DNA of 38,014 nucleotides, taken from the IMG/VR virus record IMGVR_UViG_3300035670_000623, positions 1-38,014 of that record; one strand, written 5' to 3'. Within the stretch, counting starts at the first letter, position 1, and the number at the start of each line of letters is the position of its first letter. The translations under genes were made by a program, and so were the position numbers. Below the pieces are notes generated by a model. That model saw only the letters and a list, made by a program, of their open reading frames with translations. It ran no database searches and had not been told where the DNA came from. The DNA is from a virus. Its lineage: Duplodnaviria; Caudoviricetes. Below, piece after piece: positions 1 through 38,014 of this stretch.

Positions 1-127
1 CGATATAATTTAGGAAACTATATATGAGCGATACTGGAAGTATGACCCCGGAAGGGAATACACAGTTAGACGTTGGTGGTGCAGCTAACGCTATCTTGGG
101 ATTGATGGGCAGCGAGGAAGGCTCCGA
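1..127. repeat. 127-bp terminal direct repeat (copy 1), likely a circular-assembly overlap
   Basis: Identical to 37888-38014 and runs into the scaffold gene start. 127 is a common maximum assembler k-mer. Confidence 0.95.
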
Positions 128-1004
128 GCAGGAACAACCGGAAACGCAAGCCGAATCCAACGATAGCGAAGCCGAATCCGAGGAATACGAAGCGCAAGCA
201 GAGGATGAATCGGAGGTAGAACAAGATGAAGGCGAAGAAGAAGCCGAGGAGCCTCCTAAATACAGGGTGAAAGCCGCTGGTGAGGAAAAAGAGGTAACCC
301 TTGACGAGCTTATCAAGTCTTATCAACTTGGCACAGACTATACGAAGAAATCGCAAGCTGTAGCAGAAGAACGCAAAGCCGTAGAAGCAGAGAAGGCGCG
401 TATCGAGGAAGCTAGGTATCTGCGTGACCAATACGCAGAACGGTTGCAGGTGATTGAGCAAATGCTTAACCAGCAGCCGGAAACTGAGAATCTGGACTAT
501 CTGAAGGAAACTGACCCTATTGGGTACGCAGTTAAGGTTGCAGAGTTATCACAGCGGGAAAAGCAGTTAGCTCAAGTTCAGGCTGAACGACAGCGAATTG
601 CACAGCAGCAGGAGCAGGAACGTCAGGAGCAACTCGGTCAAGTAATACAGGCTGAAGCTCGTAAGCTGGCAGAGGCAATACCTGAATATGCTGATCCACA
701 GAAGGGTGAGGTAGCTCGGCGGGAACTGCGGGAGTTTGGTCAGAAGCTAGGATTCACAGAGCAGGAATTAGCGGGAATCTATGATTCTCGGCAGGTTCTA
801 ACGTTATGGAAGGCGATGCAGTACGACAAATTGCAGTCTGCAAAGCCTAGTATCACAAAGAAGGTTAACGAGGCTCCGAAGGTAATGAAATCGGGTGTTT
901 CTCAGCCTCGTGATGGTAACGACGAACTGCGAAAGTTAAAAGCGAAGGCTAAGCAGACCGGGAGGGTTGCTGATGCCGCTAGAGCATTTGAACGATTCTT
1001 ATGA
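24..1004 (+). CDS. Capsid scaffolding protein
   Basis: Lies between portal and capsid on the circle. Very acidic N-terminus, EVTLDELIKSYQ..DYTKKSQ motif, long coiled coil, basic C-terminus. Confidence 0.85.
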   Translation: MSDTGSMTPEGNTQLDVGGAANAILGLMGSEEGSEQEQPETQAESNDSEAESEEYEAQAEDESEVEQDEGEEEAEEPPKYRVKAAGEEKEVTLDELIKSYQLGTDYTKKSQAVAEERKAVEAEKARIEEARYLRDQYAERLQVIEQMLNQQPETENLDYLKETDPIGYAVKVAELSQREKQLAQVQAERQRIAQQQEQERQEQLGQVIQAEARKLAEAIPEYADPQKGEVARRELREFGQKLGFTEQELAGIYDSRQVLTLWKAMQYDKLQSAKPSITKKVNEAPKVMKSGVSQPRDGNDELRKLKAKAKQTGRVADAARAFERFL

Positions 1005-1015
1005 GGACTTAAATC

Positions 1016-1960
1016 ATGGCAACATTTACAGCACACAGCGCAATTGGTCAGCGCGAAGATTTGACCGACATCATCTATGACATCTCGCCAACTGAGACAC
1101 CATTCATGTCTTCGATTGGCAAGACTAAGGCTACTGCCGTTTATCACGAGTGGCAGACTGACTCGTTGGCTGCGGCTACTACAGCTAACGCTGCGATTGA
1201 AGGTGCAGACGCTTCATCGGCTACCCTGTCTCCTACCGTCCGTCTTGGTAACTACACCCAGATCATCCAGAAGACCGTTCAGGTTTCGGGTACTCTGGAC
1301 ACAGTAAACAAGGCTGGTCGTAAGTCGGAAAAGGCTTATCAGTTGGCTAAGGCATCGGCTGAACTGAAGCGCGATCTGGAAACCATCCTGTTGGCTAACC
1401 AAGGTCGTTCGGCTGGTTCGTCCACTATCGCTCGTAAGATGGGCTCGATCCTGTCGTGGATCAAGACTAACTCGGACAAGGCTTCTGACGGTTCCGATCC
1501 AGCAACTATCGGTGTTTCGACCCGTACTGACGGTACTGCTCGTACCTTCACTGAGGCTCTGCTGAAGACCGTTGTTTCCGAGGTGTTCGTATCGGGTGGT
1601 TCTCCGAAGATTCTGATGGTTGGTGCTGCTGGTAAGCAGAAGGTATCGTCGTTTGCTGGTATCGCTGCACAGCGTTACATGGCTCCGGGCAATACTCCGA
1701 CCACCATTATCGGTGCGGCTGACGTTTATATGTCGGACTTTGGCACGATGTCGGTTGTTCCTAACCGCTTCATGCGTACCCGCGATGCTCTGGTGCTTGA
1801 TCCTGAGTACGCAGCACTCGCTTACCTGCGTCCATTCCAGACCAATGATCTGGCTAAGACCGGCGACAGCGAGAACACTCAGATTCTTGCTGAAGTAACG
1901 CTCGAGGTTAAGAACGAAGCTGCTCATGGCGGAATTTTCGATCTTGATATGTCTCTGTAA
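1016..1960 (+). CDS. Major capsid protein (DUF5309/SU10-like, HK97 fold)
   Basis: REDLTDIIYDISPTETPF, HEWQTDSL and NYTQI motifs; strong RBS GAGGA; follows the scaffold gene. Confidence 0.9.
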   Translation: MATFTAHSAIGQREDLTDIIYDISPTETPFMSSIGKTKATAVYHEWQTDSLAAATTANAAIEGADASSATLSPTVRLGNYTQIIQKTVQVSGTLDTVNKAGRKSEKAYQLAKASAELKRDLETILLANQGRSAGSSTIARKMGSILSWIKTNSDKASDGSDPATIGVSTRTDGTARTFTEALLKTVVSEVFVSGGSPKILMVGAAGKQKVSSFAGIAAQRYMAPGNTPTTIIGAADVYMSDFGTMSVVPNRFMRTRDALVLDPEYAALAYLRPFQTNDLAKTGDSENTQILAEVTLEVKNEAAHGGIFDLDMSL

Positions 1961-1971
1961 TAAGTAGCAAA

Positions 1972-2033
1972 TAGCCCCTGCCTAACGGTGGGGGCTAACT
2001 ATAATAAGGAAAGCATTTTTGCTCTTGTTATAG
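1972..2033 (+). terminator. Tandem hairpins after the capsid gene (terminator or mRNA-stabilising element)
   Basis: TAGCCCCTGCC-TAAC-GGTGGGGGCTA (1972-1997), then a CTATAATAAG/CTTGTTATAG stem (1999-2033). No clear U-tract. Confidence 0.55.
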
Positions 2034-2054
2034 GAACACTAAAACAAGGAATTT

Positions 2055-2360
2055 ATGAGCAACCCGATACGGACTCAGACAGTACACGCAGACGGTGACG
2101 GTGGTATCGTCATCGAGACCAAGCAGGACATCACAGACATTCTTGAGGCTAATAGGCTACAAAGAGAGTTTGATAAGCAGAGGACAGGACATCTTAACGA
2201 ACTGCACCATATCGCTAAGATTCCATACACTGTGATTGATGACCTAAACCAACAAGGAATTATGCGAGGCTTTGCTGTCATAGATCAGGACAGATTCGCA
2301 CAGTTTCTTAATGGGACAGAGCTTGGTAATGCACTGAAAACGTATCGAGGGACTATATGA
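2055..2360 (+). CDS. Hypothetical phage protein downstream of capsid
   Basis: ORF with AAGGA RBS; ATGA overlap with the next gene. Confidence 0.7.
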   Translation: MSNPIRTQTVHADGDGGIVIETKQDITDILEANRLQREFDKQRTGHLNELHHIAKIPYTVIDDLNQQGIMRGFAVIDQDRFAQFLNGTELGNALKTYRGTI

Positions 2361-3010
2361 GAGTTGGTGTTTGTGTCCCATGCCGGGATGAGGTGCATAC
2401 TGGTTTTGCTTTTGACTTTGCGAGGATGGCGGCACACGATGCCTCTATTCGTTGCAAGGACGGTAAAGGTGGACTAAGCCTTTATACAATGCCGGGAACG
2501 CTGATATTTGACCAGCGTGAGAAGTTGGCAGAAGTGGCATTAGGTGAAGGATGTGACGCGCTATTGTTTATTGATAGCGATATGCGATTCCCGCATGACA
2601 TCATTACCATAATGTTAAGCAGGGAAGTGCCGATTGTTGGTGTAAATGCAACGACTAGGAGGAAGCCTGTAACGCCTACAGCCAAGATACTCACAAGGTA
2701 TATGGAGGGTGATACAGAGGTTCGTAAGTGGTCGAACATTGACTCTCGCGGCAAGGAAGGGATTGAGGAAGTTACAGCGGTTGGGTTTGGTGCTGTGATG
2801 ATCCGTAGAGAAGTGTTTGAGAAGACCGGAAGACCTTGGTTTGATGCTGGATGGGGTTCTAACGGTATATGTGGTGAGGATGTGTACTTCTGCGTCAAGG
2901 CTGGTTCTGAGGGCTTTCAGACGTATGTAGACCATGAATTATCGATGCACATCCGGCACATCGGCACTTACGAATACGGTTGGAAAGATTTTGAGCAGCT
3001 AGAGGAATAA
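2357..3010 (+). CDS. GT-A fold (family 2-like) glycosyltransferase
   Basis: N-terminal beta strand VGVCVP, DxD motif LFIDSDM, GFGAVMIRREVF, GEDVYFC. Confidence 0.75.
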   Translation: MRVGVCVPCRDEVHTGFAFDFARMAAHDASIRCKDGKGGLSLYTMPGTLIFDQREKLAEVALGEGCDALLFIDSDMRFPHDIITIMLSREVPIVGVNATTRRKPVTPTAKILTRYMEGDTEVRKWSNIDSRGKEGIEEVTAVGFGAVMIRREVFEKTGRPWFDAGWGSNGICGEDVYFCVKAGSEGFQTYVDHELSMHIRHIGTYEYGWKDFEQLEE

Positions 3011-3011
3011 C

Positions 3012-3632
3012 ATGAGTTTTGCGACCTATGGCGAGTTAAAAACAACGATAGCTAACTATCTGGCTCGTAGTGATCTGACTTCAGTTATTCCAGACTTTAT
3101 CCGTCTGGCTGAGACTAGGTTGCAGAGAGACCTAAGAATCCGTCAGATGTTGGTTGTAGCTACAGCAAGTACAACGGGTGGCGATTCAACACTTGGATTG
3201 CCTACCGACTTCTTAGAGATGAGGGATATTCATCTCAACACGACTCCGATTACTACGCTACGTTACAAGGCTCCGAACTCGTTTTATCAGGAGTCTAGGG
3301 TAACGGATGGCGGCAAGCCTGTTGATTACACTATTCTCGGTGCGGAGATGCAGTTAGCTCCGGTTCCAGATTCGTCTTATACGGCGCAGATGTTGTATTA
3401 CGCCAAGCCTCCTGTATTATCAGATTCGACAGCTAGTAACGTATTCTTGGCTTATGTGCCTGATGCGTTGCTATATGCGTCTTTGGCAGAGGCAGAGCCG
3501 TATTTGATGAATGATGCAAGGGTGCAGACTTGGGCTTCCTTGTATTCTAGGGCGATTGATTCTATCTCTACGTCCGACCAAGCAAGTGAGTATAGTGGTC
3601 AACCTATGTCTATGTCTTATAACGTGAGGTAA
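3012..3632 (+). CDS. Head-tail adaptor / tail tubular protein A-like
   Basis: Position after capsid; FIRLAETRLQRDLR, LPTDFLEMR and PDALLYASL motifs typical of podovirus adaptors. Confidence 0.7.
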   Translation: MSFATYGELKTTIANYLARSDLTSVIPDFIRLAETRLQRDLRIRQMLVVATASTTGGDSTLGLPTDFLEMRDIHLNTTPITTLRYKAPNSFYQESRVTDGGKPVDYTILGAEMQLAPVPDSSYTAQMLYYAKPPVLSDSTASNVFLAYVPDALLYASLAEAEPYLMNDARVQTWASLYSRAIDSISTSDQASEYSGQPMSMSYNVR

Positions 3633-3635
3633 ATC

Positions 3636-4022
3636 ATGGCTGAGATGTCAAATTATCTGGAGAATGCGCTAATTAACGCTACTCTCCGCAATACAAGCTA
3701 CACAAGCCCTGCTGCGGTTTATGTAGGTCTATACACTGATGATCCGGGTGAAGGCAATACGGGTACTGAGGTATCTGGTGGTTCCTACGCTCGTACAGCG
3801 GTAACGTTTGGTGCGCCTAGTAACGGTGTATCAACAAATAGTGCGTCAGTTACGTTCCCGACTGCTACTGGCACATGGGGTACTGTGACTCACGTTGGTA
3901 TTCTGGATGCGTCAACTAGCGGCAACCTGCTGTATTACACAGCCTTGGATGCGTCTAAGTCGATTGCTTCTGGTGACGTGTTCACGATCTCGACAGGCAA
4001 CCTTTCCGTAACTCTGGAGTAA
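3636..4022 (+). CDS. Virion structural protein (tail-associated)
   Basis: S/T/G-rich beta protein (SNYLENALIN, EVSGGSYAR, GNLLYY) in the structural operon. Confidence 0.65.
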   Translation: MAEMSNYLENALINATLRNTSYTSPAAVYVGLYTDDPGEGNTGTEVSGGSYARTAVTFGAPSNGVSTNSASVTFPTATGTWGTVTHVGILDASTSGNLLYYTALDASKSIASGDVFTISTGNLSVTLE

Positions 4023-4025
4023 TCT

Positions 4026-4880
4026 ATGGCACTCGTAATTGCTGACCGAGTTCGGGAAACGTCCACCACGACCGGCACAGGCACATTAACCTTGGACGGT
4101 GCAGTAACGGGCTTTCGTACTTTCGGATCGGCGATTGGCGATGGTAATACTTGCTATTACACAATTACTCTCGGTGCGGATTATGAGATTGGTCTCGGTA
4201 CTGTTGGAACGGGTACGTTAGCTCGTACTACGGTACTGAAATCATCTAACAGCAATAGTGCGGTTGATTTCGGTGCTGGCACTAAGGACGTATTCGTTAC
4301 TTATACGGCTGAGAAGTCGGTTTATAAGGACGCGAGTGGTAACGTCAATGCGCTAGGTACGATTAGCTCTGGCGTATGGAATGGTACTGAAATCACTGTT
4401 CCTTACGGTGGTACAGGCGTTGCTAGTTTGATAGGTATCGTTAAGGGTAACGGTCAGAGTGCTTTTTCTGCTGCTACTGCTGGTACGGATTACGTTAGCC
4501 CGACTGGTACTGAGACACTGACCAATAAGACGCTAACTGATCCAGCGATCATTGGGACGATCCTTGAGGACGTTTACACCATTACTGACGGTGCAGCGTT
4601 TGAGATTGACCCCGGCAACGGCTCGATTCAGTTGATTACTTTGGGTGCAAGCCGTACACCAAAGGCGACTAACTTTGCCAATGGTGAAGCGATTACCTTG
4701 ATGGTCGATGACGGTACTGCTTATGCCTTAACGTGGACAGATGCGACATTTGGTGGCTCTGGTGTTGTGTGGGAAACAGACTCCGGTTCTGCACCTACGC
4801 TGACTACGACAGGCTATACAACGATCGTGCTGTGGAAAGTTGGCGGTCAGGTTTACGGTGCGCGAGTGGGGAATAACTGA
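4026..4880 (+). CDS. Tail fibre / virion structural protein
   Basis: MALVIADRVRETSTTTGTG N-terminus, TLTNKTLT fibre motif, T/G rich. Confidence 0.65.
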   Translation: MALVIADRVRETSTTTGTGTLTLDGAVTGFRTFGSAIGDGNTCYYTITLGADYEIGLGTVGTGTLARTTVLKSSNSNSAVDFGAGTKDVFVTYTAEKSVYKDASGNVNALGTISSGVWNGTEITVPYGGTGVASLIGIVKGNGQSAFSAATAGTDYVSPTGTETLTNKTLTDPAIIGTILEDVYTITDGAAFEIDPGNGSIQLITLGASRTPKATNFANGEAITLMVDDGTAYALTWTDATFGGSGVVWETDSGSAPTLTTTGYTTIVLWKVGGQVYGARVGNN

Positions 4881-7480
4881 TGCTGGCTAATAAGCTCTTA
4901 GGTGCGTCACAGGCTGCTGTAGAGGCTAACTACGTTGATGACGTATTTTCAACGTATCTTTACACTGGTAATGGCTCTGCTCAGACCATCAACAACGGTA
5001 TCGCTCTTGGGGATGATTACGGCGGCAGCGTCTATTTTGATGGTACGGGGGATTATTTAAGAACTGCTAGTACGTCCGCAGTTGCTTTCGGCACTGGCGA
5101 TTTTACGTTAGAGGCATGGGTAAACCCCACAGCGACACCATCAACATACAGAGGAATTTTAGGTACTTACGATGGTTCAAGTGGAGTAATTATAGAAATA
5201 ATAAATGGGGTGTGGTGTTATTGGGCGGGAGTGCATACTTCTAGTGGGGTGACTGCTACGTTGGGTTCGTGGGCTCATGTTGCGCTAACACGAAGCGGCA
5301 CAACAATCAGGTTTTTTGTAAATGGGGCTCTAACCAATACGGAAACTGCTCACACGACAAATTACGGTTCTTCTCCGATTACCGTTGGCTCAATAGATAC
5401 TAGTGGCTCATTTGATTTCAACGGTTATATTTCAAATGCCCGAATTGTTAAGGGAACGGCAGTTTACACATCTGCATTTACGCCACCTACGTCACCATTA
5501 ACTGCAATCACAAACACTAGTTTCTTAACCTGCCAATCTCCAAACTTAACGACTGACAATTCATCTAGCGCACTCTCTATCACAGTAACAAACGCTATTG
5601 CTCAGAATGGTGGTGGTCCATTTACCGATTCGACAGCTAACAAAGGCGGTCTAGTTTGGCTCAAAGGTCGTTCTGGTGCTACTGACCATGCACTTTACGA
5701 TACTGCTCGCGGTGCAACATTTGACCTTGTATCTAACTCGTCTGCTGCACAGACAACACAATCAACTGGGCTAACTGCTTTCAATAGCAACGGATTTAGT
5801 CTAGGTGCGTTAGCAAAGCTAAATACAAACGCTGCTACCTACGCCTCATGGACATTCCGCAAGCAAGAAAAGTTCTTTGACGTAGTGACGTATACGGGCA
5901 CTGGAGCTAACCGAACGGTAGCTCATAACTTAGGTTCGGTTCCGGGGTGCATCATTGTCAAGAGCACAGATACGGCTACTAGTTGGACGGTCTATCACAG
6001 CAGTTTAGCAAACACTGAATACCTGATACTTAACACTACAACAGCTAAGCTTACGGGAACAGACCGCTGGAACAGCACGACACCGACCAGCACAGAGTTC
6101 AGTCTAGGCACTGCTACAACCGTTAACGCTTCTGGCGGAACTTACGTCGCCTACCTATTCGCTCACGACGCAGGTGGCTTTGGCGCGGCTGGTACGGACA
6201 ATGTGATTAGTTGTGGAAGCTATACGGGCAATGGTTCTGCGACAGGACCGACAATAACGCTTGGCTATGAGCCACAGTGGATTTTAATTAAAAGGTCTGT
6301 TGGCGGTACTGGTGGTTGGGTTCTTCACGACACGATGCGCGGTTTGCCAACGGGCGGGAATTCCAACTATTTGCAAGCAAACACAAGCGACGCAGAGGCT
6401 GCACCAGCAAATTATGTAGATGTAAACGCAACTGGCTTCCAATTAAAAACAACAGGTGTAAGCTGGAACGCATCTGGCTCTACCTACATCTACATCGCCA
6501 TCCGTCGCCCGATGAAAACGCCGACGAGTGGGACGGAGGTGTATGAAGGTACGGCGTATACAGGCAATGCCGCTACTGAACGGCAAATAGGTTCGACGGT
6601 TCTAATGGATATGCTTTTGCTGTCTTGTCGTAGCGCCGACTCTCAAGGTTGGACTACTTACGCGCACTATGTGTTTGATAGGTTGCGTGGCGATAGATGG
6701 TCATTGGCAACTACGTCTATATCCGTTGAATCTGGCGACTGGACGACCTATATAGATTTTGACAAAAACATAGGTTGGGATACCAGCTCAACTACAACAG
6801 ATCAAACTTATCTAAACAAAACAGGCTCAACATTTGTAAGCAATGTATTTAAGCGTGCTCCCGGCTTTTTTGATATTGTTTGCGATACAGGAACAAACGC
6901 AGCACACACGATTACGCATGGTCTAGGCGTAGTTCCTGAGTTGATGATTCGCAAGAAACGGAACTCAGCGACTAACTCAAATTGGGTTGTATGGCATACG
7001 TTGTTTAGTGGGACAGGCAACTACGTCTATCTTAATGCGACTACTGCCGCAACCTCTAACACAGCTCTTTGGACTACAACCCCACCGACATCGACTGTAT
7101 TTAGTGTTGGGACAGGTTCAAACACAAATAACACTGGCGACACTTACGTCACTTACCTATTTGCTACTGTTGCTGGCGTATCCAAAGTAGGCAGTTACAC
7201 AGGTACAGGAACAACGCAAACCATCAACTGTGGGTTTACGGCAGGAGCTAGGTTTGTGATGATTAAGCGTACAAGCTCATCAGGAGATTGGTACGTCTGG
7301 GATACAGCTAGAGGCATTATTAGTGGTAACGATCCTTACCTGCTTATGAACTCAACTGCGGCTGAAGTTACCAATACCGATTACATTGACCCTGCGAACT
7401 CTGGTTTTGAGATCAGCAGCACAGCACCAGTGCAAATTAACGGCAACGGTGAAACCTTCATCTATCTAGCTATTGCTTGA
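4880..7480 (+). CDS. Large tail fibre / receptor-binding protein with a ConA-like (LamG) lectin domain and repeated YTGxG modules
   Basis: LamG motifs DFTLEAWV, WAHVALTRSG, FNGYISNARI; repeated YTGNG/YTGTG...TYVAYLFA modules. Confidence 0.8.
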   Translation: MLANKLLGASQAAVEANYVDDVFSTYLYTGNGSAQTINNGIALGDDYGGSVYFDGTGDYLRTASTSAVAFGTGDFTLEAWVNPTATPSTYRGILGTYDGSSGVIIEIINGVWCYWAGVHTSSGVTATLGSWAHVALTRSGTTIRFFVNGALTNTETAHTTNYGSSPITVGSIDTSGSFDFNGYISNARIVKGTAVYTSAFTPPTSPLTAITNTSFLTCQSPNLTTDNSSSALSITVTNAIAQNGGGPFTDSTANKGGLVWLKGRSGATDHALYDTARGATFDLVSNSSAAQTTQSTGLTAFNSNGFSLGALAKLNTNAATYASWTFRKQEKFFDVVTYTGTGANRTVAHNLGSVPGCIIVKSTDTATSWTVYHSSLANTEYLILNTTTAKLTGTDRWNSTTPTSTEFSLGTATTVNASGGTYVAYLFAHDAGGFGAAGTDNVISCGSYTGNGSATGPTITLGYEPQWILIKRSVGGTGGWVLHDTMRGLPTGGNSNYLQANTSDAEAAPANYVDVNATGFQLKTTGVSWNASGSTYIYIAIRRPMKTPTSGTEVYEGTAYTGNAATERQIGSTVLMDMLLLSCRSADSQGWTTYAHYVFDRLRGDRWSLATTSISVESGDWTTYIDFDKNIGWDTSSTTTDQTYLNKTGSTFVSNVFKRAPGFFDIVCDTGTNAAHTITHGLGVVPELMIRKKRNSATNSNWVVWHTLFSGTGNYVYLNATTAATSNTALWTTTPPTSTVFSVGTGSNTNNTGDTYVTYLFATVAGVSKVGSYTGTGTTQTINCGFTAGARFVMIKRTSSSGDWYVWDTARGIISGNDPYLLMNSTAAEVTNTDYIDPANSGFEISSTAPVQINGNGETFIYLAIA

Positions 7481-7488
7481 GGACAATC

Positions 7489-7926
7489 ATGGAAATCAGA
7501 CTACGAACAGGGCAAGTGATGACAGAGAGCGAGTTTCGTGCTGCGCATCCGAATACCAGTTTTCCTCAACAGCTAACGGTTGAGCTACTCAATGGCTTTG
7601 ATGCTGATCCGGTATTAAATGGCGCACAAGCACAGCCAACGAGATACCAGACTGCTTACCGCGATGGTGTCGAGGAAATCAATGGACAGTGGTTTACTAA
7701 GTTCTCAGTTGCGGATATGGACGCTGAAGCCATTGCCTCTATTGATGCAAATCAGGCAAAATCTGTACGAGACGAAAGAAACCGTAAGCTGACTGCTTCT
7801 GATTGGACGCAAGTGGCTGATGCTCCGGTGGATCAAGCGGCTTGGGCTGCGTATCGTCAAGCCTTGCGTGATATTCCGTCACAAGAGGGTTTCCCTTGGG
7901 AAGTAACTTGGGCTGTGGAGCCTTAA
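7489..7926 (+). CDS. Tail fibre assembly chaperone-like protein
   Basis: C-terminal RNRKLTASDWTQVADAP..WAAYRQALRDIP motif. ATG at 7489 after GAGGA is preferred over TTG at 7477. Confidence 0.75.
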   Translation: MEIRLRTGQVMTESEFRAAHPNTSFPQQLTVELLNGFDADPVLNGAQAQPTRYQTAYRDGVEEINGQWFTKFSVADMDAEAIASIDANQAKSVRDERNRKLTASDWTQVADAPVDQAAWAAYRQALRDIPSQEGFPWEVTWAVEP

Positions 7927-8463
7927 ATGCTTGGATTCCTACCGTTATCTGCTGCTCCGTTATCAGAGGATAGTTTAAGTACGCTGGTAGCTGCTTCTGC
8001 TGCGGTTAGCGGTAGGGCTGTCGTAGCGGCTTCAGGTGGCGTTATTTACTCTGCCTCTGGTGCAATCCTTGGTCGGGCTGTTGTAACGGCTTACGAGGGC
8101 GCTATACAAGGCTCAGCATCGGTTACTGGTAGGGCTGTAGTCACTGCGCTAGGAGGCTATTCTAGGTCTGCTGTAGCGGCTATTGTAGGCACTGCGACGG
8201 TTACAGCGGCAGGTGGTTCGGCTAAGTTTGCGTCTGCTCAGATCGTTGGCGCAGGAACATTTACAGCGATAGCGAATAATGCTGTTTTGGCATCGGCTTC
8301 GGTTATCTCTGAGGCTGACGTTCGTTGCGTAGGTGGCGTAAGAAGATCAACGGCAACAGGGTCAATGACTACTAGGGCTGTGGTTACTGCTGAAGGCATG
8401 ATTTACGGTGAAGAATGGACGAAAGTTTCTCCGGTGAGTGATACATGGCAACGACAAGAATAA
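7927..8463 (+). CDS. Ala/Ser/Gly-rich virion protein
   Basis: Repetitive ASAxVxGRAVVTA beta-strand repeats in the structural operon. Confidence 0.6.
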   Translation: MLGFLPLSAAPLSEDSLSTLVAASAAVSGRAVVAASGGVIYSASGAILGRAVVTAYEGAIQGSASVTGRAVVTALGGYSRSAVAAIVGTATVTAAGGSAKFASAQIVGAGTFTAIANNAVLASASVISEADVRCVGGVRRSTATGSMTTRAVVTAEGMIYGEEWTKVSPVSDTWQRQE

Positions 8464-10106
8464 ACTTTGGTGAATGGCTACCGGATCAGCCGAGTATCAT
8501 TCAGGCGGTATCGGATGCAGTGAACTGTTATCCAGTTGCTAATGGTTATGCGCCTATTCCAAATATTGAGCCATATCCTAACGATGAGACTCAGGCTTCC
8601 GAGACTTTGCTAACTTGCTTTGGTGGTAAGTATGGCGGTCAGAATGTCTTGTTTGCGGCTAGTGCCTCAAAGATTTTCAAGTTTGATACGACGAATAACT
8701 CTTACGTTGATGTCAGCAAAAGCGGTGGTTATGCGGCTTTATCGTGGGATGTAACGCAGTTTGGCTCGGTAGTGATTGCTGCTGACGGTAATGCCAAGCT
8801 GCAGGCGTTTGATTTAGGCTCAAGCACGGCTTTTGCGGATTTGTCGGCTGATGCGCCTATTGCCAAGTTTGTCACAGTTGTCCGAGATTTCGTTGTAGCA
8901 GCTAACGTTGCTGGTGATGAATCTAAGGTTTATTGGTCTGACATCAATAACGAGCTTGTCTGGACTCCATCCTCGGCTGTTCAGGCTGATGCTCAGGTGC
9001 TTCCTGACGGTGGTGACATTACTGGTATCGCTGGTGGCGAATACGGGCTGATCTTCTTGGAAAAGGCAATCTACCGGATGACGTATGCTGGTAGTCCGTT
9101 CTTCTTCCAGTTTGACGCTATCTCTCGGTCTTTGGGATGTATCGCTAACGGCTCGATTGCTCAGTTATCAGGGATTACCTACTTCCTAGCGGACGATGGT
9201 TTCTATGCCTGTAACGGTCAGACAGTCACCCCGATTGGTGCTGAGAAGGTTGATCGTTGGTTCTTTGAGAATGTCTCGATTAGCAAAGTAACAAGTGAGA
9301 TGAGTGCAACGGTTGATCCTGTACGTTCGCTCATTATTTGGGTAGTGCCGACTGCCGCAGGTAACAAATTACTTATTTACAGCCAGAAGCTAAACCGCTG
9401 GTCTTATTCGACCATTAACGTTCAGTCGATCTCTTATGTGGTGACTTCCTCTGCTTCCCTAGAGGCATTGGATAAACTCTCGATTACTCCGGGAACGAAT
9501 ACGTTAGCAGGTACTTACACTCGTACAACTACGACTGTTACCGTAACGGCAAACAATCATGGGCTAAATACCAATGCCTATGTTTACTTTGATGCAACGT
9601 CTGGCGGTGCTGCTGACGGGTTTTATCAAATTACCAAGGTAGATGACAACAGTTTCACGTTTACTACGGTAGATTCAGGCACGATTACGACGAGCAACTG
9701 TACTTTATCGTTACCTTCCATTGATGCTGCATCGATTACGCTGGATGATCGTGCTTATGCAGGTGGAACTTGGTTCTTAGCAGCGGTTTTTGGTCAGAAA
9801 GTGTACGGATTTACGGGCGATTATGCTGAAGCCTCTGTTACGACGAACGATATAGACATTGGTAGGAGCTTAATGACTCTAGTTAAGCCGATTGTTGACA
9901 ATGGTAGCGGTGATGTAGCGGTATCTGGTCGAGTGTTGCTCCAAGATAACGTTACTTTTACGGATTATGCCTCGCCAGACTCGATTAATCGGGTGTCTGT
10001 GCGGTCTAGCGGTAATTATCACAGGGTAAAGGTACGTCCTACGGGTAGTAACTGGCGTACTGTGGTGGCTGTTGATGTCGATGTAACGAAAGCGGGTGAT
10101 CGATGA
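8445..10106 (+). CDS. Tail hub / packaged-DNA stabilisation protein (P22 gp10-like nozzle)
   Basis: FGEWLPDQP N-terminus, beta-propeller-like pattern, YFLADDGFY and IGAEKVDRWF motifs. Confidence 0.7.
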   Translation: MATTRINFGEWLPDQPSIIQAVSDAVNCYPVANGYAPIPNIEPYPNDETQASETLLTCFGGKYGGQNVLFAASASKIFKFDTTNNSYVDVSKSGGYAALSWDVTQFGSVVIAADGNAKLQAFDLGSSTAFADLSADAPIAKFVTVVRDFVVAANVAGDESKVYWSDINNELVWTPSSAVQADAQVLPDGGDITGIAGGEYGLIFLEKAIYRMTYAGSPFFFQFDAISRSLGCIANGSIAQLSGITYFLADDGFYACNGQTVTPIGAEKVDRWFFENVSISKVTSEMSATVDPVRSLIIWVVPTAAGNKLLIYSQKLNRWSYSTINVQSISYVVTSSASLEALDKLSITPGTNTLAGTYTRTTTTVTVTANNHGLNTNAYVYFDATSGGAADGFYQITKVDDNSFTFTTVDSGTITTSNCTLSLPSIDAASITLDDRAYAGGTWFLAAVFGQKVYGFTGDYAEASVTTNDIDIGRSLMTLVKPIVDNGSGDVAVSGRVLLQDNVTFTDYASPDSINRVSVRSSGNYHRVKVRPTGSNWRTVVAVDVDVTKAGDR

Positions 10107-10894
10107 CCCGTCAATTTCGTACCTTACCGCCATTTGGAGCCTCAGAGCGTGATGTTGCTGAGGTTTTGCGTGGGGCAATGGATGGGAAGACGAATAACAC
10201 AGGGACTTTGACCCTAGCGACAGGTAATGCCACTACAACGACCCTCTACGACGGGCGTATAGGCTACGAGAGCCTTATTTTCTTTGTCCCGGTATCTGAT
10301 GCCGCCGAAGCTGACGCAGCTCCCTACGGGGCGTTTTCAAGGAATACGAGCCAGACTGCTGGTGCTGCAATGACTCCGGCGACGATCCAATACGATACAA
10401 CGGAAGAATCTAGCGGAATTTACCTTTCTAATAACAGTCGGCTCAATGTCCGTAATGCGGGTGTTTATAACGTCCAGTTTTCGATTCAGTTGGCTAGTGA
10501 TGATAACGCTTTACAATACGCTGATGTTTGGTTCCGCAAAAATGGTTCAGACATTGCAAGATCGGCATCTCGAATAGACCTGCCTATTAGGAAAGCTGCT
10601 GGGAATCCTAGTCATGTGGTAGCTACTGTCAATACGTTTGTTGATTTAGCGGCGGGTGATTACGTTGAGGTGGCTGGATTGGTATCAGCCACGACAGTCT
10701 CGCTAATTAGTTACGCTGCAACAACTAGCCCTGATAGACCCGTTATTCCTGCTGCTATTGTCACAATGCAGTACATTGCGCCAATGGCAACTTCCAATCT
10801 TTACGTTTCAAACCAGCAACAAGGGCAAGCCACTGTTAGTCATTGGGCTAACGATACTGCTGATAAAACTTACGGATACATAATCGTCGGATGA
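10103..10894 (+). CDS. Virion protein with an internal C1q/TNF-like domain
   Basis: AGVYNVQFSIQL, VWFRKNG and FVDLAAGDYVEV match a C1q-like pattern. Confidence 0.6.
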   Translation: MTRQFRTLPPFGASERDVAEVLRGAMDGKTNNTGTLTLATGNATTTTLYDGRIGYESLIFFVPVSDAAEADAAPYGAFSRNTSQTAGAAMTPATIQYDTTEESSGIYLSNNSRLNVRNAGVYNVQFSIQLASDDNALQYADVWFRKNGSDIARSASRIDLPIRKAAGNPSHVVATVNTFVDLAAGDYVEVAGLVSATTVSLISYAATTSPDRPVIPAAIVTMQYIAPMATSNLYVSNQQQGQATVSHWANDTADKTYGYIIVG

Positions 10895-11292
10895 TTGAAT
10901 TTAAACTGATCGAGCCTGACCAACTTAGAAACTGGTGGATGAGCGTCAAGCCCGGACTAGAGGAAATAAAGAAGCGTAGCCCTGAGAACTGGATACCAGA
11001 GGATGTGTACGCAGACTGTTGGAATCAGAAATCTTTTCTATGGGTAGCGTTAAAAGATAGTCATTTTGCAGGGTACTTTGTATTGCAGCCTGTGAACCAA
11101 AAGCTCCATGTTTGGGCGGCTTGGACGTTAGAAAATGATTATCAGTTGGTGGAAAAAGGTTTACAATTTATCAAAGATATGGCAAGAGAAGCTAATATCA
11201 AATATTTAAGTTTCTCTAGTCATAGACCGGGGTGGGGTCGTAGGGCTAAAACCTATGGATTCCGTCCTAGAGAATGGATTAGCGAGGTGTGA
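10891..11292 (+). CDS. Putative GNAT-like internal virion protein
   Basis: Sits before the ejection genes; C-terminal SHRPGWGRRAKTYGF pattern. Confidence 0.45.
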   Translation: MIEFKLIEPDQLRNWWMSVKPGLEEIKKRSPENWIPEDVYADCWNQKSFLWVALKDSHFAGYFVLQPVNQKLHVWAAWTLENDYQLVEKGLQFIKDMAREANIKYLSFSSHRPGWGRRAKTYGFRPREWISEV

Positions 11293-11293
11293 T

Positions 11294-12292
11294 ATGGGTG
11301 GCGGCGGAAGCGAACAAAAGACGGAAATCGACCCGGAATTTAAGCCGTTTATGAAGTTTGGCTTGGAAGAAGCCAAGCGACTTTATGAAGGGATGCCAGC
11401 AGCACCGTCAACACTAGCGGTTAGTCCGTCTGCTGCTACGTTACAAGCGATGTCACTAGCCGAACAACGTGCTTTGGCTGGTTCTCCACTTACAGGACAA
11501 GCCCAAAACGTACTAGCTCAGCAAATGGGCTATACAAGCCCTTATGCCGGGAAGATCGAGGCTATGGGGATGGGTGCTTATGATCCCTCGGCAGGTTTCT
11601 ATCGTTCGATGATGGAAGGTCAGCCGGAATCTGAGGCTGCTCGGCTAACGAGATCGACTGCTGGCGGTGCTTATCTGAGTGGGGCTAGTCCGTATCTACA
11701 GGGTGCGTTATCTCAGGCTAATCGTCTAGCTGGTGAGGCTTTTGGCGAGAGCATGAAGGACTTACAGGCTAAGGCTGCTGCTGCTGGTCGTTATGGCTCA
11801 GGTGCAATGGCACAACAAACGGCTAAATCTCAGGATGTCTTAGCAAGAGCGTTAGCAGAACAGAATCAACAGGCTTATCTCCAGAATTACCAGCTAGAGC
11901 GTCAGGCTCAAGAACAGGCTATGGGTCGCTTGGGTAGTCTGGAGCAACAGGCGATAGCGAATCGCTTTGCTGGTGCTGGTGGTCTAACGGCTGGTGAGCA
12001 AGCAAACCTACGGACTCGTTTAGGGGCTTTAAGTGCGGCTTCTGATATTACGTCTGCTGATCTAGCGAGACAGGCTCAGGCTGCTCAGTTGGCTCCGTCA
12101 ATGGCTGCTCAGGATTACGCTGATATTCAGAAACTCTTACAGGTTGGTCAGGGTCGTGAGTCTTACGAGCAACAGGGTATCGAGGGCGCATTAAAGGCTC
12201 AGGATATACCGCTAGACCGTCTGCGTCGTACTACTAACATCTTCTATGGTGCGCCATTGGAGACTAAGACAGCTACTTCAGGGGGTAAATAA
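11294..12292 (+). CDS. DNA ejection / internal virion protein
   Basis: MGGGGS start (ATG 11294 after GAGGTG); Ala/Gln-rich helical, SPYLQ and GRYGSG motifs. Confidence 0.65.
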   Translation: MGGGGSEQKTEIDPEFKPFMKFGLEEAKRLYEGMPAAPSTLAVSPSAATLQAMSLAEQRALAGSPLTGQAQNVLAQQMGYTSPYAGKIEAMGMGAYDPSAGFYRSMMEGQPESEAARLTRSTAGGAYLSGASPYLQGALSQANRLAGEAFGESMKDLQAKAAAAGRYGSGAMAQQTAKSQDVLARALAEQNQQAYLQNYQLERQAQEQAMGRLGSLEQQAIANRFAGAGGLTAGEQANLRTRLGALSAASDITSADLARQAQAAQLAPSMAAQDYADIQKLLQVGQGRESYEQQGIEGALKAQDIPLDRLRRTTNIFYGAPLETKTATSGGK

Positions 12293-12738
12293 TGGGTGCG
12301 CCAATAGCTTTAGGTGCGATGCTAGGCGGTGTAACGTCTGCTGCTAGGGGTGGTAATCCGCTTACTGGTGCGCTATTAGGCGGTATCGGTGGTGGTGTAT
12401 TTGGTGCTGCTAGTGGTGCGGCTGGTGCTGCTAGTGGGGCTGGTGCTGCTCAGGCTGCGAATATCGCTGCTGCTCCTGCGGCTAGTATGGGTGCTATCAA
12501 TACGGCTGCTGGTCAAGCGATGGCTGCTCCTAGCCTGATGTCAACCTTACAGCAAGTGCCTAAGTCGTTTATGCAGTTTAGTAAAGATAATCCCTTTACC
12601 ATGAATATGGCATCGAATCTTGCCCAAGAAGAATTTAGACAGAAGCAGGTTCCAACCCCCGGATTGCTACGAGGCAGACCAGCAGAAGAACAGGCAATGC
12701 CTTATTCCTCGCCAGTACCTAAATTTACTTTGATGTAG
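12292..12738 (+). CDS. Gly/Ala-rich ejection (pilot) protein
   Basis: Glycine-zipper hydrophobic N-terminus; TAATG coupling. Confidence 0.6.
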   Translation: MGAPIALGAMLGGVTSAARGGNPLTGALLGGIGGGVFGAASGAAGAASGAGAAQAANIAAAPAASMGAINTAAGQAMAAPSLMSTLQQVPKSFMQFSKDNPFTMNMASNLAQEEFRQKQVPTPGLLRGRPAEEQAMPYSSPVPKFTLM

Positions 12739-12745
12739 GTGACAT

Positions 12746-14233
12746 ATGGCACTAGAAGATTACGTCCCTAATATCTTTGGTGGTACTCCAACCGTCTATC
12801 AGGGGTTGTTGAGTCCAAAGGAACAGGCTTCACTAGAGAAACGTTCTAACCTAGCTGGATTGCTAGGTTTTGGTGCTGCGTTAGCTCAAGGCATGGGTGG
12901 TGGTGGTTATCGTCGTTCTGCGCTACAGAATATCTTAACGGCTGCTGCTCAAGGGTTTTCAGGTGCAGGTCAGACGTATCAGGCTGGTATCGGTCAGATA
13001 GCCGATGTTCAGAAGCTCCAGCAGTCCAGAGCGCAAATGAACGCGATCAATCAGTTACTACAAGACCCGAGAGTAGCTAACGACCCGATGATGCAAGCGT
13101 ATATCCGGGCTAATCCTGCTGAGGCTATCAAATACTTTGCTGAGATGGCTCCGATTCGTGAGGCTATCTCGCCTTCTATGGCTCCTGCTGAGCCTACTGC
13201 TCCTGCGGCTGCTATGGCTGCACCACAAACGGAAATAACTGAGGCGGCTCCTGAGGGGAATGTTTTGCCAGAGGTAACGGTAACTGGTCAGGCTCCTAAA
13301 GTTGACCCGTTAGCAGCAAGAACACAGGCTTTATTGGCTGAAAATGAGCGTCTATCTCGTATCCCTACAAAGTTAGCTCAGGATAGAATTAAATCAAACC
13401 TAGAGCAAATTGATGCGATTAGTAAGCAAATATCGCGTCAATCTGTACTTGATTTTGATTTTGGAACTATTAAAGATACCGTTCCTCCGCAGTTTAAGGG
13501 TGAGGTTGATAAGCTACAGCAACTCGCTGTCACAGGCGGCATTACTGGTAACGAACTAAGACAAGGCTTGCAAGACCTAAATAAACGTGCGCTTGATTTT
13601 GTTACTAAAAAGACTGATTACACGAACCAAGATCGTCGTGTAGCTGCTGGTATGTTCCAAGGCAGACCGATTGAGGAATTGAATCCTGCTGAACTCATGC
13701 AACTTGAGAATAAGTTGTATGAGATGCGTATTGCAGAGCGTAAGGCAGGTGCTACGAGCATCAATATGCCTAGTGAATCTGAGCGTACTGCTGGATTCCT
13801 AACGAATCGCGTTGTCAATTCGCTAAATCAGTTGCAGACGGTAGTAGGCGCAAATCCTACGGCTGCATCTCCTAAGTTTAGTGCTGAGGCAGTCAAGTTC
13901 TTAACTGGCTCGGATTATCTGAAGAACCTAGCTAATCCTGAGTCTCGTCAGCAAGTTGAGGCTGCTCAGTTAGAGATTCTTGACGCTGCTCTTACGTTGG
14001 GTACGGGTGCTGCATATACCCGCGAACAGTTGGAAAACTACCGCAGGTCTTATTTCCCGATGCTTGGGGATAAGCCAGCAACTATCAAAGATAAGCAGAA
14101 TCGTCTAAAAAGCTTGCTTGACTCTGCGATGATTAAATCTGGTCGCGCTGCTCCAGCAATGCCGAGTAATGTAGCTCCAGCGTTTGATATGGACGCAATT
14201 CAACGTGAGTTAGATCGTAGAAAGGGCAAATAA
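12746..14233 (+). CDS. DNA ejection / internal virion protein
   Basis: Long helical Ala/Gln/Leu-rich protein in the ejection module. Confidence 0.6.
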   Translation: MALEDYVPNIFGGTPTVYQGLLSPKEQASLEKRSNLAGLLGFGAALAQGMGGGGYRRSALQNILTAAAQGFSGAGQTYQAGIGQIADVQKLQQSRAQMNAINQLLQDPRVANDPMMQAYIRANPAEAIKYFAEMAPIREAISPSMAPAEPTAPAAAMAAPQTEITEAAPEGNVLPEVTVTGQAPKVDPLAARTQALLAENERLSRIPTKLAQDRIKSNLEQIDAISKQISRQSVLDFDFGTIKDTVPPQFKGEVDKLQQLAVTGGITGNELRQGLQDLNKRALDFVTKKTDYTNQDRRVAAGMFQGRPIEELNPAELMQLENKLYEMRIAERKAGATSINMPSESERTAGFLTNRVVNSLNQLQTVVGANPTAASPKFSAEAVKFLTGSDYLKNLANPESRQQVEAAQLEILDAALTLGTGAAYTREQLENYRRSYFPMLGDKPATIKDKQNRLKSLLDSAMIKSGRAAPAMPSNVAPAFDMDAIQRELDRRKGK

Positions 14234-15837
14234 TGGATTTGTCCAAACTCTCTACCAAAGACCTAGAGTACCTTAGGGCTGGAAAGCTAGACAAGGTATC
14301 GACTGCTGGTCTTGAGGAAATTGCTAAACAGCAAGGAACTCCGGCTGTTCCTAGCCCGTCTGTAGTTGCTCCTGTTCCATATTCTACTGGTGCTGAGACT
14401 GCTAGGGCTGCTGCTCAAGGGCTTACCTTTGGATTCGCTGATGAGCTAGAGGCTGCATTTAGGTCTGGTGCTATTTCTGGTGCTGAGTACGAAAAAATTA
14501 GAGATCAGTTACGAGCACAGCAAGGGCAATTTGCTCAGGAACAGCCTTTAAGGGCTGGTGGTACTGAGTTTGGCGCAAGTATGCTTGCTCCTGCTGCTGT
14601 AATGACAAAGCCAGTAACTCGCGGTGCAGGGATCATAGGCGATGTTCTACTAGGTACTGGTATGGGTGCTGCTACTGGTGCTGGTAAGGCTACTGAGGAT
14701 GTCACTGGAGGGGCTGTTACTAGCGGGCTAATGGGTGGTGCAGGAACTGCGGTTCTTAGCGGTGCTGGTCGTTTAATGGCTCCTGCTGTACGTCCTGAAG
14801 CTGCTGCATTACGTCAGCAAGGTATATCTTTAACTCCGGGTTCTGCGTTTGGTGGTCGTATTCAACAAATGGAACAAGCCGCGGAGAGTATGCCATTGGT
14901 AGGCGGTATCGTAAGCGGTGCTAGAGAGCGTCAATTCTCAGAGTTTAATGTTGCGGCTTATAACAAGGTTCTTGGTAATCTTGACCCTAAGTTGAAGGTT
15001 CCACAAGGGCTAACTGGTCGTGATGCTTACTTGTTTGTAGAAAAGTCGATTCAAGACAAATATAACGATGTAGTTCCTGATCTAGCGGTCAAGTTCACCC
15101 CTAAAGTTCAGTCTGGATTTGATGCTATCAAGAATCGTTATTCAAAAGGCAATTTGTCTGAGGCTGACAAACAACAGTTTCAGACCTATGTAGATGCGCT
15201 AGAGGCTGACTTTAGGGCTTCAGGTGTTGTCTCTGGTCAGAAAGCTCAGGCTATTAAACAAGACTTAGCTAAATTATCTGGAACGTATGGCGCTGGTACA
15301 GGATCAACAAAGCTATTAGGTGAAGCCTTCAAGGAATTAGAGGGTTTTTACATGAATACTTTGCGGAACCAGAATCCTAAGTATGCAGGTGATTTGAAGA
15401 AGGTTGATTCTGCCTATCGTGATTTTGTTCGAGTCCAGACTGCTATGGCTAAGACTCGCGGCGAGGAAGGCGTATTTAGTCCTGCTCAATTAGAGTCTGC
15501 TGTACGTCAAGCTGATATATCTAAGCGTAAAGGTGCATTTGCTAGAGGTGCTGCGCCTATGCAAGACCTATCTAGCCGCGCTACTTCTATCCTTGGTCAG
15601 AAAGTGCCTGATAGCGGTACAGCAACTAGAGGCATGACAGGGGCTTTGCTAACTGGTGGGGCTGGTTACGTTGATCCGATGGCAGGTGCATTGACAGCCC
15701 TAATGACTGCTCCTTACTATCGTTTAGGTGAGAAAGCTATGTTTGCGCCTAGACCAGCGACATTTGCTGAGGCTGTACAGAGAGCTAGAACTGCATCTCC
15801 GTTTGCTGTTCCCGGACTACTTGGATTGGTGGAATAA
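14233..15837 (+). CDS. DNA ejection / transfer protein
   Basis: AQGLTFGFADEL motif, glycine-rich hydrophobic segments; last gene of the ejection module. Confidence 0.6.
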   Translation: MDLSKLSTKDLEYLRAGKLDKVSTAGLEEIAKQQGTPAVPSPSVVAPVPYSTGAETARAAAQGLTFGFADELEAAFRSGAISGAEYEKIRDQLRAQQGQFAQEQPLRAGGTEFGASMLAPAAVMTKPVTRGAGIIGDVLLGTGMGAATGAGKATEDVTGGAVTSGLMGGAGTAVLSGAGRLMAPAVRPEAAALRQQGISLTPGSAFGGRIQQMEQAAESMPLVGGIVSGARERQFSEFNVAAYNKVLGNLDPKLKVPQGLTGRDAYLFVEKSIQDKYNDVVPDLAVKFTPKVQSGFDAIKNRYSKGNLSEADKQQFQTYVDALEADFRASGVVSGQKAQAIKQDLAKLSGTYGAGTGSTKLLGEAFKELEGFYMNTLRNQNPKYAGDLKKVDSAYRDFVRVQTAMAKTRGEEGVFSPAQLESAVRQADISKRKGAFARGAAPMQDLSSRATSILGQKVPDSGTATRGMTGALLTGGAGYVDPMAGALTALMTAPYYRLGEKAMFAPRPATFAEAVQRARTASPFAVPGLLGLVE

Positions 15838-15840
15838 ATC

Positions 15841-17001
15841 ATGGCAAAGAACAAGATTAGCGAATACAGCGCAACAGCGGCTAATAACACTGACATTGGT
15901 GGGATTAATATCGCGGAAGGGTGCGCACCTAGCAATATTAATAACGCTCTTCGGGAACTTATGGCGCAGTTAAAGGATCAGCAGACTGGTGCTGATAGCG
16001 ATAACTTTACTGTTGGTGGTGATTTATCTGTTTCTGGGAGCGTTACCCTAACTACTGCTTTGCCGATAGCTCAGGGCGGTACTGGAAACACTACAGCATC
16101 GACAGCGATTAACGCTCTGATGCCTTCTCAGACAAGTAACTCAGGTAAATACCTAACGACTGACGGTGTTAGCGTTGCTTGGGGTACTGTTACTCCGGGA
16201 ACTGGTACGGTCACTAGCGTAGGTCTAACGTCTAACTTATCAGGTATTACGGTTGCTGGATCGCCTGTAACGTCATCTGGAACTATATCACTCAGTGGCA
16301 CATTAAACGTGGCTAACGGTGGTACTGGTGCAGCTTCACTATCCACAGGTGCGGTATTGGTGGGTAACGGTACGTCTGCCGTATCGTCAGTAGCCCCTAG
16401 CTCTAGCGGTAACGTCCTGACATCTAACGGTAGCTCTTGGTCATCGGCTGCTTTGCCTGTAGCGTCATCATCGGTATCTGGCGTTGTTAATACTGGCACT
16501 CAGACCTTTGCAGGCTCTAAGACGTTTAGCACAGGCGTAACGTCAGCGAATGGTTATAACTTTACCTCAAATAGTTCGGTGTTCTGGACGGGTGCTGAGG
16601 CTCAGATTCGTATCGCTGGCAATATGCGCTTATTCGTAGGTGCTACATCGGCTGGTTTCGACTTGTCAGACGTTCAAAAAGTCGGTGGTGGTACGTTTAA
16701 CGTTTACTCAGATAATCGTTACAAGCAGGACATTGTTTCGTATGATAGAGGCTTGGCAGAACTGAAGCAGATTAACACTAAGAAATACCGTTATACCGCT
16801 GAGTTTATGAAGTCTGATAGCCCGTCTCAAGAGTTCGTTGGGGTTATTGCTCAGGACTTAGAAAATACCGTATTTTCCAACTGTGTAAAGACGGATGACA
16901 AAGGTTTTAAGATTGTAGATACATCTGAACTCACGTTTGCTCTGATTAACGCAGTAAAAGAGATGAGCCAGCGTATTGAACAGCTTGAGGCTTCAAAATG
17001 A
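15841..17001 (+). CDS. Tail fibre/spike with C-terminal intramolecular chaperone (peptidase S74)
   Basis: GCAPSNINNALRELMA N-terminal anchor, GGTG fibre repeats, SDNRYKQDI...GVIAQDLE...LINAVKEM. Confidence 0.8.
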   Translation: MAKNKISEYSATAANNTDIGGINIAEGCAPSNINNALRELMAQLKDQQTGADSDNFTVGGDLSVSGSVTLTTALPIAQGGTGNTTASTAINALMPSQTSNSGKYLTTDGVSVAWGTVTPGTGTVTSVGLTSNLSGITVAGSPVTSSGTISLSGTLNVANGGTGAASLSTGAVLVGNGTSAVSSVAPSSSGNVLTSNGSSWSSAALPVASSSVSGVVNTGTQTFAGSKTFSTGVTSANGYNFTSNSSVFWTGAEAQIRIAGNMRLFVGATSAGFDLSDVQKVGGGTFNVYSDNRYKQDIVSYDRGLAELKQINTKKYRYTAEFMKSDSPSQEFVGVIAQDLENTVFSNCVKTDDKGFKIVDTSELTFALINAVKEMSQRIEQLEASK

Positions 17002-17189
17002 CGGATATAACTAAAACGGCATCGGTAGTTACTTACAGCGGTTCTGCGACTGCTGTTTTTTTTGGGCTAACGGCTAATGAGTTTGCGGCTTTAGGCGGTC
17101 TTGCTATTGCTGTGATCGGTCTGTTGGTCAATATCTGGTTCAAGATGCAGCACTTAAAGATAGCCAGAAAACAAGCAGACGATGAGTAG
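16998..17189 (+). CDS. Putative holin
   Basis: 63 aa with one or two hydrophobic segments and a charged C-terminus, directly upstream of the endolysin. Confidence 0.65.
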   Translation: MTDITKTASVVTYSGSATAVFFGLTANEFAALGGLAIAVIGLLVNIWFKMQHLKIARKQADDE

Positions 17190-17643
17190 TAGGACAGTCA
17201 TTGCTAGTTTAACGCTGTCTGCGGCGGCGTTGATTGGCATTGCTGTCCACGAAGGTTATCGAGAATCCGCCTATATCCCTGTAGCTGGGGATGTTCCTAC
17301 CATTGGGTTCGGCGACACCCATAACGTCAAGATCGGTGACAAAACCGACCCTATCAGGGCTTTAATCAAGCTCTCTCAGCACACTGAATCTTTCCAAAAA
17401 GACCTAAAACGCTGCATTGGCGATGTGCCTATGTATCAGCATGAATGGGATGCCATCGTTTCATGGTCATACAACATCGGCACTGGTGCTGCTTGTAAGT
17501 CCACTCTTGTCAAGAAATTAAAAATGCGTGACTATTCGGCTGCCTGTAAAGAGTTGCTGAAATGGAACAAGTTTAACGGCAAGGAATTGAAGGGTCTAAC
17601 GGCTCGTCGCCAGCAGGAGTACAGACTATGTATTGGAGAATAG
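17182..17643 (+). CDS. Endolysin, GH24 lysozyme with probable SAR anchor
   Basis: Weakly hydrophobic Ala/Ser-rich N-terminus followed by HEG...GDVPTIGFG, YNIG and GLTARRQQE. Confidence 0.9.
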   Translation: MSSRTVIASLTLSAAALIGIAVHEGYRESAYIPVAGDVPTIGFGDTHNVKIGDKTDPIRALIKLSQHTESFQKDLKRCIGDVPMYQHEWDAIVSWSYNIGTGAACKSTLVKKLKMRDYSAACKELLKWNKFNGKELKGLTARRQQEYRLCIGE

Positions 17644-18101
17644 CTGCGGTTGCTGTGACTTGTTTGGTATTAGCGGGGGCAGGATGGAAATGTTATGTGA
17701 TGGGAAAGCAGTCCGTTCAGGCAAAGTGGGATGCGGAGAGGGCTGCAAGTGCTTTAGCTGCGGTAGAGAGTTTCAAGAAGCAGCAGGAAGTTGCCGATTC
17801 TGTAGCAAAGACTGTAGTCGAGTCTGCCAGAAAGGATCGGATCGTTTACCGGACACTAACGAAAGAGGTTGATCGTGTATCGAATGATTGCCCTATTAGT
17901 TCTACTTTCGGGATGCTCCACGATGCAGCCGCAACAGCCAGTATGTCGGATAGCAGTTCCACCGGAGCTAATGGCTCCACCATTGCCGCTAAAGACGTTG
18001 CCGAAACAGTAATAGAGAATTATGAATCTTGCCGAGATTCGAATAGGCGATTAGAGGCGTTACAGACCATCATTCGGCAATACAACAAGGAGGTTCCATG
18101 A
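17628..18101 (+). CDS. Rz: Inner-membrane spanin (Rz-like)
   Basis: N-terminal transmembrane segment and coiled coil; follows the endolysin and contains an embedded lipoprotein ORF. Confidence 0.75.
   Translation: MYWRIAAVAVTCLVLAGAGWKCYVMGKQSVQAKWDAERAASALAAVESFKKQQEVADSVAKTVVESARKDRIVYRTLTKEVDRVSNDCPISSTFGMLHDAAATASMSDSSSTGANGSTIAAKDVAETVIENYESCRDSNRRLEALQTIIRQYNKEVP
17875..18012 (+). CDS. Rz1: Outer-membrane spanin lipoprotein (Rz1-like), embedded in Rz; not in ORF track
   Basis: GTG start after AGAGGT. Hand translation MYRMIALLVLLSGCSTMQPQQPVCRIAVPPELMAPPLPLKTLPKQ has an LSGC lipobox and is Pro-rich. Confidence 0.8.
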   Translation: MYRMIALLVLLSGCSTMQPQQPVCRIAVPPELMAPPLPLKTLPKQ

Positions 18102-18400
18102 AGTACCTAATTGCCTTGATGTTTCCCTTAATTGCCATTGCTGACGATATGCCACAGGCTGCGGGGTTTGCTAACAATGCGGGTGGTTGGACGATTGTAA
18201 CGAACCGTCAGGAATACTGTGCTGAGAAGAATATGCGGGATGGATACGCTTTCGGCACTAACGGTAAGGGTTATTTGCGGTTTTGCTGGTTATTGCAAAA
18301 TGATAAGGTCATGGTTGTGTTTGATAATGGTCAAACAGCCGTTTGGTCTGTTCATTCGTTCGAGTATTTAGCTGCTGAACCGGAGATAAATCCATCGTGA
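18098..18400 (+). CDS. Secreted/periplasmic hypothetical protein
   Basis: Signal peptide MKYLIALMFPLIAIA, two Cys, RBS AAGGAGGT. Confidence 0.65.
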   Translation: MKYLIALMFPLIAIADDMPQAAGFANNAGGWTIVTNRQEYCAEKNMRDGYAFGTNGKGYLRFCWLLQNDKVMVVFDNGQTAVWSVHSFEYLAAEPEINPS

Positions 18401-18594
18401 AGAAGAAGATTCCTGACGATTGTATGCCGATGTGTCGTACTTGTAGTTTTTACGCAGGTGATAAAAAAGAAGAATTCGGGGAATGTAGGAGATTTCCTCC
18501 TCAGATTATCCCCGACGAGGATGGAGTTGGCTTCTCTTTTGCCATTACCGCAGAGGATCAATGGTGCGGAGAGTATCGTAGAGCAACTAACTAA
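18397..18594 (+). CDS. Small Cys-rich (metal-binding) phage protein
   Basis: CRTC...CRRFPP...WCGE pattern; GTGA overlap. Confidence 0.65.
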   Translation: MKKKIPDDCMPMCRTCSFYAGDKKEEFGECRRFPPQIIPDEDGVGFSFAITAEDQWCGEYRRATN

Positions 18595-18602
18595 GGTGGC
18601 TT

Positions 18603-19556
18603 ATGAAACGCAAATCGTGTACAGACGAGGAGTTTATTCGTCTGTGGAATGAGTCTGGTAGTCCGTCAAAGGTAGCTCAGGCATTAGACATTAACATAAG
18701 AAACATTCACATAAGACGTAGGGCTATAGAAAAGAAGTTTTCTATCGTCTTAAAGGGTACAGCACCACAAAGCCCTGATTTTAAGATCACATACCCAGAG
18801 AACAACGTAAGGACGTTAGTTGATATTTCTGACGGATATGTGGTTGTAGCCTCAGATTGCCACTATATGCCCGATGAAGTTAGTCCGGCACACAAGGCAT
18901 TGATAAAGGTCATCAAAGCGGTTAAACCGAAGATGGTCATTATGAATGGCGATGTGTTTGACGGGGCAAGTATCTCTCGTCATCCTGTATCTGGATGGGG
19001 ATCAACTCCTAGCGTAAAGCAGGAGCTAGAAGCCTGTCAGGAGCGTCTAGGAGAGGTCGAGAAGGCTGCAAAAGGTGCTGCCCTACACTGGACATGGGGC
19101 AACCATGATATGCGCTTTAACGCCCGTTTAGCGGCTCAGGTAGGGGATACTTGGAAGGGTGTTGAGGGCATGGACTTGAGAGACCATTTCCCTCGATGGA
19201 AGTTCTCCACTAGCGTGATGGTCAATGACAAGGTAATGATTAAACATCGTTATCATAATGGCATCCATGCTGTGTACAACAATACCCTAAAGTCCGGTGT
19301 TTCTATTGTTACTGGGCATTTACACAGTCTTAAGGTTACGCCTTGGACGGACTACACTGGAACAAGGTACGGTGTAGATACAGGTACTCTAGCGTTTATC
19401 GATGGGTCTCAGTTTGATTACGCTGAGGATAGCCCTAAGAACTGGCGGTCAGGATTTGCGGTATTGCATTTCATTGACGGAAAGTTAATGCCGCCAGAGC
19501 TAGTGCAGGTCATTGGGGATCAGTTCTATTTCCGAGGTGAGCTAATAGATACATGA
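18603..19556 (+). CDS. Calcineurin-like metallophosphoesterase with N-terminal HTH-like region
   Basis: SDCH, NGD, GNHD, H and GHLH motifs in canonical order. Confidence 0.85.
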   Translation: MKRKSCTDEEFIRLWNESGSPSKVAQALDINIRNIHIRRRAIEKKFSIVLKGTAPQSPDFKITYPENNVRTLVDISDGYVVVASDCHYMPDEVSPAHKALIKVIKAVKPKMVIMNGDVFDGASISRHPVSGWGSTPSVKQELEACQERLGEVEKAAKGAALHWTWGNHDMRFNARLAAQVGDTWKGVEGMDLRDHFPRWKFSTSVMVNDKVMIKHRYHNGIHAVYNNTLKSGVSIVTGHLHSLKVTPWTDYTGTRYGVDTGTLAFIDGSQFDYAEDSPKNWRSGFAVLHFIDGKLMPPELVQVIGDQFYFRGELIDT

Positions 19557-19561
19557 ATGGA

Positions 19562-19768
19562 TTATTGAATGGATTTCTGAGCCTCTTTTGCTATCTCTGA
19601 AGCCGTTTTTATCATCTGTTCATAAGTCTGACCGCCACCCCTAGCGATTAAGCCTCCGAGAACCGCTGCGAAGAAGATACGCCAATCGTCATTAACTTGG
19701 CTTGTTGCTTCCTGTGGCTCGTTTTTATCCCATTTAGGGTCATCTGGATTCTTGCGAGGTCTGCCCAT
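19562..19768 (-). CDS. Hypothetical protein with AT-hook-like GRPRK start
   Basis: ORF track; last gene of the leftward operon. Confidence 0.6.
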   Translation of the reverse strand: MGRPRKNPDDPKWDKNEPQEATSQVNDDWRIFFAAVLGGLIARGGGQTYEQMIKTASEIAKEAQKSIQ

Positions 19769-19944
19769 TAGCCGATATTCCTTTCGTGGTTTAGTTGGCT
19801 GATTAACTCTTGTAGCCGGATGATCTCGGAACGAAGCTGAAGTACGAGGGCTTTGGATTGTTCATGCCCTGCTTTCCATGCCCGATAGTGTTCAACTGTC
19901 GCGTCTGGCATATTCTGATCTGCCCATTCCGAGAATCTGTCCAT
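19768..19944 (-). CDS. 58-aa hypothetical protein (not in ORF track)
   Basis: MDRFSEWADQNMPDATVEHYRAWKAG...NIG; TAATG overlaps with both neighbours fill the gap exactly. Confidence 0.7.
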   Translation of the reverse strand: MDRFSEWADQNMPDATVEHYRAWKAGHEQSKALVLQLRSEIIRLQELISQLNHERNIG

Positions 19945-20327
19945 TATGGTTTCCTTATCCAGTCTATGTAAGGGTCTCCGACTTTCTCAATTTTTGATAC
20001 ATACCGCTTAATCCTGCGCTTTGCTAACTTGTTTTCTCTCTCATCCTCATCTAACCGTTCCCTGCTAAGTTTTTGCCTTTCTAAGTCTGTTAGCGGTGCT
20101 GGCTTTGGCGCATGAGGTTTATTCCCCTTCCGGTAATACTTTATCTGCTGGAACTTCTTACCTAACTTCTCAAACTTGTAGTGGCTAACGTAAAGCTGGT
20201 TAGTCTCCATTAGGTATTTCAGCCTCTCTTGCATTGCCCTGCGGACTATATGTACTGAATCACATAACTCAAATATGTTCATAGCCTTAAACTTCACTAG
20301 GCTAAGAATCTGCTCATTTTTGTCCAT
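19944..20327 (-). CDS. Basic, putative winged-HTH DNA-binding protein
   Basis: N-terminal helix pattern and K/R-rich C-terminus. Confidence 0.5.
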   Translation of the reverse strand: MDKNEQILSLVKFKAMNIFELCDSVHIVRRAMQERLKYLMETNQLYVSHYKFEKLGKKFQQIKYYRKGNKPHAPKPAPLTDLERQKLSRERLDEDERENKLAKRRIKRYVSKIEKVGDPYIDWIRKP

Positions 20328-20625
20328 CCTTGATAAATACGCCTTCCTTGTTCAAGTACCCTTTACGGTCTTTAATCTCGTTATAAGCAGCCCTTAGACA
20401 CTGCTTTACATCGACATCTTCAATAGCAGCAGCCACAATAAGACATACAAGAACGTCGCCAATTCCGTCAATAATTGCGTCTCTGTCTCGTTTAATGACC
20501 GCATCGGCTAGTTCCCCCATTTCTGAAACTGCTTTTAGAAGCTGTGTCTTAGAGTCCGAATTCCTGATGATGCCTCTAGCTTCAGCCCACCTAACGACTT
20601 CTAATTCCGTAATCTCAAAGCTCAT
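20314..20625 (-). CDS. MazG-like nucleotide pyrophosphohydrolase
   Basis: WAEARG..QLLKAVSEMGELA..IDGIGDVLV..AYNEIKDRKG motifs. Confidence 0.85.
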   Translation of the reverse strand: MSFEITELEVVRWAEARGIIRNSDSKTQLLKAVSEMGELADAVIKRDRDAIIDGIGDVLVCLIVAAAIEDVDVKQCLRAAYNEIKDRKGYLNKEGVFIKDGQK

Positions 20626-20813
20626 AAAAACTCCTCAATTTCTGCGATAGGCATATCAAAAGCCTTGTGTATTGCGATCTTTGTCTCAGCCGACACTCCG
20701 TTATGCCCGTTACGAATCTTGCTGATCGTTGGCATGGATACCCCGATGCGGATAGCCAGTTGACGGTCATTCTTGATTTCGTAGGTTTCTTTTAGATAGT
20801 CCAACAGTTTCAT
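20622..20813 (-). CDS. Small XRE/Cro-like HTH regulator
   Basis: NDRQLAIRIGVSMPTISKIRNG helix-turn-helix. Confidence 0.8.
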   Translation of the reverse strand: MKLLDYLKETYEIKNDRQLAIRIGVSMPTISKIRNGHNGVSAETKIAIHKAFDMPIAEIEEFL

Positions 20814-20831
20814 TTTTTCTCCTGAGTTAAT

Positions 20832-21013
20832 GCCCGTCTTTCCGGGCTGTCCGCATACTCACACAGAGGGAGACTTCTACCTGATAGGAGCCTGTGCGTA
20901 TGCTGCGTAGGTTATATGCGCCACCTATCGCTGGGCTAACGGGTGAGGTACTCATTACACTGGTTCTATCCTTGACGATTTGTTAATCGAAAAGCCAATG
21001 TAACTTTCCCTCA
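20832..21013 (-). ncRNA. Cluster of four hairpins in the leftward-operon intergenic region (candidate structured RNA)
   Basis: Stems at 20832-20847, 20853-20903, 20905-20931 and 20944-21013; the last has a GAAA/AGUA loop-E-like internal loop on the minus strand. Confidence 0.5.
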
Positions 21014-21019
21014 TTTAAC

Positions 21020-21259
21020 CTATGTTGGAAACTCTATTTTTAATGGCTCTACGAATCCTGCCATTGGTATTACTGATCTTGGTTGATGATAAAACTGACG
21101 ATTCTCGATAGAGTGCTTATTTAAGAAACGCTCTGGAGATTCAAGTTTTAACTGTTCAATGGTTTTTTCTAGTTCGTGATTTGTCGTAGATTGATACTCC
21201 TCGCCAATCTTAGGTCTGACGGTAGCTTTTAAGCGTGATTGCTGTTGTTCTGTAAACAT
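21020..21259 (-). CDS. Hypothetical protein
   Basis: ORF with AAGGAG RBS downstream of ssb. Confidence 0.65.
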   Translation of the reverse strand: MFTEQQQSRLKATVRPKIGEEYQSTTNHELEKTIEQLKLESPERFLNKHSIENRQFYHQPRSVIPMAGFVEPLKIEFPT

Positions 21260-21268
21260 TGTGTCTCC

Positions 21269-21676
21269 TTAAAACGGCGTATCACTAAGGTCATCGTCTT
21301 GAAGCTCTACTTTCTTTGGTTGTTGCTTTGGCTCTTTATTTTCTCCCTTTCCAAGCATTTGCATAAAGTCGCAGTTAATACCATAACTAACACGCTCAAT
21401 ACCTTCTTTGTCTATGTACTTATTGCTTTTAATCTTTCCTTCAATATATACCTCAGAACCTTTAGTAAGGTACTGCTGTGCTATTTCTGCAAGTTTCCCG
21501 AACGCAGTTATTCTGTGCCATTCAGTTGATTGCTTTTTTTCCTTAGTGACTTTATCTGTCCATTTCTCATTTGTTGCTATGCTAAATGTGGCTACTGAAT
21601 CTCCGCTGCTTTGATAGCGTATCTCTGGGTCTTTGCCAAGAGTTCCAAGTAAAATTACTTTGTTTACTGATGCCAT
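21269..21676 (-). CDS. ssb: Single-stranded DNA-binding protein
   Basis: SVNKVILLGTLGKDPEIRY, TEWHRI, acidic tail ending DTPF. Confidence 0.95.
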   Translation of the reverse strand: MASVNKVILLGTLGKDPEIRYQSSGDSVATFSIATNEKWTDKVTKEKKQSTEWHRITAFGKLAEIAQQYLTKGSEVYIEGKIKSNKYIDKEGIERVSYGINCDFMQMLGKGENKEPKQQPKKVELQDDDLSDTPF

Positions 21677-21678
21677 AT

Positions 21679-22332
21679 TTACCCCTTAGTAAATTTCTTG
21701 ATTGCACTACGTTGCTTGCTATCCAACTGTGACCAGAGTGCAGTCTTCCAGTCTGCATCTAGCTCCAGAGAATTGATATACTCCACAGCCTCAGATACCT
21801 GATCCTTGTGAATCAGCATAATTACATCGGCTGCATAGCTTTTGATTTCTTCCTGTGACTGTTCGTCTAACGTATCGAATACGTCTTTCGTTACAGGCTT
21901 AGATGACTTAGGTTCTTCTGCACCAGTGGTCGCGTCTAATGCGTCATGCTCACAGATAGCCAGAGCCATAACGAGAAGATAACGAGTAATGTAGGTAATC
22001 GATGCGCCTAGATTCTGAACTTCATGGCAACCCTTGAGTTGAGCCGAAGCCATAGGGCAGGTGAACTTAGCGCATCCACCATCCTCAGTGTCAATAACGC
22101 GCATTGTCGCTAAGTCGCTGGTGAACTCTAGCGTATGGCAGAGCTTTAATTCAGCAAATATTGAGTTGACTGTAGGCAGGAAATCGGTCAGTTCAAAGTA
22201 GCGATACCCTGCGAACTTGTTGTGTCCTGACTTCTTTAGCTCGATATTCTGGAGCTTGACTCTGGCTTTCTGTAGCTTTTCATACACAAGCCACTGGCGA
22301 TGCTCCTCTTGCTCCTTTTGATTGTTCATCAT
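21679..22332 (-). CDS. erf: ERF-family single-strand annealing recombinase
   Basis: KSGHNKFAGYRYFELTD and QNLGASITYITRY motifs; adjacent to ssb. Confidence 0.8.
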   Translation of the reverse strand: MMNNQKEQEEHRQWLVYEKLQKARVKLQNIELKKSGHNKFAGYRYFELTDFLPTVNSIFAELKLCHTLEFTSDLATMRVIDTEDGGCAKFTCPMASAQLKGCHEVQNLGASITYITRYLLVMALAICEHDALDATTGAEEPKSSKPVTKDVFDTLDEQSQEEIKSYAADVIMLIHKDQVSEAVEYINSLELDADWKTALWSQLDSKQRSAIKKFTKG

Positions 22333-22509
22333 TTATCCCTTAGCGAATTTTTTATTGAAAATAATATTGTTAGGTTGTGCTGCCTGAATAGTCTGTACCT
22401 TTGTAGCCTCCTTTTGCTCCTTTCTAATGCGATCAAAAGTCTTACGAATATTCGTTTTAGTTGACGGAACATACTTAAACTCTTTGTCTAGGATGCAGGG
22501 AAATGTCAT
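22333..22509 (-). CDS. 58-aa basic hypothetical protein (not in ORF track)
   Basis: MTFPCILDKEFKYVPSTKTNIRKTFDRIRKEQ...; ATGA overlap upstream and abuts the erf start. Confidence 0.7.
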   Translation of the reverse strand: MTFPCILDKEFKYVPSTKTNIRKTFDRIRKEQKEATKVQTIQAAQPNNIIFNKKFAKG

Positions 22510-22613
22510 AAGTTATCCAGTAGCATAGAAAGGATGAATATTGCCACGATTACCCACAGGGCATGACGGTCAATGAAGTCCGCTAGTTTATCGTCTGGAT
22601 TAAATAGTTTCAT
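22506..22613 (-). CDS. 35-aa single-pass membrane microprotein (not in ORF track)
   Basis: MKLFNPDDKLADFIDRHALWVIVAIFILSMLLDNL; AGGAG RBS; ATGA overlaps on both sides. Confidence 0.65.
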   Translation of the reverse strand: MKLFNPDDKLADFIDRHALWVIVAIFILSMLLDNL

Positions 22614-22936
22614 GCTTGGCTCCTAAAGTGTTCTTCTGCTTCCCGGTCTTTGCGTTCCTGATACAGCCTGTCTTGATGCTCCATATACTCATCTTCTGCG
22701 GTTGGCTGGTAAGGCGGTAGTCGCTGCTCCTTAACGATACGGTCAATCATTCCGACTAGAAACCGCTGCATACCATCCTTGAGTGCGTCTGCGTCTTTTT
22801 GATGTCTTGACCAGACAAACAGAAGTTCGCTAAATTCTTCCTCAATGCTTGCAGCATCCATGTGGCACAAAACATCGTTAGGATGTCCGTCAAGCAGCTC
22901 CGAGATCAGGTATTGTTCAAACTCTTGGTCATTCAT
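22610..22936 (-). CDS. Acidic hypothetical protein, first gene of the leftward operon
   Basis: ORF track; TAGGGA RBS. Confidence 0.7.
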   Translation of the reverse strand: MNDQEFEQYLISELLDGHPNDVLCHMDAASIEEEFSELLFVWSRHQKDADALKDGMQRFLVGMIDRIVKEQRLPPYQPTAEDEYMEHQDRLYQERKDREAEEHFRSQA

Positions 22937-22966
22937 ATTTATTCCCTAGTGAGTTACCGCTTCGAA

Positions 22967-23040
22967 ATAGTGCCACAGATCAACAGGTTAGTGCAAATAT
23001 ATTTCTATTAGTAAATGTAAACCTATAGAAACATTCTATT
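22967..23040 (-). promoter_or_regulatory. Leftward promoter with upstream AT-rich ATAG-repeat block
   Basis: On minus: TTGCAC-18 nt-(TGn)CACTAT. The upstream block is homologous to 27722-27770. Confidence 0.55.
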
Positions 23041-23161
23041 ACCAAACGTCAACATTCTGCGATAATGAAATACGAAAAATACTTAAAACAATTGCAAGAA
23101 ACTAAGACTAAGCCGGATAAACAGCCGGAAGTTAGAAAAACAACACCACGAGGGCAGACCA

Positions 23162-23338
23162 TTGAAAGACGATCATTCAAAATCCTTAGTAGCAACGTCA
23201 AGCGGCAAAACTGGAACGACTAAGACCTATAACTTTGGTCTACGGTACTGCGCTGGATGTAAGCGATCCAGATCAGCGATTCAGTTCGGCAACCTAGAGA
23301 TTTGCAAGATTTGCCAATTACGAAACGTTAAGGTATAG
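23162..23338 (+). CDS. 58-aa zinc-finger microprotein (not in ORF track)
   Basis: TTG start after GAGGG; ...RYCAGCKRSRSAIQFGNLEICKICQLRNVKV has two CxxC pairs. Confidence 0.6.
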   Translation: MKDDHSKSLVATSSGKTGTTKTYNFGLRYCAGCKRSRSAIQFGNLEICKICQLRNVKV

Positions 23339-23339
23339 T
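23311..23339 (+). promoter_or_regulatory. Sigma70-type promoter for RNA element 1 and the replication operon
   Basis: TTGCCA-17 nt-TATAGT; the predicted start site falls at the 5' hairpin. Confidence 0.7.
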
Positions 23340-23343
23340 TTTA

Positions 23344-23450
23344 ATCGTGCTTGGCAGCGCGATAACAGGTAAGCCCTAGAAGGGACTCTGCTGGTTACCT
23401 ACCAGTCTGCCAACACCTTAATCGGTGAGAGTCTCTCCTAGGGCTTTTTT
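23344..23450 (+). ncRNA. C4/CI-antisense-like RNA element 1
   Basis: 5' hairpin with loop TTGGCA. Three-way junction closed by AAGCCCTAG/CTAGGGCTT plus a U-tract; its junction strand CTGCCAA is complementary to the loop. Confidence 0.75.
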
Positions 23451-23465
23451 CGTTTGGAGAAAGCT

Positions 23466-23684
23466 ATGTTGAAATTTCGTGGATCAGAAGGATTAGAGGT
23501 TTACATTAGCGACGTAGGTTGCTTAGTATTAAAGCAAGAAAGTTTTGAGTTTGGCAAGGAAGTATCTGTCGTTTTGACCCCTGAACAGGCTTGGCACGTT
23601 AAACAGTTGATTGACGATTTTCACGAGGAAATGGTCAACGAATGGAACGAAGGTCTGATTCAGGAGGATCAAGAAAATGCCTAA
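23466..23684 (+). CDS. Acidic hypothetical protein
   Basis: ATG at 23466 after GGAG; overlaps the replication gene start. Confidence 0.65.
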   Translation: MLKFRGSEGLEVYISDVGCLVLKQESFEFGKEVSVVLTPEQAWHVKQLIDDFHEEMVNEWNEGLIQEDQENA

Positions 23685-24384
23685 ACGTCCATCATTCCAA
23701 TTTTATCCCTCCGATTGGCTACGGGATACAGCACTAAGGTCATGCTCAACAGGAGCCAGAGGTCTATGGATAGACATGATCTGTTTTATGCACGAAGGTA
23801 ATCCTTACGGACACTTGAAGGTTGGGGATAAGGTTATCCTTCCAGACAACCTTGCCCGTATGGTTGGGGAAACCTTAGAGGTTGTTGAAGGTTGGCTTAA
23901 AGAGTTACATCATGCAGGAGTGTATGACCTTGCTGACGATGGGACTATTTGTAGCCGCAGGATGATACGAGATGAAAACCTTAGACAAATCAGAGCGTTA
24001 GGTGGAAAACTTGGTGGTAATCCTGCTCTAATGAAGGATGATAAGGTTAACCTTAAGGTTATCCAAGAGGTTAAGCAAAATCCAACCCCTTCATCTTCAT
24101 CTTCATCTTCATCTTCAAAAGAACAATATAACGAGCATTTTTTGAAATTCTGGAATGTCTATCCAAACAAGAAAGCTAAGGAAGCTGGATGGAAAGCATT
24201 TAAGAAATTAAAAGCTGATGAAACATTTGTTTCTATGTTGATAAATGCTGTTCGTGAACAAGGATTGCTATCCAAAGATGTTCAATACGTTCCTCATGCG
24301 TCAACGTGGCTGAATGGCAAACGATGGGAAGACGAAATCACTAAACCTAACGTTGATGTTTCTATGGGGAGACGGGTTCTATGA
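23677..24384 (+). CDS. Phage replication initiator protein
   Basis: FQFYPSDWL N-terminal domain, poly-Ser linker, C-terminal FWNVYPNK..K...HASTWLNGKRWEDE. Confidence 0.8.
   Translation: MPKRPSFQFYPSDWLRDTALRSCSTGARGLWIDMICFMHEGNPYGHLKVGDKVILPDNLARMVGETLEVVEGWLKELHHAGVYDLADDGTICSRRMIRDENLRQIRALGGKLGGNPALMKDDKVNLKVIQEVKQNPTPSSSSSSSSSKEQYNEHFLKFWNVYPNKKAKEAGWKAFKKLKADETFVSMLINAVREQGLLSKDVQYVPHASTWLNGKRWEDEITKPNVDVSMGRRVL
24042..24117. repeat. Iteron-like AGGTTA repeats/palindromes and (TCATCT)n tract; candidate origin
   Basis: AGGTTA at 24044, 24056 and 24068; palindrome TAAGGTTAACCTTA at 24042-24055; TCATCT repeats at 24091-24117. Confidence 0.5.
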
Positions 24385-24809
24385 TTGGAGACTTGCTAAA
24401 CAAACTCGAAAAGGTGCGCGGTTCTAAAGGTCGCTGGACTGCTTGTTGTCCTGCTCATGGTGACAAATCACCAAGCCTTGCCATAACGGAAACTGATGAC
24501 GGTCGAATCCTGCTCAAGTGCTTTGCCGGATGTTCAGCGCATCAAATCGTTGAAGCGGTTGGAATGGACTTGACAGACCTATTTCCTAACGACAACAATT
24601 TAGACCGATTAAAGGCAAACCATATCAACAAACCTGTAAGGAGACCGTTTTACGCAACAGACCTGCTGAAAATAATCCAATTTGAGGCACTTATTACGTC
24701 CATAGCGGCGTTTGACGTAAGCGAGGGTAGGGAAGTATCAGCCGAGGATAGAAAACGGCTTAAAACGGCTCTATCCAGAATTAACGAAGCAGTAAGTTAC
24801 ATTAACTAG
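24381..24809 (+). CDS. Primase-type CHC2 zinc-finger protein (no TOPRIM domain)
   Basis: CCPAHGDKSPSL...LLKCFAGC; only 142 aa. Confidence 0.8.
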   Translation: MIGDLLNKLEKVRGSKGRWTACCPAHGDKSPSLAITETDDGRILLKCFAGCSAHQIVEAVGMDLTDLFPNDNNLDRLKANHINKPVRRPFYATDLLKIIQFEALITSIAAFDVSEGREVSAEDRKRLKTALSRINEAVSYIN

Positions 24810-24817
24810 GGGAAACT

Positions 24818-25204
24818 ATGACTATCACACTAACCCGCGAGGAAGCGCAGCAAGTGCTGGATGCGTTGGACGAGGTTTTTGACCATAATTATTGGCAATC
24901 TTATGAAACAGCAGTTTATTTGCTCCGCGCCAGACTTGCGCAGCCTGAACCGGAGCCGGTGGCTTGGGCAGATAAGTACGACATTGACCGAGAAGGGCAT
25001 GACTTCCATGTAAGCCGACAACAACCAGCAAAAGATGGAGCGCCACTCTACACCGCCCCACCACAGCGCGAATGGCATGGGCTGACGGATAAGGAAATGG
25101 AATATTTGTACGAGCAACACCACAACCAGTATGGCGAATGTGAATCAGTATGGTATGGATATGAACGAGCCATCGAAGCCAAGTTGAAGGAGAAGAACAC
25201 TTGA
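24818..25204 (+). CDS. Hypothetical phage protein (EPVAW / PLYTAP / W.GLTD module family)
   Basis: Motifs PEPVAW, PLYTAPPQREWHGLTDKE, RAIEAKLKEKN. Confidence 0.7.
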   Translation: MTITLTREEAQQVLDALDEVFDHNYWQSYETAVYLLRARLAQPEPEPVAWADKYDIDREGHDFHVSRQQPAKDGAPLYTAPPQREWHGLTDKEMEYLYEQHHNQYGECESVWYGYERAIEAKLKEKNT

Positions 25205-25479
25205 CTATCGAGCTAACGAGAGATGAGGCTGAGGAGCTACTAAAGATTCTAAAGCTGATGTACACAAACCATGCCCTAACGAAAGCCCTTGCTGATCGAC
25301 TAGCCGGAGAACCGCTGATTGAGTTTCCGAAAGAGCCTGAGCCAGAGGAGCCGGTTGCGGAATGGAAAGACTTATCTACCGCAGAGGTTAAGGCTATCTG
25401 GAACCTAACGAAAAAGCCTAGCGAGTTCGCGGCGATGCTATTGGCAAAGATTAAGGAGAGAAATGACATTCTTCGATGA
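25201..25479 (+). CDS. Hypothetical protein, paralogous to the upstream gene
   Basis: MTIELTRDEA..PEEPVAEWKDLS..LAKIKERN parallels the 24818 ORF. Confidence 0.7.
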   Translation: MTIELTRDEAEELLKILKLMYTNHALTKALADRLAGEPLIEFPKEPEPEEPVAEWKDLSTAEVKAIWNLTKKPSEFAAMLLAKIKERNDILR

Positions 25480-25882
25480 CCTAAAGCGTGGTGTAGCCAT
25501 CGAGATGCAGGTGCTTGCAAGTATCCGTAAAAAGTATCCATGCGCTACGTTGATTGAAGGCTACAAGGGTTACGACATCTGGATACCGGAGACAGGCACA
25601 GGGGTTGAGGTGAAGTACGATCCGATGTCTAAAGAGACAGGTAATTTGGTTGTTGAGGTCGAGATGTCTGGTAATGCATCGGCATTACTAGCAACCGAGG
25701 CTAAGTGGTGGGTTTTTTACGATGGTGACGTTTTTTTATGGGTCAGACCTAGAGACATTATTCACTGCATTATCGAGAATAAATTGGTATATGTAGAGTT
25801 TGTAGGTGCTGGAGATCGGAACAAAAAGAAAGCGTTTTTGATTAAAAAAGAACTACTGTTCAAATATGGGGAGAAACGATGA
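25463..25882 (+). CDS. Putative PD-(D/E)XK nuclease
   Basis: E..YDIW..VEVKYD..GNLVVEVE pattern. Confidence 0.6.
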   Translation: MTFFDDLKRGVAIEMQVLASIRKKYPCATLIEGYKGYDIWIPETGTGVEVKYDPMSKETGNLVVEVEMSGNASALLATEAKWWVFYDGDVFLWVRPRDIIHCIIENKLVYVEFVGAGDRNKKKAFLIKKELLFKYGEKR

Positions 25883-26877
25883 GCATTGAAGCAAGGGCGA
25901 TAGAACTGGACGAGGCTAGGAAAGCCCGAATCCTGAAATCGGAAACCATTGACGTTGAGAAGTACCTTCACGCTAATGATGTGACGATCCGGGTAAGGAA
26001 GGCTAGGGATTGGCTGGAGTCAGTTAAAGAATCCTACCTATCGGAAACGGTCGAGCGAAAAGTTGTTATGCCTTGGACTAAGACGCATGATTCCTTTGCC
26101 TATCGTGATGGCGAGGTAACGGTTTACGCTGGTTCTAACGGTGGCGGAAAATCTTTAATCACTGGTCAAATCGCGCTGCACTTGGTTAAGCAGGGTCAAT
26201 CGGTTTGTATAGCGTCATTCGAGATGAAGCCAGAGAGGACTCTACAACGGATGCTCCGACAGTTCTCCGGTGAATCGCTGGATGATCCTTTGACTCACGA
26301 TAGGGCAGGATTTATAACGAAGATGGTTGATAGGATGGAGTCGTTCTTGTCCGACAAGATGTACCTGTACGACCAGCAGGGAACTACGTCACCAGAGAAG
26401 GTGATTGCAATGTCAAGGTACTGCGCCACAGAGCTAGGCGTTAAGCACATCATCATCGACAGCCTAATGAAGTGCGTTAAGAACGAGGATGACTTTAACG
26501 GGCAGAAGTCTTTTATCGACGAGCTAACGGCACTAGCGAGAGATCATAACGTCCATGTTCACCTAGTACACCATATCCGCAAGCAGCAGACGGACGAGAC
26601 ACAGCCGAACAAGAATGACCTAAAAGGGTCTGGAAGTATCTCAGATCAGGTGGATAACGTCTTTTTGGTGTGGCGCAACAAGAAGAAGGAAAACGCTAAG
26701 AACCGGGGTGAGCAGATAGACGAGACTCAGCCGGATACTTACCTAATGTGCGAGAAGCAGCGGAACGGTGACGGTCAGGAATGGTACGGACTTTGGTACG
26801 ACAGTCTAAGCCAGCAATTTGTGGAGAGGATAGGGGCGAGAATTGACTTTGACAACCGAGGAAGTTTTAGAGCATAG
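25879..26877 (+). CDS. SF4 (DnaB/T7 gp4-like) replicative helicase
   Basis: Walker A AGSNGGGKS, SFEM, IIIDSL, LVHHIRK, LKGSGSI, KQR. Confidence 0.9.
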   Translation: MSIEARAIELDEARKARILKSETIDVEKYLHANDVTIRVRKARDWLESVKESYLSETVERKVVMPWTKTHDSFAYRDGEVTVYAGSNGGGKSLITGQIALHLVKQGQSVCIASFEMKPERTLQRMLRQFSGESLDDPLTHDRAGFITKMVDRMESFLSDKMYLYDQQGTTSPEKVIAMSRYCATELGVKHIIIDSLMKCVKNEDDFNGQKSFIDELTALARDHNVHVHLVHHIRKQQTDETQPNKNDLKGSGSISDQVDNVFLVWRNKKKENAKNRGEQIDETQPDTYLMCEKQRNGDGQEWYGLWYDSLSQQFVERIGARIDFDNRGSFRA

Positions 26878-27061
26878 GCATCGTTGTGAAGTTCGCGCTG
26901 TATTAGCTTGGAGAGTAGAGGATAGGGGTAAGGCGATGAGCTACCTATCTTTGGTCAGGCAGAAGCGAGGCGATCAAGCTGCGGATAGGTTAGAGAAAGA
27001 TTGCCGGACTCAGTGGGAACGTGGGAACCGAGGCGAGAAAGGGGATTGGCGTGGTCTATAA
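26843..27061 (+). CDS. Hypothetical protein
   Basis: HRHRCEVRAVLAWR; overlaps both neighbours. Confidence 0.6.
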   Translation: MTLTTEEVLEHRHRCEVRAVLAWRVEDRGKAMSYLSLVRQKRGDQAADRLEKDCRTQWERGNRGEKGDWRGL

Positions 27062-27332
27062 ACGGGTGGATTCCAATCAAGTCGAGATTGTCAAAGAGTT
27101 AAGACGCTTAGGTATGGAGGTCGAGCATCTCCACGGGGTAGGCAAGGGCTGTCCTGACATCTTAGTAGGCTGGAAGGGCAAAAACGTCCTGCTGGAGATA
27201 AAACGGGATGAGAAAGCCAAACTAACCCCAGATCAGGTGCTATGGCATTGCTCATGGAAAGGGCAGGTAACTGTTGTCAGTAACGTAATTGACGCGATAA
27301 AAGCGGTGAAAGAGGTTTGCAGGGTTGACTGA
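27051..27332 (+). CDS. VRR-NUC-like PD-(D/E)XK nuclease / resolvase
   Basis: RVDSNQ..GKGCPDILVG..LLEIK..LTPDQ; GTG at 27051 after AAGGGG is preferred. Confidence 0.75.
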   Translation: MVYKRVDSNQVEIVKELRRLGMEVEHLHGVGKGCPDILVGWKGKNVLLEIKRDEKAKLTPDQVLWHCSWKGQVTVVSNVIDAIKAVKEVCRVD

Positions 27333-27353
27333 TACTGTCCAAATAGGTACTAT
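27325..27353 (+). promoter_or_regulatory. Sigma70-type promoter for RNA element 2
   Basis: TTGACT-17 nt-TACTAT; the predicted start site (~27360) falls at the 5' hairpin. Confidence 0.75.
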
Positions 27354-27359
27354 GGTCTT

Positions 27360-27468
27360 GTCTATGTGACGGCGTAGATGAGCTAAAGCCCTTAAAGCTT
27401 TGGTTTTCCTCCCTTAAGTGGGAAACGTGCCGTCACACGTGGAAAGCCAAGACTTTAGGGGCTTTTTT
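27360..27468 (+). ncRNA. C4/CI-like kissing-loop RNA element 2
   Basis: Loops TGACGG (27367-72) and CCGTCA (27430-35); ~24-bp closing stem followed by a U-tract. Confidence 0.75.
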
Positions 27469-27475
27469 GCGTTTA

Positions 27476-27707
27476 GACCGTACTGGTCGCGTTAGAAATG
27501 AACCCATGTTCGGGGTTGCTGCCAAGGAAACCGAGTGCGCTTTATTGACAGGACGGCGCAGCAGACTTGCTACAGGTACTTGCACGAACAAGGCAGAACG
27601 GTTGATATACGGATGAGCCACGATACGGTTGCCTTGGAAGATGAATGTAGCCACGAGAGTGATTAGCCAGTGTGGGAAGTGGTTGAATATCAACCCCTCG
27701 TCCTGTC
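27476..27707 (+). ncRNA. Candidate ~250-nt structured non-coding RNA
   Basis: Nested stems GACAGGACG/CGTCCTGTC, GCTACA/TGTAGC and CAAGGCA/TGCCTTG plus local hairpins; no credible ORF. Confidence 0.5.
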
Positions 27708-27721
27708 CTATTGCCTAATGT

Positions 27722-27798
27722 AAATAGTATTAAGCTATAGCAATACATTAACCTATAGAAATAAATATGTTTACGCGAGGCAATGGATTATTTAGGAT
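27722..27798 (+). promoter_or_regulatory. Rightward promoter with upstream ATAG-repeat block
   Basis: TTTACG-17 nt-TAGGAT; the upstream block is similar to the reverse complement of 22991-23040. Confidence 0.6.
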
Positions 27799-27835
27799 GT
27801 GCTTGTACCGACTTGGTACTAACTAGGGGAGCAAC

Positions 27836-28024
27836 ATGGAATCAATCAAAATCGAAGGCGTAGAGCAGCACACAGGCATTTACGTTGACACTATTGCTGA
27901 AGATGTCTGGATCAACATTATCGTAAGAAATGGCACTGCGAATCTCTGCATAACTCCTGAAAACGCTGAGAAGCTGATCGAGGCTATCCGAATCGCTATC
28001 GGCGAGGTTGAATATGCAGGTTGA
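27836..28024 (+). CDS. Hypothetical protein
   Basis: Strong RBS AGGGGAG; first gene after the promoter. Confidence 0.7.
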   Translation: MESIKIEGVEQHTGIYVDTIAEDVWINIIVRNGTANLCITPENAEKLIEAIRIAIGEVEYAG

Positions 28025-28038
28025 TATATAATTAAATC

Positions 28039-28144
28039 GTCATTGTGCCAGCATTGACAACACTAAAGCCCTTTAGCTTTGGTTTTCAATCCCTTAAGTG
28101 GGAACGTGCTGGCACACGGAAAACCAAAACTAGAGGGTTTTTTT
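28039..28144 (+). ncRNA. C4/CI-like kissing-loop RNA element 3 (leader of the HNH gene)
   Basis: Homologous to element 2; loops TGCCAG (28046-51) and CTGGCA (28109-14); TATAAT at 28027-32. Confidence 0.75.
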
Positions 28145-28648
28145 ATGGAAAAAATTTGGAAACAAATACCAAATTGGAAAGAATACGAAATTTCTAATTA
28201 TGGTGAAGTGAGAAGAATTGAGAAAAATTGTGGGGCAACAGTAGGAAAAACATTAAAACCATCAAAACTTAAAAATGGTTATTTAAAAGTGTCTTTATGT
28301 AGAAATTCAAAAAGAAAAGAGTTCTTAATTCATAGGCTTGTTGCAATGACATTTATTGGGGATGCAGATGGTATGGATGTGTGCCATATAGATGGGACAA
28401 GAAATAATAATAAATTGTCAAATTTAAGAATAGATACAAGAAAAGGAAACATGAGAGATGCAGTTGAACATGGAACAATGATTAAAGGAAGCAAAGTAGG
28501 AACTAGTAAGTATAAAGAAGATTTCATTTTAAAAATAAAAGAGCATTTTAAAAATGGATCAACAGTTGTTGAATTGCATAATAAATTTAACATTCCGAAA
28601 CCAACTTTGTACGGAATTAAAAATAATGTGAATTGGAAATGGCTATGA
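28145..28648 (+). CDS. NUMOD4-HNH homing endonuclease with C-terminal HTH
   Basis: WKQIPNWKEYEISNYGEVR (NUMOD4), IHRLVAMTF..VCHIDGTRNNNKLSNLR..N (HNH); strongly AT-rich. ATG at 28145 is preferred. Confidence 0.9.
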   Translation: MEKIWKQIPNWKEYEISNYGEVRRIEKNCGATVGKTLKPSKLKNGYLKVSLCRNSKRKEFLIHRLVAMTFIGDADGMDVCHIDGTRNNNKLSNLRIDTRKGNMRDAVEHGTMIKGSKVGTSKYKEDFILKIKEHFKNGSTVVELHNKFNIPKPTLYGIKNNVNWKWL

Positions 28649-28977
28649 GTAAAGACGTAGACCCTCATGCTGCAATTGATTTTATGATTAAAAATGCTAA
28701 TGCTTACGCTAAAGCAAAAGCTAATGTTACGTATCTTGAGGAATGGAAAAAATCCAAGAAAGCAATCCTGTTCAGTCAGGCTATCGGGAATACAGTCGCA
28801 GACAGGGAAAATCAGGCTTATGCTCATCCAGAGTACCAAGCCTTACTAAAAGGGCTTCAGGCGGCTGTAGAGGCTGCTGAGGAGCTTAGGTGGAAGTTGA
28901 TTGCAGCACAGGCTAGGATCGATGTCTGGCGGTCTCAGGAGGCTTCTAATCGAACAATGGATAGGGTGACGCAATGA
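28645..28977 (+). CDS. Coiled-coil phage protein (possibly UvsY-like)
   Basis: ATGA overlap with the HNH stop; helical pattern. Function is uncertain. Confidence 0.6.
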   Translation: MSKDVDPHAAIDFMIKNANAYAKAKANVTYLEEWKKSKKAILFSQAIGNTVADRENQAYAHPEYQALLKGLQAAVEAAEELRWKLIAAQARIDVWRSQEASNRTMDRVTQ

Positions 28978-29249
28978 CCATAGATGACATTATCCGCGTG
29001 GCAAGAGAGGCTGGATTCGATTTGACCATGTTTGAGTTTTCTCTGGGTTTTGTTACTCACGGAACACATGAAGAATTTGAACGCTTCGCCGCCTTAGTCG
29101 CAGCAGCAGAGCGTGAGGCAATAGCGCAAATGATTGAAGATTCCCCGCCATTAGTTTCTTTTGCTCAGAATGAAATGGGTGGCTGTTTGACTTGTGGGTT
29201 TACACCCAAGCTGGCAGCGTTAACTATCCGCGAAAGGGGTAAGCCATGA
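28974..29249 (+). CDS. Hypothetical protein (ERFAALVAAAERE family)
   Basis: Common accessory phage motif; ATGA overlaps. Confidence 0.7.
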   Translation: MTIDDIIRVAREAGFDLTMFEFSLGFVTHGTHEEFERFAALVAAAEREAIAQMIEDSPPLVSFAQNEMGGCLTCGFTPKLAALTIRERGKP

Positions 29250-29440
29250 CTGAAATACAAGATAACGTGCCAGACGATAGCAATTTGGCACAATGTGAAT
29301 ATTGCGGTTGGGTAGTAGATTGGGATGAGGTTCCGAGGGCTAGGGATATATCTGGCGAGATCGTTACCTGCTGCGAGGAGTGCAACGAGGGCGAGAGTTT
29401 CGTCAATTATCCGAGCCAGAGATTTAATCAAAAAGGGTAG
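29246..29440 (+). CDS. Small acidic zinc-finger protein
   Basis: CEYC...CEEC. Confidence 0.6.
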   Translation: MTEIQDNVPDDSNLAQCEYCGWVVDWDEVPRARDISGEIVTCCEECNEGESFVNYPSQRFNQKG

Positions 29441-29466
29441 AATGATGGCAGCTATCGTGAGGCTAT

Positions 29467-29646
29467 ATGCAGCAGCCTTTATTCGAGAATCTGCCCGTAA
29501 AGATCAGGAAACTGACTCAGCGTGAGATAGACGCTTTGATGGAGCGTTGCTTTGGAAATCTTGAGTATTACCACGAGCCTGAGATCAGGAAATTTGCCAA
29601 AGAAATCCAGAGGGCTATGCTAAATGTGGAGAAAACGACAGATTGA
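29467..29646 (+). CDS. 59-aa hypothetical protein (not in ORF track)
   Basis: MQQPLFENLPVKIRKLTQREIDALMERC...; GAGG RBS; stop overlaps the next start. Confidence 0.6.
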   Translation: MQQPLFENLPVKIRKLTQREIDALMERCFGNLEYYHEPEIRKFAKEIQRAMLNVEKTTD

Positions 29647-29933
29647 ACTACCGAAACAAAAAGCTACTAGAGATCGCCAGAAAGCTGCCGTGTTGCCACT
29701 GCGGACGGGAGGACGGAACAGTAGTAGCAGCCCACAGCAACCAGTTGCGGGATGGCAAGGGAAAGAGTATAAAGGCTAGTGATTATCGAATTGCTAGCCT
29801 TTGTTTTTTGTGCCATTCCGAGCTAGATCAGGGTAAGAATCTTTCCAAACAGGAACGGGTCGAGATGTGGGAAGAAGCGCATCGCAAGACGATAGGTTTA
29901 CTATTTGAAAACGGTTATCTGGAGGTCAAGTGA
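29643..29933 (+). CDS. YbcO/DUF1364-like zinc-binding putative nuclease
   Basis: CCHCG..VVAAHSN..GK..KASD..LCFLCH. Confidence 0.7.
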   Translation: MNYRNKKLLEIARKLPCCHCGREDGTVVAAHSNQLRDGKGKSIKASDYRIASLCFLCHSELDQGKNLSKQERVEMWEEAHRKTIGLLFENGYLEVK

Positions 29934-30091
29934 AGAAGACCAAAGCTGAAAAAAAGATGAGTAAGGTTTATAACGAGTTCAAAGAGGGAACCTTGCACAG
30001 CGGTAAAAACGGAAAAGTTGTTACCAAGAAGAAACAAGCGGTCGCAATCATGTTATCGGAAGGTCGCAAAGCCTCGAAGGGGAAGAAATGA
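29930..30091 (+). CDS. 53-aa Lys-rich protein (DUF6496-like; not in ORF track)
   Basis: MKKTKAEKKMSKVYNEFKEGTLHSGKNGKVVTKKKQAVAIMLSEGRK...; GGAGG RBS, GTGA overlap. Confidence 0.75.
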   Translation: MKKTKAEKKMSKVYNEFKEGTLHSGKNGKVVTKKKQAVAIMLSEGRKASKGKK

Positions 30092-30252
30092 AAAAGAAAG
30101 GTGATCCGGGTTTGTACGCTGCGATCCATGCCAAGCGTAAACGTATTGCCGAGGGTAGTGGCGAGAAGATGCGTAAGGTAGGTTCTAAGGGTGCGCCGAC
30201 TAAGGCAGATTTCAAGGAAGCCGCTAAAACAGCCAAGCCGAGGAAAAAGTGA
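30088..30252 (+). CDS. 54-aa Lys-rich protein (not in ORF track)
   Basis: MKKKGDPGLYAAIHAKRKRIAEGSGEKMRKVGSKGAPT...; overlaps both neighbours by 4 nt. Confidence 0.75.
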   Translation: MKKKGDPGLYAAIHAKRKRIAEGSGEKMRKVGSKGAPTKADFKEAAKTAKPRKK

Positions 30253-30545
30253 CAGCAGCATGGACTAAGAAGGCTGGAAAGAACCCGAAGGGCGGTCTTA
30301 ACGAAAAGGGTCGCAAGTCCTACGAGGCTGAGAATCCCGGTTCAAACCTAAAGGCTCCGGTCAAGTCAGGGGACAACCCACGAAGGGCATCATTCCTAGC
30401 GCGTATGGGGAATATGCCGGGAGCAGAGTATAAAAATGGTGAGCCTACTCGTTTGCTACTATCTTTACGGGCATGGGGAGCCAGTTCAAAAGCCGATGCC
30501 AAGGCTAAAGCAGCCGCTATATCCGCAAGAAACAAGAAGAAATGA
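30249..30545 (+). CDS. Basic protein (DUF6321-like)
   Basis: GKNPKGGLNEKGRKSY..RRASFLARM motif. Confidence 0.7.
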   Translation: MTAAWTKKAGKNPKGGLNEKGRKSYEAENPGSNLKAPVKSGDNPRRASFLARMGNMPGAEYKNGEPTRLLLSLRAWGASSKADAKAKAAAISARNKKK

Positions 30546-31060
30546 GCCACCAGAGCCAGCTAGACTTTGTGTCTGGGTTAAAAAAGCGGTTTCCACAGTA
30601 TTTTTTCGAGGCTAGGGTCTTAGAGATCGGCAGTCTGGATGTTAACGGTTCTATCCGGCAATTCTTCGTCGGCTGCGACTATACCGGGGTTGATCTGGGT
30701 GAGGGTCGAGGCGTTGACGTAGTGGCTAAGGGTGAGGAACTTACCTATCCAGACAGCAGTTTCGACGTGGTGGCTAGCTGCGAGTGCTTTGAACATAACC
30801 CTGAGTGGGTAAAGACCTTCAATAACATGGCTAGGATGGCTTCAGGGCTGGTTTTCTTTACCTGTGCTACTACGGGCAGACCTGAGCATGGAACGAGGCG
30901 TACAAGCCCGGATGATGCGCCATTTTGCGGTGATTACTACCGGAACCTAACGGAACAGGACATTAAGAATAGTTGCGATCTATCAAAATTTGCAACTTAT
31001 GAGTTTTCTACTAACGCTAGTCCGGCAGATTTGTATTTCTGGGGCGTATGCAAGCAATAG
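30542..31060 (+). CDS. Class I SAM-dependent methyltransferase (type 11-like)
   Basis: VLEIGS, YTGVD, FDVVASCECFEH. Confidence 0.8.
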   Translation: MSHQSQLDFVSGLKKRFPQYFFEARVLEIGSLDVNGSIRQFFVGCDYTGVDLGEGRGVDVVAKGEELTYPDSSFDVVASCECFEHNPEWVKTFNNMARMASGLVFFTCATTGRPEHGTRRTSPDDAPFCGDYYRNLTEQDIKNSCDLSKFATYEFSTNASPADLYFWGVCKQ

Positions 31061-31731
31061 TCATTTGTACTGTCGGAAACCCCGGCATAGCGGTGCTGCT
31101 GGAATCGATCAATGTTTACGCTAACGACATTCCGGTTTACATAAGTTCGAAAAGTCCGATAAATACGACACATAAAGTGATACCAAATAACGGTTCCACT
31201 TTTGGGGATGCCTATAACGCAGCGGTTGACTATGCTTTCCAAGATGGAAACTACGACTCATTGATTTTAGCTAACGATGATGTGGTTCTTAATCCAGATA
31301 CGCTATCGTTGCTAAGGGAAGATGCGGGAATTCTGGAATCTCGTGGCGTTAAATACGGATTCTTAGGCGCAAGAAGTGACTATGTGTTGCCAGACCAAAA
31401 CATTCGGTTCCCGATAGAGGGGGATAAGCGTAACGGCTTACAGTGGGCAAGCGAGTCGAATATCAAGTTGACTCCGGTGATTGCGCCAATCTTCGCGTCG
31501 ATAAGCAGGGAAGCATGGGAAGTTGCAAAGTTTCCATCAACTAATTGGTATTCAGATAATATAATATGTCATGACTTAAACGTGGCGGGTTATCAGCATT
31601 TCGTCAGCAGGGCTTATGTGCATCATGCAGGGAGCCAGACGATAGGCGTTGATTTCAAGAAAAGCCATGAGGAACCGAGGGCGTGGATAATGGAAAAGCG
31701 CCCGGATATGTACGAGGCTATCTATGGCTGA
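31048..31731 (+). CDS. GT-A fold (family 2-like) glycosyltransferase
   Basis: FGDAYNAAV, LILANDDVVL, WYSD, YVHHAGSQT. Confidence 0.75.
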   Translation: MQAIVICTVGNPGIAVLLESINVYANDIPVYISSKSPINTTHKVIPNNGSTFGDAYNAAVDYAFQDGNYDSLILANDDVVLNPDTLSLLREDAGILESRGVKYGFLGARSDYVLPDQNIRFPIEGDKRNGLQWASESNIKLTPVIAPIFASISREAWEVAKFPSTNWYSDNIICHDLNVAGYQHFVSRAYVHHAGSQTIGVDFKKSHEEPRAWIMEKRPDMYEAIYG

Positions 31732-32719
31732 CGGATTACTTTCAAATGTTTTAGGTGCGGTAGATCGCAAAAAGCAAGAGGTCAAAGCTGGGCTAGGGCT
31801 TTTGGCTGACAATCCGCAGGAATGGCTAGCTCAGGCTACGGCTAGATATTTCCCAACTAAGGAAGAAGAACGGCAATATAGGGCTGTCAAACAGGCTGGT
31901 GGTGACATAACGCAAACTCCGTACTACCAAAAGATATTTGATTTAACACAGTTTCAAGGAAGTCTAAAGCCATTATCAAAGACGCAATTTCAGGTAGCTA
32001 ATGAGGTGGCTCAAAAAAATGCCACAGAAATGCTTGGATTGCCTCCAGACAATACGGCTATGGATAGGGCTAAAGCGATGGGGTTTGATACGAACGCTTA
32101 TCATGGAACAAACAGAGAATTCACAGAGTTTAGTAATGCAATGCTTGGCGTTAAAACTGGTGCAAAATCTGCACAAAAAGCGCATTTTTTTGCAAATAAT
32201 CCAGAATTATCAAACACTTATGTAAACACAGCAAATGTTTACAGATCATCTCCTCCGGCTTATGCTGATTTATTAAAAAATCCAAAAGCGTGGGAAGAAT
32301 TTAACGCTGCAACTGATGATGCTGGTAAGTGGGCTGTCTTGGAAAAGTACGGGATGAATTATTCAAGTGGTCAGGTAATGCCATTAATGTTGCGATTAGG
32401 GAACGCAAAAGTTAAGGATTATCAAGGTATCGGCTATAGAGATCAGACATTCAATGACTTAATTAAAGCTGCAAAAAAAGCAAAAAAGGAATCTGTTGTA
32501 TTTAAGAATACTTACGATCCGGGTCCGCATGAGGGTTCTAATGTTAAATCGGACGTTTACGCAGTATTTGACCCCAAAAATATCCGTTCCCGTTTTGCTG
32601 CATTTGATCCAGCAAGAGCTAATGAATCAGACTTATTGGCAGCAGGAGTTCCGCTAGGGCTAATAGGATCAACTCAAGTAGAGTTACCAAAGAAACAAGA
32701 GAAGAAACCAAAGAAGTAA
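31724..32719 (+). CDS. Protein with an ADP-ribosyltransferase-like (ART-PolyVal-type) domain
   Basis: AYHGT, HFFANNPELSNTY, GQVMPLML, YAVFDPKNIRSRFAAFDP. Confidence 0.6.
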   Translation: MADGLLSNVLGAVDRKKQEVKAGLGLLADNPQEWLAQATARYFPTKEEERQYRAVKQAGGDITQTPYYQKIFDLTQFQGSLKPLSKTQFQVANEVAQKNATEMLGLPPDNTAMDRAKAMGFDTNAYHGTNREFTEFSNAMLGVKTGAKSAQKAHFFANNPELSNTYVNTANVYRSSPPAYADLLKNPKAWEEFNAATDDAGKWAVLEKYGMNYSSGQVMPLMLRLGNAKVKDYQGIGYRDQTFNDLIKAAKKAKKESVVFKNTYDPGPHEGSNVKSDVYAVFDPKNIRSRFAAFDPARANESDLLAAGVPLGLIGSTQVELPKKQEKKPKK

Positions 32720-32746
32720 GCATGACACCCGAAAGGTAATGCAAAA

Positions 32747-33052
32747 ATGGAAACAACAGACGATTTTAAAACCACAGAAATCGGAAAAGGGTTAGCAGGA
32801 CCGGGAAGACCTAAAGGAATGCCTAATAAGGCTACTAGCAAGGTCAGAGAGGCTATTGCTGAGCTACTAGAGCGTAATGCAGGGAACATGGATAGATGGC
32901 TTAACGAGGTCGCAGATAAAGACCCGTACAAAGCCCTAGACCTAATGCAGAAGCTGAGTGAGTACCACATACCTAAGCTGGCAAGGACTGAGGTGACAGG
33001 TAAGGACGGGGAAGCTCAGGAGATGGTTATCAGATGGGGAGGGAAGAAATGA
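32747..33052 (+). CDS. terS: Terminase small subunit (probable)
   Basis: GPGRPKGMPNKAT and TEVTGKDGE motifs; upstream of TerL. Confidence 0.65.
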   Translation: METTDDFKTTEIGKGLAGPGRPKGMPNKATSKVREAIAELLERNAGNMDRWLNEVADKDPYKALDLMQKLSEYHIPKLARTEVTGKDGEAQEMVIRWGGKK

Positions 33053-33132
33053 GCTACAAGCCAGTAAATTGCCCAAGTTGCAGTGCGTTCCTAGTGAACA
33101 ACAAGTGCCTGAACTGCGGATACGTTAAGTGA
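33049..33132 (+). CDS. 27-aa zinc-ribbon microprotein (not in ORF track)
   Basis: MSYKPVNCPSCSAFLVNNKCLNCGYVK; GGAGG RBS; ATGA/GTGA overlaps on both sides. Confidence 0.65.
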   Translation: MSYKPVNCPSCSAFLVNNKCLNCGYVK

Positions 33133-33896
33133 CAGAGATTGTAAAGATAGGCGATGCAACGCTATATCTGGGCGATTGCTTAAATGTAATGCAATCTATA
33201 CCTGATAAGTCAGTTGATCTAATTCTGTGTGATTTGCCTTATGGAACTACGCAAAACAACTGGGATGCAGTAATACCGCTTGGTATTCTTTGGGGTGAAT
33301 ATCGAAGAATAACTAAGGACAACTCTGCAATAGTTCTGACGTCTGCGCAGCCATTTACTAGCGTTTTAATTGCCAGCAATCTTGCTGATTTTAAGTATGC
33401 TTGGGTGTGGGATAAGGTAAACAGACCGACAGGGCATCTGAACGCAAAAATACAGCCGATGAGACAAACAGAGGATGTTGTTGTGTTTTATAAAAAACAG
33501 CCAACATATAACCCACAAATGACTGACGGAGAACCCTACACTGCAAAAGGCTCCAAAAAATCAAATAACTACGGCTCTCAAAAAACAACAATCACAGTTT
33601 GCGATGGTAAGCGGTATCCAAGAAATCTTTTGTCAATTCCTGCTGATGAGCGAGGAACGGTAGGAAGAATTCACCCAACACAAAAGCCAGTTGCCCTAAT
33701 GGAATATTTTATTAAGACTTACACCAATGAGGGGCAAACCGTAATAGACAATACAATGGGGTCAGGAACAACGGGAGTTGCTTGCTCAAAGCTTAATAGG
33801 AAATTCATTGGCATTGAGAAAGATCAGTCTTATTTCAAAATCGCTTGTAATAGGATAGAGCAAGCATTAAAGCAAGTTCAAGTTGAGCTTATCTAA
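33129..33896 (+). CDS. DNA N6-adenine/N4-cytosine methyltransferase (beta class)
   Basis: DLPY catalytic motif at the N-terminus, HPTQKP, DNTMGSGTTG SAM-binding motif at the C-terminus. Confidence 0.9.
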   Translation: MTEIVKIGDATLYLGDCLNVMQSIPDKSVDLILCDLPYGTTQNNWDAVIPLGILWGEYRRITKDNSAIVLTSAQPFTSVLIASNLADFKYAWVWDKVNRPTGHLNAKIQPMRQTEDVVVFYKKQPTYNPQMTDGEPYTAKGSKKSNNYGSQKTTITVCDGKRYPRNLLSIPADERGTVGRIHPTQKPVALMEYFIKTYTNEGQTVIDNTMGSGTTGVACSKLNRKFIGIEKDQSYFKIACNRIEQALKQVQVELI

Positions 33897-35152
33897 TGAC
33901 CGAAATTGTCATTCCTTACGATCCTAGAGATCAGCAGCTAGAGATACATAATGCGATTGAGCAGCATCGTTTTACTGTGGTGGTTGCCCATCGTCGCATG
34001 GGAAAAACTGTTTCGGCTATCAACCACCTTATCAAGTCCGCTATCGAGTGCGACAAGCCAGACCCACGATTTGCCTACATTGCGCCTACCTACGGACAAG
34101 CCAAAAGGGTAGCGTGGGATTACCTTCAGAAGTACACCAGATCACTAGGAGCTACTTACAATGTCTCTGAGTTACGTGCTGATTTTTATGGGCGTAGGGT
34201 TAGTCTATATGGGTCTGATAATCCTGACAGTCTTAGGGGGCAGTATTTTGATGGCGTGGTTATCGACGAAGTTGGCGATCAGAACCCACGCATTTGGAAC
34301 GAAATCGTCCGACCTGCTCTTGCCGACCGTCTTGGGTGGGCTTGTTTCATTGGCACTCCTAAAGGTAATAACCATTTCGCTGAGTTAGCGGATAGGGCTA
34401 AAACCGAGGAAGGCTGGCGATTCCTAGAGTTCAAGGCTAGTCAGACAGGCGTTTTACCAGACTCAGAGCTAAAGGCTGCCTATCGAGAGATGGGCGAGGA
34501 CAGGTACAACCAAGAGTTCGAGTGTTCCTTTAACGCAGCAGTTGAGGGGTCTTACTATGGCAAAATTATTAACGAGCTTGAAAGGGATAGCCATATTACT
34601 GACTTTCCTCGCGATGATCTGTGCCGTAGCTTTACTGCATGGGATATTGGAATGGGTGACAGTACAGCTATATGGGTTGCTCAACTGGCTGGAAAGGAAA
34701 TTAGATTACTCGATTTCGTCGAAAACCATGGACAGGGATTAGATTGGTACGTCAATTGGCTACGAGAGAACGATTACGAGGGATTTAGCCATATCCTGCC
34801 GCATGACGTACAGGTGAGGGAATTAGGCACAGGCAAGAGCCGTAAGGAAGTCTTAGAGGAGGCAGGGCTATCGATAACGGTTGCGCCTAGACTGCCTGTC
34901 GCTGATGGGATACAAGCTGTAAGGAGATTGCTGCCTCGGTGCTGGTTCCATCCGAGGGTCAAGCAGGGGCTAGATGCGCTAAGGAACTACCGTCGGGAGC
35001 ATGACGAGAAGCGGCAGATATTCTATGAAAAGCCGCTACATGACTGGTCTAGCCATGCGTCTGACGCTTTTAGATACCTTGCAATAGGTCTTGACGAGCG
35101 AGATAGTTCATGGCAGACAACGTTGCCAATTTCTACAAAATGGATTGTATAA
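33896..35152 (+). CDS. terL: Terminase large subunit
   Basis: HRRMGKT Walker A, VIDE Walker B, GTPKG, AWDIG, HASDAFRY. Confidence 0.95.
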   Translation: MTEIVIPYDPRDQQLEIHNAIEQHRFTVVVAHRRMGKTVSAINHLIKSAIECDKPDPRFAYIAPTYGQAKRVAWDYLQKYTRSLGATYNVSELRADFYGRRVSLYGSDNPDSLRGQYFDGVVIDEVGDQNPRIWNEIVRPALADRLGWACFIGTPKGNNHFAELADRAKTEEGWRFLEFKASQTGVLPDSELKAAYREMGEDRYNQEFECSFNAAVEGSYYGKIINELERDSHITDFPRDDLCRSFTAWDIGMGDSTAIWVAQLAGKEIRLLDFVENHGQGLDWYVNWLRENDYEGFSHILPHDVQVRELGTGKSRKEVLEEAGLSITVAPRLPVADGIQAVRRLLPRCWFHPRVKQGLDALRNYRREHDEKRQIFYEKPLHDWSSHASDAFRYLAIGLDERDSSWQTTLPISTKWIV

Positions 35153-35178
35153 TAGGCAAAACTCCGTAAGGATGTGCT

Positions 35179-37287
35179 ATGAAGATGGATTCCGGTCAAA
35201 TCAAGAGTATTATCGAGAATGAAATCGATAATTCCATCGGTTACATTGATACCGAGACTACAGACCAACGGGCTAAAGCCCTAGAGTATTACCTACGTTA
35301 TCCCTATGGTAACGAGGTTGAAGGACGCAGCCAGATCGTCACTGGCGAGGTAGCTGAAGCTATCGATGGTGCGTTACCCCAACTTATCCGAGTCTTTACG
35401 ACTACCGAGGATATTGTCTCTTTTGAGCCACAGACTCCAGAAGATGAAGCGTCTGCTAAACAGGCTACAGACTACTGTAACTGGGTGTTCTACCGGGAAA
35501 ATGACGGTCTAATCCTCCTGCATGACTGGTTCAAAGACGCGCTGATGATGAAGGTCGGTGTAGTCAAGGCGTACTGGGATGCCAAAGAGGATGTCAACAA
35601 GGAATCTTACAAGAACCTGACAGAGGATGAATTAGCCCTACTGCTGTCTGATCCTGCTATTGAGGTGGTCAGCCAGAACGTTGAGTTTATCGATGGTGGC
35701 GTTGATCCGATGGGTATGCCGATCCAGATTCCGCTGTACTCGGTCAAGGTTAAGAAGGTCAAGAAATACGGCTGCGTCAAGATTGAGAACGTACCGCCTG
35801 AAGAATTCCTTATTAGCAAATCGGCAAGAACTATTGAGGATAGCCCGTTTGTGGCTCATCGTCGCTTGATGACTCGTTCAGAGTTGGTAGCGATGGGGTT
35901 CGATAAGGATGTGGTCGAGGGATTGCCTTCTTACGATGATCTCCAGTACACAGTCGAGCGAGTAGCCCGATTCTCTCAGGGTGAGCAGCCGGACGAGAAC
36001 ATCAGCCTTGACCCTACGATGCAGGTCTGTGAGGTCTATGAGTGCTATATCAAAATTGATATAAATGGCGACGGTATCGCAGAGCTACGGAAGATTGTTT
36101 ACGCTGGCAACGAAATCCTAGATGATGAGGAATGTGACCTAGTTCCGTTCCATAGCCTGTGCCCTATCCCTATTCCGCACAAGTTCTTTGGTCAGAGCTT
36201 GGCAGACCGGACGATGGACATCCAGCTAATCAAGTCCACCGTAACCCGTCAAATGCTTGATAACCTGTACCTAACGAACAATGCCCGTCTGGGTGTAGTC
36301 GATGGTCAGGTAAATCTGGATGACGCGCTAAACGCTACTCCGGGCGGGATTATCCGCATGAAGTCTCAGGGTGCGATTATGCCTGTCGAGGTTCCTGCGG
36401 TAACGGCTCAGGCTTTCCCGATGCTTGAGTACATGGATCAGGTTCAGGCTAAACGTACAGGCGTTAGCGACCAGCAACAGGGTCTTGATCCTGACGTACT
36501 GAATAACGTGAGTGCTACGGCTATTGCCGCGATGATGAAGTCGAACTCTGGCAAGCTGGAGTTGATCGCTCGAATCTTTGCTGAGACAGGCGTTAAGTCG
36601 CTGTTTAAGGGCATTTTGCACTTATTGGGCAAGTATCAGGATCAGGCAAAGATTGTCCGTATGCGTGGCAAATTTGTGCAGTTTGACCCTCGTACATGGA
36701 CAAATCAGTATGACGTTGCCATTAACGTCGGCTTGGGTTCAGGAGATCGTGAGCAGAAGCTAGCCATGCTCCAGATGATTCTAGGCAAGCAGGAACAAGC
36801 CCTGACTCAGTTCGGTCCGAGTAATCCATTGGTGTCGGTGGCTCAGTACCGCGATACCTTGGCTAGACTGATTGAATCGGCTGGTTTCAAGGATGCCAAG
36901 GCTTTCATTAACGAGATCAGTCCTGAGCAGAACGCAGCATTGTCGCAGCCACAGGAGCCACAGCCAGATATGCAAGCAGAGGCTACTCGTCTGTTGGCTC
37001 AGGTAGAGCGTGAAAAGACCGAGGCTAAGGCTCAGATTGAGGCTGCAAAGCTACAGCTAGAGAAGCAGTCGATGGAGGCTGAATATACCCGTAAAGGTAT
37101 TGAAATCGCTATGAAAGCCGAGCAAAACGCAGCAGATATGCGGATTCGTGAGGCAGAGCTAGCGGTCAAGCAGTTGCAAGCGATTCTGGCGATGGACTTA
37201 GCTGACGAGGATAGCCGTAACAAACAGGCTGATATTGTCCTGAAGGCGATTAAAGAACTAGGCAACCTAACGTCAAGGCAGATGTAA
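35179..37287 (+). CDS. Portal protein (P22-like)
   Basis: 702 aa after TerL; AKQATDYCN and KVGVVKAYW motifs; C-terminal coiled-coil barrel. Confidence 0.9.
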   Translation: MKMDSGQIKSIIENEIDNSIGYIDTETTDQRAKALEYYLRYPYGNEVEGRSQIVTGEVAEAIDGALPQLIRVFTTTEDIVSFEPQTPEDEASAKQATDYCNWVFYRENDGLILLHDWFKDALMMKVGVVKAYWDAKEDVNKESYKNLTEDELALLLSDPAIEVVSQNVEFIDGGVDPMGMPIQIPLYSVKVKKVKKYGCVKIENVPPEEFLISKSARTIEDSPFVAHRRLMTRSELVAMGFDKDVVEGLPSYDDLQYTVERVARFSQGEQPDENISLDPTMQVCEVYECYIKIDINGDGIAELRKIVYAGNEILDDEECDLVPFHSLCPIPIPHKFFGQSLADRTMDIQLIKSTVTRQMLDNLYLTNNARLGVVDGQVNLDDALNATPGGIIRMKSQGAIMPVEVPAVTAQAFPMLEYMDQVQAKRTGVSDQQQGLDPDVLNNVSATAIAAMMKSNSGKLELIARIFAETGVKSLFKGILHLLGKYQDQAKIVRMRGKFVQFDPRTWTNQYDVAINVGLGSGDREQKLAMLQMILGKQEQALTQFGPSNPLVSVAQYRDTLARLIESAGFKDAKAFINEISPEQNAALSQPQEPQPDMQAEATRLLAQVEREKTEAKAQIEAAKLQLEKQSMEAEYTRKGIEIAMKAEQNAADMRIREAELAVKQLQAILAMDLADEDSRNKQADIVLKAIKELGNLTSRQM

Positions 37288-37640
37288 TGGGATTGCTTGA
37301 CGATCTGATTCAGCAGGGTATAGCGTCTTACGGTGCTAGATTTGCCGAAAAAGCATCTGAGCCGCTATCAATGAAGGGGAAGGGCTATTTTGGTCTATTG
37401 CCAGCGTCAGAGGGAATGAGTACAGAAATATCGGTGACTGATGAGGCAGGTAGAAGTTTCCCGTCATTAGTCCCAACGCTAACGCAAGACGAAGTTAATT
37501 ATTTATTAAAAGGCAATATGCCAACTGATGATATGTACCGTAAGGCTGAGATGTGGGCTAATTCCAGAGAGGCGCAAGGTATGTCTCCGTTTGCTTCACC
37601 AACTGAATTACGGATGCCAGTAGGATTGTTGGGGTACTAA
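37287..37640 (+). CDS. Hypothetical protein with GLL termini
   Basis: TAATG coupling on both sides; KGKGYFGLLP and PSLVPTLT motifs. Confidence 0.7.
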   Translation: MGLLDDLIQQGIASYGARFAEKASEPLSMKGKGYFGLLPASEGMSTEISVTDEAGRSFPSLVPTLTQDEVNYLLKGNMPTDDMYRKAEMWANSREAQGMSPFASPTELRMPVGLLGY

Positions 37641-37870
37641 TGGACAAATCGCAATGGGCTGAGAATCTGCTGAGAGATGAGTACTTTCAGGCAATGATGG
37701 AAGAACTCAGGTCAGTAGAGATTAACAAATTTGCTATGAGTGAGTTTGGTGACGCAGCGGTAAGGGAAAATGCTTACCAGCAACTAAGGTCATTTGAGAA
37801 GATTGAAGCCTACCTTGAGAGCCTATCGGCACAAAGACTGATAGACGAAAAGCGGCTGAAAATTTTATAA
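37640..37870 (+). CDS. Small helical protein between portal and scaffold
   Basis: ORF track; position in the head module. Confidence 0.7.
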   Translation: MDKSQWAENLLRDEYFQAMMEELRSVEINKFAMSEFGDAAVRENAYQQLRSFEKIEAYLESLSAQRLIDEKRLKIL

Positions 37871-37887
37871 CTGAGTCGGGCAGTTCC

Positions 37888-38014
37888 CGATATAATTTAG
37901 GAAACTATATATGAGCGATACTGGAAGTATGACCCCGGAAGGGAATACACAGTTAGACGTTGGTGGTGCAGCTAACGCTATCTTGGGATTGATGGGCAGC
38001 GAGGAAGGCTCCGA
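37888..38014. repeat. 127-bp terminal direct repeat (copy 2)
   Basis: Identical to 1-127. Confidence 0.95.

Follow-up and report, generated by a model that had tools for sequence, protein, structure and literature searches.

Three RNA leaders stand at the heads of separate transcription units

Three short elements in the genome of an uncultured phage follow closely on promoters and carry near their 5' end a loop that is complementary to a segment further inside. They raise the question whether such leaders act as sequence-addressed RNA attenuators, as an earlier note on this DNA had proposed, and what they control. The window, i.e., the whole stretch of 38,014 nucleotides analysed, contains all three elements where that note had placed them. 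They are the predicted leaders of three transcription units, each leader ending in a predicted transcription stop. The closest named relatives of the phage are of freshwater origin. The features of the region are as follows.

23311..23339, + strand: promoter of element 1, sigma70-type, TTGCCA-17-TATAGT (promoter-scan score 10/12)
23344..23450, + strand: element 1, a type-1 leader (predicted fold, homologue alignment), with 5' hairpin loop a (23351-56), linker b (23367-72), inner loop b' (23395-400), junction segment a' (23407-13) followed by the second inner hairpin, and a long stem P1 closing into the U-tract (23445-50)
23466..27332, + strand: unit 3' of element 1, with an unknown ORF, replication initiator, primase Zn-finger, small ORFs, DnaB-like helicase and VRR-NUC-like nuclease
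27325..27353, + strand: promoter of element 2, sigma70-type, TTGACT-17-TACTAT (promoter scan)
27360..27468, + strand: element 2, a type-2 leader, with 5' loop (27367-72), complementary inner loop (27430-35) and U-tract (27463-68)
27472..27720, + strand: RNA A, a putative non-coding structured RNA of ~250 nt directly 3' of element 2
28027..28032, + strand: -10 box TATAAT before element 3, without a clear -35 and absent from the sigma70 promoter-scan list
28039..28144, + strand: element 3, a type-2 leader, with 5' loop (28046-51) and complementary loop (28109-14); the 3' strand of its stem holds a Shine-Dalgarno-like GAGGG (28133-37), and its U-tract (28138-44) adjoins an ATG
28145..28648, + strand: NUMOD4/HNH endonuclease gene directly 3' of element 3

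The -10 boxes reported earlier were present before all three elements; full sigma70-type promoters were seen for elements 1 and 2, and element 3 has the -10 box only. Among homologues, a -10 box lies 10-12 nt 5' of the code in 44/61 type-1 leaders and 13 nt 5' of it in 52/71 of type 2, and a promoter precedes 27/60 and 25/71 leaders, respectively, against a background of 1%. The U-tracts have at least 6 T in 8 nt in 59/61 type-1 and 59/73 type-2 homologues. Scanning the window with covariance models of both types returned no further copies except antisense shadows.

The elements form two leader families with internal complementary codes

The predicted folds of all three elements showed the architecture described before, a 5' hairpin followed by a long stem that runs into the U-tract and encloses two hairpins. 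Their stability was z = -5.0, -6.9 and -5.1 for elements 1, 2 and 3, and 0/200 shuffles folded as stably. The complements are exact in each of them: TTGGCA (23351-56) with TGCCAA (23408-13) in element 1, TGACGG (27367-72) with CCGTCA (27430-35) in element 2 and TGCCAG (28046-51) with CTGGCA (28109-14) in element 3. Shuffling of the inner region gave the extended complement with a probability of 0.0035, 0.0002 and 0.0001, respectively. The partner had been described as a junction segment in every copy, but in elements 2 and 3 the second inner hairpin presents it in its loop, giving a predicted loop-loop kiss extendable to 11 bp. Element 1 contains a second pairing that had escaped the earlier note, between linker AGGTAA (23367-72) and inner loop TTACCT (23395-400). 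A comparable type-2 pairing of the linker with the first inner loop was rejected, this hairpin being variable and often a tetraloop. The architecture had been taken as shared by all three copies; elements 2 and 3 do belong to one family, whereas homology of element 1 to them was not borne out (cross-model E 0.016-0.33). On sequence comparison, the elements are thus members of two leader families, type 1 (element 1) and type 2 (elements 2 and 3).

The codes covary and turn over rapidly

The proposed covariation of the loops was confirmed by matched changes within more than 100 related copies. Code pairing was retained in 61/61 distinct type-1 homologues, which carry 6 codes, and in 73/73 of type 2, with 19 codes. 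In 47 type-1 sequences, a/a' was paired in 100% with 3 compensatory columns and b/b' in 97% with all 5/5 columns compensatory; 0/500 shuffles were as high, and slid controls were paired in 33-42%. The type-2 kiss was paired in 97.9% across 55 sequences, and the 7 misses are due to codes of 7 nt that fall out of register; both loops change length together. We also considered samples that had been chosen independently of pairing. The leader was present in 42/45 loci anchored on RNA A, where the code was exact in 38, exact by eye in 3 and imperfect in 1; it was paired in 8/8 metagenome matches and likewise in GenBank MW202462.1.

The variable code pairs had changed 14-22 times on a scaffold tree as compared with 9-19 times at unpaired sites, and the nearest scaffold neighbour bears another code in 44/55 cases; the tree was built on scaffold columns, which lowers the scaffold counts, and recombination could inflate those of the codes. 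The codes thus turn over fast, the variable pairs about as often as unpaired bases. Copying at the DNA level between inverted repeats, with no RNA function, might be imagined to generate such complements, since a and a' form a short inverted repeat with a spacing of 55-65 nt. We regard this as very improbable: the longer stem arms are inverted repeats too and change more slowly, the U-tract is conserved, as is the promoter distance, and the strand is fixed by G-U pairs, which occur in the stems and are absent from a/a' and the type-2 code pairs.

The orthogonality claimed for the three codes is plausible and at the same time imperfect, the codes of elements 1 and 3 sharing a 5-nt complement. 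In a structure-blind duplex estimate, the loop region of element 1 paired with element 3 as strongly as with its own partner.

Type-1 leaders precede replication genes and type-2 leaders accompany accessory cargo

A homologue of an initiator, primase or helicase was found within 1.5 kb in 64/72 type-1 loci, many of which had been fetched via the initiator. In relatives lacking type 1, its slot holds other self-complementary leaders, including Rfam int-alpA (RF02996). The slot behind the type-2 leader is occupied in relatives by RNAs kindred to RNA A, by Betaproteobacteria-1 (RF02932) or by an HNH gene. Neither Rfam motif matches the window elements or RNA A; both, and c4-2, are among the motifs described in PMC5737381. 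A self-complementary terminator leader lies directly or nearly directly 5' of RNA A in 45/45 loci, and the HNH ATG stands at the U-tract in 6 other type-2 leader records, with proteins 39-61% identical to that of the window.

Alternatively, the terminated RNA of ~105 nt might itself be the product, as a compact knot, head-to-tail dimers or rings, the terminator being constitutive and the genes behind it served by leakage or other promoters. The strong U-tracts and conserved scaffold sequence would fit this, and reciprocal pairing of two copies is geometrically possible. The ties of the leader to RNA A in all those loci and of type 1 to replication genes, together with an HNH start adjoining the U-tract and a ribosome site within the stem, make it an improbable account.

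Type-2 cassettes are absent from 55/71 close relatives and are therefore accessory, and neither leader type occurs in 10/50 related records. The suggestion that the leaders replace a protein repressor is for this reason unsupported; moreover, the phage has a gene for a small HTH protein of the CI/Cro type. An integrase was found in 0/34 near-complete and 1/50 related records, so that the leader-bearing phages appear non-integrating. An S24 repressor was found in 0/50 related records. Both leader types are absent from Methylophilales phage Venkman, a cultured relative. Blastn against GenBank phages gave no match for the window elements or a type-2 homologue, whereas a single pair of records matched a type-1 homologue. 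Bacterial genome contigs were scanned for the type-1 pattern; at least 120 matches were obtained in 37 of 64 parts, and no real element was among the matches listed.

The leaders resemble known antisense RNAs in part

In the Rfam comparison that had been recommended, the leaders had no match at the gathering score in the window or in 15 loci. The C4-type models (RF01695, c4-2, c4-a1b1) gave none at E<=10 in 22000-29500 and none at E<=1 in 11 loci. A weak match to Phe_leader (E 0.92, 24.9 of 55 bits) was rejected. Of the likeness to C4 and CI RNAs drawn earlier, the junction anatomy and the pairing within the own leader stood, whereas a model match and a second target site were not found.

The leaders share with P1/P7 C4 a three-stem junction and exposed recognition segments, which differ from one relative to the next and would set specificity; the specificities of P1 and P7 C4 are set apart by a difference of 4 nt (PMC5320573). 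A covarying own-leader target like a1b1 of C4 is present, with both segments in type 1, ordered a, b ... b', a', and one in type 2. Unlike C4, the leaders have no downstream a2b2 site over the ribosome-binding site of the next gene: such bipartite sites numbered 5 against 6.6 expected at 56 type-1 loci, and type-2 target sites 0 against 0.3 expected within 500 nt at 52 loci, with none evident in the window. The closing stem is here the terminator-like hairpin itself. It starts with A(A)G in most alignment rows, and a GGT before the type-1 stem is not conserved; C4 is processed by RNase P at a GG(W) start of its closing stem. Whereas C4 is linked to icd-ant in temperate phages, these leaders precede replication genes, an RNA or an HNH gene in phages without integrase, and no antirepressor match was found among 63 ORFs. 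Because both a model match and a second target site are missing, the leaders are, as judged from sequence, not members of the C4 family.

Antisense RNAs of plasmids (pT181/pIP501, CopA-CopT, the IncI/IncB pseudoknot) are transcribed from the opposite strand. The leaders are like these attenuators in loop-loop recognition, replication-gene control and specificity set by loops, and differ in having the complement on the same strand. The type-1 leader also resembles P4 CI in that the RNA stands at the head of a replication operon and would pair with a 5' leader (seqA). Transcription ends prematurely when CI RNA pairs with seqA and seqC in its own transcript (PMC4825925). In contrast to CI, there is no seqC-like downstream site, the whole device takes ~105 nt and a genome may hold several differently coded copies. 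Gifsy-1 IsrK, a terminated leader that activates its own long isoform (PMC4825925), offers a further parallel to the proposed trans effect of a terminated isoform on the read-through transcript. What IsrK activates is the translation of a leader ORF, whereas here there is no leader peptide and no sequence likeness. We found no description of the leaders in the literature, and they may have been listed earlier as unnamed candidates in the supplements of PMC5737381 and PMC10690425.

A proposed model of self-contained antisense attenuation

On balance, we lean towards each element being a self-contained antisense attenuator, in which pairing in cis blocks the terminator and the terminated RNA restores it in trans. 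The barcode lies near the 5' end and its exact complement inside the three-way junction whose closing stem ends in the U-tract, so code pairing within the growing RNA would block the terminator stem and permit read-through by default. The terminated leader RNA, once accumulated and trimmed of its 5' part, would bind the barcode of new transcripts and cause termination, as in P4 CI and P1 C4. Such a device could serve as a timer or copy-number brake on each unit and would also block relatives with the same code, which would drive codes apart. As the leader-bearing phages are apparently non-integrating, the role of P4 and P1 in lysogenic immunity is not directly transferable.

In type 1, the stem of 17 bp measures about 48 A, with b adjoining its base and b' at its far end; by this geometry a single molecule probably cannot form b/b' and the full terminator stem at the same time. 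The type-2 kiss, extended to 11 bp, would encircle the 5' strand of the stem. The predicted full terminator fold of the whole leader is very stable (-44 to -52 kcal/mol), and read-through would therefore need a kinetic or topological trap. Two further points count against the attenuator: it has no second target site, unlike C4 and CI, and without 5' trimming the terminated RNAs would titrate one another.

The first of these points favours a rather unlikely alternative, a folding switch acting in cis only, in which the pseudoknot competes with the terminator as the RNA is transcribed, to set a read-through that is fixed or depends on a protein or on speed, while the codes drift. Also in its favour, all covariation seen lies within one leader, and an antisense promoter (sigma70 consensus only) is not conserved, with 11/61 scattered and 3/72 cases against a background of 10%. 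Such a switch leaves unexplained why double substitutions in the codes are fixed about as often as changes at unpaired sites when neighbouring stems are slow, and why the two type-2 copies of the window differ in code. The sign could also be opposite to that of the attenuator, cis pairing aiding the terminator or pausing the polymerase, with a default OFF state relieved by a trans RNA or a phage protein. That a terminated leader can act on its read-through form has a precedent in IsrK (PMC4825925), and a toxic HNH would favour default OFF. We consider it unlikely, since the geometry of b/b' relative to the closing stem implies exclusion rather than help, replication genes are needed on entry and a search of 63 ORFs gave no antiterminator protein.

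Implications of the proposed antisense attenuator

Tentatively, non-integrating freshwater phages may possess an RNA-only attenuator, portable and barcoded, that serves them as an addressing system, along with a type-2 switch that gates interchangeable large knotted RNAs. If so, each code would define an exclusion group among co-infecting relatives, several switches could work in parallel in one genome, and type 2 would be a dedicated gate for RNA A, its kin and Betaproteobacteria-1, the dose of which the phage must limit. RNA-only immunity has been described in a handful of temperate enterobacterial phages; the leaders would represent a compact version in two uncatalogued families that are widespread among aquatic phages of apparently lytic habit. 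Their scaffold is nearly constant and bears at least 19 natural codes. If trans action holds, they would supply ready-made orthogonal switches for transcription and would allow a direct test of whether codes diversify as a result of superinfection exclusion. A regulatory context is also gained for the orphan motifs Betaproteobacteria-1 and int-alpA.

RNA A is a candidate for a further large structured RNA family

Element 2 stands before RNA A and not before a protein gene, a circumstance on which the earlier note did not remark. RNA A had no match among Rfam covariance models, and tRNA/tmRNA searches found none. Comparison by eye with features of RNase P RNA, group I/II introns, T-box and HEARO gave no convincing fit. 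As a single sequence its fold is unremarkable (z 0.28). The predicted structure has a long helix (27547-55/27699-707) and two candidate pseudoknots (27600-07/27688-95 and about 27506-13/27531-37), and 24 of its 42 predicted pairs were compensatory in 15 sequences. RNA A points to a further family of large pseudoknotted RNAs, the expression of which appears to be gated.

The leaders form two uncatalogued families

An earlier note had described three promoter-proximal elements with self-complementary loops in the window, and on rechecking, all three were borne out, both in how they fold and in the complements of their loops, with some corrections to details.

23344-23450, +, element 1, type-1 leader
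27360-27468, +, element 2, type-2 leader
27472-27720, +, RNA A, non-coding structured RNA of ~250 nt
28039-28144, +, element 3, type-2 leader
28145-28648, +, HNH gene

In type 1, the 5' loop (a) complements a junction segment (a') and a linker (b) complements the first inner loop (b'), whereas type 2 has one loop-loop kiss; the 5' loop sequence is referred to as the code. Homologues were collected at a cut-off of at least 45 bits. Viral contigs were scanned by pattern and by protein anchors, and a structural descriptor and profile searches were added; together these gave 80 matches (61 distinct) for type 1 and 115 for type 2 (74 distinct, of which one is truncated at a contig end). No Rfam family matched the leaders of the window. 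Judged from sequence, the leaders are real, widespread and uncatalogued, and represent a variant of the C4/CI kind with a predicted role. Over 5 nt, the 5' loops of elements 1 (23351-56) and 3 (28046-51) complement each other, and so do their inner partners; this may mean cross-talk or be chance.

Codes and complements covary

The a/a' segments are complementary in all 61 distinct type-1 copies, which carry 6 codes, and the linker/first inner loop pairing averages 6.0 nt against 4.2 for non-cognate combinations. The type-2 code is complementary in 73/73 parsed copies, with 19 codes that include matched 7-nt loops. In the non-redundant alignments, 98.8% of cells pair and 32/41 pairs are compensatory for type 1 (47 rows), and 97.2% pair with 11/29 compensatory for type 2 (55 rows). 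The pairing far exceeds shuffled and slid controls in both, except that "further pair types" in the 55-row type-2 alignment was not above shuffles. The loop covariation that the earlier note expected of homologues is present in both alignments, above controls.

Because the profiles were trained on copies chosen for complementarity, the pairing was also checked in samples not so picked. Among 45 loci reached via the downstream RNA, 42 have a type-2 leader, the complement being exact in 38, exact by eye in 3 and imperfect in 1. The metagenome loci (98/100 examined) contained 8 true leader matches, all 8 with an exact complement, and GenBank MW202462.1 has one type-1 copy with both pairings kept. 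An artefact at the DNA level, with complements lacking any RNA function, is very improbable.

Change counts were taken from trees based on scaffold columns. Among the columns of the type-2 code, the three that vary most changed 14-22 times each, and of the b/b' pairs the two most changeable reached 20-21, compared with 9-22 changes at unpaired positions and a mean of ~3-4 for closing-stem pairs; type-1 a/a' pairs were slower (4-10). The whole type-2 code changed 38 times across 55 sequences and differs from that of the nearest scaffold neighbour in 44 of them. This fast turnover suggests diversifying selection and falls short of proof, since the tree favours low scaffold counts and recombination is possible.

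Proposed mechanism

By prediction, transcripts begin at the 5' hairpin, and polymerase would make both code and complement before it reaches the closing stem's 3' strand; this long stem ends in a U-tract as a predicted terminator. In type 1, b adjoins and overlaps the base of the 17-bp stem, with b' beyond its far end, and in type 2 the kiss could extend to 11 bp because the stem-top bases are invariant. From this geometry, b/b' or kiss pairing would hinder the terminator-forming stem; pairing with the reverse effect is improbable. Once the stem had closed, the complement would be free for another transcript, and the outcome would be read-through first, followed by code-specific shut-off as leader RNA accumulates. 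Searches of the window and loci found no second target site and those of the leader loci no conserved counter-transcript promoter; therefore, the leader itself is the only evident target. A switch acting in cis only, with pairing confined to one leader, also needs no other target and is unlikely, though it deserves some weight.

In the proposed shut-off by accumulating leader RNA, the leaders would work like P4 CI (PMC4825925) and P1/P7 C4 (PMC5320573, PMC8201110, PMC2864571). They differ from those systems in that no family model fits them, no target further downstream was found and the genes around them are of another kind. The literature searched, which took in main text of PMC5737381 and part of the supplement of PMC10690425, does not describe them.

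Type-1 leaders precede replication genes

Initiator, primase or helicase genes lie 3' of type 1 in 64/72 loci, a figure partly biased as loci were reached partly via an initiator query. With such genes downstream, it is improbable that the terminated small RNA is itself the product. Of 76 initiator loci, 33 have type 1; at many of the other 43, inspection by eye shows the slot occupied by a Cro-like gene or by self-complementary leaders of other kinds. In seven type-1-less loci scanned, Rfam int-alpA was found upstream of the initiator three times above threshold and once below, and a fifth match lay elsewhere.

L065 3098-3166, int-alpA RNA
L068 5474-5542, int-alpA RNA
L078 4162-4231, int-alpA RNA
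L091 5569-5642, int-alpA RNA

In these four loci, the sequence of the variable loop is mirrored immediately 5' of the next ribosome site, a hint that this orphan motif may act as an antisense RNA. Two-hairpin leaders with complementary loops, showing matched differences between L059 and L093, precede the initiator gene in L059, L093 and L105.

Type-2 leaders precede large RNAs and HNH genes

The association of type-2 leaders with large orphan RNAs is unexpected. Of 73 distinct copies, 53 are followed by a non-coding RNA beginning GACCG (by a loose pattern), 5 by a Betaproteobacteria-1-like RNA (one confirmed, 93.7 bits), 2 by an insert plus such an RNA and 7 by other sequence; in the remaining 6, the U-tract runs up to the start codon of an HNH gene. 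For RNA A, 24/42 predicted pairs are compensatory in 15 sequences, and two pseudoknot candidates favour cognate over non-cognate pairing (7.1 vs 5.5 and 6.7 vs 5.9); as a single sequence, RNA A of the window folded no better than shuffles. A 5' domain is common to A and the kindred families B and C of relatives, which together appear as a diverse family of predicted pseudoknotted RNAs of 250-300 nt with no Rfam match.

Window 27472-27720; L040, L248, L448, L450, L454, L474, L518: RNA A/B/C family members just after type-2 leaders

In the three RNA-A loci that lack type 2, a different self-complementary terminator leader is present. The loci below carry further, unrelated leaders whose 5' hairpin loop complements an internal stretch and which end in a U-tract.

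L584, L606, L607, upstream of RNA A: further unrelated leader types
L107 ~6550-6650: further unrelated leader type
L127 ~8904-9006: further unrelated leader type

Extra inserts of 180-200 nt with inverted repeats at their borders, apparently further structured RNAs in tandem, separate leader and RNA A/B in L452, L502, L527, L311 and L551, and L492 and L538 carry still other non-coding payloads. Identical or near-identical leaders (code TGCCAG) precede HNH genes only ~40% identical in the window (28039-28648), L026, L249, L258 and L512; thus, leaders and nuclease genes are exchanged into new combinations.

Each type-2 cassette is accessory; the leader and RNA A are both missing from 55/71 close relatives. 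Of 50 records, most of them picked for an element they contained, 25 have type 1 and 22 type 2; these counts include 7 records with both, and 10 have neither. No record had more than one copy of each type save the window, which alone showed two type-2 copies.

The phage and its relatives

The window makes up an entire phage record of 38 kb and carries terminal repeats. A short, early leftward block encodes Erf, SSB and an HTH protein, and the rightward run comprises replication, small genes, terminase, portal, head, tail and lysis.

20622-20813, -, stand-alone CI/Cro-type HTH gene (63 aa), at the distal end of the leftward operon; frequent among relatives

By capsid, the nearest named relatives are Manatee Spring phages (79%), then Methylophilales phage Venkman (55%). 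When the window's record was surveyed together with 49 related ones, 1/50 had an integrase (0/34 of the near-complete ones) and 0/50 a LexA-type repressor peptidase. In L249, L253, L256 and others, an array of small swappable genes split by a repeated hairpin unit (CCGGGGGAAACCCCGG) lies, cassette-hotspot-like, between the VRR-NUC gene and the homologue of ORF 27836.
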